Part shown: one piece after another, positions 1-42,505 of the stretch | How positions within the stretch are numbered: the first letter of the stretch is position 1 | Layout of the letters: every line of letters starts with the position of its first letter | Virus record (IMG/VR): IMGVR_UViG_3300023443_000233 | From: a virus | Reading direction: 5' to 3' (one strand) | Length of the DNA: 42,505 nt | Notes under the pieces: generated by a model | What the model was told of the DNA's origin: nothing | The model's input: the letters and a program-made list of their open reading frames with translations, nothing else | The model's database searches: none | Position numbers and translations under genes: made by a program

Positions 1-144
1 CAAAAAAGGGGCAAAATAACTTTATTAGTTCGAACTAGTCGAATTATTTTTGTAATTGAAATTGATCAAAAGGCTGTTATATAGGCATTTTTATACTAGT
101 GTAAATGAGTGTGTCAGACAACCTTAGATGGGCGGCATGATGTA
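1..144. repeat. Terminal redundancy copy 1 (identical to 42362-42505)
   Basis: Base-by-base comparison of the two window ends gave 144/144 identity. Confidence 0.95.
26..43. promoter_or_regulatory. Overlapping dyads TAGTTCGAACTA (26-37) and TTCGA-N5-TCGAA (29-43); candidate core-type integrase site of attP
   Basis: A perfect 12-bp palindrome and an overlapping 5+5 inverted repeat lie in the non-coding region downstream of int, between GGGGCAAA repeats. Confidence 0.35.
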
Positions 145-152
145 GTTATAAT

Positions 153-190
153 AAAAGAACCTCTATTTATAGGGGTTCTTTTGTTTGTTT
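153..190. terminator. Bidirectional rho-independent terminator downstream of int
   Basis: Stem 153-163 pairs with 172-182 (AAAAGAACCTC / GGGGTTCTTTT, one G-U pair) around an 8-nt loop. T-runs follow on both strands. Confidence 0.7.
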
Positions 191-210
191 AATGTTAATT
201 TTATACAAAA

Positions 211-229
211 GGGGCAAAAAAGGGGCAAA
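211..229. repeat. 19-nt direct repeat GGGGCAAAAAAGGGGCAAA (other copy 42358-42376); candidate integrase arm-type sites
   Basis: Exact 19-nt match. Each copy holds two GGGGCAAA units. This copy abuts the int stop codon (230-232). Confidence 0.5.
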
Positions 230-1369
230 TTACAAATTGTTTAATCGATCGATAACCTGTTCTTTAGATTTTTTGGTCACGTGATTATAAATTGATAAAG
301 TCGTGTTGGCATCGGAATGTCCGACTCTCTCCATTATGGTTTTTAAAGGAAGATTCAATTCAGCTAGTAAAGAAATATGACTATGTCTGAATATGTGAGA
401 GGATAAGTTTTTATTCCATTTTAGTTCGTCTTGAACTCTATGCAGTACCATATTAAAGCTATGGAGAGACAACGGGGTACCTCTAGATGATTTAAATATA
501 TAATCCTCGTTACTTTGAAAGCCGAATACTAAAGAGTTGTGTTCAATGATTTCATTAACAATTTTTACTGCTCTATTAGGCAAAGAAACTATTCTTTTAG
601 AATAGATATTTTTAGGTGAAGTTTTTACAGCATCTGCCATTTTTAAGAAAGAATAGTCTAATGTGCCGTTAATATCCAAAGTACTCCCGTCAAAGTCCTT
701 TACTTGTAATGCCTGTAACTCTCCGTATCTTAGGCCTGTTAAATATAACAATTCTGCAATGTTAGCGTGCAATAATCTTTTAGTAGATTTTCTCATATAT
801 ACAAGCAACTCTGTCATTTCGCTTTGATCAAGGTATTTTTCATCCATGTTCTTTTTTCTTTTTTCTTCTTCAGCTTTTTTTCTTTGAATTTTGACATTCA
901 GCGCTAGATTTTGTTTAATATACTTTTTCTCAACAGCATAATTCAACATGATTGAAAGGGTCGTCTTGGTCTGTTTCGTATAATTCAAGGATAGGTCACC
1001 GAAAGTATACATTTTTTCTGTAATATTACGAATCATATTCTCGTCTATATTTCGAACAAGAACATCGTCAGAAATAACTTTTTGAATATGTTTCATCATC
1101 TTTGGAACTTTGGTCCAGCTTGTTCTTTTTACATGTTGTTGGTAATAAACAAACCACTCTTCGTAAAGCTCCTTGAAAGTGATGTCAGATTTATCATAAT
1201 TACTCAAAGCTTCCTCTATTTTTTTGTCTAATATTTTCTGTGCATTCTTCCAGGCTCTGGAAGAATCACTTGTTAGAACAGTACTTGTCTTTTTCCATTT
1301 TTCGGTATAGGGATCTTTGTATCTTTCTACAAACTTATATCTTCCGTTGCCTAAAGATTCGCTCCACAT
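230..1369 (-). CDS. int: Tyrosine recombinase / phage integrase
   Basis: 379 aa. The C-terminal catalytic signature is present: LTGLRYGEL, HIFRHSH, VGHSD and IYNH (R..HxxR..Y). Located at the end of the lysogeny module next to the att-like region. Confidence 0.95.
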   Translation of the reverse strand: MWSESLGNGRYKFVERYKDPYTEKWKKTSTVLTSDSSRAWKNAQKILDKKIEEALSNYDKSDITFKELYEEWFVYYQQHVKRTSWTKVPKMMKHIQKVISDDVLVRNIDENMIRNITEKMYTFGDLSLNYTKQTKTTLSIMLNYAVEKKYIKQNLALNVKIQRKKAEEEKRKKNMDEKYLDQSEMTELLVYMRKSTKRLLHANIAELLYLTGLRYGELQALQVKDFDGSTLDINGTLDYSFLKMADAVKTSPKNIYSKRIVSLPNRAVKIVNEIIEHNSLVFGFQSNEDYIFKSSRGTPLSLHSFNMVLHRVQDELKWNKNLSSHIFRHSHISLLAELNLPLKTIMERVGHSDANTTLSIYNHVTKKSKEQVIDRLNNL

Positions 1370-1434
1370 TGTGTGTACCTCAATTCTTTGTTACAATAGG
1401 CATGACTAAATAAGCCTATCGTTTATTTTGTTTT

Positions 1435-1470
1435 GCACGCCTGTCTTTGGTCGGAGGGGCGTGTTTTTTT
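1435..1470 (+). terminator. Hairpin plus T7 run reading as a plus-strand intrinsic terminator between int and the lipoprotein gene
   Basis: Stem CACGCCT (1436-1442) pairs with GGGCGTG (1457-1463), then TTTTTTT (1464-1470). On the minus strand no T-tract follows, so it is oriented against the local genes. Confidence 0.35.
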
Positions 1471-1472
1471 CT

Positions 1473-2414
1473 TTACTCGTAATAGCCTTGTTCGATAGCT
1501 TCTAATGTTTGAATTTCACCAGATGTTAATTCTCTATCTTGAATACTTTTTATTTCATTATATATACGTCTTGCATTTTCAGAAGTTCCTTCAGGCAATG
1601 TTGTTTGATCAGCTTGACTACCATTAAATGAATCTTCATATTGACCGGAACCTACTACATAAGTTTCGTTTTCACTAGCTCTGACTGCTTCTTCCCAATC
1701 TTCGGCTGTCCAGCCTTCAGCCTTTGCTTTTTCCCACTCAGCTTCACCTTCTTGCCAGCTTGTTGGCATATCGGAAAGACCTTCGTAATAGGAACTATCT
1801 TCATTGGGATTATTTGTATTGGTTAAAGATTTTGTTTCTTCAGGCTTTTCTAACTCAGTCAAATCAATTTCATAAATACCTATTTCTTTATCTTCATACA
1901 TAGCTATCATTTTAACTGGGAAATCTAAGTTATCCAGAGAGTAAGTCTCTATTATGTCCACTGTTTTATCGGGTAACAGTTCATCAGAACGAGAGTTTTC
2001 TTTATCGACTTGCTCATTATATGATTCGACATCGTCTGTTGATCCAAATGCATCTAAGCTATAATAGGTATTATCGAGATCAACCTCAGAGGTTTCATTC
2101 TCTTGTTTAAATAAAACGTAATCATTAATAATATCAATAGGAGTGATGTTGTTATCCGAAGTATTCTTCAATGAGTACGTTACATATAACCCATAGCCAT
2201 CTTCAGATGGACTTTTAACTATTTCGGAATTTTTATAAGTAAGTTCAAACTCATCTGTAATAATTTTCCCATACTCGAAATCAGCTTTCTGTTCTTCAGA
2301 AACAGAAGTCGTTTGAGAAGTTGTATCAGTTGGGGGAGTTGTACTTTCTTCATTATTAGAACATCCGGTCATTATTAAGCCAACAAACAATAAGCACGGT
2401 ACGACTTTTTTCAT
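1473..2414 (-). CDS. Secreted lipoprotein, acidic (candidate superinfection-exclusion / lysogenic-conversion protein)
   Basis: 313 aa. N-terminus MKKVVPCLLFVGLIMTGC is a signal peptide plus lipobox Cys. The beta-rich middle domain resembles the Ig-like domains of Firmicutes lipoproteins. It occupies the int-to-repressor slot. Confidence 0.8.
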   Translation of the reverse strand: MKKVVPCLLFVGLIMTGCSNNEESTTPPTDTTSQTTSVSEEQKADFEYGKIITDEFELTYKNSEIVKSPSEDGYGLYVTYSLKNTSDNNITPIDIINDYVLFKQENETSEVDLDNTYYSLDAFGSTDDVESYNEQVDKENSRSDELLPDKTVDIIETYSLDNLDFPVKMIAMYEDKEIGIYEIDLTELEKPEETKSLTNTNNPNEDSSYYEGLSDMPTSWQEGEAEWEKAKAEGWTAEDWEEAVRASENETYVVGSGQYEDSFNGSQADQTTLPEGTSENARRIYNEIKSIQDRELTSGEIQTLEAIEQGYYE

Positions 2415-2504
2415 CTAATTTCCTCATTTCTCTGATATAATATATTTGTACTATCTCAGAAATGAGTAACCCTTATCGAAGCTGGTCCTTTGATAGGGGT
2501 ATTT

Positions 2505-2861
2505 TTATCTTGCATATTTAACATCGTAGCCCATCCCAATACTAAATTCTTCTATTAATTGACTGTAATTATAGATATCATCGTATTCGCTGGTGAAATA
2601 GTTTATCATAAATCTATTTGCTGCATATTCCATTTTCGACTTTAAGACAAACGAGAGTTTATAAAGCTCGTAATTATCTTGGTCCTCACTAGCATGACCT
2701 AATTCATGAAGTAAAGCCCTCTTCATATCAAAATCATTCAACTTACTATTCAATACAATAATATTAACAATCGGTAGATATTTTCCGTGATCTTCCAAAA
2801 ACTCATCATAAACTATTGTTATGTTTAACTTTTCAACAATCTCTAAAATCTGAGCATCCAA
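2505..2861 (-). CDS. ImmA/IrrE-family zinc metallopeptidase
   Basis: 118 aa with an HELGH (HEXXH) motif. Immediately downstream of, and co-oriented with, the XRE repressor, as in ImmR/ImmA pairs. Confidence 0.85.
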   Translation of the reverse strand: MDAQILEIVEKLNITIVYDEFLEDHGKYLPIVNIIVLNSKLNDFDMKRALLHELGHASEDQDNYELYKLSFVLKSKMEYAANRFMINYFTSEYDDIYNYSQLIEEFSIGMGYDVKYAR

Positions 2862-2873
2862 ACAAACACCCTC

Positions 2874-3218
2874 TTATATTTTTCCGTCCAAGTATGCTTT
2901 TGCAATCCTCTCTAAAACTTGACGGTCATTTTCCGAAACTTCTTTCCCGTTATAACTCATAACAGATTTTAATGCTTCTTCTATGGTCAATTCTTTTTGT
3001 TTTTCGGACATTCCCATGTGTGGGTTGTCTGTCCTTCCTAAAAGGTAATCTGTCGATACGTGAAAGTAGTTTGCAATAAGCTCTAAAGTCTCAGCTTTTG
3101 GACTACTCGTTCTCCACTGATAGATAGCATTTTTAGATAATCCATTATCTTCTGCAACTCGATTTAAACTTTTACCCTGTTTTTTTGCAAGTTCTGAAAC
3201 CCTTTCAAATAAACTCAT
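2874..3218 (-). CDS. CI-like XRE-family repressor
   Basis: HTH segment LSKNAIYQWRTS. ATG at 3218 is preceded by GGATGG. The track start at 3257 is a TTG with no RBS. Divergent from the cro-like gene. Confidence 0.85.
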   Translation of the reverse strand: MSLFERVSELAKKQGKSLNRVAEDNGLSKNAIYQWRTSSPKAETLELIANYFHVSTDYLLGRTDNPHMGMSEKQKELTIEEALKSVMSYNGKEVSENDRQVLERIAKAYLDGKI

Positions 3219-3512
3219 TTTCAACCATCCTTCTTGCAAATGAGTTATTTTTCCCAAAGTATAATAAAAAACACTTTACAATTATAAAGTTATGGGATAA
3301 TATTAGCTCATAAGCAAATTAAATACGCTAATAAATACAGAAAGACACTTATATTTATTAAAAACAATCGAGGTCGGGAAACTAAGAATGTTTAATATAT
3401 AGGTATTATTCCGTCTGTTTATTAACCATAAACCAATATTATAAAACTTTGGGATGGATGTCAACTATTTTAGCGTATTTTGTTCGCTTTATTAAAAAAG
3501 GGAGGTGTGGGT
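3219..3512. promoter_or_regulatory. Divergent lysis/lysogeny switch region with repeated operator-like motifs
   Basis: There are three related sites: TCCCAAAGTATAATA (3252-3266, inverted), AATTATAAAGTTATGGGA (3280-3297) and TATTATAAAACTTTGGGA (3437-3454). An 11-nt inverted pair AAATACGCTAA (3321-3331) / TTAGCGTATTT (3470-3480) is also present. Confidence 0.6.
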
Positions 3513-3701
3513 ATGTCTAAAGATTTCATCGTTAAAGTTAGGGTTGAGTTAGCACGATACGATAAAACACAAAATTGGCTTGCTGAGACAATTGGAATTT
3601 CGAAAACATATATGTCTGACATTATGAATGGTCGACGTAAACCGGATAAACAAATAAAACCAATCGAAACAGCTCTGGAACAACTTAAGAATTCACATTA
3701 G
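3513..3701 (+). CDS. Cro-like XRE-family HTH protein
   Basis: ATG 3513 lies 7 nt after GGAGG (3501-3505). HTH segment QNWLAETIGISKTYMSDIMNG. First gene of the rightward operon. Confidence 0.8.
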   Translation: MSKDFIVKVRVELARYDKTQNWLAETIGISKTYMSDIMNGRRKPDKQIKPIETALEQLKNSH

Positions 3702-3715
3702 AAAGGAATGTAAAT

Positions 3716-4003
3716 ATGAAAAAACCAACTATTCCGGAATTAATCAAAATGGCTACGGATAAGACTTCGATTTCTGAATGGGATAGGCGTGAGGATTTAA
3801 TGATTCGTTTCAATGGGTTATCTCGTACTACTTTAAATACGTATCAAAAAGAAATGGAAAGTATTCCAGAGTTCAAAGAAGGTGTTCTTAAGCCGACACA
3901 TAGTGTCACTTGGATACACCTTGGAACATTTCTTTGGTACCTGAAGTGGAAAGAAGCTAACCGTTATAGGTCAAAAAAATTGAAGCCTTCAGAGGTTGCA
4001 TAA
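3716..4003 (+). CDS. Hypothetical early protein (possible DNA-binding / excisionase-like)
   Basis: 95-aa ORF in operon context. No motif is recognisable with certainty. Confidence 0.55.
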   Translation: MKKPTIPELIKMATDKTSISEWDRREDLMIRFNGLSRTTLNTYQKEMESIPEFKEGVLKPTHSVTWIHLGTFLWYLKWKEANRYRSKKLKPSEVA

Positions 4004-4018
4004 AGAGGAGGAAGTAAA

Positions 4019-4759
4019 ATGAACACGCCACAAATTTTTAGCTTCGAACAAAACCAAGTTCGGACGTTTCTGAAAAATGATATTCCGTATTTCGTGGCAA
4101 ACGATGTTGCCAAAACCTTGGGATACAGAAATCCAAGCGACGCAACTAACAAACATTGCAAGAAAGCCTTGAAAACGTGGGGTAGCGATTCGCTAGGTCG
4201 TCGCCAATCATTCAAAGTTATTCCAGAATCGGATGTTTATCGTCTAATTATCAAATCTAACCTACCAAGTGCAGAAAAATTTGAAGCTTGGGTAATGGAA
4301 GAAGTCCTTCCAACAATCAGAAAAACAGGAAGCTACACAAACGTTCCTCAAAATTTCGCTCAGGCATTGCGACTAGCAGCTGACCTAGAAGAAAAGAATC
4401 AACTACTCGAGCAGCAGATCGCTGAATATGAACCGAAAATCAGTTACCTAGATATGATCCTTTCATCAAAAGATACAGTAGCAACGTCTCAAATCGCAGC
4501 AGATTACGGAATGTCGGCAATCGCACTGAATAAATTGCTTAATGAGTTAGGTGTTCAGCATAAAGTCAGTGGTCAATGGATTCTGTACCGCAAACACATG
4601 AACCAAGGATACACAAAATCGCACACAAGCGAGATTCCAAAAGCTGATGGCGGCGTAAAAGTTGTGATGAATACTAAATGGACGCAAAAAGGTCGTGTCT
4701 TCATTTACAACTTATTAACTGCAGAGGGTTACTATCCTCAAATGGATCTACTGGATTAA
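4019..4759 (+). CDS. Phage antirepressor (Bro-N plus KilAC-type C-terminal domain)
   Basis: 246 aa. The N-terminus FVANDVAKTLGY ... ESDVYRLIIKSNLPSAEKFEAWV is typical of Bro-N. The C-terminus VATSQIAADYGMSAIALNKLL is typical of KilAC. RBS GAGGAGG is upstream. Confidence 0.9.
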   Translation: MNTPQIFSFEQNQVRTFLKNDIPYFVANDVAKTLGYRNPSDATNKHCKKALKTWGSDSLGRRQSFKVIPESDVYRLIIKSNLPSAEKFEAWVMEEVLPTIRKTGSYTNVPQNFAQALRLAADLEEKNQLLEQQIAEYEPKISYLDMILSSKDTVATSQIAADYGMSAIALNKLLNELGVQHKVSGQWILYRKHMNQGYTKSHTSEIPKADGGVKVVMNTKWTQKGRVFIYNLLTAEGYYPQMDLLD

Positions 4760-4790
4760 AAATAACCCCCACACGGAAGGAGGGGCTAGG

Positions 4791-4880
4791 GTGAGTAAAA
4801 AAGATAAGGTAAAAGTCATAGTGGTATCTGTTATCAGTTCATTAATTATAAATCTTATTTTTCAACTACTTTTGAAATAA
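4791..4880 (+). CDS. 29-aa hydrophobic peptide (MSKKDKVKVIVVSVISSLIINLIFQLLLK, GTG start)
   Basis: A strong RBS GGAAGGAGGGG (4776-4786) lies 4 nt upstream of the GTG. The 3' end overlaps the convergent gene 4866-5228 by 15 nt. It is below the ORF-track size cut-off. Confidence 0.35.
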   Translation: MSKKDKVKVIVVSVISSLIINLIFQLLLK

Positions 4881-5228
4881 GTAAGTAATTAAATTGACCA
4901 GTAGAGTGGTTACTACAGCGACGATGATCGGGACTTGTATACTCCATTTTAATTTTTCTTGTGCATCTGTTTCTCTAAACTCCAGAAAATTTTTACCATT
5001 CTGACTTATTGAATAGTAAGTTTTTTCTTCATTGAAGGTAATTTCTTCTTTAATAAATTCGAAGCTGGTAAGACGCGATAAATGTTCTTCAGTTTCAAGT
5101 TTAGGAATTCCTGTTTTGACAGATATTCCTTCGACAGTTGTGAGATATGTGTGTGTATCAATGTATCCTCTATTTGACGCAAGATAAATCAGGATCCTTA
5201 TTTCGTTGTTTGTTAATCGATTATCCAT
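4866..5228 (-). CDS. Membrane-anchored winged-helix protein (antisense moron in the early operon)
   Basis: 120 aa. The N-terminal MarR/PadR-like wHTH pattern is ISVKTGIPKLETEEHLSRLTSFEFI ... YYSISQNGKNFL. The C-terminal TM helix is VPIIVAVVTTLLVNLITYLF. It has its own extended -10, TGGTATAAT (plus-strand coordinates 5253-5261). Confidence 0.7.
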   Translation of the reverse strand: MDNRLTNNEIRILIYLASNRGYIDTHTYLTTVEGISVKTGIPKLETEEHLSRLTSFEFIKEEITFNEEKTYYSISQNGKNFLEFRETDAQEKLKWSIQVPIIVAVVTTLLVNLITYLFQK

Positions 5229-5275
5229 TTCAGCACCACCAGTTTTTAAACAATTATACCAAAGGAGGAATCACA

Positions 5276-5707
5276 TTGAAAAACAAACTAGCAAAAACAA
5301 CAGCAATCATCGGACTAGCACTAGGTAGCGGCGTTATCGGCTACGCAGCAAGCAACGCATTCCAAGATTTGGACACGATCAAGGCAAACTTCAACACAGT
5401 CCTACAATACGGACAAACCAAATCACAACGTGTGTCAGAACTCGAATCACAGTTATCCAACAACACTCGCACACAGGAGCAGCTAAAGGCAGAAATTGAG
5501 CAAATCAAATCGGACAAGCAGAAGGAAATTGAAGCCAAGCAACGAGAGATCGAACAAAAGCAACAGGAGATCGCTACAAAGCAACAGGAAGCCGATAGCT
5601 TGCGCCAACAGTTGAACACGGTGCAAAACGACAAGGAACAGCTAGAACAGCGTGTGAGCGAGTTACGGCAGTATACGGATCAAAAAGTAGGGGAGTTGGG
5701 AAAATGA
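5276..5707 (+). CDS. N-terminally membrane-anchored coiled-coil protein
   Basis: TTG 5276 lies 7 nt after AGGAGG (5263-5268). There is a TM helix TTAIIGLALGSGVIGYAA followed by Q/E/K heptad repeats. Confidence 0.7.
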   Translation: MKNKLAKTTAIIGLALGSGVIGYAASNAFQDLDTIKANFNTVLQYGQTKSQRVSELESQLSNNTRTQEQLKAEIEQIKSDKQKEIEAKQREIEQKQQEIATKQQEADSLRQQLNTVQNDKEQLEQRVSELRQYTDQKVGELGK

Positions 5708-5889
5708 GCGGATATAAAGTAAAAGAAACTATGGTTAAGTTTTCGGACTTATCAACTATCATATCTGGTTTGTATTTTGGCGGCGAAGAAGATTTAAGCA
5801 ACACCGAGGACTTGATTGATTTTTTGGAAAGTAAGGAGGATGAAGTAGCTATAATTCGTTCTTTCGTTCCAGACGAGGAGAGTGAATAA
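5704..5889 (+). CDS. Hypothetical acidic protein
   Basis: 61 aa. ATGA start/stop overlap with the upstream gene suggests translational coupling. Confidence 0.6.
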   Translation: MSGYKVKETMVKFSDLSTIISGLYFGGEEDLSNTEDLIDFLESKEDEVAIIRSFVPDEESE

Positions 5890-5892
5890 AAA

Positions 5893-6015
5893 ATGATTAA
5901 AAGAATCACTATATCAGTTGAGGAAGATAACGGATCGAAAATGCAGCATACCGTATCAACAAAAGAAGAAGCGCTCGCTTTGATCGATCGATACTTCAAG
6001 GAGGAGTCAGCATGA
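5893..6015 (+). CDS. Hypothetical 40-aa protein
   Basis: ATG lies 3 nt after the upstream stop, and there is an ATGA overlap with the next gene. Not in the ORF track (under 60 aa). Confidence 0.45.
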   Translation: MIKRITISVEEDNGSKMQHTVSTKEEALALIDRYFKEESA

Positions 6016-6194
6016 AGAAAATCTACTGGATCAGACGCACAATATTTATTCTTGTGATCTTCGCATTGGGAGCATTGCTTTCATCAGAACCACCAACGTG
6101 GCTAGTCATCGGATTCCCTTGTGTCGCAATGTTGCTACTAATGATTTATGACGAAGCAGTATTTGAATTACGATCAAAGACGGTGAAGAAATGA
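6012..6194 (+). CDS. Small membrane protein (2 TM)
   Basis: 60 aa with two hydrophobic helices. Coupled on both sides by ATGA overlaps. Confidence 0.6.
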   Translation: MKKIYWIRRTIFILVIFALGALLSSEPPTWLVIGFPCVAMLLLMIYDEAVFELRSKTVKK

Positions 6195-6304
6195 CTAGAG
6201 AAGAAGTGCTTGACCTATACTATCGCACACTTGATTGGAAAGAAATATACTACGAAGCACAAGCAAAAATGGACGCAAAAAAAGACTCCGGCCTGCAAGC
6301 ATAG
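6191..6304 (+). CDS. Hypothetical 37-aa protein
   Basis: ATGA overlap with the upstream gene. Not in the ORF track. Confidence 0.4.
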   Translation: MTREEVLDLYYRTLDWKEIYYEAQAKMDAKKDSGLQA

Positions 6305-6339
6305 AGTCTTAACAAAAATTCATCTAAGGAGATTATACC

Positions 6340-6576
6340 ATGAGAATAGCAATCGACACAATCGGGCGTATTCATCTAATTGACGGATACAAACCTTATG
6401 GATCAATCGTTTTCGATATTGATAAGAAGAACGATCGAGTAGGTGTTTATCAAGACAGCGACGATGAGGATGTCCGCACGCAATTTGAAACTATTGAAGA
6501 ATCAGCTGAATTTGGTCGAGAAGAACTGATTCAAGGGTTAGAGCAAGTGATTGAAGAATTGAAGGAGGTCCTTTGA
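6340..6576 (+). CDS. Hypothetical acidic protein
   Basis: 78 aa, with RBS AAGGAG upstream. Confidence 0.7.
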   Translation: MRIAIDTIGRIHLIDGYKPYGSIVFDIDKKNDRVGVYQDSDDEDVRTQFETIEESAEFGREELIQGLEQVIEELKEVL

Positions 6577-7047
6577 GTGAAACTATATGAATTAACAGGT
6601 GCATTTAATCAAGTTGCAGACATGCTGGAATATGATTCAGAAAATGCAGCGATTATTGACACATTAGAATCAATTGACCTAGCTATTGAAGAAAAAGCAG
6701 ATGGGTATGCTAAGTTGATCCGCAATCAAGAAGCTTCAAGCAAAGCATTTGATGAAGAAATCAAGCGAATGAAAGAGCGTAAGCAAGCGGTCGACAATAA
6801 TGTTAAGCGAATGAAGTTAAGCTTACAAAATGCAATGGTAGAAATCGGCAAAACGAAATTTAAAACAGATTTATTTAGTTTCAATATACAAAAAAATCAA
6901 CCAAGCGTTGAGATCGTTGATGAGTCATTGATACCGGATAAATTTAAAAAGGTCACTATCGATTTTGATAAAACCGCAATCAAAAAAGCAGAAGAAGATG
7001 TTCCTGGTGTTGAGATCAAGCAAACAGAAAGTTTGAGGATACGCTAA
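6577..7047 (+). CDS. Siphovirus Gp157-family protein
   Basis: 156 aa. The pattern LYELTGAFNQV ... IDTLESIDLAIEEKADGYAKLI ... FSFNIQKNQPSVEI resembles the Gp157 family, which usually precedes the AAA_24/helicase block. Confidence 0.7.
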   Translation: MKLYELTGAFNQVADMLEYDSENAAIIDTLESIDLAIEEKADGYAKLIRNQEASSKAFDEEIKRMKERKQAVDNNVKRMKLSLQNAMVEIGKTKFKTDLFSFNIQKNQPSVEIVDESLIPDKFKKVTIDFDKTAIKKAEEDVPGVEIKQTESLRIR

Positions 7048-7760
7048 TGGTAAAAAAACTACAGGCAAAAGAATTATCAGTAGACAAAGGCACATATATG
7101 ATTTATGCCAACCCTGGAATGGGGAAGACGTACGCATTAGGTTTCTTGCCTGGCAAAACATTAGTTTTAGATGTCGATGGCTCTTCATCCACTTTGGCGA
7201 AACATCCGAACAAAGAAAATATCGAAGTTTGGCGATTAGACTCCTCGAATATTTGGCAGGAATGGTTAGATGTTGTAGCCGATCTAATTAAAAACAAAGC
7301 GGCATACGAAAAGCAGTTTGACAATATATGTTTAGACAATTTGTCAGAGCTATTTAAGGCGCAGCTCGAAAACTTGGGGAAAATTGGGAAAAACAACGGA
7401 GTGCCTTCTCAAGCAGATTATCAAAGAGTTGATTTTATGAATTTAAGAAGTCTTAGGGCTTTGAATAGTATGGACTGCAGGGTTATTTTGACCGCTTGGG
7501 AAACAACTGACACATACACCGAGCAAAACGGACAATTTTTCACAAGGTCCATGCCAGAGATAAGAACAAAAATTTTAAACAATTTTCTTGGATTGTGTGA
7601 CGTTGTCGGTAGATTAATCACAAAAAAAGACGAGGAAGGTAACGAAACTAGAGGTTTAGTCCTAAAGCCCACACAAGGCGTTTATGCCAAAAACAGGCTG
7701 GATGATAGGAAAGGATGCTTAGTGAATGAATTTATCAAAATCGGAAGTGATGATGATTGA
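7047..7760 (+). CDS. AAA_24-type (Sak4/RecA-like) ATPase
   Basis: Walker A motif YANPGMGKTY. A Walker B-like motif LCLDNLSE is present. Its position in the recombination/replication block fits. Confidence 0.85.
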   Translation: MVKKLQAKELSVDKGTYMIYANPGMGKTYALGFLPGKTLVLDVDGSSSTLAKHPNKENIEVWRLDSSNIWQEWLDVVADLIKNKAAYEKQFDNICLDNLSELFKAQLENLGKIGKNNGVPSQADYQRVDFMNLRSLRALNSMDCRVILTAWETTDTYTEQNGQFFTRSMPEIRTKILNNFLGLCDVVGRLITKKDEEGNETRGLVLKPTQGVYAKNRLDDRKGCLVNEFIKIGSDDD

Positions 7761-9097
7761 CCTTTGAATTATACGACTATCAGGAAGATTTGATAAAGAG
7801 GGCTAGAGAGTCTTTTATCAATGGCTATCGTGCTCCTTGTATCGTTTCTCCATGCGGTTCAGGCAAAAGTGTGGTGATTGCAGAAATCGCTCGTAAGACA
7901 ACATTAAAGGGCAATCAGGTATTGTTCTTGGTCCACAGAAAGGAATTAATTGACCAAATAAAAAACACCTTTGAAACACATGGTGTGGATATGAGATTTG
8001 TAGTTTTCGGAATGGTCCAAACAATCGTTAGAAAGTTAGGAAAAATAAAGAAACCTAAGCTGATCATAACGGATGAAAATCATCACAGTTTAGCTAGTAG
8101 CTATAAAAAAATTTACGAATACTATTCAGATGTCCAACGAATAGGCTTTACCGCAACACCAGTCAGATTAAACGGTAGCGGTTTGGGAGATGTCAACGAT
8201 TTGTTGATAGAGGGAGTATCAGTTAAATGGTTGATTGAAAATAAACGACTAACTCCATTTAAATACTATGCACCAGCGTTGATCGATACTTCAGTTTTAA
8301 AAATGAATTCTATGTCTGAATTCTCAAAAGGCAGTATAGATAAAGCATTGGAACAAAAAGCTATATACGGTGATGTTATCAAGCATTATAAAAAACTAGC
8401 TGAAGGTGAGCAAGCGATCGTATATTGCCACAGTATAGAGTCTAGCGAAAAGACTAGAGATTTATTTATCGAATCAGGATACCAAGCAGCACATATTGAC
8501 GGAAAAACGAATAAACAGGAACGTGATTCAATTATTGAAAAATTTCGTAATCACGATATTAAAATTCTGACAAATGTTGATTTGATCGGTGAGGGATTCG
8601 ATGTTCCAGATTGCTCAACAGTCATAATGCTAAGGCCCACTAAATCGCTCTCGCTGTTCATCCAGCAAGCCATGAGAGGGATGCGTTACAAACCAAATAA
8701 AATATCTACAATCATTGATCACGTAGGTAATGTGAATGAACATGGTTTACCGGATATGCCAAGGCAATGGAGCTTGGCAAGTAAAAAAAGCCGAAAGAAA
8801 GAGGATGTCATACCTATTAAGGAATGTCCTAACTGTTTTGGAACTTATGCAAGTGAAGTTGGAAATATTTGTCCTTATTGTGGGCATGAGATACCGAAAG
8901 AAGAGCGTTCTGCAAACCTTGAAACAATCGAAAGTGCAGAACTACAAGAAATAAAAATCAATCTAGATACAGGAAAGTATGCAGCAATGGAACCAGAAGA
9001 AGCTGAGAGTGTCAGCGATTTATACAAAATGGCTGATGCTAAAGGTTATAAAAAAGGCTGGGCATTCTTTCAAGCCAAAAGACTAAACCTACTATAA
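7757..9097 (+). CDS. SF2 DEAD/DEAH-box helicase with C-terminal zinc ribbon
   Basis: Helicase motifs present: SPCGSGKS (I), TDENHH (II), FTATP (III) and QQAMRGMR (VI). CPNC...CPYC forms a zinc ribbon. Confidence 0.9.
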   Translation: MTFELYDYQEDLIKRARESFINGYRAPCIVSPCGSGKSVVIAEIARKTTLKGNQVLFLVHRKELIDQIKNTFETHGVDMRFVVFGMVQTIVRKLGKIKKPKLIITDENHHSLASSYKKIYEYYSDVQRIGFTATPVRLNGSGLGDVNDLLIEGVSVKWLIENKRLTPFKYYAPALIDTSVLKMNSMSEFSKGSIDKALEQKAIYGDVIKHYKKLAEGEQAIVYCHSIESSEKTRDLFIESGYQAAHIDGKTNKQERDSIIEKFRNHDIKILTNVDLIGEGFDVPDCSTVIMLRPTKSLSLFIQQAMRGMRYKPNKISTIIDHVGNVNEHGLPDMPRQWSLASKKSRKKEDVIPIKECPNCFGTYASEVGNICPYCGHEIPKEERSANLETIESAELQEIKINLDTGKYAAMEPEEAESVSDLYKMADAKGYKKGWAFFQAKRLNLL

Positions 9098-9120
9098 AAA
9101 ACAGAAAGAGGTAATTAACT

Positions 9121-9624
9121 ATGACAGGATTTAACTTAGATTTCAACGACAAATTTGAAGGCGGCGGAATTACAGACGGAGTTTATGAAGTGATCGTAAA
9201 TATCGCGACTGAAGATGCAACAAAAAGCGGAACAGAATACGCACAATTAGATTTGATCGTCCGTAACGATGTACAACAAAAGCACCAAAATCAACATATC
9301 TTTCATAAAATTTGGAAGAAAAAGGACACAGGCAAATACAATTTCCAAATGTTTAACACTTTAGGTTGGGCTTTTCGCTTAGACGAAGGGAAATCATATG
9401 GAAGTATTGACGATTTATTACAAGATTTCTTTATGAAAACTGCTAAGGTAACCGTTAAAAACGAGCAATCAGAATTTAACGGAAAAACTTATGACAACTT
9501 GAATGTAAAACGGTGGGAACAGTCGGCTTTCCCAAATATTCAACATCAATTCAAAGATAGCAGTAAACCGAATGATTTTGCAGGCGGAAGCATCGATATT
9601 AGCGATGATGATCTTCCATTCTAA
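9121..9624 (+). CDS. DUF669-like protein with SSB-type acidic tail
   Basis: 167 aa. Conserved position after AAA_24 and the helicase. The C-terminus ISDDDLPF mimics the SSB C-terminal protein-interaction tip. Confidence 0.7.
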   Translation: MTGFNLDFNDKFEGGGITDGVYEVIVNIATEDATKSGTEYAQLDLIVRNDVQQKHQNQHIFHKIWKKKDTGKYNFQMFNTLGWAFRLDEGKSYGSIDDLLQDFFMKTAKVTVKNEQSEFNGKTYDNLNVKRWEQSAFPNIQHQFKDSSKPNDFAGGSIDISDDDLPF

Positions 9625-9644
9625 TTAAAGGGAGTTGAAAGTGT

Positions 9645-11972
9645 GTGGCGTATGAACACATTCCAGAAGAACTAAAGCAGCAAAAACAATGGTGTGTATA
9701 TCGATTGGTATGGAACGAAGAGAGAAAAAAACACACCAAAATACCAGTCGATCCACACACTGGAAACAATGGTAAATCTAATGATGAGAGTACGTGGTCT
9801 GATTATCAGACCGCACTCTCTGCAATAGAAAAATATAACTGTAATGGATTAGGTTTTTATTTCAAAAAACCTTACTTCGGAATTGACATTGATAATATCG
9901 AAGGTGAAATTCAACGATATTTACAAGGCGATATCGAAACAAATATGATGTATGAATTTGTAACATCGATTAAATCTTATGCTGAATACTCTCAATCGGG
10001 TAACGGTATCCACATTATCTGTAAAGGAAAATTACCTGGTCACAGACGTAGAAAAGGCAATGTCGAAATGTACGATTCTGGAAGATTTTTCGTTATGACA
10101 GGCAACACTGTCGATCGCAAATATAACCAAGTCATCGAACCATCAGAAACCACTCTAAAACTGCTATACAACCGATATATTGGAGACGATAAGATTGTAA
10201 GGTTTAACAATCAAAACGTCTCAGAATCGAAAATAGACCTCTCAGAAAGCGAGATAGTACAAAAAGCATACGAAAGTAAGCAAGGCGCCAAATTCAAAGT
10301 ATTTATGGAGGGTGGTTGGGAAGCTTTTTATGATTCCCAATCCGAAGCCGATATTGCTTTCGCGAACATGTTGGCGTTTTGGACCGGTAGAGATTATGAG
10401 AAGATGGACAGCATTTTCAGAGATTCGTCTTTATTTAGACAAAAGTATGACGAACGCAGGCCACCAAATTCAACATACGGCGGAAACTTATTAAACAAAG
10501 CAATCCATGAATGTGAAAATACCTATACGCCTAGCCAGTCGCATGGTTTCAGAATTTTCATTAAAGAGTTTGAAGAAAAGAAAGAAGACAAATTCTACTC
10601 CTATGATGACACCGGGAATGCAGAAAGATTTATGGATGTGTATGGAACCTTAGTCAGATACTCATACATTAATAAAGAGTTTTATTTCTACGATGGCAAG
10701 AGTTGGAAGATTGATGATACAGGTGAAATATCAAAAATGATTGATACCACAGTTGACATGATGAAAAATGAGAAAGTTTATATCCCTGCCGACTGTGAAG
10801 ATCCAGAAAAAATTGAAGAAGCCTTTAGGAAACACATCAAGCGTTCTCGGGGGAATTCTGCAAAGAAAGCTATGAGAGAACAAATCATGCACCGTGTATC
10901 GGTTTTACCAGATGAGTTTGATAGCGACACAACACTTCTAAATACACAAAATGGATATTTAGATTTGATTAGTGGAGTATTGCACGAACACAACATAGAC
11001 AAAAAGTTTACACGAATAGCAAATATTGAATATACAGATAAAATCGATGCACCGCAATGGACCGAATTTTTAAATCAAATATTTGATAACGACCAAGAGT
11101 TGATTAGATATGTTCAAAAGGCAGTTGGTTACTCACTCACTGGGTCCACAAGAGAGCAGAGTATGTTCGTGCTGTTCGGCGCTGGTAGCAATGGTAAATC
11201 TGTGTTTCTAGATACTATCTCATATATCATGGGCAGCTATGCGACGAACATGCAAGCGGACACGATCATGGTTCGAAAGTCTAACGGTGGAGCTAATACA
11301 GATATAGCGCGTTTGAAAGGCGCTAGGTTGGTGACATCATCTGAGCCTAATGAAGGCGTGCGTATGGATGAAGGTTTGGTCAAACAGTTGACTGGTGGGG
11401 ATAAAGTAACTGCTCGCTTTCTATACGGAAAAGAATTTGAATTTACACCAGAATTCAAGCTTTGGTTAGCAACTAACCACAAACCGATCATTCGAGGTAC
11501 GGATGACGGAATATGGCGAAGAATGAATTTAATCCCTTTTACCATACAGATTCCTGATCACAAAAAAGACAAGAACCTTAAATATAAACTTAAGCGTGAA
11601 TCGGTAGGAATCCTAAATTGGATAGTAGAAGGTTGTCTGATGTGGCAGAGAGAGGGTTTGAAACGACCAAAAATCGTTGAGGATGCTTCAAAAGAATATC
11701 GAGAAGAAATGGACGTAACTGCAGCATTTATCAACGATTGTTGTGAGAGAGGGATAAATAAGCGAGTAAAAGCTAAAGATTTTTATCAAGCGTACAAAAC
11801 TTGGGCAAACGAAAATGGTCAGTACGAAATGAATAGTACAAAGTTCGGTAAGGAAATGAGCAACAAATTTAATAAGAAAAAAAGTGGTGGAGTCATAGTT
11901 TACGAAGGAATTTCATTAACAGACGAATTTACGACATACGAAAACCAAGGAATTAGAAATTTGTTCAATTAG
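9645..11972 (+). CDS. Bifunctional prim-pol / D5-P4-type primase-helicase
   Basis: 775 aa. N-terminal prim-pol pattern (GIDIDN ... SGNGIHII), a central D5_N-like region, and Walker A GAGSNGKS in the C-terminal P4-family helicase. Confidence 0.9.
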   Translation: MAYEHIPEELKQQKQWCVYRLVWNEERKKHTKIPVDPHTGNNGKSNDESTWSDYQTALSAIEKYNCNGLGFYFKKPYFGIDIDNIEGEIQRYLQGDIETNMMYEFVTSIKSYAEYSQSGNGIHIICKGKLPGHRRRKGNVEMYDSGRFFVMTGNTVDRKYNQVIEPSETTLKLLYNRYIGDDKIVRFNNQNVSESKIDLSESEIVQKAYESKQGAKFKVFMEGGWEAFYDSQSEADIAFANMLAFWTGRDYEKMDSIFRDSSLFRQKYDERRPPNSTYGGNLLNKAIHECENTYTPSQSHGFRIFIKEFEEKKEDKFYSYDDTGNAERFMDVYGTLVRYSYINKEFYFYDGKSWKIDDTGEISKMIDTTVDMMKNEKVYIPADCEDPEKIEEAFRKHIKRSRGNSAKKAMREQIMHRVSVLPDEFDSDTTLLNTQNGYLDLISGVLHEHNIDKKFTRIANIEYTDKIDAPQWTEFLNQIFDNDQELIRYVQKAVGYSLTGSTREQSMFVLFGAGSNGKSVFLDTISYIMGSYATNMQADTIMVRKSNGGANTDIARLKGARLVTSSEPNEGVRMDEGLVKQLTGGDKVTARFLYGKEFEFTPEFKLWLATNHKPIIRGTDDGIWRRMNLIPFTIQIPDHKKDKNLKYKLKRESVGILNWIVEGCLMWQREGLKRPKIVEDASKEYREEMDVTAAFINDCCERGINKRVKAKDFYQAYKTWANENGQYEMNSTKFGKEMSNKFNKKKSGGVIVYEGISLTDEFTTYENQGIRNLFN

Positions 11973-11984
11973 TCTAGTCCAATC

Positions 11985-12252
11985 AGGGATAGTAGGGATA
12001 GTTAGGGAGTGTTTTTATAACCAACCCTCCCCGTCCTCAAACCCTTGGTATTCCTATATTTATATTACTTATTTTTCTTTTTAGGGATAGTAGGGATAGT
12101 AAATATTAAAAGTAATATAAAAAAGTAAAAAATAATTATTATATAAGGAATATGTTTTTGGGTCAAACTATCCCTAACTGTCCCTGCTTTTTTATCAACC
12201 CGTTGGGAGAGTAAGCTTGAAGCACGGGGAGGGTTTAAGTACTAGTATCCCT
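11985..12252. repeat. Iteron cluster with AT-rich core; probable origin of replication
   Basis: AGGGATAGT occurs directly at 11985, 11994, 12083 and 12092, with a variant AGGGAGT at 12004. Inverted copies are ACTATCCCT 12167, GTCCCT 12180 and GTATCCCT 12245. An inverted pair AACCCTCCCCGT 12023-12034 / ACGGGGAGGGTT 12224-12235 is present. TATATTACTT / AAGTAATATA bracket the central iterons. The AT-rich block is 12101-12160. Confidence 0.65.
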
Positions 12253-12275
12253 AAAATCTTTAAAGGAGGGCGACA

Positions 12276-12608
12276 ATGCAATCTGAACAATCAATCCAAA
12301 ATGAAATATTAATCGAGTTATCGAAAAAAGGCTATAAAGCTTTTCGCACGAATGCCGGCAAAGTTAGAACAGAATCTGGCGGAGTGATTAAACTGCTGCC
12401 AAAAGGACATTTTGATATTTATGGCTACAATCCGAACGATCAAACAGTTTTTTATATCGAAGTAAAGAACGCAAAAGGCAAAGCAAGACCAGAACAAATT
12501 ACCTTTCATAAAGCATTGCAAAAAGACGGCATTGTTCACGGCATTGCTAGAAGTGCAATGGATGCACTGATGATCGTGGAAGAAAAAATAGTAGGGTGGG
12601 GTTTTTAA
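12276..12608 (+). CDS. VRR-NUC domain nuclease
   Basis: 110 aa. The PD-(D/E)xK-type pattern GHFDIYGY ... FYIEVKNAKGK ... QITFHKAL is present. RBS AAGGAGG is upstream. Confidence 0.8.
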   Translation: MQSEQSIQNEILIELSKKGYKAFRTNAGKVRTESGGVIKLLPKGHFDIYGYNPNDQTVFYIEVKNAKGKARPEQITFHKALQKDGIVHGIARSAMDALMIVEEKIVGWGF

Positions 12609-12769
12609 TGACACCGACACAAGAAAGCATACGCAAACTATCAGATAAAGAGTTAATAGCTCAACTAAAAATCGTGCGAAGCGGGCAACGGCGATTTGAT
12701 TTCCGCGAAAAATGGATTCGTGAAGAAATGGAACGGAGGAGTAAAGATGAAAAAACAAGAATTGATTGA
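12608..12769 (+). CDS. Hypothetical 53-aa basic protein
   Basis: TAATG overlap with the VRR-NUC stop. Overlaps the next gene by 23 nt. Not in the ORF track. Confidence 0.35.
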   Translation: MTPTQESIRKLSDKELIAQLKIVRSGQRRFDFREKWIREEMERRSKDEKTRID

Positions 12770-13340
12770 TGACATAGAAAAAAATAAAAATGAATTTTAT
12801 AAATTATCTACCGACATGAAAAGCACTGGAATTTCCAAATGCATAGCCACAGGAACATATACGGGACTTTCAATTTCACAGAAAAAGATTGAGCAACTAG
12901 ATGAACAACCGAAAGTTACTGTACCTAAGTTTGTAGCTGATTGGATCAAGCAATGCAAAGAAAATGCCACACTAGCTGATTGCTTAAAAGGATATTATGA
13001 AATCTCTGATGGCGAAGGTGCCGGATCGGAAGATTTCCAAAATTGGGTTGTGGATAATGAAAACGATGAGCTGACTGCCAAAGCTTGGATGTTTGGATAT
13101 GAAGTGGAGAAAGAACAGTTGTATCAAGTCAAAATTCCTACAGTTAATTGGGATGAATATAGTTCCGAATTAGTGACAGAATATGCTTATCTCATATGGG
13201 ATATAACTAGTGATGAATATAAATTGTCCGCAAGTAATAAAGATTACAAAAGTTGGAGAGCTTCTTTAACCGAATCAGAAATCAAATCAATCGATGAAAG
13301 ATATTGGGCATTCGCAGTACCAGTGGAGGAAGACAAATGA
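12747..13340 (+). CDS. Hypothetical protein (DUF1642-like pattern)
   Basis: ATG 12747 lies 5 nt after GGAGGAG. The segment LDEQPKVTVPKFVADWIK resembles Lactobacillales phage DUF1642 proteins (recalled from memory, not verified). Confidence 0.65.
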   Translation: MKKQELIDDIEKNKNEFYKLSTDMKSTGISKCIATGTYTGLSISQKKIEQLDEQPKVTVPKFVADWIKQCKENATLADCLKGYYEISDGEGAGSEDFQNWVVDNENDELTAKAWMFGYEVEKEQLYQVKIPTVNWDEYSSELVTEYAYLIWDITSDEYKLSASNKDYKSWRASLTESEIKSIDERYWAFAVPVEEDK

Positions 13341-13510
13341 AAGTTAAAATTTATGGATTAGTTACTGGCAAAATATTTGCACAGGGCGAAAAGAACGACT
13401 GCATCAGAGAGTTGCAAAGTAGATATCCAGACTTTAGCAGAGGGATTAAGAAAGAAATTGTAAATAATCCTGTTTATGATGAACCGCTGGCCATCAAGCC
13501 GATTAAATAG
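13337..13510 (+). CDS. Hypothetical 57-aa protein
   Basis: ATGA overlap with the upstream gene. GGAGGA lies 6 nt upstream. Confidence 0.6.
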   Translation: MKVKIYGLVTGKIFAQGEKNDCIRELQSRYPDFSRGIKKEIVNNPVYDEPLAIKPIK

Positions 13511-13611
13511 ATTAGGCGTGCCGCTGAAGAAAGGCAATTTTGCAGGTGCAACGGTCGAGATAATGAGTCAGTAATCGGAAGATATTACCAACCAGAGAGG
13601 GATTGAAAATA

Positions 13612-13779
13612 ATGAATGAAATTTACAAAGAGTATAAGACACGTTATCCAAGTATCGTGCCTAAAGGGTCTGTTGGGATTTGTACGGATGTAGTAAATGC
13701 ACATGTCTTTGCATTAAAGATTAAGTTCAGTAACGGTGAGGAATTTTGGTTTATGAGAAGGGACTTGGAAGAAATCTAA
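13612..13779 (+). CDS. Hypothetical 55-aa protein
   Basis: ATG follows GAGAGGGA. Not in the ORF track. Confidence 0.45.
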   Translation: MNEIYKEYKTRYPSIVPKGSVGICTDVVNAHVFALKIKFSNGEEFWFMRRDLEEI

Positions 13780-13823
13780 TTCCACTATCCACCAAAATAG
13801 AGGACTAATGAAAGGGTGAAATT

Positions 13824-14387
13824 ATGTCAAAAAGGTATGAAAGCAGACCTTATCATGTAGTGATGTTTGTCTCACGAAATAAAGATAATTCTGAGTTGCA
13901 AAATTTCAAGCAACGGACAAAAGCTTTCTTAACACAGAAATATCCAGATGAACTGGAAACAGACTTTAATGAGTTTTGTGAACGTGGTGTTGCTAAAGAA
14001 ATGAGCCGTTTCTATGTGTCTGTAAATGCAAGAAAACACGAGGTTATCCATAAAGCTTTGCAGCACTATCTAATTGATAGCCAAGATGCAAGTCTGGCAA
14101 ATATTGAAAAATTAATTGCTAGTTTATCTATGAAGCAAGGAACAGCATTAACAAAGAGATTCTTATTTGATTATGATGATGATCCAGTTTCAGTAGGTGT
14201 ATTTTTAAGTGATGTCAAACAGGCATTGGGAGATAAAACCCCAGTTGAATTACAAAAGACCGTCAGTGGCTATGCAGTGGTGACAGAGCGTGGATTTGAT
14301 ACAAGAGATCTCTTAGCGAAGTGGGAAAATGTTGAATTGAAAAGAGACGGTATGCTATTTGTCAAAGCTCAAAAGAAATTAGGATAG
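13824..14387 (+). CDS. Hypothetical protein
   Basis: 187-aa ORF with RBS-like AAAGGGTGA upstream. No motif recognised. Confidence 0.75.
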   Translation: MSKRYESRPYHVVMFVSRNKDNSELQNFKQRTKAFLTQKYPDELETDFNEFCERGVAKEMSRFYVSVNARKHEVIHKALQHYLIDSQDASLANIEKLIASLSMKQGTALTKRFLFDYDDDPVSVGVFLSDVKQALGDKTPVELQKTVSGYAVVTERGFDTRDLLAKWENVELKRDGMLFVKAQKKLG

Positions 14388-14430
14388 TCAGCTATTCGAC
14401 GAAATAATTAACTAGAGAGGAATGATATCA

Positions 14431-14829
14431 ATGGAATATCACAAAGATACAATTGAAAAACTAAAAGAGAAAGTTTTGATGAAAAGAATCAATGAGCTAT
14501 CAAACAATAGTCTAGTCTTAGTAGATGGTACAATCATTAATTTTGAGTGTACTGATGCAGATTGTTGCGCTTCTGCTGACGGTACTTGGGAAACAGCTAA
14601 AGCTGATGGTCTTATAACCGATGTGCAACTAATCGATGTGAAAAAAGATGTGGAAGAGTGGGGAGAAACTCAAATGGTCGCGAAGTTAGTAGTAATGCAT
14701 GATCATAATCCTATCGCCCAAGCTCAACTGAGAGCAGACAACGGAAATGGGGATTATTATTTCAGTGTTTTATCCGTTTTTGTTAACGGAGAAGAGGTAG
14801 GGAAGATTTTGGAAAGCTATTATGACTAA
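14431..14829 (+). CDS. Hypothetical protein
   Basis: ATG 14431 lies 10 nt after GAGAGG. The track start 14422 is too close to the RBS. Confidence 0.7.
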   Translation: MEYHKDTIEKLKEKVLMKRINELSNNSLVLVDGTIINFECTDADCCASADGTWETAKADGLITDVQLIDVKKDVEEWGETQMVAKLVVMHDHNPIAQAQLRADNGNGDYYFSVLSVFVNGEEVGKILESYYD

Positions 14830-14868
14830 TCAGCAATCGTCAGCGATAACTAAAAAATACCTAAATAT

Positions 14869-15006
14869 CTAATTTTTAAGGAAAGCAACTAAGAAAAATA
14901 AAACAGCTGGAATCCAAAAGAACTTTGATCCTATTCCTAGTACAAAAAAAGCTACAGCTAAACCAAGATAAGTTTTATCTGCATCATTATAATTATGAAA
15001 TTTCAT
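14869..15006 (-). CDS. 45-aa two-helix membrane peptide (antisense moron)
   Basis: Sequence MKFHNYNDADKTYLGLAVAFFVLGIGSKFFWIPAVLFFLVAFLKN. ATG 15006 is preceded by AGGAGG (15014-15019). An extended -10, TGATATAAT, lies at plus-strand coordinates 15026-15034. Confidence 0.55.
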   Translation of the reverse strand: MKFHNYNDADKTYLGLAVAFFVLGIGSKFFWIPAVLFFLVAFLKN

Positions 15007-15050
15007 ACGATCGCCTCCTATGGCGATTATATCATGAATGGAGGGATGAG

Positions 15051-15488
15051 ATGGTACCAAAATTTAGATGTTGGGATGAAAGATTAGGTTTGACAGAAGT
15101 TGTGAGCATTGATTTTTTTAGAAAGAAAATCAAAATTAACCACTGGGAGTACGGAGATTCTAATTTCTTCCCTTTAGATGAGGTTGTCCTCATGCAGTCC
15201 ACTGGCTTGAAAGACAAGAACGGCGTGGAGATTTTTGAAGGGGATGTTCTTTTGCATACAAGTTCATCCGTTAATTACAGTGATACTTACTGGCACAGCT
15301 ATGTACAAACATACCGAATGGGTAACGGGGCGTTTAGAATCAAAGGCAAGCATATTTATGATACAGATTTGATGGGTGCTAGAAGCAGAATAGAGGTAGT
15401 AGGAAATATTTATCAACATCAAAAATTGTTAGAAAAAGAATACTTTAGCACATCTGATGGCGTTGTGGTGCAAGCCAATGAAAACTAG
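15051..15488 (+). CDS. YopX-family protein
   Basis: The sequence MVPKFRCWD ... QSTGLKDKNGVEIFEGDVL ... VVGNIYQH is the typical YopX pattern. GGAGGG lies 6 nt upstream of ATG 15051. Confidence 0.8.
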   Translation: MVPKFRCWDERLGLTEVVSIDFFRKKIKINHWEYGDSNFFPLDEVVLMQSTGLKDKNGVEIFEGDVLLHTSSSVNYSDTYWHSYVQTYRMGNGAFRIKGKHIYDTDLMGARSRIEVVGNIYQHQKLLEKEYFSTSDGVVVQANEN

Positions 15489-15666
15489 CCAAGCAATCAT
15501 GTTGATACTGCTAACGATCGCTGGCTTAAGTTGGCTATCCTATACAATAATCAACCAGCAACAGCAGATCGTGAAGCTAGAACAACAGCTACAGCATGAG
15601 CAACTAAAATACAAAATGCTTTATCGTGATCCGGTGGTTAGGGATGCGATTGAGAGCGGAGGGTAG
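15478..15666 (+). CDS. Small membrane protein
   Basis: 62 aa with TM helix AIMLILLTIAGLSWLSY. Overlaps the yopX end by 11 nt. Confidence 0.55.
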   Translation: MKTSQAIMLILLTIAGLSWLSYTIINQQQQIVKLEQQLQHEQLKYKMLYRDPVVRDAIESGG

Positions 15667-15669
15667 AAT

Positions 15670-15924
15670 ATGGAAAACAAGCGATCAAGTATAGAAAAAA
15701 TGAGTGATGGAATAGGACTTTTCTTTCAGGGGATAGTCGAATTGTTTTCAGATGTTGTATCCGTTATATCTAAAGTGTTTAAGCAAATCGACTGGGAATT
15801 GCTAGCGAAAGTATCAACTGATACAGAAGTAAAAAAATATTACGCAATATATCATAGGACTAAGAACTCCAGAATAAAGAAGAAACAGATTAAGAAAATA
15901 AAAGCTATTTTGTATGGAGGTTGA
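15670..15924 (+). CDS. Hypothetical protein
   Basis: 84-aa ORF. GGAGGG lies upstream of ATG 15670. Confidence 0.6.
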   Translation: MENKRSSIEKMSDGIGLFFQGIVELFSDVVSVISKVFKQIDWELLAKVSTDTEVKKYYAIYHRTKNSRIKKKQIKKIKAILYGG

Positions 15925-15926
15925 CC

Positions 15927-16121
15927 ATGAGAATACCTAAAAAATCAAATCATGTTCGTGAAGTTAAAATGATGGAAGTTATTCATGTCGTTTCGTTCGA
16001 AGGTGAGGGAACCAAGGAAAATCCAGCAAGGTTGATCGATGAATATTACTCCAAAGAAGGTGCCTTGCTAGCAACGAAAGATGAATGGCTAGAGCGGGAA
16101 ATTGAGAAGGTACAAAAATGA
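15927..16121 (+). CDS. Hypothetical protein
   Basis: ATG 15927 lies 6 nt after GGAGG (15916-15920). Confidence 0.6.
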   Translation: MRIPKKSNHVREVKMMEVIHVVSFEGEGTKENPARLIDEYYSKEGALLATKDEWLEREIEKVQK

Positions 16122-16411
16122 CAGAAGCAGTCTTGATATTTGTAGCCGTAATAGCTTCTGTATTCGCAAGTGTGATTTTTGGTAAGGAAGATAATGAGGA
16201 GGGCAATAAAATGAAAGACAGACATTTTATTTGTATCGATAGTTTTGAAAGCGAAGGGCGCTATTGTTTGGTTGGCGAAGTATACACCGCATATAAGATC
16301 GATGGCGGTTATAAATTGGTGTTTGAGAATGGAGAAATGAATTTTACGGATAATTTATTTGAACGAACCTTGAAAGCTTGGGAAGGCGTTCTGGTCGAGG
16401 AGGGCAAGTGA
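16118..16411 (+). CDS. Hypothetical protein (alternative internal start 16211)
   Basis: ATGA coupling at 16118 would add an N-terminal TM helix. In-frame ATG 16211 has the stronger RBS, GAGGAGGG. Confidence 0.6.
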   Translation: MTEAVLIFVAVIASVFASVIFGKEDNEEGNKMKDRHFICIDSFESEGRYCLVGEVYTAYKIDGGYKLVFENGEMNFTDNLFERTLKAWEGVLVEEGK

Positions 16412-16825
16412 TTGGAGAAATGGCGTGTTGAACGAGTCAAGGCAGTGTTGAAAGATTACCGAGATACGGATAAGTACGTCAGGAAGCTTGAAGAAGAGAT
16501 TCGAGTTCCGTATCGGGAAGAGGATATAAATGGAGATATCAAGGGGTCCAGAAGTGACAGTGATACAATGTTTGGTACATTGTGGACCATTGAAACAGAC
16601 AAGCAGATCCGGCGTTTGAAACGCAATAAGCAGATTGTACAAGAACTTCTCGATGAGTGCGGCAGTGACACTGAGACGATCATTCGAGAGTTGTATATCA
16701 AACGATTTCCGCAATATACGATGCAAGGGCTGGTTGATAGTTTCCAGATAAAGTGTGGCAAAACAAAAGCATTTGAATATCGGAACAGATTTTTCGAAGA
16801 GTTAGACAAGATGCTTGATGTATGA
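16412..16825 (+). CDS. arpU: ArpU/RinA-type late-gene transcriptional regulator
   Basis: 137 aa. The pattern VKAVLKDYRD ... LKRNKQIVQELLDECGSDTETIIRELYIKRFP is typical of the ArpU family. It is the last gene before the packaging region. Confidence 0.85.
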   Translation: MEKWRVERVKAVLKDYRDTDKYVRKLEEEIRVPYREEDINGDIKGSRSDSDTMFGTLWTIETDKQIRRLKRNKQIVQELLDECGSDTETIIRELYIKRFPQYTMQGLVDSFQIKCGKTKAFEYRNRFFEELDKMLDV

Positions 16826-16849
16826 ACGATTTGCGGAATTTTAGGCACT

Positions 16850-17346
16850 GAAAACGTGGTAAATTAGTATTATCAGATATCGTCCACAAGCAGAAACACA
16901 AAACGGCATTCAACCTCCTTTTGATACGTAAAATTATTCTGTGGGCGATAGTCACTGTGGCGGAAGATCCGCACAATCTGGGCGTGAGAGTTCACGAGAT
17001 ATAGAGTGTAATCAACGGAGCAGAGAGGTCCCAGTCCGTATTACCGAGTGGGGCAGAACCACTCCAGTGACATTGAGATTGGACAGTAAGCATGTGGCAA
17101 GCAGCCACCGAATTATCCCGGGGCTTTTGTTGGATAAACAATCTCAAAACACGGGAATTAGTCCCAGAAAAATAAGCATGCAGAGGGTAGCTCCCTCAAG
17201 TTGGTGTGGTCGAAAGGTGACGGCTCATAGAGGCTGACGGTTCGACACCGTCCTCACCAATAGGGTTTATAGTTATCCCGACTGCCAGTCAGCGAAAACT
17301 TGTTACATAGTATTTTTAGTCACTCATTGCGAGTGGCTTTTTATTT
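16850..17346 (+). ncRNA. Candidate large structured ncRNA or leader, class unassigned (5' end uncertain)
   Basis: The block is GC-enriched in an AT-rich genome. Stable local hairpins: 16956-16975, 16983-16996, 17046-17064, 17094-17108, 17153-17165, 17183-17197. A T-arm-like hairpin GACGG-TTCGACA-CCGTC lies at 17236-17252. A long-range pair GTCACTG 16951-16957 / CAGTGAC 17065-17071 is possible. It ends in an intrinsic terminator. The only ORF here (16941-17237) is R/S/G-rich and has no RBS. Confidence 0.55.
17319..17346 (+). terminator. Rho-independent terminator closing the structured region
   Basis: GTCACTC (17319-17325) pairs with GAGTGGC (17331-17337), with one G-U pair and loop ATTGC. 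It is followed by TTTTTATTTT. Confidence 0.65.
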
Positions 17347-18581
17347 TGCAGAAAAGCGAGGTGGCAGACATTACTAAGTGGACGGAACAGCAGGTCAAAC
17401 GATTGTCGGAATTGGCAAATGAAGGGCTAACAAATATAGAGATAGCGCCTATGCTGTCAGAGGAGTTCGGCGAAGAGTTCTCATGGCCAAGCGTTAGAAG
17501 TAAACGTGCCAGGTTGAAGTTGCCACCGAGCGAAAAGAATATGCGTGTTAAGCAAACAGATAAGGCTAAGAAGAATGTAGTATCTACAGAAATCAAATCA
17601 GATGGTACTCAGACTAATCTTATTAAGTTACGTATGACTGAAGAGCAGTCGAAGAATCCTAATTATGTATTACAAGCGCATGGTTATGATCCAGAAAATT
17701 GGGAATTGGTCCAAGCGACTAACAACATTTGGGAACAGAACAATCAAGTAGATGGACTTATACAGCTTTATCAATCAAAGATAGTTGTTAAGCCAAGGGC
17801 AGAAGTGAGCATTCAAGCGTTGGCTACAAAATTGCTGCAAAGTACTAAGCCGATTACAATTCATCCAATTATCAAAGGGAAGTGCAATCTAGTCATACCG
17901 TTGGCTGATTTGCACTTCCCTATTTTGTCGGAACGAAAGTTTGAAACCTATCTATCCGATGTATTAGCAATCATAAATAATGGCTATAAGACAATCGTTA
18001 TAGAGGTGTTGGGGGATATCTTTCACTCAAACGCAATGAAAGCAAGCCAAACGATCAAAGGTACTCAACTTGAAGACGTGGATATGGTCGAAGCAATTGA
18101 GTTGGCTAAAACATTCTTCATTACGCTCATCGATGAATCATTAAGAAAAAGCTCAGAGGTGCGGATTGAATTTGCCAGTGGTAATCACAGTGACTTTGAG
18201 TATTTGTTTCTAATGTATTTAGAGACACTCTATCCACAAGTAACGGTAAACAAACACAATCTGCCAAGGGTCGCATATCAGCTAGACAATGTAGGCATTA
18301 TGCTCACTCATGGACACTTTGGGAAAAAAGGCGATTATCCTATGCTATTCGCTACCGAGTTTCGAGACGTATGGAGCAAAAGTACGTGGCTTGAGATTCA
18401 CCAAGGGCATTATCACTCAATGGAAGCTCAAAACCTTAAAGGTGTTATTCATCGGCAGTTAGGAACAATAAAACCTAACGATCAGTATGAGTCGGAGAAT
18501 GGTTATACGATGAACTACAAGAGTACACAGGCGTTTGAATATTCAGCGGACAAGCTGAAAGTAATCTATGAGTTGGGGTGA
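17346..18581 (+). CDS. Calcineurin-like metallophosphoesterase with N-terminal Myb/GcrA-like HTH
   Basis: 411 aa. All five MPE motifs are present: ADLHF, LGDIFH, SGNHSDFE, LTHGH and GHYH. The N-terminus WTEQQVKRLSELANEGLTNIEIA ... RSKRARLKL resembles the GcrA/Myb HTH. The start is uncertain (TTG 17346 or GTG 17361, both with a weak RBS). Confidence 0.8.
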   Translation: MQKSEVADITKWTEQQVKRLSELANEGLTNIEIAPMLSEEFGEEFSWPSVRSKRARLKLPPSEKNMRVKQTDKAKKNVVSTEIKSDGTQTNLIKLRMTEEQSKNPNYVLQAHGYDPENWELVQATNNIWEQNNQVDGLIQLYQSKIVVKPRAEVSIQALATKLLQSTKPITIHPIIKGKCNLVIPLADLHFPILSERKFETYLSDVLAIINNGYKTIVIEVLGDIFHSNAMKASQTIKGTQLEDVDMVEAIELAKTFFITLIDESLRKSSEVRIEFASGNHSDFEYLFLMYLETLYPQVTVNKHNLPRVAYQLDNVGIMLTHGHFGKKGDYPMLFATEFRDVWSKSTWLEIHQGHYHSMEAQNLKGVIHRQLGTIKPNDQYESENGYTMNYKSTQAFEYSADKLKVIYELG

Positions 18582-18796
18582 CTGATATGCATTACTATTA
18601 CATCCAACTATCAGTAGGAATACTAAGGCACAAGAACATCCGACAAGCGGAGTTGAAACCTAAGCACACGTTGCTTGAATGCTATGGTCAGTTTAGTGAC
18701 GAGTATATTGATCGGCATAGGCTGATATACATTGGGCATGGGTGGAAGAGTGATCCGCATATTGCGGAGAGATTAAGGAGGTATTTGAATGCTTAA
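18578..18796 (+). CDS. Hypothetical protein
   Basis: 72 aa. GTGA overlap with the upstream stop. Confidence 0.6.
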   Translation: MTDMHYYYIQLSVGILRHKNIRQAELKPKHTLLECYGQFSDEYIDRHRLIYIGHGWKSDPHIAERLRRYLNA

Positions 18797-18959
18797 ATTT
18801 ATTGTTTATGCTTTGATAGCAATTGCATTATACTTCGCTATTCCTTGGCAGATGAAGCAAATAGAAAAGAGTGTTGGTGGAGATTCGTTTCTGAGATTAG
18901 GAAGATGGTATCTCACATTTATGATAGCAATGATACCGATATGTAGCTTTTTTTGGTGA
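18789..18959 (+). CDS. 56-aa two-helix membrane protein
   Basis: ATG 18789 follows a perfect AAGGAGG with a 7-nt spacer. Sequence MLKFIVYALIAIALYFAIPW ... WYLTFMIAMIPICSFFW. Not in the ORF track. Confidence 0.55.
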   Translation: MLKFIVYALIAIALYFAIPWQMKQIEKSVGGDSFLRLGRWYLTFMIAMIPICSFFW

Positions 18960-18997
18960 TTTTAAACAGATATTTATAGAAAGGCGGTGGGCTTGAT

Positions 18998-19588
18998 GTG
19001 GCTAAGTTAACAAACAAACGTTATGGAGTAGTTTACTTAATAACTAACATTGTAAACAACAAAAAATATGTAGGTATAACCACACGATCCATCGATTCTA
19101 GGTTTGAAGAACACTGCAAAGCTGATAGTCTAATAGGAAAAGCTATAAGAAAATACGGTAAAGATAATTTCACGATTGAAATCATAGCTGAAACTACGAG
19201 TAAAGAAGATACTGTAGAAAAAGAAATTTATTATATATCCAATTACAATAGTTTCGAGAATGGTTATAACTTAACTATTGGTGGGGATGGAGTTGTTCAA
19301 AAGTTCAAAAGAGAAGTTCCTTTAAGCGAAGAACAGATAGAGTATTTGAATAATTTCCCACGTGATAACAATAGACATAAAGATTATTTAAAAATGACCA
19401 AAGTAGAATTTGTTAACGCGACTATAAAATGCCTCGTTAAAATGTATTTAGAATGCGAATACGAATTAGGGGTTAAACGAATTTTTGAATTTTTAAAAGG
19501 AAAAAGAGCTAGTGATTTTAATTTCTTAGAAGCCTTTTTAGAAACTGGTTTAATTTCTGAATATCATATCAAAAAATATGTAGCATAA
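18998..19588 (+). CDS. GIY-YIG family (homing-type) endonuclease
   Basis: Motifs YGVVYLITN ... YVGITT ... RFEEH ... NGYNLTIGG form the GIY-YIG catalytic core. It is free-standing, directly upstream of terS. Confidence 0.85.
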   Translation: MAKLTNKRYGVVYLITNIVNNKKYVGITTRSIDSRFEEHCKADSLIGKAIRKYGKDNFTIEIIAETTSKEDTVEKEIYYISNYNSFENGYNLTIGGDGVVQKFKREVPLSEEQIEYLNNFPRDNNRHKDYLKMTKVEFVNATIKCLVKMYLECEYELGVKRIFEFLKGKRASDFNFLEAFLETGLISEYHIKKYVA

Positions 19589-19612
19589 TCCAATCAGAAG
19601 GGAGGTCATTAC

Positions 19613-20101
19613 GTGGCAATTGGAAAATATAAAAAGTGGCTTGAGCAAGAGAATCTTATTTTGTTAGAAGGTTGGGCACGTGATGGACTGACCGATGAAC
19701 AGATAGCACAAAGAATGGGTATAAGCACAACTACATTGTACAGGTGGAAAAGTGAGCATCGGGAGATTAGGGAGGCCATAAAAAAAGGGAAAGAAGTCGT
19801 TGATTTCGAAGTGGAAAACGCCTTATTAAGAAATGCTAGAAAAGGTGATACGACAGCTCAAATATTTTGGTTAAAAAATAGGCGTCCTGATAAGTGGCGA
19901 GATAGTAGAGATAGAACAGATAGACAAGATAAGCTTATGGCTGCTCAACTGCAAAAAGAAGAAATGCAAGCTAAGAAAACAGAAGTGGAAATAAAACTTG
20001 CTGAGGCTAAACTTGAGAAAATCAAAAATGGCACAACTCAGACTACTGAAGATAAGTTGGATGAGTTGTTAGAGAAGATTAGTGGTGAATTGAATGATTA
20101 G
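19613..20101 (+). CDS. terS: Terminase small subunit
   Basis: 162 aa. HTH segment LTDEQIAQRMGISTTTLYRW, and the motif WLKNRRPDKWRD is typical of this TerS family. Overlaps terL. Confidence 0.85.
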   Translation: MAIGKYKKWLEQENLILLEGWARDGLTDEQIAQRMGISTTTLYRWKSEHREIREAIKKGKEVVDFEVENALLRNARKGDTTAQIFWLKNRRPDKWRDSRDRTDRQDKLMAAQLQKEEMQAKKTEVEIKLAEAKLEKIKNGTTQTTEDKLDELLEKISGELND

Positions 20102-21326
20102 TGATGTATACACTACTAAACAAATTCAAGTTTTGAATGAAACGGTAAAGAAAGATTGGTTCATTACTTTGCTACATGGAGCTAAGCGATCAGGAAAGAC
20201 AAAGATAAACAATGACTTATTTTTGTTTGAGTTAAGACGTGTGCGCAAGATAGCAGATAAAGAAGGTATTAAAGAGCCAATGTATATTCTCGCTGGTGTA
20301 TCAAGCGCCACTATTCAAAAGAATATTCTGCAAGAGCTTTACAACATGTATAGCATTGAACCCAAATTTGATAAGCATAATAACTTTGTCTTGTTCGGTG
20401 TGAAGGTGGTTCAAGCATACACTGGAAACATTGGCGGTGTCGGTGCTATTCGTGGCATGACGGCTCATGGTGCATATATCAATGAAGCTTCATTAGCTAA
20501 GCAAGAAGTATTTGCTGAAATCGTTTCTCGTTGTTCAGGGACAGGCGCTAGGATATTGGGCGATACCAACCCTGATAATCCAGAGCATTGGCTAAAAAAG
20601 GAATATATCGACAATACAAGTGAAAATATCAAGGCGTTTCATTTTGAATTAGATGACAACACTTTTCTTTCTGATCGATACAGAGAAAACATTAAAGAGT
20701 CGACACCTAGCGGTATGTTCTACGATCGTGACATAAAAGGATTGTGGGTATCTGCTGAAGGCGTGGTATATCAAGACTTTGATGCGAGTAAGCATTACGT
20801 CCAATCGAATGAAATCCCTCAGTTATCCTCTTTCTATTGTGGAGTTGACTGGGGGTACGAACACTGGGGATCAATTGTTGTTATAGGCGAAACAGATAAC
20901 GGAACAGCATATCTCATAGAAGAACATGCCACACAGTTTGAAGAAATTGATTATTGGGTAGAAATTGCCAAAGGTATTCAAGAGCGTTATGGCTCTAGGA
21001 TACCTTTTTATTGTGATTCTGCCAGACCAGAACATGTTGCAAGGTTCAAACGTGAACGCATCGAAGCTTTCAATGCAGACAAAGCCAGATTAAGCGGCGT
21101 TGAATCTGTTGCTAAGAAGATTAAAGCGGATAAGCTTTTTATCTGTCGTGACAAAGTTAAGAAGTTTTCAAACGAAATTTATCAATATGTTTGGGATAAA
21201 CGAAAAGGGGAACCAATCAAAGAATTTGATGATGTTCTTGATGCATTAAGATATGCAATTTACTCACACGAGTTGAAGAAAAGCAAAAAGGCTCAAATCG
21301 TCAGCAAAGTTAAATTCGGATTTTAA
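20094..21326 (+). CDS. terL: Terminase large subunit
   Basis: 410 aa. Walker A LHGAKRSGKT, a Walker B-like AYINEAS, and a C-terminal RNase H-like nuclease (GVDWGY ... DALRYA). Confidence 0.95.
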   Translation: MISDVYTTKQIQVLNETVKKDWFITLLHGAKRSGKTKINNDLFLFELRRVRKIADKEGIKEPMYILAGVSSATIQKNILQELYNMYSIEPKFDKHNNFVLFGVKVVQAYTGNIGGVGAIRGMTAHGAYINEASLAKQEVFAEIVSRCSGTGARILGDTNPDNPEHWLKKEYIDNTSENIKAFHFELDDNTFLSDRYRENIKESTPSGMFYDRDIKGLWVSAEGVVYQDFDASKHYVQSNEIPQLSSFYCGVDWGYEHWGSIVVIGETDNGTAYLIEEHATQFEEIDYWVEIAKGIQERYGSRIPFYCDSARPEHVARFKRERIEAFNADKARLSGVESVAKKIKADKLFICRDKVKKFSNEIYQYVWDKRKGEPIKEFDDVLDALRYAIYSHELKKSKKAQIVSKVKFGF

Positions 21327-21339
21327 GAGAGGTGATATT

Positions 21340-22758
21340 GTGGCAATTGTAGTTAATAGACAGATAGCCGGTGACTTAAATAACCCATCTGCTGAGTTGC
21401 TTAATTTTTGTATCCAACAGCACATGATGGAATTGGCGAGACTAGAAAGGCTATCAGATTATTACGATGGTAAGCATGACATTCTTAATCGCAAAAAAGA
21501 AAATGATGCAGCGCCAAATAATAAAGTGTTGATCAACCATGCGAAATATGTAGTGGATATGAACGTTGGTTTTATGGTGGGTAATCCGATTTCTTATGTA
21601 TCTGAATCAGATAAGAACATATTACCAATCTTAGATGCTTACGACAGGATTGACATCGTTTCTCATGATACAGAATTAGAGAAAGACCTATCAACATTCG
21701 GTGTGGGTTATGAACTTGTGTATTTAAACAAGACAAAGGAAAACGATGGAACACAATTAGAAATCAAATGTATTGATCCTAGAGGGATCTTCTTGGTGAC
21801 AGATGACACGGTAGATAAGAACCCTTTATTTGCAGTTCATTATCAGCCTGTACTAACGCTACAAGGCGGCGTTGATCACTATGTGGTTAAGTATTACAAC
21901 GACAATCGAGTGATTACGTATCACGCAAGCTCAAGAGGATTTGGTGAATACTCACTAGTGGATGCCAAGCCACATTACTTCAAAGCAGTGCCAGTCATTG
22001 AGTATCGGAATAATGAAGAAAAGCAAGGTGACTTTGAACAAGCCATTTCTTTGATTGATGCGTACAATCTACTCCAATCCGATCGACTAAACGACAAAGA
22101 GGCCTTTGTAGATGCAATTCTGTTTATTAGAGGATTTACTTTAGAAGATGGTGATGGCGAGAAGTTGGCGAAAGAAAAGATGCTTCAAACGGCTGCAATG
22201 CCTAACGAAGTAGACGCAGGGTATCTTACTAAGGAATTAAACGAGGATGGCGTTAATCTTTTAAGATCAGCAATCCTTGACGATATCCATAAGATTACCT
22301 ATGTACCTGATATGAATGATGAGAAGTTTTCTGGAAATGTTTCTGGTGAAGCTATGAAGTACAAACTGTTTGGCTTACTTCAGCTTATGTCGGTTAAATC
22401 ACGTTATATGATTAAAGGTTTGAGAAAGCGCATGGAACTGTTTGAAACAATTTTGAAGGTTACAGACAATTCCGTTGATGCGCAAGGAACGAAGATCAAA
22501 CTTAAGCCTAATTTACCTGTAAACACTAGCGATATCATCAATCAAATCGTCAGTGCTTACCAAGCTGGTATCTTACCGCTTAAAGTACTTCTGGGATGGT
22601 TGCCAGATATTGACGATGTGGACGAGGTGTTAAAACAGTTGAACCTTGAAAAAGAAGAAGCTATTGTGATGAACCAGAAAGCATTAGGTGTGCAAGCTGA
22701 AGATAGTCATTCGGATTTAGATGATGAGCCAGAGGAGGACGAAGGGGATGAAAGCTAG
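21340..22758 (+). CDS. Portal protein (SPP1 Gp6-like)
   Basis: 472 aa with an acidic C-terminus. Positioned after terL. GTG start with GAGAGG upstream. Confidence 0.9.
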   Translation: MAIVVNRQIAGDLNNPSAELLNFCIQQHMMELARLERLSDYYDGKHDILNRKKENDAAPNNKVLINHAKYVVDMNVGFMVGNPISYVSESDKNILPILDAYDRIDIVSHDTELEKDLSTFGVGYELVYLNKTKENDGTQLEIKCIDPRGIFLVTDDTVDKNPLFAVHYQPVLTLQGGVDHYVVKYYNDNRVITYHASSRGFGEYSLVDAKPHYFKAVPVIEYRNNEEKQGDFEQAISLIDAYNLLQSDRLNDKEAFVDAILFIRGFTLEDGDGEKLAKEKMLQTAAMPNEVDAGYLTKELNEDGVNLLRSAILDDIHKITYVPDMNDEKFSGNVSGEAMKYKLFGLLQLMSVKSRYMIKGLRKRMELFETILKVTDNSVDAQGTKIKLKPNLPVNTSDIINQIVSAYQAGILPLKVLLGWLPDIDDVDEVLKQLNLEKEEAIVMNQKALGVQAEDSHSDLDDEPEEDEGDES

Positions 22759-23257
22759 GAAGAAACCGGTAGTAGTTGAAGTTGTACAACTAAAAATGCT
22801 ATCTGCACGTTCTTATCGCAAATGCAAAGAATTTGTTGGTGAAGCATGGGTTGACCATAATAATATGCCGAATGGATTACCTGGTATTGAAACATTAGAA
22901 GGCACAATGGAAATATCTGACGGTGATTACATCATCAAAGGCGTTCATGGTGAGTTCTATCCATGTAAACCGGATATCTTTGAAGAAACTTACGACTTGA
23001 TAAATGACGATGGTGCTAAAAATGTCGATGATTCTGACTATGGCTTTTTATGGAATGGACCAGAAAAAACTTTGATAGTTAATGGACAAAAAGAAGAACG
23101 TATTACTAAAGCTGTAATCACTCTCGTACCATATCAAGTTGTAAAAGTAGAATTGGAAAAACTTATAACTATGCCAAATGTTGGTGTAATAGGCGAGGTG
23201 GATGTCGAAATAAAAGATATCGACTTCGATTCTGGTACAAGAGGATTGGCAGAGTAA
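22748..23257 (+). CDS. Hypothetical protein inserted between the portal and MuF-like genes
   Basis: ATG 22748 follows GAAGGGG. The N-terminal roughly 85 aa (KKPVVVEVVQL ... GDYIIKGVHGEFYPCKPDIFEETY) looks like a small stand-alone phage domain. Confidence 0.7.
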   Translation: MKARKKPVVVEVVQLKMLSARSYRKCKEFVGEAWVDHNNMPNGLPGIETLEGTMEISDGDYIIKGVHGEFYPCKPDIFEETYDLINDDGAKNVDDSDYGFLWNGPEKTLIVNGQKEERITKAVITLVPYQVVKVELEKLITMPNVGVIGEVDVEIKDIDFDSGTRGLAE

Positions 23258-23274
23258 AAAAAGGAGCTGATTAA

Positions 23275-24423
23275 ATGGCTCAAAAGAAACGCAAGCTATC
23301 CTACTGGGAACGACGTAACATCGACGCAGAACAAAAGATAAACGATGGAGCAATCAAAGTTGAGGAAGCTGTAGCGAAGGCTTACAGGCAAGCACAGACT
23401 TACTTAACCCAAAAGGTTAGGAAGTTATTTGAACGCTCTCAACAACGGTCTGGGCTATCTGAGAATGAAGCTAAACAGATACTGAATCAAACAACATCAG
23501 TTGAAGAGTTAGCGGAGTTAAGAAAGCTATCCAAGCAGATTAAGGATCCTGAGTTACAAGCTGCAGCAAAAAAACGATTGCAAGCATTAGCATTTAAAGA
23601 GCGTATCACTCGTGCAGAAGACTTGAAAGCCAAGTCTTTTTTAGTTTCTAAGCAAGTTGCAGATGTTCAGTTAGAAAAGCAGACAGAGTTCTATGTAGAT
23701 GCTATTCACGAATCGTATCGTGAGGCAACGGCAGAATCAGTCATCCGAAAGGCGCAAGATAATGCCAAGAATGGCGTAGTTATTGAGGTATGGAATAAGA
23801 AGGATTATCAGTTTAAGGAACTATCGACCAGGTATACAAAGAACATCCTCGATAGCCACTGGCATGGATCGAATTATTCTAAACGGTTGTGGGGCGATAC
23901 TGAAGCTTTAGCAGCAAGGTTGGAAGAATTGTTCACCGTTGAATCCATGACTGGCATGTCTGAGTTTGAAATGGCTAAGGCAATAGCTAGTGAATTTGAC
24001 CGCTCAATAGGTGTTGCTAGGCGGTTGATACGCACGGAAGCTAATTACATGGCTAATCAAGCGAAACTCAAAGCGTGGCAAGATAACGGCGTAAAAGAGT
24101 ACATGCTTGTTGCAGTCTTGGACTTACGAACATCTGATATCTGTAAAGGAAAAGATCATAAAATATATCGAGTTTCTGAAGCTAAAGTAAATGGTGTTAG
24201 TGGTACGTATCCGCCTTTCCATCCTTGGTGCAGAACAATAGCTATTATGTACAGCAAACGCACTCTTAAGCTGCCTAGAAATACTTTGGATCCTATCAGT
24301 GGCAAAGTCATTCCAATTAGAGGTGACACTACCTATAACGAATGGATAGATAAGCTGAAAGAAAAGTATTCGGATGAAGAAATAAGAGAACAGAAAAGAA
24401 AAATAATGGGATTGAAAGCTTAG
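23275..24423 (+). CDS. Head morphogenesis / minor capsid protein (SPP1 gp7 / Mu F-like)
   Basis: 382 aa. The pattern RTEANYMANQAKLKAW ... LDLRTSDICKGKDHKIY ... PPFHPWCRT is typical of Phage_Mu_F. Confidence 0.85.
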   Translation: MAQKKRKLSYWERRNIDAEQKINDGAIKVEEAVAKAYRQAQTYLTQKVRKLFERSQQRSGLSENEAKQILNQTTSVEELAELRKLSKQIKDPELQAAAKKRLQALAFKERITRAEDLKAKSFLVSKQVADVQLEKQTEFYVDAIHESYREATAESVIRKAQDNAKNGVVIEVWNKKDYQFKELSTRYTKNILDSHWHGSNYSKRLWGDTEALAARLEELFTVESMTGMSEFEMAKAIASEFDRSIGVARRLIRTEANYMANQAKLKAWQDNGVKEYMLVAVLDLRTSDICKGKDHKIYRVSEAKVNGVSGTYPPFHPWCRTIAIMYSKRTLKLPRNTLDPISGKVIPIRGDTTYNEWIDKLKEKYSDEEIREQKRKIMGLKA

Positions 24424-24441
24424 TCATTGACTAGGCTTTTT
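24419..24441 (+). terminator. Weak intrinsic terminator / attenuator after the MuF-like gene
   Basis: CTTAGTC pairs with GACTAGG around loop ATT, followed by CTTTTT. Confidence 0.4.
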
Positions 24442-24524
24442 GTCATGTCCAAGCGTGAAGACATTAAAAGCATCGGAAGTGCAAGCATTTATCCACTCTA
24501 AAAGATATGGAAGGAGTACAGAAC

Positions 24525-25175
24525 ATGAAACACAAAAAACTGTTGCCACTTAACCTACAATTCTTTACTGAAAAAGATGAATCAGATACTCCGGATGATT
24601 CTGAAACATCAAAACAGATTAATGTAGAAGAGTTGAGCGACGAAGAGATTGCAGCAATCAAAGAGAAGTTTGGTTTCAAGGACGACAAAGAAGTTGACTC
24701 TATTGTCAAAAGTAAAAAGTCACGCTGGCAGAAAGAATTTGAAGAAGAAAAGAATGAAGCTGCCCGTTTGGCAAAGCTAAGTGAGGAAGAAAGACAAAAA
24801 GAATTGCTTAACAAAGATAAGTTGGAATTCGAAAAAGAAAAAGAAGCTTTTCGACAAGAACAATTATTTGTTGAAAAAGGCAATCAGTTACAGTCAATCG
24901 GAATCAGCAAAGAGTTAGCGGCACGTATCAAGGGTGACACCGCAGAAGAAATTTTGGAAGATGTCAAAACATTCAAGAAAGCATGGGATGAAGCGCTAAA
25001 AGTTGCTGTTGATCAAGCGCTATTGAATTCAGTTGATTCGCCACTAGGTGCTAATACAACTTTGCCTGACATTAATCCGTTTGCTGCAGAAACCTTAAAC
25101 CTTACTGAGCAAGGAAGATTGCTACGAGAAGATCCAGAAAAAGCCAAAGCCCTACAGGCATTAGCGAATAAATAG
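24525..25175 (+). CDS. Scaffolding protein
   Basis: ATG 24525 lies 8 nt after GGAAGGAG. The protein is acidic and helical with an LNLQFF N-terminal motif. Located directly upstream of the capsid gene. Confidence 0.8.
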   Translation: MKHKKLLPLNLQFFTEKDESDTPDDSETSKQINVEELSDEEIAAIKEKFGFKDDKEVDSIVKSKKSRWQKEFEEEKNEAARLAKLSEEERQKELLNKDKLEFEKEKEAFRQEQLFVEKGNQLQSIGISKELAARIKGDTAEEILEDVKTFKKAWDEALKVAVDQALLNSVDSPLGANTTLPDINPFAAETLNLTEQGRLLREDPEKAKALQALANK

Positions 25176-25190
25176 AAAGTGGGAGAAAAA

Positions 25191-26225
25191 ATGGAAAAAA
25201 GTTTAATGAAAATGAACTTGCAGTATTTTGCTGCAAAAACAAAAATCGAAGATGTCATTGTACCAGAAGTCTTCAACCGTTACGTTATTGAACGTACTGC
25301 TGAATTATCAGCGTTGTACCAATCAGGAATTGTTGTGAAAGACCCAGAATTAGATGCTTTGGCTACTGCTGGTGGTAAGTTGATCAACATGCCGTTTTGG
25401 CAAGATTTAACAGGCGACGATGAAGTGTTATCTGATACAGAATCATTGGCAACAGATAAAATCACTGCTGGTCAAGACGTTGCCGCTCTCTTGATGCGTG
25501 GTAAAGCTTGGAAAGTAAATGATTTATCTAAAGCATTGTCTGGTGACGATCCTATGCGTGCTATCGGTGACTTGGTTGCTGCTTATTGGGCACGCCGTCA
25601 ACAAGCTACTTTGTTGAGCGTCTTAAAAGGTGTGTTTGGTGCCACAACTACTAAAATGGGCGACAATAGCTTAGATATTTCTGCTTTAACAGGTAACGAT
25701 GCAGCATTCACTGGTGAAACATTCCTAGATGCTTCATACAAATTAGGTGATGCAGAAGAAAAACTGACTGCCATTGCCGTTCATTCATCTGTATATGCTA
25801 ACTTGCGTAAACAAAACTTGATTGAGTTCTTGCTAGATTCAAACAACACGAAAATCCCAACTTACATGGGTAAACGCGTGATCGTTGATGATGGTATGCC
25901 TAATTCTGGCGGAGTGTTCACATCTTACATCTTTGGCCAAGGGGCTATCGGTTTAGGTAACGGCGCTGCTCCAGTTCCAACAGAAACAGATCGTGATGCA
26001 TTAGCTGGCGATGATATCTTGGTTAACCGCCAACATTTCTTATTGCATCCTCGTGGAGTTAAATTCACTAGCAAATCTGTCGCTGGCTCTTCTCCAACAA
26101 ACACTGAGTTAGCTACTGGCGGTAACTGGGAACGTGTATACGAATCTAAAAATGTTCGTATCGTTCAATTCAAGCATAAATTATGGACACCGACTACTAC
26201 GATCGCTGGTGGGACTGGCGAATAA
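25191..26225 (+). CDS. Major capsid protein
   Basis: About 344 aa. Position and size fit. MNLQYFA N-terminal motif. Abundant-protein codon usage, rich in Gly and Ala. Confidence 0.9.
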   Translation: MEKSLMKMNLQYFAAKTKIEDVIVPEVFNRYVIERTAELSALYQSGIVVKDPELDALATAGGKLINMPFWQDLTGDDEVLSDTESLATDKITAGQDVAALLMRGKAWKVNDLSKALSGDDPMRAIGDLVAAYWARRQQATLLSVLKGVFGATTTKMGDNSLDISALTGNDAAFTGETFLDASYKLGDAEEKLTAIAVHSSVYANLRKQNLIEFLLDSNNTKIPTYMGKRVIVDDGMPNSGGVFTSYIFGQGAIGLGNGAAPVPTETDRDALAGDDILVNRQHFLLHPRGVKFTSKSVAGSSPTNTELATGGNWERVYESKNVRIVQFKHKLWTPTTTIAGGTGE

Positions 26226-26236
26226 GGAGTGAAATC

Positions 26237-26563
26237 ATGGACGAGAAACGAGATGAAGTTATTTCAGTACTAGCTGAGCAATTGGAGATATCTCCTATCT
26301 CAGCAACAGTATTGATCGAGGACGCTGTCGCACTCGTCCTTGATTATACTGGTCGTGAAGCGATGATTGATAGTATGTGGGTATATGCAAGACAACTTGC
26401 AACAATCGCATACAACCAACAGGGCGCTGAAGGTGAAGCTTCAAGGTCTGAAGGCGGCGTATCGCAGTCTTTCTTGACCGATATTCCAGTCTCTATTCAA
26501 CGTGGCTTGAACAGATTCCGAAAGGGAAAGGTTGTGAGTTACTATGCGCCTACTGAAGAATAA
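26237..26563 (+). CDS. Head-tail connector (gp6-like / DNA-packaging) protein
   Basis: ATG 26237 follows AAGGAG. The segment IEDAVALVLDYTGR is typical of this family. Confidence 0.7.
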   Translation: MDEKRDEVISVLAEQLEISPISATVLIEDAVALVLDYTGREAMIDSMWVYARQLATIAYNQQGAEGEASRSEGGVSQSFLTDIPVSIQRGLNRFRKGKVVSYYAPTEE

Positions 26564-26894
26564 CCTACAAACTGTTTATCTAAAGAGGCGGAAAGTCACT
26601 CTTGACGAAGAAGCAGAAGAAATAATCACTTACCCATATGATCCAATTGAGTTGCGAATGAATGTACAAGCGGCAAGCGGTACGGTAAACGCACAAATAT
26701 ACGGTAGTAAGCTTGAAACGATGAAAGCATGCAAATACCAGGGCGACAAAATAAACGAAGCGCAAAACGAATTAGACGGCATTTGCGTCTACGTTGGTAA
26801 AGATGAGGAACCAGACTTCACGATCAAATCTATCCAGACATTTTCGACGCACAAGAACATTACGCTAGAAAGGAATGATAATCGTGAGAGTTGA
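26544..26894 (+). CDS. Head closure / head-tail joining protein
   Basis: 116 aa. Order and size match SPP1 gp16-type proteins. Confidence 0.6.
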   Translation: MRLLKNNLQTVYLKRRKVTLDEEAEEIITYPYDPIELRMNVQAASGTVNAQIYGSKLETMKACKYQGDKINEAQNELDGICVYVGKDEEPDFTIKSIQTFSTHKNITLERNDNRES

Positions 26895-27426
26895 AATCAA
26901 AGGCCTTGAAAGTTTACGGCGAAAAGTCAAAGCAATACCGCAAATCTTAGATGATGCGATGTGGGATGCGACTTTTGAAATCACTGAGTTGATCAAACAA
27001 GCTGCCGAATTGCGATTGTCGTCTAGCATGAAATATTCTAGTGGTGAATTGTTGGATAGTTTGAAAAACGAAGTCGTGATTAATGCACAAAACCAAATTG
27101 TTGGACGTGTCTGGTCCGACAAGCAAGAATCGCTATTTCGTGAAGTTGGTACTGGTCCTGTCGGTGAAGCTAGTCAAAAAGACTTACCAGAAGGATTTAC
27201 ACCAGTTTACTCGCAAACAGCATGGTTTATCCCAGCAAAAGATGTTGCAGTTGATTTGGAAGCTATATACGGTATTCCTCGTGTGACTGTTCAAGGTACA
27301 GACTTCTACATTACCAAAGGACAGCCAGCACGACCGTTCTTGTATCCTTCTTTAGTAGATTTGATCGGTGAAGCACCTGAAATCTACAAAGAACATGTAC
27401 AACGCAAATTAAGGGAGTTGAAGTGA
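26875..27426 (+). CDS. HK97 gp10-family neck protein (probable GTG start at 26884)
   Basis: The pattern VEIKGLESL ... FREVGTGP matches the family. AGGA lies 9 nt upstream of GTG 26884. Confidence 0.7.
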   Translation: MIIVRVEIKGLESLRRKVKAIPQILDDAMWDATFEITELIKQAAELRLSSSMKYSSGELLDSLKNEVVINAQNQIVGRVWSDKQESLFREVGTGPVGEASQKDLPEGFTPVYSQTAWFIPAKDVAVDLEAIYGIPRVTVQGTDFYITKGQPARPFLYPSLVDLIGEAPEIYKEHVQRKLRELK

Positions 27427-27788
27427 TGGAACGAGTGAATATGAAGACAGTCACTGTTGAAGTATTACAATCCGTTACTGCTATCAAGAAGATTGCTACG
27501 GACTATCCTTCGACATGGAATACTTTCCCGTTAGCTATCTATCGAACGGCCAACAAACCATATCAGATTGATTCGTTGGGCAACGAGTTACAAACAGATT
27601 GGACGATCACAGTTGAATTATACGGAGACAAAAGCCAGACCAGTATTGCTGAAAGTGTTTTAAGTACATTCAGTGTTATTGGTTTTTCTGGTACCGCTAA
27701 AGATGCTAACACGGCTGATTTGAAGCGAATCATCGTTGAAGTAACAGCTGTAGTTGATAATGTTACGAAATACGTTTACAAAAAATAG
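27423..27788 (+). CDS. Tail completion / terminator protein
   Basis: About 120 aa, immediately upstream of the major tail protein. Confidence 0.6.
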   Translation: MMERVNMKTVTVEVLQSVTAIKKIATDYPSTWNTFPLAIYRTANKPYQIDSLGNELQTDWTITVELYGDKSQTSIAESVLSTFSVIGFSGTAKDANTADLKRIIVEVTAVVDNVTKYVYKK

Positions 27789-27800
27789 GAGGAATTACAC

Positions 27801-28220
27801 ATGGATTTTGCAGGACTATTATCAAAGGGCACTGTCTTAACCTACAAAGATGGTGCAACAACTAAAACTGTAGCAGGAGTTAAATCTATCCCAGCGTTGG
27901 GCAGTGACCCAGAAAAAGTTGATGTTACACACTTGGGATCAGAAAAGAAAGCTTATATCAAAGGTATCGAAGATACTGACAATTTGGAATTTGCAATTGT
28001 ATATCAAGGAGATAACTTCCGTGATATTCATGCGCTAGTTGAAACTGGAAAATCTGTAGATTGGACGATTACTTATCCAGACGGATTGAAAGCTGAATTC
28101 ACTGGCGAACCTTACTACAAATTTGATGGAGCTGAAGTTAACCAAGCGATTGGATTTAACGTAGGTATTGTGGTAAGTGACGGTCCAGATATCACTCCGG
28201 CACCAGCGCCGGGGGCGTAA
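27801..28220 (+). CDS. Major tail protein (phi13-type)
   Basis: 139 aa. Strong RBS AGGAGG. Sequence GTVLTY ... IPALGSDPEKVDVTHLGS. Followed by a strong terminator. Confidence 0.85.
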   Translation: MDFAGLLSKGTVLTYKDGATTKTVAGVKSIPALGSDPEKVDVTHLGSEKKAYIKGIEDTDNLEFAIVYQGDNFRDIHALVETGKSVDWTITYPDGLKAEFTGEPYYKFDGAEVNQAIGFNVGIVVSDGPDITPAPAPGA

Positions 28221-28260
28221 CAACCCTCAATATTACTGAGGAAGATAACGTAAACGAATC

Positions 28261-28296
28261 AGAGACTGAGGGATAATCCTTAGTCTCTATTTTTAT
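28261..28296 (+). terminator. Strong rho-independent terminator after the major tail gene
   Basis: AGAGACTGAGG pairs with CCTTAGTCTCT (11 bp, one G-U), followed by ATTTTTAT. Confidence 0.75.
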
Positions 28297-28315
28297 AAAT
28301 TAGGAGGAAACATAC

Positions 28316-28723
28316 ATGTCAAAAAACAACGTAGTACAAATGCCAAACACTAAAACATTTCAATTAGGAGAGCTAAATTTACAACTTCGTTTAGACGGTA
28401 AATCGATTTTAGCAATCGAAAAGCGCTTAGATGAAGGGATTATGGGACTGTTTGTTAAAAAGCAAGGCGAAATCAAATTACCACCAGCCAACAGTTTATT
28501 GATTATCTTACAAGGCGCCAATAAAACAAGCGGCGTGACAGATAAAGCAATCGTTGATGCGTTCGAGCAATACATTGAATCAGGAAAAACAACGATGGAT
28601 CTATTTGGTGAAATCAACGACTTCTTGGATGAAGCTGGTTTTTTCGGAAAGAAAGAAACGGCGAACGAAGCGACAGATGGGGAATCTTTGGATCAAACGA
28701 ACAGCGAAGACAGTCTTCTGTAA
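28316..28723 (+). CDS. Tail assembly chaperone (gpG analogue)
   Basis: 135 aa with an acidic C-terminus. Located between the major tail protein and the tape measure. Confidence 0.75.
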   Translation: MSKNNVVQMPNTKTFQLGELNLQLRLDGKSILAIEKRLDEGIMGLFVKKQGEIKLPPANSLLIILQGANKTSGVTDKAIVDAFEQYIESGKTTMDLFGEINDFLDEAGFFGKKETANEATDGESLDQTNSEDSLL

Positions 28724-29121
28724 AAAACTTCGATAATCTATCCGAAATGCTTGAATTCATGTACCCACAAGCTGTTGAAGCAGGAATCCCTTCTACAGAG
28801 TATTGGGGAATGACACTTGAGGAAATCATGATACAAGTTCAAGCCAACAAGCGGATAAAAGAAAATGAAATGAGAGAGAGGGCATATTTTGATTATGCGC
28901 AGCAAAAATTATCAATCTATGCTTTTAACGACCCTAAACACATGCCTGGGTTCGAAGACGCTTATCCTTTTCTCAAACAAATTGAACAGGCGGTTGAAGA
29001 AGCGAAGACCGAAGAAGAAACAAAGCAAGAAGCTATGCAGCGTGAGCAAGAAATTTTCTTGGCCCAAGCTCAGGCTATCAAAGCAACAAGAGAAAGAAGA
29101 AAACTCATAGAAGAAAGGTAG
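28316..29121 (+). CDS. Tail assembly chaperone G-T fusion (via -1 frameshift at 28639-28645)
   Basis: The G/GT arrangement upstream of the tape measure is conserved. I checked the -1 frame codon by codon from 28645 to 28747 and found no stop. Confidence 0.55.
28639..28645 (+). promoter_or_regulatory. -1 programmed frameshift slippery heptamer T TTT TTC
   Basis: It is in X XXY YYZ phase with the gpG frame (GGT TTT TTC). The -1 frame is open from 28633 to 29121. The downstream ORF's own ATG (28747) has no RBS. Confidence 0.6.
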
Positions 29122-29131
29122 GTGAGAAAGC

Positions 29132-32100
29132 ATGGAATTAGAAACACTTGAAGTCTTATTAGATATCAATACTGCTCGAGTTGAGCAATCCCTAGAGAGT
29201 GTATTGCCAAAAATTGAGGGTGCAATGAGTAGAATCCAACAAATGTCCGGTAACTCAATGGATCGCACAGAGAAAAATATGGATATTGAAAAAGGCGCTA
29301 GCAATTTCACGAAACAATTAGAAAAAATGAATCAAGCACTCGAAAAGACGTTATCAAACTTCGAACGATCAACAAAGCAATCGTCTGAAGCGGCTGGTGA
29401 TAACTTTGCAACAGGTGTACGTAAAGCTCGTCCGAAAGTGACCAAGGAAATCGATGCGATGGTGAATGAGATCAACGCCAAGATGGGACAAGCGAAAGCA
29501 GCACAAGAAAAGGTTGCTTATCTGAAATCGCAAAGGCAAACGGCATCTAGTCAAGGAGATACAGGGAAAGTCGTTAAATACGATGAACAAATCGCTCGAG
29601 CGCAGGCACAGATGACTAAGTTTCAAGATCAAGCAAAAGGTATGGGTAATACAATTAAGCGTGAATTAGACGCTGTTCCGTCTTCCTTGGAAAATATAAC
29701 AAAAGGCATGAGCCAAAACGAAGCCCAAATTGAAGCGATGCGAAAACGAATTCGGACGTTGAAGGCGGAGTACAACGACCAACGTGTGCCAACAGGCAGC
29801 TTTACATCTGGATTCAAGAATTATGAAGATACTCCTCAATCACTGAAAACGTCTGGTGAGATTCAAAAACAATCAATCAAGATGAATAAGCTTATAAGTG
29901 ATAATGATCGTTTGCAAAAGGAATACGCACAAACTGAAGACCGCGCAGACGCACTGAGAAAGGCACTACAACGTGTTAACTCCGCATTAGGACAATCATC
30001 CATCCAAACGGGTAACGCCTCTAGCGGCGCTAGTATGACGGGTACAGGATTGAAACAATCTGAGCGAGCTGTTTCTAAATATGGCGGTGTATTCAACCGC
30101 ATGTCCAATGCAGTTTCTCATGGATTTGGGAGCGTCGGAAATGGCTTAAGGAACTCTCTTGGATTTATTGGAAAGTTCGGAAGTCTATTTTCTAGTAACT
30201 CCAATAAAGTAACGGCCGGAACAAACAGAATGACTGGAAGCACAAACGCTTTTGGCCAGTCAATGAAATACTTGCTACCTTCATTAGTTGTGTATCAATT
30301 ATTAGGTGGCGCAATCACCAAAATGGCTAGCGGTATGATGTCAGCATTGAAAACGAACGATCAATTCAGCGCCTCGTTGAATCAGATTAAAGTCAATCTT
30401 ATGACGGCATTCTATCCAATATACACGGCAATCTTACCAGCGTTGAATGCGTTAATGAGTACAGTGGCCCAACTCACGGGGCAGCTTGCTTCATTTATTG
30501 CAATGTTATTCGGGACAACCTATGACGCGGCAAAACAAGGCGCTAGTGGATTGTATGACAATATCCAAGCGCTGAACGATACTGGTTCTTCTGCAAATAA
30601 GGCCAATGAGAAAGTCAAAAAACTGCAACGATCGTTAATGGGATTTGATCAAATCAACAAGCTAACGATGAATACTGATGATGCAAAGAAAGAAGATCCT
30701 GCTCCTGGTATTGATTTTGGGTCTGCAACTGGTAACTATTCTACGCCCAAATGGATGAAGGATATTCAAAATATTTTGAAGGATTTCTTCAAACCTTTCC
30801 AAGATGCATGGAAAAATCAAGGACAACGAGTGATCGATGCTTGGAAGTATGCATTAGGTGAAGTAATAGGTCTAGCTTCTGCTATCGGCAAGTCATTTAT
30901 GGAAGTTTGGACAAACGGAACTGGTCAAAAGTTTATCGAGAACATCCTTATTCTTTTGGCAGATGTACTCGGAATAATCGGTGATATCGCTGGTGCTTTC
31001 AAACGAGCTTGGGAAGACAAAGGACGAGGAACACGCTTGATTCAATCCATTTTCGATATGTGGAACCGAATCCTTGAATTGCTTCATGAAGTGGCTGTTG
31101 CTTTTCGTAATGCATGGAACGATGGTCGTGGAGAAAGTATAGCTGCGAACATCCTTGAAATCTATACGAATATCTTCAACACAATCGGCAACATTGCTGA
31201 GCAACTTAAAAAGGCTTGGAAAGAAGGAAAAGTTGGAGAATCAATCTTCGGAACAATCCTTGATGCAGTAGATGATTTATTAGGTAATATCAACGGCATG
31301 ACCAAAGCGACTGAAGAATGGGCGAAGAATCTTGATTTCACACCATTACTCAAAGCTATAGATGAATTATTCAAATCGATTCGTCCAATCTTGAAAAATG
31401 TAGGTGATGGGCTTGAGTGGTTGTATAAAAACGTATTGTTGCCACTGGCAAGTTTTTACATTGAAGACTACGTGCCCAAATATTTTGATTATCTATCAGC
31501 TGCTCTAGATGTGCTGAACCAAGTGATTGAGATTTTCAAACCAATCTTTAAATGGTTCTGGGATGTCGTTATTGTTCCTCTTGCTCAGGTGGCTAAATTC
31601 CTGATTATTGGACAAATTGAACTCTTGACAAAAGGGTTAGAAATTCTTGCTGGCGTGTTAGAAAAAGTTGCTAACGCAGTTAAGAATCCTAAAAAAGCGA
31701 TTGGTGAACTTAAAGATGTCATAGATGACAAGTTTGGCAGCATCATGACATTTGTTTCTGATACTTGGGGAAATGTTCAAAAATGGACCAGTGATACTTG
31801 GGCCAACGCCAAGAAAACTGTTTCGGAAAAAGCTTCTGATATTTGGAAGAATGTTAGCGGACGATGGAGTGACATCAAGAAGAATACCAAAGAAACTTGG
31901 GACACTTTTTCTACAGATGTATCAAACAAAGCAAGAACTGCTAAGGATAATGCATCCAAACGTTTACAAGAACTTAGAACGAACATTTCTGATCGATGGA
32001 GTAACGTCAAAAAGAATACCGTTGAAAAATGGAATGAAATACAAGACAAAGTTACAACAGCAGCAGGAAATGCAAAATCAAAAGCAAGTACAGCGTTCTC

Positions 32101-34024
32101 TAATCTTAAGACTAGTATGGGCGGATCTTTTGAAACAATGAAGAAAAATGCTTCTGAAGCTTTCGATAAAATCACTGGTTGGGCAACCGGATTAGGTAGC
32201 AAGATTGGTAAAGGTTTGAGCAATGGTGTCAAATCCGTCAAAGAAGGCGCTGGAAAAATTTTCAACGGAATGGTCGGAGTTATCGGAAAAGGTGTCAACG
32301 GTGTAATCAGCGGTATCAACTGGGTACTAAACAAAGTTGGTGCAGGAAGTAGCGCTTTGAAAAAATGGACAATTCCTACTTATGCTAAAGGTACTGGGTA
32401 TCATCCAGGCGGCATGGCTCTGGTCAACGACGGACTAGGTTCTAATTATCAGGAAGCTTACCGGACACCAGATGGACGTACTGGTATCTTTCCGGCGCAA
32501 AGAAATCTAATGGTCGATCTACCAAAAGGAACGTCTGTTTTAAGTGGTCCAAAGACTGCTGCGATGTATGGCGTACCAGCCTATGCAAATGGTATAGGTG
32601 AATGGTTTAAAGAGAAATGGAATGGTGCAAAAGAAATTGCATCGGATATTTGGTCTTATGCATCAAATCCGAAGAAGCTTTTGAATGCTGCAATTTCTAA
32701 GTTCGTTAACTTGAAAGGTGCTGTTGAACCGGCTCTATCAATGGCGAAAGGTTCCGTTGGTACGATCGCAGAAGGTTCTTATGAATGGTTTAAATCGAAG
32801 TTCAATGCAGGATATGAAGCACAAAATATTTCGTTTGATGGATCAATGGGGAGTTGGGGTGTATACAAATACCTATATGATATCGCTAGAAAAACTGTCG
32901 ATCGATATCCTGGTATGAGAATCACTTCTGGCTTTAGACCAGGTGATCCACATTCCCACGGAAAGCATCAAGCAATTGATGTCGCCTATCCAGCAAGTAT
33001 GAACGGATCTTCGAAATACTTTGCTCCAGCGAACTGGGTGTTTGATAACTTTGCTTCAAAAGTAGCTTACGTAATCACTCAAGGTAAAGTTCGAGACCGA
33101 AAAGGAATGTCTGGTACTGGATCGAGCGGAAGTTGGGTAAGATGGCCGCAGAATGACCATTACGATCATTTGCATATCAACGGCTCACTCGGAGCAAGCG
33201 ACATTGACAAGAATGCTTCGTTTGGTGCATCTGGAGGTGCAGCAGTTGCTGGTAAGTATGGTTCATCAGTAGAAAGATGGCGTTCGACTGTCAATAGCGC
33301 ATTGAACAAACTAGGAATTTACTCACTAGCCAATGCAAATCGCACGCTTTACCAAATGAAGACTGAATCAAATGGTAACCCTAACGCTATCAACAATTGG
33401 GATATCAACGCCAAAAATGGCACACCTTCAAAAGGTTTGATGCAGGTTATTGATCCAACCTTTAGAGCATATGCAAGAAGCCCGTACAACAAAAATATTT
33501 GGGACCCAATGTCGAATATTTTGGCTTCTATGAGATATGCATTAAGTCGGTACGGATCATTGGCAGCAGCTTATCGAGGTGTTGGATATGAGAACGGTGG
33601 CTTAGTTACTCAAGACGGTTTATATCGTATGGGAGAAGGCAACAAGAAAGAGATGGTCATTCCACTTGAGAGACCTCAACGTGCTGCTGAACTGATTCAA
33701 CAAGCTGTTGAGTATCTTGGGCTTGATATGTTCAACTCAAGCCTTGTTTTGCCAGAAATGTTCACAGAACCGGCAAGTGTATCTAGCATGTCTTCAAGTT
33801 TCAACAACCAGAGCACGCCTTCGCAATCAATGGGAACGGATGAACTTTATCGCATTCTATTGATGTTGTTGAATCGTCCGGGTAATGGAGGCGGCGACAA
33901 TCCAACTCCTACAAGAACGGAAGTCAATCTTAAAGTTGATCGTGCTACCTTAGCCACAGTTGTACTAGAAGAAATAAAAAAAATTGAGAAACAAACTGGC
34001 GTTAATCCAGTAATCGGAAAATAG
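29132..34024 (+). CDS. Tape measure protein with C-terminal LAS/M15-type peptidase and lytic transglycosylase domains
   Basis: 1630 aa with W-containing repeats and TM-like segments. The peptidase signature is ITSGFRPGDPHSHGKHQAIDV ... HYDHLHI. The SLT signature is YQMKTESNGNPNAIN ... GLMQV. Confidence 0.95.
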   Translation: MELETLEVLLDINTARVEQSLESVLPKIEGAMSRIQQMSGNSMDRTEKNMDIEKGASNFTKQLEKMNQALEKTLSNFERSTKQSSEAAGDNFATGVRKARPKVTKEIDAMVNEINAKMGQAKAAQEKVAYLKSQRQTASSQGDTGKVVKYDEQIARAQAQMTKFQDQAKGMGNTIKRELDAVPSSLENITKGMSQNEAQIEAMRKRIRTLKAEYNDQRVPTGSFTSGFKNYEDTPQSLKTSGEIQKQSIKMNKLISDNDRLQKEYAQTEDRADALRKALQRVNSALGQSSIQTGNASSGASMTGTGLKQSERAVSKYGGVFNRMSNAVSHGFGSVGNGLRNSLGFIGKFGSLFSSNSNKVTAGTNRMTGSTNAFGQSMKYLLPSLVVYQLLGGAITKMASGMMSALKTNDQFSASLNQIKVNLMTAFYPIYTAILPALNALMSTVAQLTGQLASFIAMLFGTTYDAAKQGASGLYDNIQALNDTGSSANKANEKVKKLQRSLMGFDQINKLTMNTDDAKKEDPAPGIDFGSATGNYSTPKWMKDIQNILKDFFKPFQDAWKNQGQRVIDAWKYALGEVIGLASAIGKSFMEVWTNGTGQKFIENILILLADVLGIIGDIAGAFKRAWEDKGRGTRLIQSIFDMWNRILELLHEVAVAFRNAWNDGRGESIAANILEIYTNIFNTIGNIAEQLKKAWKEGKVGESIFGTILDAVDDLLGNINGMTKATEEWAKNLDFTPLLKAIDELFKSIRPILKNVGDGLEWLYKNVLLPLASFYIEDYVPKYFDYLSAALDVLNQVIEIFKPIFKWFWDVVIVPLAQVAKFLIIGQIELLTKGLEILAGVLEKVANAVKNPKKAIGELKDVIDDKFGSIMTFVSDTWGNVQKWTSDTWANAKKTVSEKASDIWKNVSGRWSDIKKNTKETWDTFSTDVSNKARTAKDNASKRLQELRTNISDRWSNVKKNTVEKWNEIQDKVTTAAGNAKSKASTAFSNLKTSMGGSFETMKKNASEAFDKITGWATGLGSKIGKGLSNGVKSVKEGAGKIFNGMVGVIGKGVNGVISGINWVLNKVGAGSSALKKWTIPTYAKGTGYHPGGMALVNDGLGSNYQEAYRTPDGRTGIFPAQRNLMVDLPKGTSVLSGPKTAAMYGVPAYANGIGEWFKEKWNGAKEIASDIWSYASNPKKLLNAAISKFVNLKGAVEPALSMAKGSVGTIAEGSYEWFKSKFNAGYEAQNISFDGSMGSWGVYKYLYDIARKTVDRYPGMRITSGFRPGDPHSHGKHQAIDVAYPASMNGSSKYFAPANWVFDNFASKVAYVITQGKVRDRKGMSGTGSSGSWVRWPQNDHYDHLHINGSLGASDIDKNASFGASGGAAVAGKYGSSVERWRSTVNSALNKLGIYSLANANRTLYQMKTESNGNPNAINNWDINAKNGTPSKGLMQVIDPTFRAYARSPYNKNIWDPMSNILASMRYALSRYGSLAAAYRGVGYENGGLVTQDGLYRMGEGNKKEMVIPLERPQRAAELIQQAVEYLGLDMFNSSLVLPEMFTEPASVSSMSSSFNNQSTPSQSMGTDELYRILLMLLNRPGNGGGDNPTPTRTEVNLKVDRATLATVVLEEIKKIEKQTGVNPVIGK

Positions 34025-34036
34025 GAGGGTGGTAAG

Positions 34037-34399
34037 ATGGCAAACTTAAGTATCAATGGGAGCGTGGTCAAGCCACCCAAGACTTTTTCAGCAAGTATCC
34101 AAACGATTGATGCTGATTCTACTGGAAGAAACGCCAGCGGGAAAATGATCAGAGATATAATCGCAGAGAAAGTAAAGCTTGATATTGCTTGGGGACCACT
34201 ATCTGACAGTGAAATATCACAAATACTATCAAAAGTATCTGCTGCTTTTTTCTCGGTTTCATATCCTGATCCGCAAGTTGGCGGAAATACAACTAAAAGA
34301 TTTTACGTAGGGGATAGGACTGCCGCTTCATATTCTTGGAATGATAAGTTTCAAGCTATGAAGTGGGAAGGTTTAACCCTAAGTTTTATTGAGGAGTGA
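34037..34399 (+). CDS. Small tail protein in the distal-tail (Dit) position
   Basis: 120 aa, directly after the tape measure. It is shorter than a classical Dit. Confidence 0.55.
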   Translation: MANLSINGSVVKPPKTFSASIQTIDADSTGRNASGKMIRDIIAEKVKLDIAWGPLSDSEISQILSKVSAAFFSVSYPDPQVGGNTTKRFYVGDRTAASYSWNDKFQAMKWEGLTLSFIEE

Positions 34400-34403
34400 T
34401 TAT

Positions 34404-36146
34404 ATGTTGAAATCAAGTATTAAATTCAATGAAGCTTTCGAGAAAAACGAACGTAAAATTTATGCACGGATCACTATTAATGATCAGTCATTTACTGAAG
34501 CTGATATTTTCAATATAAAATTTGAATCTGGAAGTATAAACGGACCTGGTTATCAAATCGGGTCTGTTTTTTCTGATTATGTTTCTATCACGCTTGACAA
34601 GATAGTTCGCGGAATCAGTGAACTAGACAAAGTAATTGTTGAGTTGGGTATTGAACGGGAACAAAAAACAGGTTCTGAAGCAAGAAAATATGTGAATAAG
34701 ACTAACAAAATGAGAATAGGCAGCTATCTGAACAAGATTTTTTATGATAACCCAATCGAGTACGTTCGGTTAGGCACTTTTTTTGTTAGCGAGCATGTAG
34801 ATGTTGACGAGAATGAAAAAACAACAACTATAAATTGTATGGACTCAGTTTTGTTTCTGGAAGGCACATACAATCCAACGGTAACTTTCCCAGCCAAGCT
34901 ATTTGATGTAGCCGCAGATGCGTGCTATCAAGCAGGTGTTGCCATGGATGTTGAAACATTCTTACAACTGCCAGATAAAAAAATCACAACTATACCAACA
35001 GACTTAACCATTAGGCAAATGTTGGGTTATATTTCCCAGTACGTAGCAGGATACATCAAGTTTTCTAAATATGATGTACTTCAACTAAAGAGTGGTAGCG
35101 ATACTGTGAAGATTATCAATACAGATTTGTACTATTCGAAAGGCCTAAGCAAAAATGATTTGAAATATAAAATCAGTGGATTGACAAATTCCCCAGCGGG
35201 CGATTCGGCTAGTATAACAGTTGGATCTACCACAGGTAATCAATTAGAAATCGATAATCCATTTGTTAGTAAAGCTGATTTGCAAGACATATTCTCGCTG
35301 CTTAGCTCGATCGAGTATTATCCATTCAATATTGAATGGCGTGGTATCCCTTCGATAGAAGCAGGAGACTGGATGATTGTCGAAGATATCGAAGGCAATC
35401 AATACAAGATACCTAATTTGAAATACACGCTGTCCTATAACGGAGGGTTGCGTGCAACTAGTTCAGCAGAAGCAGAAGCAGTTTCGAACGCAACAACAGC
35501 ATATAAGAGTAAAGCTGATTCTGGGGTCAAAGCTGTAGCAGCTCAAGTTGCAAGTGTTAAAAATGAAATGATCGACAAAGAAAAAATCATTGAGCAGATT
35601 AATTTGTCTGAAGAAAAAGATCCCGACAACAATCCTTTACGAATAAATCCTAGAAAAGTAAGAATAAATGCAAACACTGAAATCGATGACAGCTCTATTT
35701 CGGGAGAAAAAATTGCTGATATTCAAGCTGAAAAACTCAAAGGGGAATTTAACGGAAATGGACTAAAGATAAACTTTGATGAACAGTTCATCGAATCTAA
35801 GATTGATGATGAAAATAAAGTTAAATTTTCTGACGGGATGGTTTCTCTACATAACGCTAGCGAAATTATCTCGAATTTATCTGCGGATCAAATAAGCAAT
35901 CCGGTTATATTTGATGGCGATTTAGCAATACAAGCTATCAAAAATACCGATATAGTTTCGTTTGATTATTTGGCAAATGGAAATAATGGATTGGGAATAC
36001 TACTTTCTGAAGAGTTCGTGGCAGATAGTTCTGTTTTAGATTTAGAAGGAAATGTTTCAGAGTCAAAACTAATATATTTACTTTTTTCAGCTATAAAAAA
36101 CTTGGAAAGTAGAATTGAAGAATTAGAAAGGGTAGGTGAAGGATAA
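34404..36146 (+). CDS. Tail-associated (Tal / prophage tail endopeptidase-type) protein
   Basis: ATG 34404 lies 7 nt after GAGGAG. About 580 aa in the Tal position. Coiled-coil C-terminus. Confidence 0.7.
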   Translation: MLKSSIKFNEAFEKNERKIYARITINDQSFTEADIFNIKFESGSINGPGYQIGSVFSDYVSITLDKIVRGISELDKVIVELGIEREQKTGSEARKYVNKTNKMRIGSYLNKIFYDNPIEYVRLGTFFVSEHVDVDENEKTTTINCMDSVLFLEGTYNPTVTFPAKLFDVAADACYQAGVAMDVETFLQLPDKKITTIPTDLTIRQMLGYISQYVAGYIKFSKYDVLQLKSGSDTVKIINTDLYYSKGLSKNDLKYKISGLTNSPAGDSASITVGSTTGNQLEIDNPFVSKADLQDIFSLLSSIEYYPFNIEWRGIPSIEAGDWMIVEDIEGNQYKIPNLKYTLSYNGGLRATSSAEAEAVSNATTAYKSKADSGVKAVAAQVASVKNEMIDKEKIIEQINLSEEKDPDNNPLRINPRKVRINANTEIDDSSISGEKIADIQAEKLKGEFNGNGLKINFDEQFIESKIDDENKVKFSDGMVSLHNASEIISNLSADQISNPVIFDGDLAIQAIKNTDIVSFDYLANGNNGLGILLSEEFVADSSVLDLEGNVSESKLIYLLFSAIKNLESRIEELERVGEG

Positions 36147-37694
36147 ATGGCATATCAAAGACATTACTGGAATGATTACGATGAGAGCAAAACTGAGGCG
36201 CAGAATATTGAGGCTGGCGCAGTTGTGACAACTGAAAAATTGAATGAAATTGAAGAAGGAATTGTTCGAAACTATAATGAACTTGAAATAAAAAAAATGG
36301 ACAAAGGCGGAAACGAACAAGTTACGATGACAATGCTATCACAACAAGTAAAAGAAGCGATGACAGGAGGAAGCGTGGCAGTTGTCGGCGAAGGAGCGGT
36401 CAACGTCAGTAATATTGTTCCAAGAGCGGTAACACCTAGCAAGACAAGTTTCTTCACTAAAAGGTCTGACACTCTGTTTGATGGAGAGTGGGCCAATAGT
36501 TTTTATCTGTCGGGATCAGCCAATACAATGAAACTAACCCGAACAGCAGGATTCAAAACAATGATAGTTCCTTGCTCACCAAACACTACCTATACCATAA
36601 TCAAAGAACCTATAGCTGCGGAAGATGGAAATTGGTATTTTAAAATAGCAACATCCAGCATGACAGTGGATTCCTTAAAAAACATTACAGAATCAACAGA
36701 TATCAACAGTTACTATCAATTTTCTGCAACAAATATTGATACAACATTAAAAACATTTTTGACAGGTCCAAACGATAAATCAATCGTTATTGTATGTGCG
36801 AAGTCTGCCAACCCATACACCGAATTATTGGTAGGAATCCAAACTGATTTCAAATACAATGATTATAATAAAATGTTTGATTTAACAGTTGATATACCTG
36901 AAAAGAGAATGTTCTTTACCAAGAATGGGGATATTCTTTTTATTTATACCCATCAAAAAAATGGATGGCTTAGACATACGTACGAAAGATTTATTGATAA
37001 TAGCATTAATGTAGATGTTTGGAGAGCAACCGATGTTTACGTTTGTTCGGTTAATTTCGATCCTCTATATAGCATTACCACGGGGGATAACGAAGGGGTC
37101 ATAAGGTTAGACGGTGAAAGCGATTATATTGGCGGATGGCATGGAGACGAGATAGGGCAAGATGTCTTCATTTATGTAGATGACAATTTAATCACTTCAA
37201 GCAGTAATTTAAGCGGCTATTGTGATAAAGTTCAAATAATCGTCAAGTCAGATATCTATCATGCGGATACTCAAAACTTAGCTTTTATCAAATACAAAGA
37301 TGTTACTTATAAGGGAAACGAAATACTTATTAAATGCCGTTGGATTGCGCAAAGCGGTTTTACTGTGCAGCATATACGGGCTGGAATTTATAGTATATAC
37401 AAGGAGCACAATGGGATTCCGTTAGTAAGTACCATGAGAAATAACGACACATATCTTATCGATGAACCCGTGCATGGTATAGGGGGAGCAGCAACCATTC
37501 AGAATATAATTATGAATGGTAACATCCACTTAAATGTAGAATTAGAAGATTCTAACAGTCAGCAACGATGGGGGAGTATTACAGACTTTGGCACTAGATA
37601 TAAGATATATTTAGACAGTTTTGTGAACCAAATTGTGGCGAAAAACGAACCTTTAAACACGTCAGTTAGAATATATTTAAAGCTAACCGATTAG
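36147..37694 (+). CDS. Tail fibre / receptor-binding protein
   Basis: 515 aa. The N-terminus HYWNDYDE ... VVTTEKLNEIEEGIV is a conserved fibre-attachment motif of Lactobacillales phages. The C-terminal part is divergent. Confidence 0.7.
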   Translation: MAYQRHYWNDYDESKTEAQNIEAGAVVTTEKLNEIEEGIVRNYNELEIKKMDKGGNEQVTMTMLSQQVKEAMTGGSVAVVGEGAVNVSNIVPRAVTPSKTSFFTKRSDTLFDGEWANSFYLSGSANTMKLTRTAGFKTMIVPCSPNTTYTIIKEPIAAEDGNWYFKIATSSMTVDSLKNITESTDINSYYQFSATNIDTTLKTFLTGPNDKSIVIVCAKSANPYTELLVGIQTDFKYNDYNKMFDLTVDIPEKRMFFTKNGDILFIYTHQKNGWLRHTYERFIDNSINVDVWRATDVYVCSVNFDPLYSITTGDNEGVIRLDGESDYIGGWHGDEIGQDVFIYVDDNLITSSSNLSGYCDKVQIIVKSDIYHADTQNLAFIKYKDVTYKGNEILIKCRWIAQSGFTVQHIRAGIYSIYKEHNGIPLVSTMRNNDTYLIDEPVHGIGGAATIQNIIMNGNIHLNVELEDSNSQQRWGSITDFGTRYKIYLDSFVNQIVAKNEPLNTSVRIYLKLTD

Positions 37695-37715
37695 AAACCT
37701 GAATGGAGTACAATA

Positions 37716-37796
37716 ATGAAACCATATCAAATCTGGCGGACAATCATTCTTGGTTGTCTGCTTTTTTGGCTAGTAGTGTTGTGGATTATATTTTAG
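37716..37796 (+). CDS. 26-aa hydrophobic peptide
   Basis: Sequence MKPYQIWRTIILGCLLFWLVVLWIIF. GGAG lies 8 nt upstream. Confidence 0.3.
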   Translation: MKPYQIWRTIILGCLLFWLVVLWIIF

Positions 37797-37831
37797 GAAA
37801 GTGCGCTTTATAAAATAAGGAGATGGCATAA

Positions 37832-38002
37832 ATGATCAGGGCAGAAAATTTATCAAAAAAAGCTTTTAAAGCTGATCCAGATGGGCAAAAGAAAATTAAG
37901 CTATTTTTAAAAAACTTCCAAAATGATATTATTGAGAAAAAAACTGGAGGTTATGAGGTTGAAAATACTAAATATGAAAGAACAGGAAATGAAAGTCCTT
38001 AA
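37832..38002 (+). CDS. Hypothetical 56-aa basic protein
   Basis: AAGGAG lies 8 nt upstream of the ATG. Located in an AT-rich island. Confidence 0.4.
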   Translation: MIRAENLSKKAFKADPDGQKKIKLFLKNFQNDIIEKKTGGYEVENTKYERTGNESP

Positions 38003-38046
38003 CAGCCCATTAGGAAGAAAAAATTAAACTGATTGATATAAAAATT

Positions 38047-38160
38047 ATGAAGAGGTGGAATCAAAATATTGAGGTTGAAGATATATTTGATATGAGTACT
38101 ATTCAGGATTCTGAAAAGATCAGCTATTTAGTACTTACACCCGAAAATTTTGATAAGTAG
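38047..38160 (+). CDS. Hypothetical 37-aa acidic protein
   Basis: Short ORF with no clear RBS, followed by a terminator. Confidence 0.25.
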   Translation: MKRWNQNIEVEDIFDMSTIQDSEKISYLVLTPENFDK

Positions 38161-38166
38161 TAAATT

Positions 38167-38198
38167 AAGCACGCTCAATCGAGTGTGCTTTTTATTTT
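38167..38198 (+). terminator. Rho-independent terminator separating the tail and lysis modules
   Basis: AAGCACGCTC pairs with GAGTGTGCTT (10 bp, one G-U) around loop AATC, followed by TTTATTTT. Confidence 0.75.
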
Positions 38199-38215
38199 AG
38201 GGAAGTAGGTGGCAT

Positions 38216-38647
38216 ATGCGGGAATTAATTAGATATACACTCGGATATATTAACAAACGAAGTACTTCTTTCGCTTTCTCTCTAGGTTCAATCGCCTATG
38301 GCTTCTACCACTTTTTCAACTCAAACATCCTTTCATATTCAAACGCTTATGCGGCTATCAATAATATCTTCGGATTTATCGGTGGTCGTTATTTTGGTTT
38401 GATGTTTATCATTATCGGCGCTCTGAAAGTGTTTGGATTGATAATTGATAATGTGTATCTCAAACTCCCTTTATACTTTGTTCTATTATTCCTATGGATT
38501 TTGCTTGGATTGTGTTTCTTAATTACATTTCTTGAAGGTAGCACAAACCCCTCTTTTATTTACTGTTTCATTATTGCTGCCGAGAGTACCAACATAATTA
38601 AGGCGCACCAACAAGAAATCGTAATAAAGGATGGATCGGATGGATAA
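38216..38647 (+). CDS. Polytopic membrane protein (about 4 TM) at the head of the lysis module
   Basis: 143 aa with four hydrophobic segments. RBS GGAAGTAGGTGG. Confidence 0.7.
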   Translation: MRELIRYTLGYINKRSTSFAFSLGSIAYGFYHFFNSNILSYSNAYAAINNIFGFIGGRYFGLMFIIIGALKVFGLIIDNVYLKLPLYFVLLFLWILLGLCFLITFLEGSTNPSFIYCFIIAAESTNIIKAHQQEIVIKDGSDG

Positions 38648-39047
38648 GTTTTGGGAAAGTGGATTTCCGCAGATTATTACTTTGGTGGGGCTGTTTGTCA
38701 CAGCTTATCTTGGTCCAAAGGCAGTAGCTAAAGTTCAAGGGAAAAACAAAGTAGATGAAGTGAAAACAGAAGGCGATAACACAACGGAATCAATGTACAT
38801 CCAAGAAATGAAGACTATTATCTCTGAATACAAAGAGCAAGTTAAAGGGTTCAAAGAAGAATTAGCGGCGGTTCGAACGGAGTTTGCCGAATTCAAGCAA
38901 ACTCACGAAAAAGAAGTTAAGGACTATCGGGAACAGATTGGATTTCTTGAGTTGCAAGTGGAAGAACGAGACGAACGAATCCAAGAGCTTGAAGGAGAAA
39001 ACGAAACATTAAAAAATGAGAACACTATTTTGAAAGGTGGAATTTAA
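38631..39047 (+). CDS. N-terminally anchored coiled-coil protein (lysis-associated)
   Basis: TM helix FPQIITLVGLFVTAYLG followed by an E/K-rich coiled coil. The start may be ATG 38640. Confidence 0.65.
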   Translation: MDRMDKFWESGFPQIITLVGLFVTAYLGPKAVAKVQGKNKVDEVKTEGDNTTESMYIQEMKTIISEYKEQVKGFKEELAAVRTEFAEFKQTHEKEVKDYREQIGFLELQVEERDERIQELEGENETLKNENTILKGGI

Positions 39048-39383
39048 ATGGAAGCATTACAGGATGTATTGTTAAACTTGTTGATTGTCGTTGTTGGTTT
39101 GGCGACAACTTTCATTGGACAAAAAGGAACGGCATATTTGAAGAGGAAAGGTGTGCTAGCTCAATTGGAAAGCAAGAAGAACTATGTAGATATTGTGGTA
39201 GCCGCTGTCCAGCAAGTGTACGCAGAAGCAAATGGAGATGCTAAGTTGCAAGAGGCCAAGGCTCAGTTAGTAGACTTATTTAACAAGAACGGGATCAAGT
39301 TCACCGAAGACGAGCTGAATCTGTTAATCGAATCAGCAGTAAAAGGGATGAAAGATGGCGTTGACCAAGGAGTGGCTGAATAA
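39048..39383 (+). CDS. Holin (LL-H-family type)
   Basis: 111 aa. A single N-terminal TM helix LLNLLIVVVGLATTFIG and a long helical C-terminus. Immediately upstream of the endolysin. Confidence 0.8.
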   Translation: MEALQDVLLNLLIVVVGLATTFIGQKGTAYLKRKGVLAQLESKKNYVDIVVAAVQQVYAEANGDAKLQEAKAQLVDLFNKNGIKFTEDELNLLIESAVKGMKDGVDQGVAE

Positions 39384-39418
39384 GCCGCTCTTTTTCTATA
39401 CCTAAAGGAGGAATATTT

Positions 39419-40399
39419 ATGACAATCCAATCAGTACACGCAGGACATGGCGGAAAGAAAAACGGAAATGCATGGACAGATCCAGGAGCGGTAGGCAACG
39501 GTTATAAAGAAGCGGATGTAGCGCGTACAATCACCGATTTAATGGTCAAGAAAACTGGCGCAAAAAACGTTACCGACAATACTAGCACGACATCAAATGG
39601 GATTATCAACAATGTAGCGGCGAACATCAACAAATGCGCTGACGGTTGGCAAATTTCTAACCACTTGAATGCCTTCAACGGAAAAGCTACGGGCGTGGAA
39701 GTCTTATATGGTTCAGCAAGCAATAAAGCAACAGCTGCTAAGGTATCTGCCGCAATTGCCAAAACATTAGGTTTAGTTGATCGTGGCGCCAAAGATGGCT
39801 CTTGGCTGGGAATCGCTCGTAACTCGGGATCAGGTAAAAAAGTCCTGTTGATCGAATGGGGATTTATCGACAACGCATCCGATATGAAAGCTTTATTCGC
39901 TAAAATGGATGCAGCAGTTAATGCGGCGCTGGCTGTGTTCGGATATTCTGCAAATTCATCTAGCAACAACAATGAATCCACAAGCAAGCCGGCTGCTCCA
40001 ACAAGTTTTAAAGTAGGAGACAAGGTGAAAATCACTGATGCGCTATACAAGGATAGTACAGGCGCTGGTCGGTCGACTGCTAGTCGCGGTAAAACTGGCA
40101 CAATCAAGCGTGTGGTCAGCGGTAACAAACCATATTTGATTGATAGCCTGGGTTGGGCCCACAAGAACGATATTCAACTGGCTACCAGCTCAACTACAAA
40201 CGCTACTAAAAAAGTAGGCGATACAGTAACAGTGCAAAGTCATGCCACTCAATATCAAACCGGGCAAAACATTCCTACGTGGGTTAAAGGTAAGAAGTAT
40301 AAAATCAAACAGATTAAATCCGTTAACCAATCTAAATCTAAAAAAGCATACTTGCTGGACGGAATCAATTCTTGGTTCTTGGAGCAAGATGTTAAGTAA
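39419..40399 (+). CDS. Endolysin: N-acetylmuramoyl-L-alanine amidase (Amidase_3) with two SH3-like wall-binding repeats
   Basis: Catalytic pattern HAGHGG ... DPGAVG ... NHLNAFNGKATGVEVLY ... LIEWGFIDN. There are two C-terminal repeats, each starting (F/K)KVGD. Confidence 0.95.
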   Translation: MTIQSVHAGHGGKKNGNAWTDPGAVGNGYKEADVARTITDLMVKKTGAKNVTDNTSTTSNGIINNVAANINKCADGWQISNHLNAFNGKATGVEVLYGSASNKATAAKVSAAIAKTLGLVDRGAKDGSWLGIARNSGSGKKVLLIEWGFIDNASDMKALFAKMDAAVNAALAVFGYSANSSSNNNESTSKPAAPTSFKVGDKVKITDALYKDSTGAGRSTASRGKTGTIKRVVSGNKPYLIDSLGWAHKNDIQLATSSTTNATKKVGDTVTVQSHATQYQTGQNIPTWVKGKKYKIKQIKSVNQSKSKKAYLLDGINSWFLEQDVK

Positions 40400-40406
40400 C
40401 ACAAAT

Positions 40407-40438
40407 CCCCCTTACTCGTTTGAGTAGGGGACTTTTTT
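40407..40438. terminator. Bidirectional terminator between the endolysin and the convergent accessory gene
   Basis: CCCCCTTACTC pairs with GAGTAGGGG (one bulge), followed by ACTTTTTT. Confidence 0.7.
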
Positions 40439-41072
40439 ATTTAATTCTACTGTATTGAGCATTGAAATTTTCTTGAGTTAAAATTGCTACACGCTTTATT
40501 TTTTTTATAGACGCAGTGATATTATCAATGTCATCTAGATATCTTTTGTATAAGAACCACTTTGGAATTGGACCAACAGTACTTACATCAACTTTTTCTA
40601 TTAACTTACCGGCAACTTGACTTACGTATGAACGAGTAGGAGTAACATAAAATTGGTTTTCAGTAAATTCAAAAATCGGATGTGCTGTTCCAACGCCAGA
40701 ATGAATTTGACTATATATAAATCCGCCGTTTGAGTTGTATCTTAAATCAAAACCTTGCAATTCAGGCTGATATGCTCTTCCATCAACATATCTTGTAATA
40801 AGTAACATTTTTACTTCAATGTCCAATGAATCATAAGAAAAAACACTATCTAATCTATCCAACTCATTTTTAGTGAAAGTATTGTCATTTTCTAAAAAAT
40901 TATAGTAATCGTTAATCTTCTTTGCGTTAGCCAAACTCATTTTTAATATATCTGTTTCTCCTCTCCGATATTTGTTTATATTTTGGCTGGTTATGCCTGT
41001 GTATTCCTCAATTTTTGATGTTGGGATATTTGATGATAATAATTCTCTTATGTTTTCCAAAATCTGATCCAT
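40437..41072 (-). CDS. HTH protein with a C-terminal domain of unknown function (accessory gene)
   Basis: 211 aa. The N-terminal XRE-like HTH is IEEYTGITSQNINKYRRGE. The remaining roughly 150 aa are unrecognised. It has its own promoter and RBS AAGAGGTGA. Confidence 0.8.
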   Translation of the reverse strand: MDQILENIRELLSSNIPTSKIEEYTGITSQNINKYRRGETDILKMSLANAKKINDYYNFLENDNTFTKNELDRLDSVFSYDSLDIEVKMLLITRYVDGRAYQPELQGFDLRYNSNGGFIYSQIHSGVGTAHPIFEFTENQFYVTPTRSYVSQVAGKLIEKVDVSTVGPIPKWFLYKRYLDDIDNITASIKKIKRVAILTQENFNAQYSRIK

Positions 41073-41101
41073 TTAAATCACCTCTTAATTATTTTAAATA
41101 C

Positions 41102-41130
41102 ATAATATCAGAAACTTCAGTTTCTGTAAA
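41102..41130 (-). promoter_or_regulatory. Sigma-A-type promoter TTTACA-17-TATTAT with dyad CAGAAAC-N4-GTTTCTG in the spacer
   Basis: On the minus strand the -35 is at 41130-41125 and the -10 at 41107-41102. The dyad spans 41109-41126. It lies about 30 nt upstream of ATG 41072. Confidence 0.6.
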
Positions 41131-41200
41131 GTTATAAAAATACGAATTTAAGTGTTTTTGGAAATTATAGTTTCTTAAAGGTGGCGAGAAAACAATAATT

Positions 41201-41467
41201 TTACCTTGAAAACTCTCTTCTAGCTGCTTCAAACTCAATCATAATCTTCGTCTTACCAATCACCGAATACTTCTTCACAACAAATTGTTTCCTACTATTA
41301 TACTCACCAGCAACCACGATCTGCATTCCTTCGTCTACATCAGCTAAAAAGTTTAAGCTGTGTGCTGCAATTAAACAATTCACTCCATCAAGCGAGAAAC
41401 GCACTAAAGGGATTTTCGCCATCTTCAACACACGTATCTTCGATACAGTACCTTTCAATGATTTCAT
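41201..41467 (-). CDS. OB-fold-like small protein (4th gene of the LexA-box operon)
   Basis: ATG 41467 lies 8 nt after GGAGG. The pattern LKGTVSKIRVL ... VRFSLDGVNCLIAA ... DEGMQIVVAGEY ... FVVKKY resembles tRNA_anti/DnaE-type OB domains. Confidence 0.6.
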   Translation of the reverse strand: MKSLKGTVSKIRVLKMAKIPLVRFSLDGVNCLIAAHSLNFLADVDEGMQIVVAGEYNSRKQFVVKKYSVIGKTKIMIEFEAARREFSR

Positions 41468-41654
41468 TACAATCGCCTCCATAGCGTTGTACATAATAGC
41501 GACAATCCGTTTTACCTAAAGTGACAACAACATAAAACTCGACACATTTTGCGCCGTATAAAGCTTCCTGTGACTCAGAAATACTGTACGGAAAATCATT
41601 TATAAACTCAGAGAAAGATAGGTAGCCCTGCTCATATTGACTGATTATGTTCAT
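41388..41654 (-). CDS. Hypothetical protein (3rd gene of the LexA-box operon)
   Basis: ATG 41654 lies 1 nt after the upstream TGA. The 3' 80 nt overlap the next gene out of frame. Confidence 0.5.
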   Translation of the reverse strand: MNIISQYEQGYLSFSEFINDFPYSISESQEALYGAKCVEFYVVVTLGKTDCRYYVQRYGGDCNEIIERYCIEDTCVEDGENPFSAFLA

Positions 41655-41655
41655 A

Positions 41656-41955
41656 TCAGTTACCGCCGGGCCTATACTTTGTGTTAGGATCGTATTTTCT
41701 AAGAATCTTGTTTTGAGTCCTAACGTGATCGAACAGATAATTTTCACCGTCTATTTTAAATACAAAAGCCAACTCTTCCGAATAATGACTATAGCTGATG
41801 GGTACAGTGAAATAGGGTTTCCCAAAATTTTCCATTGTCCTAACAAACTGGTCATACATGAAATGTGCTGGACCCATCCTCTCGATAAACTCGTAGTAAT
41901 ATCTTTCTAATGCGTAGGTTCTTTGATGCGCTAATGGTATTTGCATATCAATCAC
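41656..41955 (-). CDS. Hypothetical protein (2nd gene of the LexA-box operon)
   Basis: 99-aa ORF starting 3 nt after the upstream stop. Confidence 0.65.
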   Translation of the reverse strand: MIDMQIPLAHQRTYALERYYYEFIERMGPAHFMYDQFVRTMENFGKPYFTVPISYSHYSEELAFVFKIDGENYLFDHVRTQNKILRKYDPNTKYRPGGN

Positions 41956-41957
41956 TC

Positions 41958-42287
41958 CTATTCCATTTCGACATCAGCAAGAGAATCTGACAGTACTTCA
42001 AACAGATTTCTACTTTCCATAAATTTAAGCCAATCATTGTAAGGGTCTAATGATTGACTATTTGGAATCTTATCCATATTTTTAACAGTCTGATAGATAT
42101 TTTGTGCAGCTTGATCCCACATACCGTTAATTGCTTTGTTAACTTTTTTATCGTTCCACTTAGCCTTTCCGGAACGCAGTTTATTCTTAGCAATTTGGAA
42201 TTCCTCGGCTTTTTGCATAAATACTTCGTAACCGGATAGACGGTTTTTCAAAAGGCTTTTAAAATCATTATATTTCAATTTGACCAC
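41958..42287 (-). CDS. Hypothetical helical protein (1st gene of the LexA-box operon; the start may be TTG 42278)
   Basis: 109-aa ORF. GAGGAG abuts GTG 42287 and lies 9 nt from TTG 42278. Confidence 0.7.
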   Translation of the reverse strand: MVKLKYNDFKSLLKNRLSGYEVFMQKAEEFQIAKNKLRSGKAKWNDKKVNKAINGMWDQAAQNIYQTVKNMDKIPNSQSLDPYNDWLKFMESRNLFEVLSDSLADVEME

Positions 42288-42309
42288 TCCTCTTGTTTAA
42301 TTCTTCTTC

Positions 42310-42338
42310 AGTATACGAACGTTTGTTCGTTTTGTAAA
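42310..42338 (-). promoter_or_regulatory. Sigma-A promoter TTTACA-17-TATACT with a perfect LexA (Cheo) box CGAACAAACGTTCG in the spacer
   Basis: On the minus strand the -35 is at 42338-42333 and the -10 at 42315-42310. The box at 42316-42329 matches CGAAC-N4-GTTCG exactly. Confidence 0.75.
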
Positions 42339-42357
42339 GGGATTAAAGAAAGAATAG

Positions 42358-42376
42358 GGGGCAAAAAAGGGGCAAA
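42358..42376. repeat. 19-nt direct repeat GGGGCAAAAAAGGGGCAAA (other copy 211-229)
   Basis: Exact 19-nt match, 214 bp from the other copy on the circular map. Confidence 0.5.
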
Positions 42377-42505
42377 ATAACTTTATTAGTTCGAACTAGT
42401 CGAATTATTTTTGTAATTGAAATTGATCAAAAGGCTGTTATATAGGCATTTTTATACTAGTGTAAATGAGTGTGTCAGACAACCTTAGATGGGCGGCATG
42501 ATGTA
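42362..42505. repeat. Terminal redundancy copy 2 (identical to 1-144)
   Basis: 144/144 identity with the window start. The repeat runs to the window edge, so its true length is unknown. Confidence 0.95.

Follow-up and report, generated by a model that had tools for sequence, protein, structure and literature searches.

Several phages produce small stable RNAs that are either cotranscribed with tRNAs or tRNA-shaped and that are matured by RNase P, among them stable RNAs C and D of T4 (species 1 and 2 of the T4 tRNA cluster), C4 of P1 and CI of P4, the last two of which act as antisense immunity RNAs. In cellular mascRNA and in the TMERs of the animal virus MHV68, tRNA-like structures within longer transcripts serve as processing signals, and their cleavage by RNase P and RNase Z defines RNA ends. 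The t-elements of plant mitochondria, also tRNA-like and cut by both enzymes, form mRNA ends (PMC1920247). The bacterial Y RNA YrlA, which occurs in phages too, is a non-decoding mimic of the D-arm, T-arm and acceptor stem of tRNA, and a 7-bp acceptor stem made the YrlA of M. smegmatis a substrate of RNase P and of the CCA-adding enzyme (PMC4201824). ROOL and GOLLD, large ornate RNAs of obscure function with one conserved fold of 500-800 nt, inhabit prophages of Lactobacillales and other bacteria near tRNA islands, and the linker region of GOLLD in some cases contains tRNAs (PMC12286853).

Here we analyze a non-coding block in a viral window, a stretch of 42,505 nucleotides from IMG/VR record IMGVR_UViG_3300023443_000233, and compare it with these systems. 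Elements of the kind described here agree with the class II tRNA-Leu and tRNA-Lys(UUU) of phage islands (RF00005) in having U8-G9, a D-arm of tRNA-Leu type (GCGGAA.GGGUAGACGC), a T-arm whose loop is UUCGA and an acceptor stem of 7 bp, and they share their genomic slot with true phage tRNA genes. Unlike those tRNAs, they have no 7-nt anticodon loop, the anticodon and variable region having given way to a variable insert of 30-190 nt (module 1 type) or to a stub (module 3); the T-stem of the family has 6 bp rather than 5, and both ARAGORN and the Rfam tRNA model miss the elements. The block resembles YrlA in its mimicry of tRNA arms, but YrlA adjoins the Ro60/Rsr gene and carries a Ro-binding helix that contains its ends, whereas none of the eight neighbouring ORFs scanned here is a Ro60/Rsr (TROVE) gene and Rfam returned no Y-RNA-type match. 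The t-elements, mascRNA and the TMERs belong to another domain of life, and the corresponding processing is one that we infer here. No similarity in sequence or model to T4 C and D, P1 C4 or P4 CI was detected, including any Rfam match to C4, and the block bears no sign of antisense immunity. It shares its habitat and an obscure function with ROOL and GOLLD, but has no covariance-model match and is a chain of independent small modules instead of a single conserved fold. As in the PR'-6S RNA-tR' region of lambda, an intrinsic terminator stands between a late regulator gene and the late genes; the regulator here is an activator of RinA/ArpU type, not a Q antiterminator, and the cargo is dispensable.

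Results

The non-coding stretch spans 16826-17346. Its GC content is 0.45-0.50 over 16800-17400, against 0.33-0.41 in the flanks, and its plus strand folds better than shuffled sequence (-157.9 kcal/mol, z = -2.67, an energy matched by none of 100 shuffles; minus strand, z = -1.49). The block is built as modular cargo (16951-17260) set between a conserved leader and a conserved terminator, and the cargo consists of three tRNA-shaped modules without anticodon loops, at 16951-17071, 17075-17145 and 17202-17260. An earlier sequence-only reading had described a half-kilobase, GC-enriched, non-coding block behind the activator gene as a candidate structured RNA, and much of that description is borne out: the block is non-coding, structured RNA of the plus strand. 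All seven of its GC-rich hairpins are present, each as a helix of a module or a hairpin between modules; the long-range pairing it considered possible (16951-16957 with 17065-17071) is real and constitutes the acceptor stem of module 1; the hairpin in which it recognized a tRNA T-loop (17236-17252) is truly tRNA-like and forms the T-arm of module 3; its terminator of hairpin and U-run is confirmed at 17318-17338 plus the T-run; and the tRNA-element setting it evoked corresponds to a site where phages keep tRNA islands. Covariation among homologues, which it had put forward as a check, supports the helices of the modules.

Upstream of the block, the plus-strand ORF 16412-16825 encodes a late transcriptional activator of the RinA family. 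It matches TIGR01636 (phage_rinA) with 66.8 bits against a cut-off of 31.9, as well as the phrog_36 transcriptional regulators, has no match in Pfam, and is 95.6% identical to ORF4 of the Enterococcus gallinarum phage phiEG37K. The gene had previously been called arpU; its stop at 16825 stands, but TIGR01636 places it in the RinA family, a sister of ArpU. The leader (16826-16950, plus strand) is present with or without cargo and is nearly invariant in phiEG37K and in IMG/VR contigs, L002-L005 among them; it forms a long hairpin at about 16878-16951 with ACCUCCUUU in its loop (16914-16922). On the other side of the cargo, alignments delimit a conserved pre-terminator segment (17262-17317, plus strand), found also in the cargo-less phiEG37K, which holds the palindrome GACTGCCAGTC (17281-17291) and a TACATA box (17305-17310) that in many groups of loci precedes the terminator by 8-12 nt. 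The intrinsic terminator located by a terminator scan (17318-17346, plus strand) has an 8-bp stem (17318-17338) followed by UUUUUAUUUU and immediately adjoins the ribosome-binding site of the next gene. Homologous terminators, with compensatory variants of the stem, end the same region in locus L016 and in dozens of related loci. The first downstream gene (17346-18581, plus strand, with an uncertain start codon at or after 17346) encodes an exonuclease/metallophosphatase-like phage protein (phrog_704 'DNA repair exonuclease', E=5.9e-92) and is followed by GIY-YIG, terS-like, terL and portal genes. A sigma-70 promoter scan of 16826-17346 found none.

Phage phiEG37K, a close relative, retains both flanks, leader and terminator, and has no module at all, with the boundary between presence and absence at 16952/17261. 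The cargo thus appears dispensable, judging from its absence from this phage. A mobile element with TAGTCACT (16949, 17317) as its target-site duplication was considered and rejected because the phiEG37K boundary does not lie at these repeats.

Module 1 (16951-17071, plus strand) is a tRNA-Leu-like element that derives from tRNA-Leu. A 7-bp acceptor stem (16951-16957 with 17065-17071) encloses a D-arm (16960-16972, within the hairpin at 16956-16975), an insert of 71 nt (16975-17045) that stands in place of the anticodon and variable arms and contains the hairpin at 16983-16996, and a T-arm (hairpin 17046-17064) with a 6-bp stem (17046-17051 with 17059-17064) and the degenerate T-loop GGCAGAA. 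Covariance model R1, built from 42 family members with the window and its near-identical relative L004 excluded, matches module 1 over its full span (16951-17071, model positions 1-106) with 43.6 bits and E=1.3e-10. Neither ARAGORN nor the Rfam tRNA model calls this module. The window's copy has the D-loop AAGAU, which lacks GG, and is one of the 23 members among 93 that lack both elbow features; it is a degenerate member of its family, and its elbow may not form because of this D-loop and the GGCAGAA T-loop.

The module 1 family comprises at least 93 distinct sequences from phages and prophages of Enterococcus, Listeria and Lactobacillaceae and from viral contigs of gut metagenomes, with a constant geometry of 7 bp + 6 bp over distant lineages. 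Among 42 diverse members, the window excluded, 98.8% of helix cells are paired and 14 of 16 pairs show compensatory changes, a value that 0 of 500 shuffles reached and that compares with 31-44% paired in slid controls. All seven pairs of the acceptor stem show compensatory changes, and acceptor stems that remain complementary are wholly unlike between lineages (GTCACTG, TAGGCAG, TGTTCCG, ATTGCGG, TAACAGG, GGCTGAG and others). The sixth pair of the T-stem is nearly invariant, so that the 13-bp helix of acceptor and T-stem rests on spacing and not on covariation. A GG in the D-loop tracks a UUCRA-type T-loop, with 65 + 23 concordant sequences against 5 discordant ones, in keeping with a conserved tRNA elbow. 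Position -1 is U in 61 of the 93 elements, the trailers read UAG, UUG, UAA or UUA, and CCA is encoded in only two of the 93; at the discriminator, U is commoner than A, which speaks against LeuRS as a general charging enzyme of these elements. Short members carry loops of 4-6 nt at the anticodon position. Since R1 scores true tRNA-Leu genes at about 45 bits, much like family members, it measures tRNA-Leu likeness and does not separate the class from tRNA-Leu.

Module 2 (17075-17145, plus strand) is a closing helix around an H-type pseudoknot. The closing helix has 7 bp (17075-17081 with 17139-17145); P2 pairs 17083-17086 with 17127-17130 and 17088-17091 with 17123-17126, P3 pairs 17113-17118 with 17132-17137, and an inner hairpin occupies 17094-17108. 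Compensatory changes maintain all three helices in three other sequence types (L087, L101 and L029). Between modules 2 and 3 lie two plus-strand hairpins. The small spacer hairpin GGGAAUUAGUCCC (17153-17165) recurs identically in one related locus and in changed form in another (L006 and L058, respectively). The conserved hairpin GAGGGUAGCUCCCUC (17183-17197) always precedes a tRNA or tRNA-like element in related loci; in 25 distinct loci it is followed by a tRNA-Lys gene or a derivative of one, and variants of it, among them GGAGG/CCUCC and GAAGG/CCUUC, preserve pairing.

Module 3 (17202-17260, plus strand), identified by slot, covariation and fold, is a tRNA-like element derived from tRNA-Lys. 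Its acceptor stem (17202-17208 with 17253-17259) contains one U-U mismatch and is followed by a discriminator A at 17260; inside it are a D-like hairpin, a stub that replaces the anticodon arm and has no 7-nt anticodon loop, and a T-arm (17236-17252) with a 5-bp stem (GACGG UUCGACA CCGUC). The minimum-energy fold of the module is cloverleaf-like, and R1 matches it weakly (12.2 bits). Four related loci (L020, L021, L023 and L089) have tRNA-Lys(UUU) genes called by ARAGORN in this slot, and others have graded derivatives in which the anticodon loop is cut to ~3 nt or the entire arm is gone. Across acceptor and T-stem, 97.1% of cells are paired and 7 of 12 pairs show double changes.

In all, then, the folds are conserved at the RNA level, with G-U pairs on the plus strand only; acceptor stem, D-arm and T-arm are kept, and the 7-nt anticodon loop is lost or exchanged for variable inserts. 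The modules are exchangeable cargo within a conserved frame of leader and terminator: the number of tRNA-Leu-like elements in a locus varies from one to three, module 2 may be present or missing, and true tRNAs can stand in place of module 3. The order of activator gene, tRNA-like array, terminator and late genes recurs in L016, in the Listeria-type locus L019 and in Lactobacillus phage Lb. In phage Lb the Rfam tRNA model aligns a 58-nt element in which 4 nt replace the 17-nt anticodon arm, and the same model does not match a canonical family member in L016.

Searches for known RNA families were run at two levels of stringency. At gathering score over the whole window, Rfam returned no ROOL (RF03087), GOLLD (RF01998), group I intron, T-box or tmRNA, and at E<=10 with permissive filters over 16700-17500 it returned none of these and no tRNA; ARAGORN called 0 tRNA or tmRNA genes in the whole window. 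Across the window, the 16700-17500 interval and 20 related loci, the only Rfam matches were a chance JA04 on the terminator, true tRNAs, and rli28/RatA in L019, and none was of HEARO, C4 or Y-RNA type. The membership in ROOL or GOLLD that the sequence-only reading had entertained therefore fails at both thresholds, and the group I intron, tmRNA and T-box that it had listed for checking are likewise without a match in Rfam or a call by ARAGORN. Its picture of a single large structured RNA does not survive either, the modules being separate and recombined in relatives and lacking altogether in phiEG37K. The direct repeats it reported exist, but their significance does not hold up: GTCCCAG has 2 copies where 1.68 are expected, a number equalled or exceeded in 53 of 100 shuffles; TAAGCATG is an 8-mer in two copies.

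Other identities were tried and set aside. A group I intron or intron-split tRNA-Leu is not compatible with inserts of 30-190 nt that have no intron core; true tRNA-Leu group I introns (316-322 nt) in three bacterial genomes (L261, L262 and L356) look unlike the block. A riboswitch-like pairing between the 3' strand of the acceptor and the 5' arm of the terminator is unconserved in groups with other terminator sequences. For Listeria, a connection of rli28 with the array was dismissed, rli28/RatA being a type I toxin-antitoxin module placed after the terminator. GOLLD, expected in the gap downstream of rinA in Lactobacillus phage Lb, is absent, and tRNA-like elements are found there.

Discussion

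We consider it probable that the block is a phage 'tRNA-island' slot, located at the junction of a late-activator gene of the rinA family with the late and packaging genes, which holds three non-decoding, tRNA-shaped RNAs that would be excised by RNase P and RNase Z. The parts of this reading differ in strength. That the block is an array of tRNA mimics is highly probable; for processing of the modules by RNase P and RNase Z, which shape and flanking bases suggest, the balance is only slightly favourable; and any specific downstream role can be put forward only tentatively. The array would be transcribed rightward up to the terminator (17318-17346), forming either the 3' portion of the rinA RNA or the leader at the 5' end of the late transcript. 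Each module would retain the features recognised by RNase P and RNase Z, namely an acceptor stem of 7 bp that stacks on the T-arm, usually a U at position -1, and a trailer that is rich in U and lacks CCA; with these features kept, the modules would be expected to be cut out as stable tRNA mimics of 60-120 nt, like plant mitochondrial t-elements and mycobacterial YrlA. Such RNAs would be unable to decode, and their likeliest roles would be as processing punctuation of the transcript or in occupying tRNA-binding host factors.

The elements might instead be inert relics, decaying phage tRNA-Leu and tRNA-Lys genes that have no function and are tolerated in a non-essential slot. The graded series from true tRNA-Lys to loop-less forms in one position invites this explanation, as do the true tRNA-Leu of L089 that shares the acceptor stem and D-arm, the place of the window's copies among the most degenerate, and the ability of phiEG37K to manage without modules. 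Neutral decay should, however, break helices everywhere, and what is observed is that 97-99% of helix cells stay paired by compensation and only the anticodon/variable region is free; moreover, D-loop and T-loop features co-vary, and at least 93 distinct sequences keep the 7-bp + 6-bp geometry across distant lineages, so we deem decay unlikely. The same dense pairing could be read as the mark of one large ornate RNA of a new class akin to ROOL and GOLLD, with the three modules joined in a single tertiary or quaternary architecture. The block is indeed contiguous over ~310 nt, densely paired and GC-rich (z = -2.67), and it occupies the genomic habitat of those RNAs, prophages near tRNA islands, where GOLLD linkers can contain tRNAs (PMC12286853). 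This is very unlikely given that no Rfam family matches at E<=10, that each module can be found where the other two are missing, as well as in different order and number, and that every helix supported by covariation lies within one module.

A quite unlikely alternative would have the block act in cis as a late-operon leader, RNA and terminator together gating the entry of RNA polymerase by read-through or antitermination, after the manner of lambda PR'-6S-tR'. The upstream gene is a RinA-family late activator, and the terminator abuts the RBS of the first downstream gene, here and in L016, leaving no space for a separate promoter; for the RinA/ArpU protein superfamily, a terminator that separates the activator gene from the terS promoter is also documented (PMC3753634), which counts in favour of a leader. 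RinA and ArpU proteins are described, however, as promoter activators rather than antiterminators, and -10-like motifs just upstream of the terminator hairpin (CATAGT/TAGTAT, by inspection) could start late transcripts within the 5' arm of the terminator. The cargo, furthermore, is missing from phiEG37K, which keeps leader and terminator, and is freely swapped among close relatives, so that any late-leader control must be exerted by the conserved flanks rather than by the tRNA-like modules. Leader control possibly fits those flanks, and leaves the variable, dispensable cargo unexplained. Finally, ORF 16941-17237 offers 98 open codons with a GTG start for an Arg/Ser/Gly-rich protein of 98 aa, to which we assign almost no probability: it matches no Pfam or PHROG family, in L004, the closest homologue, codon 28 of its frame is a stop, no frame is conserved across 11 loci related to the block, and substitutions track RNA pairing rather than codon positions. 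Its earlier dismissal as a coding sequence is upheld by the missing family match and the stop in L004.

Returning to the array of tRNA mimics, a broader proposal, which we regard as doubtful, is that anticodon-less mimics of tRNA-Leu and tRNA-Lys form a widespread and rapidly diversifying class in phages of Firmicutes and gut metagenomes, excised from the transcript of the rinA/late-gene junction and serving as decoys for, or sponges of, toxins or host immune systems that target tRNAs. Anticodon nucleases, toxins that modify the acceptor end and Schlafen-type tRNases would be candidate targets. The mimics would retain the parts to which such enzymes bind (acceptor stem, T-arm and elbow) and, being without the cleaved loop, would leave decoding undisturbed. 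Punctuation of the late or rinA transcript by tRNA-like elements and decoys for tRNA-targeting defences, an active topic, are thus two ideas to test.

Because tRNA detectors and Rfam miss these elements, annotated phage genomes have a gap of 0.3-0.7 kb that looks empty. This gap falls at a junction that ranks among the most conserved in temperate phages of Firmicutes and holds RNAs under clear structural selection that keep all tRNA features except the anticodon loop. Model R1 and the defining geometry (7 bp + 6 bp, tRNA-Leu D-arm, variable insert) make the family usable, and the result gives a clearer picture of the 'tRNA island' that ROOL and GOLLD inhabit. The module 1 family is widespread in phages and apparently unannotated; no description of it was found in the literature, which was searched also with the sequences themselves. 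A scan of a genome collection with the D-arm pattern yielded mostly ordinary tRNA-Leu genes and added a few hosts, Enterococcus mundtii, E. durans and Lactiplantibacillus daowaiensis.

Coding content, composition and folding of the block

The non-coding block (16826-17346) begins after the stop codon at 16825 that ends the upstream ORF (16412-16825), and the next long ORF starts at 17346 or later. The label arpU, given to the upstream gene in the sequence-only reading, is close but inexact, since its product belongs to the RinA family of late activators (TIGR01636, 66.8 bits), a sister of ArpU; a PHROG search also places the protein in phrog_36. The same reading saw no credible coding sequence after the activator gene, and this is borne out: the sole ORF in the gap (16941-17237) has no match in Pfam or PHROG, in L004, the closest homologue, codon 28 of its frame is a stop, and a search of 11 related loci found no conserved reading frame. 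GC content is indeed raised, at 0.45-0.50 in the block vs 0.33-0.41 around it. The seven hairpins that had been listed, the 7-bp long-range helix (16951-16957 with 17065-17071) and the closing terminator (17318-17338 plus T-run) are all present; the two short direct repeats exist too, but at a frequency expected by chance. Folding of the plus strand gives z = -2.67, with none of 100 shuffles equally good, and that of the minus strand z = -1.49. The block is under RNA-level selection on the plus strand.

Comparison with known RNA families

Membership in a ROOL/GOLLD-type family, suggested on first reading, was checked with cmsearch against Rfam, yielding no family match. Rfam release 15 matched nothing in the whole window at gathering thresholds, and with permissive filters the sole match in 16700-17500, between an sRNA model and the terminator, was a chance one (E=0.4). 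ARAGORN detected neither a tRNA nor a tmRNA. ROOL, GOLLD, group I intron, T-box and tmRNA were thus rejected at both Rfam thresholds, the last by ARAGORN as well. ROOL and GOLLD inhabit prophages, near tRNA islands (PMC12286853), so the habitat of the block agrees with theirs, but family membership fails. As working analogues, YrlA and other tRNA mimics come closest to its modules, together with tRNA-like processing signals; the open-access literature yielded no published description, nor Rfam any family, for these elements.

Module 1 and the tRNA-Leu-like family

The cargo of the block (16951-17260) comprises three modules; the first, module 1 (16951-17071), is a mimic derived from tRNA-Leu. 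Scanning with its first 15 bases identified at least 119 viral contigs, most of which show the pattern GUCACUG-UG-GCGGAA.GGGUAGACGC ... (variable) ... AUG-GCAAGG-UUCGAUU-CCUUGC-CAGUGAC, which combines a 7-bp acceptor stem, U8-G9, the D-arm of class II tRNA-Leu and a T-arm, with 30-190 variable bases where tRNA-Leu has its anticodon and variable region. A true tRNA-Leu(UAA) in one related locus (L089) has the same acceptor stem and D-arm, and a scan with the T-arm recovered the same design with quite different acceptor stems, complementary in every case.

In an alignment of 42 diverse members, excluding the window and L004, the fraction of paired cells is 98.8%, and both partners change in 14 of the 16 pairs; none of 500 shuffles reaches any of these measures, and slid controls attain 31-44%. 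G-U pairs in the family occur on the plus strand only. The covariance model derived from this alignment (R1) matches 16951-17071 with 43.6 bits (E=1.3e-10), although it scores ordinary tRNA-Leu genes equally high and does not by itself separate the class from tRNA-Leu. The class differs from tRNA in having no anticodon loop and in escaping tRNA detectors. Relative to true tRNA-Leu, its T-stem is longer by a single, nearly invariant G-C pair, which gives a 7+6 = 13-bp acceptor/T helix, as judged from spacing, not covariation. The D-loop GG and the UUCRA T-loop are both present in 65 sequences, both absent in 23 and discordant in 5; the window copy falls in the minority with neither.

A weak R1 match elsewhere in the window, among the structural genes (27417-27514, 14.9 bits, E=0.028), contains several non-canonical pairs and is probably due to chance. 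The D-arm scan also returned three bacterial genomes (L261, L262, L356) with tRNA-Leu genes, 316-322 nt long, whose anticodon loop is split by ~235-240 nt of inserted sequence, which we read as putative group I introns.

Modules 2 and 3

Module 3 (17202-17260) is a tRNA-like element that combines an acceptor stem and a D-like hairpin with a canonical T-arm, while a stub replaces the anticodon arm; the T-arm is the hairpin initially singled out for its tRNA T-loop sequence. The module is preceded by a conserved hairpin (17183-17197). In 25 related loci this hairpin is followed by a tRNA-Lys(UUU) gene, called as such by ARAGORN in L020, L021 and L089, or by a derivative whose anticodon loop is down to ~3 nt or whose arm is missing. 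Covariation in the module 3 acceptor and T-stem amounts to 97.1% paired, with both-side changes in 7 of 12 pairs. ARAGORN calls of 'tRNA-SeC(tca)' and 'tRNA-Stop(tta)' in L081, L106 and L115 proved on inspection to be tRNA-Lys derivatives; the suppressor assignments look like artefacts because a loop of 3 nt caps the anticodon stem (UCUGA-CUG-UCAGA).

Module 2 (17075-17145, plus strand) is a 7-bp helix, GAGAUUG/CAAUCUC, closing an H-type pseudoknot in which one P2 strand (17083-17091) pairs within the loop of a 6-bp helix, P3 (17113-17118 with 17132-17137). Compensatory changes keep all three helices in L087, L101 and L029. We read this geometry, a terminal 7-bp helix beside a 6-bp helix whose loop pairs to the 5' region, as resembling the acceptor/T stack of tRNA.

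Exchangeable cargo in a conserved frame

Enterococcus gallinarum phage phiEG37K shares the activator gene (95.6% identity) and has the same leader and terminator region, with a gap of 223 bp that lacks window positions 16952-17261. IMG/VR contigs sharing this frame likewise differ in what lies between leader and terminator. The cargo is modular and dispensable, in a unit closed by the terminator. More than 70 distinct loci follow the layout of leader, one to three tRNA-shaped modules, TACATA box, terminator and late genes (HNH, terS, terL), sometimes with true tRNA genes beside the modules and often with a 'AGCAACCGAGG...GUAGGUUGCU' module before the TACATA box. A further module, absent from the window and conserved in many loci (e.g. 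L016 671-750), has an AGCAACC/GGUUGCU closing helix and variable internal hairpins, and usually comes after the last tRNA-like element, ahead of the terminator. Downstream, a free-standing GIY-YIG homing-endonuclease-like ORF (18998-19588; PF01541, E=1e-12) separates the exonuclease-like and small-terminase-like genes.

Terminator, leader and late promoter

The terminator directly adjoins the ribosome-binding site of the next gene, and late transcription must therefore read through it or start within it. A terminator between activator gene and terS promoter is documented for the activator superfamily, as are start sites 28 and 118 bp upstream of terS (PMC3753634). In the window, the terminator hairpin is preceded, at 8-12 nt, by a palindrome, GACTGCCAGTC (17281-17291; phiEG37K has GACTGCTAGTC), and by a TACATA box (17305-17310), which recurs in many groups. 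The two may be bound by a protein, or may act as a -10-like element from which transcripts would start inside the terminator arm.

The leader hairpin, which is conserved, has a loop (16914-16922) with ACCUCCUUU, identical to the anti-Shine-Dalgarno end of 16S rRNA. Because it is complementary to AAAAGCGAGG in the ribosome-binding region of the first downstream gene (17352-17364), pairing between the two is possible. TAGTCACT occurs twice (16949-16956 and 17317-17324), making the 5' acceptor strand of module 1 almost equal to the terminator's 5' arm. The 3' acceptor strand (CAGUGAC) could therefore pair with the terminator arm instead, but groups that have other terminators do not keep this alternative pairing.

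Proposed processing and role

The modules keep the architecture of tRNA minus the anticodon loop. We propose that the array would be transcribed together with rinA, or as a late leader, and that RNase P and RNase Z would cut the modules out, for which YrlA (PMC4201824) and plant t-elements (PMC1920247) offer precedents. In support of excision we count the 7-bp acceptor stem of each module, a U at position -1 in 61 of 93 sequences and a U-rich trailer without CCA in 91 of 93, the substrate type of Bacillus subtilis RNase Z. Excised modules might serve as transcript punctuation or mimic tRNA towards tRNA-binding host factors. U is commoner than A as discriminator, which argues against general leucylation. 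The tRNA-mimic family is large, under clear structural selection, missed by standard annotation and relevant to tRNA-targeting immunity.

Arrays in other phages and hosts

The arrangement of activator gene, array and terminator is general, with hosts including Enterococcus mundtii, E. durans, Lactiplantibacillus daowaiensis, L. brevis phage Lb and E. gallinarum-type phages. In Lactobacillus phage Lb (L362, NC_047983), a 666-bp unannotated gap after a RinA-like gene holds three elements and then a terminator. The first (4015-4072) is a 58-nt tRNA without anticodon arm, aligning end to end with the Rfam tRNA model except that 4 nt replace the 17-nt arm. The second (4212-4269) is tRNA-like, matching only model positions 9-63 with its acceptor stem unmatched, and we read its loop as anticodon GAU. 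The third (4343-4479), recognized by eye, is tRNA-Leu-like, and its insert carries a second T-arm-like hairpin (GCCGG UUCGACA CCGGC).

Two or three consecutive tRNA-Leu-like elements occur in some gut-metagenome viral contigs and some bacterial genomes. Tandems are seen in L005, L011, L014, L024, L028 and others, and three in a row in one gut-metagenome viral contig and one bacterial genome (L153 6126-6950, L337 4148-4556). Firmicutes prophage tandems pair a canonical-elbow type with an elbow-less type ~200-217 nt later, across a conserved spacer (AUUAAAUGCCUAUGACGGUUACGACUACCG...).

In the prophage locus L019, which we take as a Listeria locus from its match to rli28, the ArpU-like gene is followed by one tRNA-Leu-like element, a small module 2 variant, another tRNA-like element and then the terminator. 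Directly after this terminator, before the late genes, lies a type I toxin-antitoxin pair (10643-10957) with Rfam matches to rli28 (143 bits) and RatA (55 bits) and a small hydrophobic ORF.

What the first reader, a model, noticed from the sequence alone, without database searches (positions are those of the whole stretch)
41201..42338. Perfect Firmicutes LexA box inside a consensus promoter driving a 4-gene operon of unknown function, far from the immunity region
Read on the minus strand, TTTACA (42338-42333), a 17-nt spacer and TATACT (42315-42310) form a near-consensus promoter. The spacer carries CGAACAAACGTTCG (42316-42329), an exact match to the Bacillus/Listeria-type SOS box CGAAC-N4-GTTCG, so bound LexA would occlude RNA polymerase. 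I found no second full box by eye anywhere in the window, including the CI/Cro switch. Downstream lie four tightly packed minus-strand ORFs (42287 down to 41201). Their junctions are a 2-nt gap between ORFs, a TGA-n-ATG junction and an 80-nt overlap. I recognise none of them except an OB-fold-like last gene. The phage's own switch is a CI-like repressor plus an ImmA protease, and how that pair senses DNA damage is not evident from the sequence. The cassette is therefore either the SOS input to induction or an SOS-triggered accessory, toxin or defence module expressed from the lysogen. A precedent for the first reading is the LexA-repressed trans-acting antirepressors of Gifsy phages and Tum of coliphage 186. 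I know of no described equivalent for this gene set.
Basis: partly seen in the sequence, partly recalled or inferred. Interest (0 to 1): 0.8.

Follow-up and report, generated by a model that had tools for sequence, protein, structure and literature searches.

The report
LexA-controlled SOS gene cassette beside attP
An Enterococcus temperate phage carries, next to its attachment site, a four-gene operon that the host DNA-damage repressor LexA very probably keeps silent; two of its genes turn out to be regular companions of error-prone DNA polymerase genes in related bacteria, so it looks like a polymerase-less DNA-damage accessory module rather than the phage's induction switch.

Summary
CGAACAAACGTTCG (42329-42316, minus strand) lies in the 17-nt spacer between TTTACA and TATACT and abuts the -10. 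It is the only exact box in the window (0.02 expected by chance). The same architecture, TTTAC[A/T]-N3-[C/A]GAAC-N4-GTTCG-TATAAT, heads 75 of 82 related loci.

Two corrections. The window is a terminally redundant attP-form contig (1-144 = 42362-42505). The cassette therefore lies about 250 nt downstream of int, across an attP core at the 3' end of groEL. It is far from the switch only once integrated. The genes are also not orphans. P2 is DUF5960, the family of the last gene of the streptococcal S24-repressor-umuC-yolD-orf SOS cassette (phi1207.3/Tn5253 type). P3-P4 follow a UmuC-like polymerase, a YolD-like gene, or UmuC-YolD-DUF5960-SRAP in relatives. A boxed DUF5960-P4 pair also sits in non-prophage neighbourhoods in several Enterococcus species.

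Best reading: a LexA-repressed, polymerase-less offshoot of the Gram-positive UmuC/YolD damage-tolerance module, carried as a phage moron. The antirepressor reading is poorly supported. Molecular functions remain unknown: DUF5960 has no structural match, and P4 is a basic protein with a generic OB-like fold. I class it as a new variant of a known kind, of moderate interest.

The parts
42310..42338 (-). Promoter with embedded operator: -35 TTTACA (42338-42333), LexA/Cheo box CGAACAAACGTTCG (42329-42316), -10 TATACT (42315-42310).
   Evidence: The same architecture is conserved in 75 of 82 related loci.
41958..42278 (-). P1, 106 aa (TTG start behind AGGAG), phrog_7823, function unknown. It is an optional first gene of the cassette.
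   Evidence: Relatives lie in the lysogeny modules of other phages. P1 heads 5 of 80 distinct cassette units.
41656..41946 (-). P2, 96 aa, a DUF5960 (PF19385) family protein. This is the same family as the last gene of the streptococcal umuC-yolD SOS cassette.
   Evidence: Pfam 36.5 bits against a cutoff of 24.1. phi1207.3 Orf6 matches DUF5960 at 9e-32. AF2 pLDDT is 92, with no structural match in PDB or BFVD.
41388..41654 (-). P3, 88 aa, acidic (pI 4.05), no family assignment. In phage-type cassettes it always sits immediately upstream of P4 and overlaps it.
41201..41467 (-). P4, 88 aa, basic (pI 10.0), a small beta-barrel with OB-like topology. It is the conserved core gene of all the LexA-box cassettes.
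128..144 (+). attP core ATGGGCGGCATGATGTA, identical to the last codons of host groEL (repeated at 42489-42505 by the terminal redundancy). It separates int from the cassette.
   Evidence: The attL junctions L149, L150, L152 and L153 show a roughly 542-aa ORF ending ...MGMGGMM* in the core. attR junctions are in L001, L005 and L006.
157..184 (.). Hairpin plus T-run between int and attP on one side and the cassette promoter on the other. By my reading it is a bidirectional terminator, so the cassette is its own transcription unit and groEL regains a terminator at attL.
   Evidence: Sequence read. This is an inference; the stretch was not scanned with the terminator tool.
230..1369 (-). Tyrosine integrase. 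On the circular map it is the gene immediately upstream of the cassette.
40437..41072 (-). P5, 211 aa, with an N-terminal HTH (HTH_60-like, phrog_1529) and its own promoter-like site at 41130-41102. It is an optional neighbour and probably not part of the LexA operon.
   Evidence: It follows P4 in only a few relatives (L037, L101).

Best explanation
The feature is a LexA-repressed promoter driving a polycistronic accessory ('moron') operon, P1-P2-P3-P4. The operon lies just inside attR of an Enterococcus gallinarum/casseliflavus-type prophage that integrates at the 3' end of groEL.

Proposed mechanism:
- In the lysogen, host LexA sits on a box that fills the promoter spacer and touches the -10, so RNA polymerase is excluded.
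- DNA damage leads to RecA-stimulated LexA self-cleavage, and the operon is transcribed.
- The short or overlapping gene junctions suggest translational coupling.

The cargo is a polymerase-less derivative of the Gram-positive UmuC/YolD SOS damage-tolerance (mutagenesis) module.
- P2 (DUF5960) is the family of the fourth gene of the streptococcal cassette.
- P3-P4 is the enterococcal tail of operons that in relatives begin with a UmuC-like Y-family polymerase, a YolD-like protein, or UmuC-YolD-DUF5960-SRAP.

I infer that the products, a basic OB-like protein P4 with acidic P3 and DUF5960, act on damaged or single-stranded DNA. They may alternatively act on the RecA/Y-polymerase machinery encoded elsewhere in the host. 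I do not think they act on the phage repressor.

What rests on sequence and comparison: the operator-promoter architecture and its conservation, the gene families, and the gene linkages. What is inferred: LexA binding, damage inducibility, and the biochemical role.
For: (1) The box and promoter are confirmed and the box is unique in the window.

(2) Phylogenetic footprint. Of 82 distinct P4 loci with at least 700 nt upstream, 75 have a [C/A]GAAC-N4-GTTCG box within one mismatch. All of them share the TTTAC[A/T]-N3-box-TATAAT layout, whatever the first gene is. L092 and L095 have the box at the head of a longer operon. A Latilactobacillus phage P4 homologue has TTGACT..AGAACGTACATTCG-TATAAT. 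The E. faecalis umuC-yolD operon carries the identical 14-mer, CGAACGTTTGTTCG, in the same layout.

(3) Gene linkage, from 80 distinct box-to-P4 units:
- DUF5960-P3-P4: 24
- DUF5960-P4: 16
- YolD-like-P3-P4: 13, plus 3 variants
- P4 alone: 6
- P1-DUF5960-P3-P4: 5
- UmuC-containing: 4
The UmuC-containing units include box-UmuC-P3-P4 (L068) and box-...-UmuC-YolD-DUF5960-SRAP-P3-P4 (L092). Pfam confirms IMS polymerase, SRAP and DUF5960 there.

(4) phi1207.3 Orf6, annotated as similar to Tn5253 orf72, is the last gene after UmuC and the YolD-like gene. It matches DUF5960 at 9e-32.

(5) The enterococcal YolD-like proteins match SPbeta YolD by hhalign (probability 79%, E 1.6e-5).

(6) The boxed DUF5960-P4 pair lies in neighbourhoods with usp and other cellular genes and no phage genes in the ORFs read or annotated. 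This holds for E. raffinosus, avium, pallens and alishanensis genome contigs and for an E. gilvus replicon filed as a plasmid.

(7) P4 is basic (pI 10.0) with a beta-barrel of OB-like topology; P3 is acidic (pI 4.05).

(8) Literature. YolD family proteins are the proposed UmuD counterparts and are SOS-induced with their polymerases in B. subtilis and S. aureus (PMC6511836).
Against: - The window itself has no Y-family polymerase and no YolD-like gene. Whether the host has one was not checked.
- Only 4 of 80 distinct units contain a polymerase, so the linkage to translesion synthesis is by association, not by any demonstrated interaction.
- Neither DUF5960 nor P4 has a significant structural or sequence match to a protein of known function. 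The P4 model has only medium confidence (pLDDT 71).
- LexA binding and inducibility are untested. The presence of lexA in this host rests on general knowledge of enterococci, not on a test here.
- P1 has a different distribution, in the lysogeny modules of other phages, and may have an unrelated function.
Confidence: 0.55

Rival explanations
1. SOS input to induction. One or more cassette proteins would be a LexA-controlled trans-acting antirepressor, or an activator of the ImmA protease, that inactivates the CI-like repressor, as Tum does in coliphage 186 or the Gifsy antirepressors do.
For: The phage repressor is a short HTH_3 protein without an S24 cleavage domain, paired with an M78 ImmA-like protease. 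Some damage sensor is therefore needed. The cassette is the only LexA-boxed unit in the genome. P1 relatives lie inside lysogeny modules, for example CI-ImmA-P1-Int in vB_ElaS_B1578.
Against: - The boxed DUF5960-P4 pair occurs where no prophage, CI or ImmA is seen in the ORFs read or annotated.
- P3-P4 and DUF5960 share operons with UmuC, YolD and SRAP.
- No cassette protein matches antirepressor families in Pfam, PHROGs or NCBIfam.
- Cargo behind the conserved promoter is swapped freely, and one phage keeps only a deletion remnant (L003). That is unexpected for an essential induction gene.
- In Listeria CI-like plus metalloprotease phages, RecA expression restored induction in a non-cleavable lexA3 background without SOS gene induction (PMC9043618).
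Confidence: 0.07
2. SOS-triggered toxin, growth-arrest or anti-phage defence module. The acidic and basic small proteins would form a toxin-antitoxin-like pair, or a division or replication inhibitor, released when LexA is cleaved.
For: The location is typical of morons, between the lysis genes and att. The proteins are small, tightly coupled and of opposite charge (P3 pI 4.05, P4 pI 10.0). Rare frameshift fusions of DUF5960 and P4 hint that the two proteins work together. SOS-controlled toxins and division inhibitors exist in other bacteria (my own knowledge).
Against: No PADLOC hit for any of the five proteins. None has a transmembrane segment of the kind seen in YneA or SosA-type division inhibitors (sequence inspection). 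The consistent operon partners are DNA-damage-tolerance genes (UmuC, YolD, SRAP), not defence genes.
Confidence: 0.12
3. Modulator of the SOS signal itself. P4 with P3 or DUF5960 would bind ssDNA or RecA filaments and tune RecA activity, as DinI, RecX, PsiB or AriS do. That would feed back on both the host SOS response and RecA-dependent prophage induction.
For: P4 is a basic protein with an OB-like fold. Control by LexA is conserved. As I recall, plasmid-borne enterobacterial umuDC-like operons (imp) carry a small DinI-like first gene. Phage proteins that damp RecA are documented in Firmicutes (AriS, PMC9043618).
Against: There is no detectable similarity to DinI, RecX, PsiB or ANT/KilAC. This reading overlaps with the best explanation rather than excluding it.
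Confidence: 0.15
4. Decaying remnant. The cassette would be what is left after loss of the polymerase from a umuC operon, still behind its old promoter but no longer functional.
For: Polymerase-containing versions exist in sister phages (L068, L052, L092). One locus (L003) is a clear deletion remnant that keeps the promoter.
Against: The polymerase-less forms are the majority and hold intact ORFs across many species and elements. P4 is 55-96% identical across species. The 80-nt P3/P4 overlap keeps both reading frames open in the relatives examined. A two-gene chromosomal version is conserved with its box across several species.
Confidence: 0.05

Closest known systems
Streptococcal SOS mutagenesis cassette (hdiR-umuC-ORF3-ORF4 of S. 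uberis; Tn5252/Tn5253 and phage phi1207.3 versions)
   Same: It is a damage-controlled operon on mobile elements of Lactobacillales. Its last gene in phi1207.3 (Orf6, annotated as similar to Tn5253 orf72) is DUF5960, the same family as window P2. Enterococcal relatives of the window cassette carry UmuC, YolD-like and DUF5960 genes in the same order.
   Different: The window has no polymerase and no YolD-like gene. Its repressor is host LexA acting on a Cheo box, not a cassette-encoded S24 HdiR-type repressor. It adds P3-P4 and P1, which were not seen in the streptococcal cassette. I could not read Varhimo et al. 2007, so equating its ORF4 with DUF5960 is an inference from the phi1207.3 annotation.
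SPbeta yolD-uvrX (yolE), B. subtilis yqjX-yqjW and S. aureus LexA-regulated YolD/UmuC genes
   Same: These are prophage-borne or chromosomal LexA-box operons for a Y-family polymerase and its small partner. A box with one mismatch lies upstream of SPbeta yolD. YolD family proteins are proposed UmuD counterparts and are SOS-induced (PMC6511836). The S. aureus precedent shows a yolD homologue under its own LexA box, away from the polymerase.
   Different: The window carries neither gene. It carries proteins (DUF5960, P3, P4) not discussed in that literature. DUF5960 is unrelated to YolD (hhalign probability 0.1%), although the two alternate in the same cassette slot.
LexA-controlled antirepressors (Tum of coliphage 186, Gifsy phage antirepressors)
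   Same: A host-LexA-repressed promoter in a prophage whose own repressor lacks a self-cleavage domain.
   Different: No sequence relationship was found. The core genes also occur outside prophages and alongside translesion genes. See the first rival explanation.
GIL01 (LexA plus gp7) and Listeria AriS/MpaR circuits
   Same: Firmicute temperate phages whose biology is wired to host LexA or RecA (PMC9043618).
   Different: In GIL01, LexA is the lysogeny repressor itself. Here the switch region has no box, and LexA would control only an accessory operon.

Membership tests
Bacillota LexA (Cheo-box) regulated promoter | Palindrome CGAAC-N4-GTTCG | tested here: met
   There is an exact match at 42316-42329. 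It is the only one in the window, with 0.02 expected by chance.
Bacillota LexA (Cheo-box) regulated promoter | The operator overlaps core promoter elements, so the bound repressor occludes RNA polymerase | tested here: met
   The box fills the 17-nt spacer and abuts the -10.
Bacillota LexA (Cheo-box) regulated promoter | The site is conserved upstream of orthologous genes in related genomes | tested here: met
   75 of 82 loci have the box in the same architecture. It is also present in a Latilactobacillus phage and in the E. faecalis umuC promoter.
Bacillota LexA (Cheo-box) regulated promoter | The host encodes LexA; LexA binds the site; transcription is induced by DNA damage | not testable with these tools
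   The host is inferred to be Enterococcus gallinarum/casseliflavus. That enterococci encode LexA is general knowledge and was not checked here. An EMSA and RNA-seq are needed.
Gram-positive UmuC/YolD SOS mutagenesis cassette | Y-family (IMS/UmuC-like) polymerase gene in the operon | tested here: not met
   None of P1-P5 matches IMS. The polymerase is present in sister cassettes L068, L052 and L092.
Gram-positive UmuC/YolD SOS mutagenesis cassette | YolD-like small subunit gene | tested here: not met
   The window has no YolD match. A YolD-like gene replaces P2 in 13 or more sister cassettes.
Gram-positive UmuC/YolD SOS mutagenesis cassette | DUF5960 gene (the Tn5253 orf72 / phi1207.3 Orf6 family) | tested here: met
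   P2 matches PF19385 at 36.5 bits against a cutoff of 24.1. Orf6 matches at 9e-32.
Gram-positive UmuC/YolD SOS mutagenesis cassette | Control by an SOS repressor | tested here: inconclusive
   A LexA box is predicted and conserved. There are no binding or expression data.
LexA-controlled phage antirepressors (Tum / Gifsy type) | Sequence or domain relationship to known antirepressors | tested here: not met
   No hit in Pfam, PHROGs, NCBIfam or PADLOC for P1-P4. The phage's ANT/KilAC protein is elsewhere, at 4019-4759.
LexA-controlled phage antirepressors (Tum / Gifsy type) | Confined to prophages and linked to a cognate repressor | tested here: not met
   The boxed DUF5960-P4 pair occurs where no prophage genes are seen in the ORFs read or annotated.
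LexA-controlled phage antirepressors (Tum / Gifsy type) | Binds and inactivates the phage repressor | not testable with these tools
   Genetics or biochemistry is needed.
OB-fold single-stranded nucleic-acid binding proteins (P4) | Five-stranded beta-barrel with a helix between strands 3 and 4 | tested here: inconclusive
   The AF2 model has pLDDT 71 and a strand-strand-strand-helix-strand-strand order. The best PDB matches are ribosomal L2 and S12-type OB domains, at E about 1e-2 and TM about 0.45. The depositors of phage EG-TP1 noted an 'SsDNA-binding protein' structural match for its homologue.
Known anti-phage defence systems (PADLOC) | Any component matches a defence-system model | tested here: not met
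   No hits at E <= 1.

The most novel reading that the evidence does not exclude
DUF5960 and the OB-like protein P4 (with acidic P3 in phages) form a previously unrecognised, polymerase-independent member of the Enterococcus LexA regulon. It would be a small ssDNA- or RecA-directed complex that phages, plasmids and chromosomes exchange as a boxed cassette. In lysogens it would tune the RecA signal, and therefore both damage survival and the timing of ImmA-dependent prophage induction. This reading would also give a function to the unexplained fourth gene of the streptococcal SOS mutagenesis cassette.
Probability: 0.15. Interest if true: 0.75.

Novelty: new variant of a known kind. Interest (0 to 1): 0.5.

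Why it matters
LexA-controlled error-prone polymerase cassettes on mobile elements drive damage-induced mutagenesis, and with it antibiotic resistance, in Gram-positive cocci. Their small accessory genes have stayed functionally blank; I found no paper that mentions DUF5960.

This locus shows that DUF5960 and a basic OB-like protein are kept under the same tight LexA operator in many Enterococcus prophages and chromosomal loci, even when no polymerase is present in cis. That separates them genetically from the polymerase. It also offers a compact, testable system, one promoter and three or four small genes, for asking what these proteins do. They might help a host polymerase, protect or replicate damaged phage DNA, or modulate RecA.

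The finding also corrects an attractive but probably wrong idea, that this cassette is the damage sensor of CI/ImmA-type enterococcal phages.

Tried and rejected
- Family searches for P1-P5 in Pfam, PHROGs, NCBIfam and PADLOC gave only DUF5960 (P2), unknown-function PHROGs (P1, P4, P5) and a weak HTH (P5).
- Foldseek of the high-confidence DUF5960 model against PDB and BFVD found nothing significant. Profile searches of DUF5960 and P4 against PDB sequences also found nothing.
- I tested whether DUF5960 is a divergent YolD, since the two alternate in the same slot. It is not: hhalign probability 0.1%.
- Exhaustive HMMER of P4 against 1.84 billion representatives found only 47 clusters and no informative fusion. 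One 3944-aa hit is a coiled-coil artefact.
- DUF5960-P4 'fusion' proteins (P0202, P0203) look like frameshift joins of adjacent ORFs, so they are weak evidence of interaction.
- Megablast of the cassette against deposited phages gave almost nothing. Protein-level searches were needed.
- Varhimo et al. 2007 could not be read. Literature searches for an Enterococcus LexA regulon or for DUF5960 found nothing usable.
- My script for quantifying dual-frame conservation of the P3/P4 overlap captured only 8 pairs, so I do not rely on it.
- I considered that the promoter might be host DNA outside the prophage. I rejected this because the att core lies about 150 nt further out, and the promoter travels with the phage in attP-form contigs.
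Full report
**1. The observation**

On the minus strand the sequence reads TTTACA (42338-42333), aaa, CGAACAAACGTTCG (42329-42316), TATACT (42315-42310). The palindrome fills the 17-nt spacer and touches the -10.
- It is the only exact CGAAC-N4-GTTCG in the 42.5-kb window, and also the only GAAC-N4-GTTC.
- Dinucleotide-preserving shuffles give 0.02 exact boxes on average.
- The promoter is the best sigma-70-like site in 40300-42505, at 10 of 12 matches.

From relatives and ribosome-binding sites I place them as follows:

| Gene | Coordinates | Note |
|---|---|---|
| P1 | 42278-41958 | TTG start; ATG at this position in relatives |
| P2 | 41946-41656 | |
| P3 | 41654-41388 | |
| P4 | 41467-41201 | overlaps P3 by 80 nt |

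**2. Where the cassette really sits**

Window 1-144 is identical to 42362-42505. The contig is therefore terminally redundant and represents the excised, attP form of the phage.

On the minus strand the order is: CI-like HTH_3 repressor (3257-2874), M78 ImmA-like protease (2861-2505), a DUF5067 protein, tyrosine integrase (1369-230), about 250 nt, then the LexA promoter and cassette.

Contigs with different flanks converge at TACATCATGCCGCCCAT. Four attL junctions show a roughly 542-aa ORF ending ...MGMGGMM*, which I read as GroEL from its sequence. It ends inside ATGGGCGGCATGATGTA (window 128-144).
- The phage therefore integrates at the last codons of groEL.
- It supplies a replacement stop codon and what I read as a terminator hairpin (157-184).
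- After integration the cassette lies about 150 nt inside attR, reading inward.

'Far from the immunity region' is true only of the integrated map.

**3. Is the box meaningful?**

Searches with the promoter pattern and with P1 and P4 in IMG/VR, and with a P4 alignment in one genome per species, gave about 140 loci.
- Of 82 distinct P4 loci with at least 700 nt upstream, 75 carry a [C/A]GAAC-N4-GTTCG box within one mismatch.
- All 75 share the layout TTTAC[A/T]-N3-box-TATAAT.
- Two more (L092, L095) have the box at the head of a longer operon.

The box stays about 40-50 nt upstream of whichever gene comes first, while the cargo changes.

A Latilactobacillus phage P4 homologue has TTGACT..AGAACGTACATTCG-TATAAT. 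The E. faecalis umuC-yolD operon has the identical 14-mer in the same layout.

This is strong comparative evidence for a functional operator. Binding and inducibility remain untested.

**4. What the genes are**

*P2* is DUF5960 (PF19385), at 36.5 bits against a cutoff of 24.1. No paper in the library mentions this family.
- Its AlphaFold model is confident (pLDDT 92; two helices then four strands).
- It has no significant match in PDB or BFVD.

*P4* has no Pfam family.
- It belongs to a narrow family of 47 clusters at 50% identity. Named hits are almost all Enterococcus, with occasional Listeria and Latilactobacillus members.
- It is basic (pI 10.0).
- It models at medium confidence (pLDDT 71) as a small barrel with OB-like strand order.
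- Its best PDB matches are ribosomal OB domains at E about 1e-2.

*P3* is acidic (pI 4.05) and matches no family.

*P1* is phrog_7823. In other phages it sits inside lysogeny modules.

PADLOC finds nothing for any of the five proteins.

**5. The company they keep**

Eighty distinct box-to-P4 units have these architectures:

| Architecture | Units |
|---|---|
| DUF5960-P3-P4 | 24 |
| DUF5960-P4 | 16 |
| YolD-like-P3-P4 | 13, plus 3 variants |
| P4 alone | 6 |
| P1-DUF5960-P3-P4 (the window type) | 5 |
| Containing a UmuC-like polymerase | 4 |

- L068 reads box, 454-aa IMS-family polymerase, P3, P4.
- L092 reads box, two small ORFs, IMS polymerase, YolD-like, DUF5960 (1e-27), SRAP (4e-33), P3, P4.
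- The YolD-like proteins fall below Pfam's cutoff. They share the KW(I/M)GFFLSEHT motif with the gene annotated YolD-like in phage phi1207.3, and they match SPbeta YolD by hhalign (probability 79%, E 1.6e-5).
- DUF5960 and YolD alternate in the same slot but are unrelated.

In phi1207.3 the order is S24 repressor, two small ORFs, UmuC, YolD-like, Orf6. The record annotates this cassette as similar to Tn5253 orfs. Orf6 matches DUF5960 at 9e-32. P2 therefore belongs to the family of the last, uncharacterised gene of the streptococcal SOS mutagenesis cassette. From memory, that cassette was described as hdiR-umuC-ORF3-ORF4 in S. uberis; the paper was not available.

The boxed DUF5960-P4 pair also lies next to universal-stress-protein and other cellular genes. 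No phage genes appear in the ORFs I read or in the annotation. This holds for E. raffinosus, E. avium, E. pallens and E. alishanensis contigs, and for an E. gilvus replicon filed as a plasmid.

**6. Mechanism**

- Operator and promoter layout: seen directly and conserved.
- Inferred: LexA occludes the promoter in the lysogen, RecA-stimulated LexA cleavage releases it, and one polycistronic, translationally coupled message is made.
- Function, inferred by association: the cassette is a polymerase-less offshoot of the UmuC/YolD damage-tolerance module.
- Its products most likely act on damaged or single-stranded DNA, or on the RecA/Y-polymerase machinery encoded elsewhere.
- There is a precedent for separation. 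The S. aureus yolD homologue sits apart from its polymerase, yet both are LexA-regulated (PMC6511836).
- I put the whole statement at about 0.55. The regulatory part alone is much more likely than that.

**7. Rivals**

The antirepressor or induction-input reading is weak, at about 0.07.
- The core genes occur outside prophages and are linked to translesion genes.
- They have no antirepressor homology, and cargo behind the promoter is freely swapped.
- One phage keeps the promoter in front of a deletion remnant (L003).
- The phage already carries a Bro-N/ANT-KilAC protein.
- In Listeria CI-like plus metalloprotease phages, RecA rather than LexA-regulon induction is what induction needs (PMC9043618).

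A toxin, arrest or defence module (0.12) and a RecA/SOS modulator (0.15) are not excluded. A decaying remnant (0.05) fits poorly with the wide conservation of intact genes.

**8. Novelty and verdict**

LexA-boxed prophage operons for Y-family polymerases and YolD are known, so the kind is known. New here are:
- a conserved, polymerase-less cassette built around DUF5960 and an OB-like protein;
- its spread across Enterococcus prophages and chromosomal loci under one stereotyped operator;
- its position beside a groEL-targeting attP.

I class it as a new variant of a known kind, with interest 0.5. Its favoured interpretation is not supported, but its fallback, an SOS-triggered accessory module, is.

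Noticed in passing
window 1-144 and 42362-42505: There is a perfect 144-nt terminal redundancy. The contig is the circular, attP form of the phage, not a prophage with host flanks. The repeat ends exactly at the outer edge of the att core.
   Followed up: yes
window 128-184; L149, L150, L152, L153 (attL); L001, L005, L006 (attR): The phage integrates into the last codons of host groEL (core ATGGGCGGCATGATGTA). It supplies a replacement stop codon (TAG at 143-145) and what looks like a hairpin terminator for groEL.
   Followed up: yes
window 211-232 and 42358-42379: Two copies of GGGGCAAAAAAGGGGCAAA(T/A)TA flank the attP region, one at the int stop codon and one just upstream of the LexA promoter. 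They may be integrase arm-type sites.
   Followed up: no
window 41388-41467: P3 and P4 overlap by 80 nt, and both frames stay open in the relatives examined. P3 ends in an acidic tail with a recurring (D/N)PF motif (e.g. EDGENPFSAFLA) that is loosely reminiscent of SSB C-terminal tails. P3 is acidic (pI 4.05) and P4 basic (pI 10.0).
   Followed up: partly
P0202, P0203 (homologues of the pair at L134 5751-6261): Predicted 166-168-aa proteins join DUF5960 to P4 in one frame. They look like one-base frameshift joins of the adjacent genes and are seen on few contigs.
   Followed up: partly
L003 10996-11024 and downstream: The same LexA promoter is retained in front of a deletion remnant: a YolD-type start codon fused to the last roughly 20 codons of P4.
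   Followed up: partly
L002 1062-1090 and downstream: The same promoter drives an entirely different trio of proteins (92, 56 and 103 aa). The last aligns weakly with P4 (23% identity).
   Followed up: partly
window 4019-4759: A Bro-N plus ANT/KilAC protein lies in the early lytic operon. [quoted passage not shown]
   Followed up: no
window 40437-41130: A 211-aa protein with an N-terminal HTH (phrog_1529) follows P4 behind its own promoter-like site with an extended -10 (41130-41102). It follows P4 in only a few relatives.
   Followed up: partly
L147 2807-3001 (Lacticaseibacillus paracasei plasmid pE1-1): A P1-like gene lies divergent from a gene whose product carries the YolD-type KKWLGWILSDHS motif. 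Two LexA-like boxes sit between them, one abutting TATAAT. PGAP names this protein, and an E. faecium plasmid gene next to a P4 homologue, 'DNA-directed RNA polymerase subunit beta/omega', which looks like a misannotation.
   Followed up: partly
L145 4451-6205 (E. faecalis contig deposited as 'phage Efs 1-1-1'): A LexA-boxed umuC-yolD operon lies in what looks like chromosomal context, with an MFS-like transporter upstream and a usp gene downstream. The record is probably host DNA rather than phage.
   Followed up: no
window 41540-41556: A weak terminator-like hairpin lies inside the P3 coding sequence on the minus strand. It is probably a chance match.
   Followed up: no
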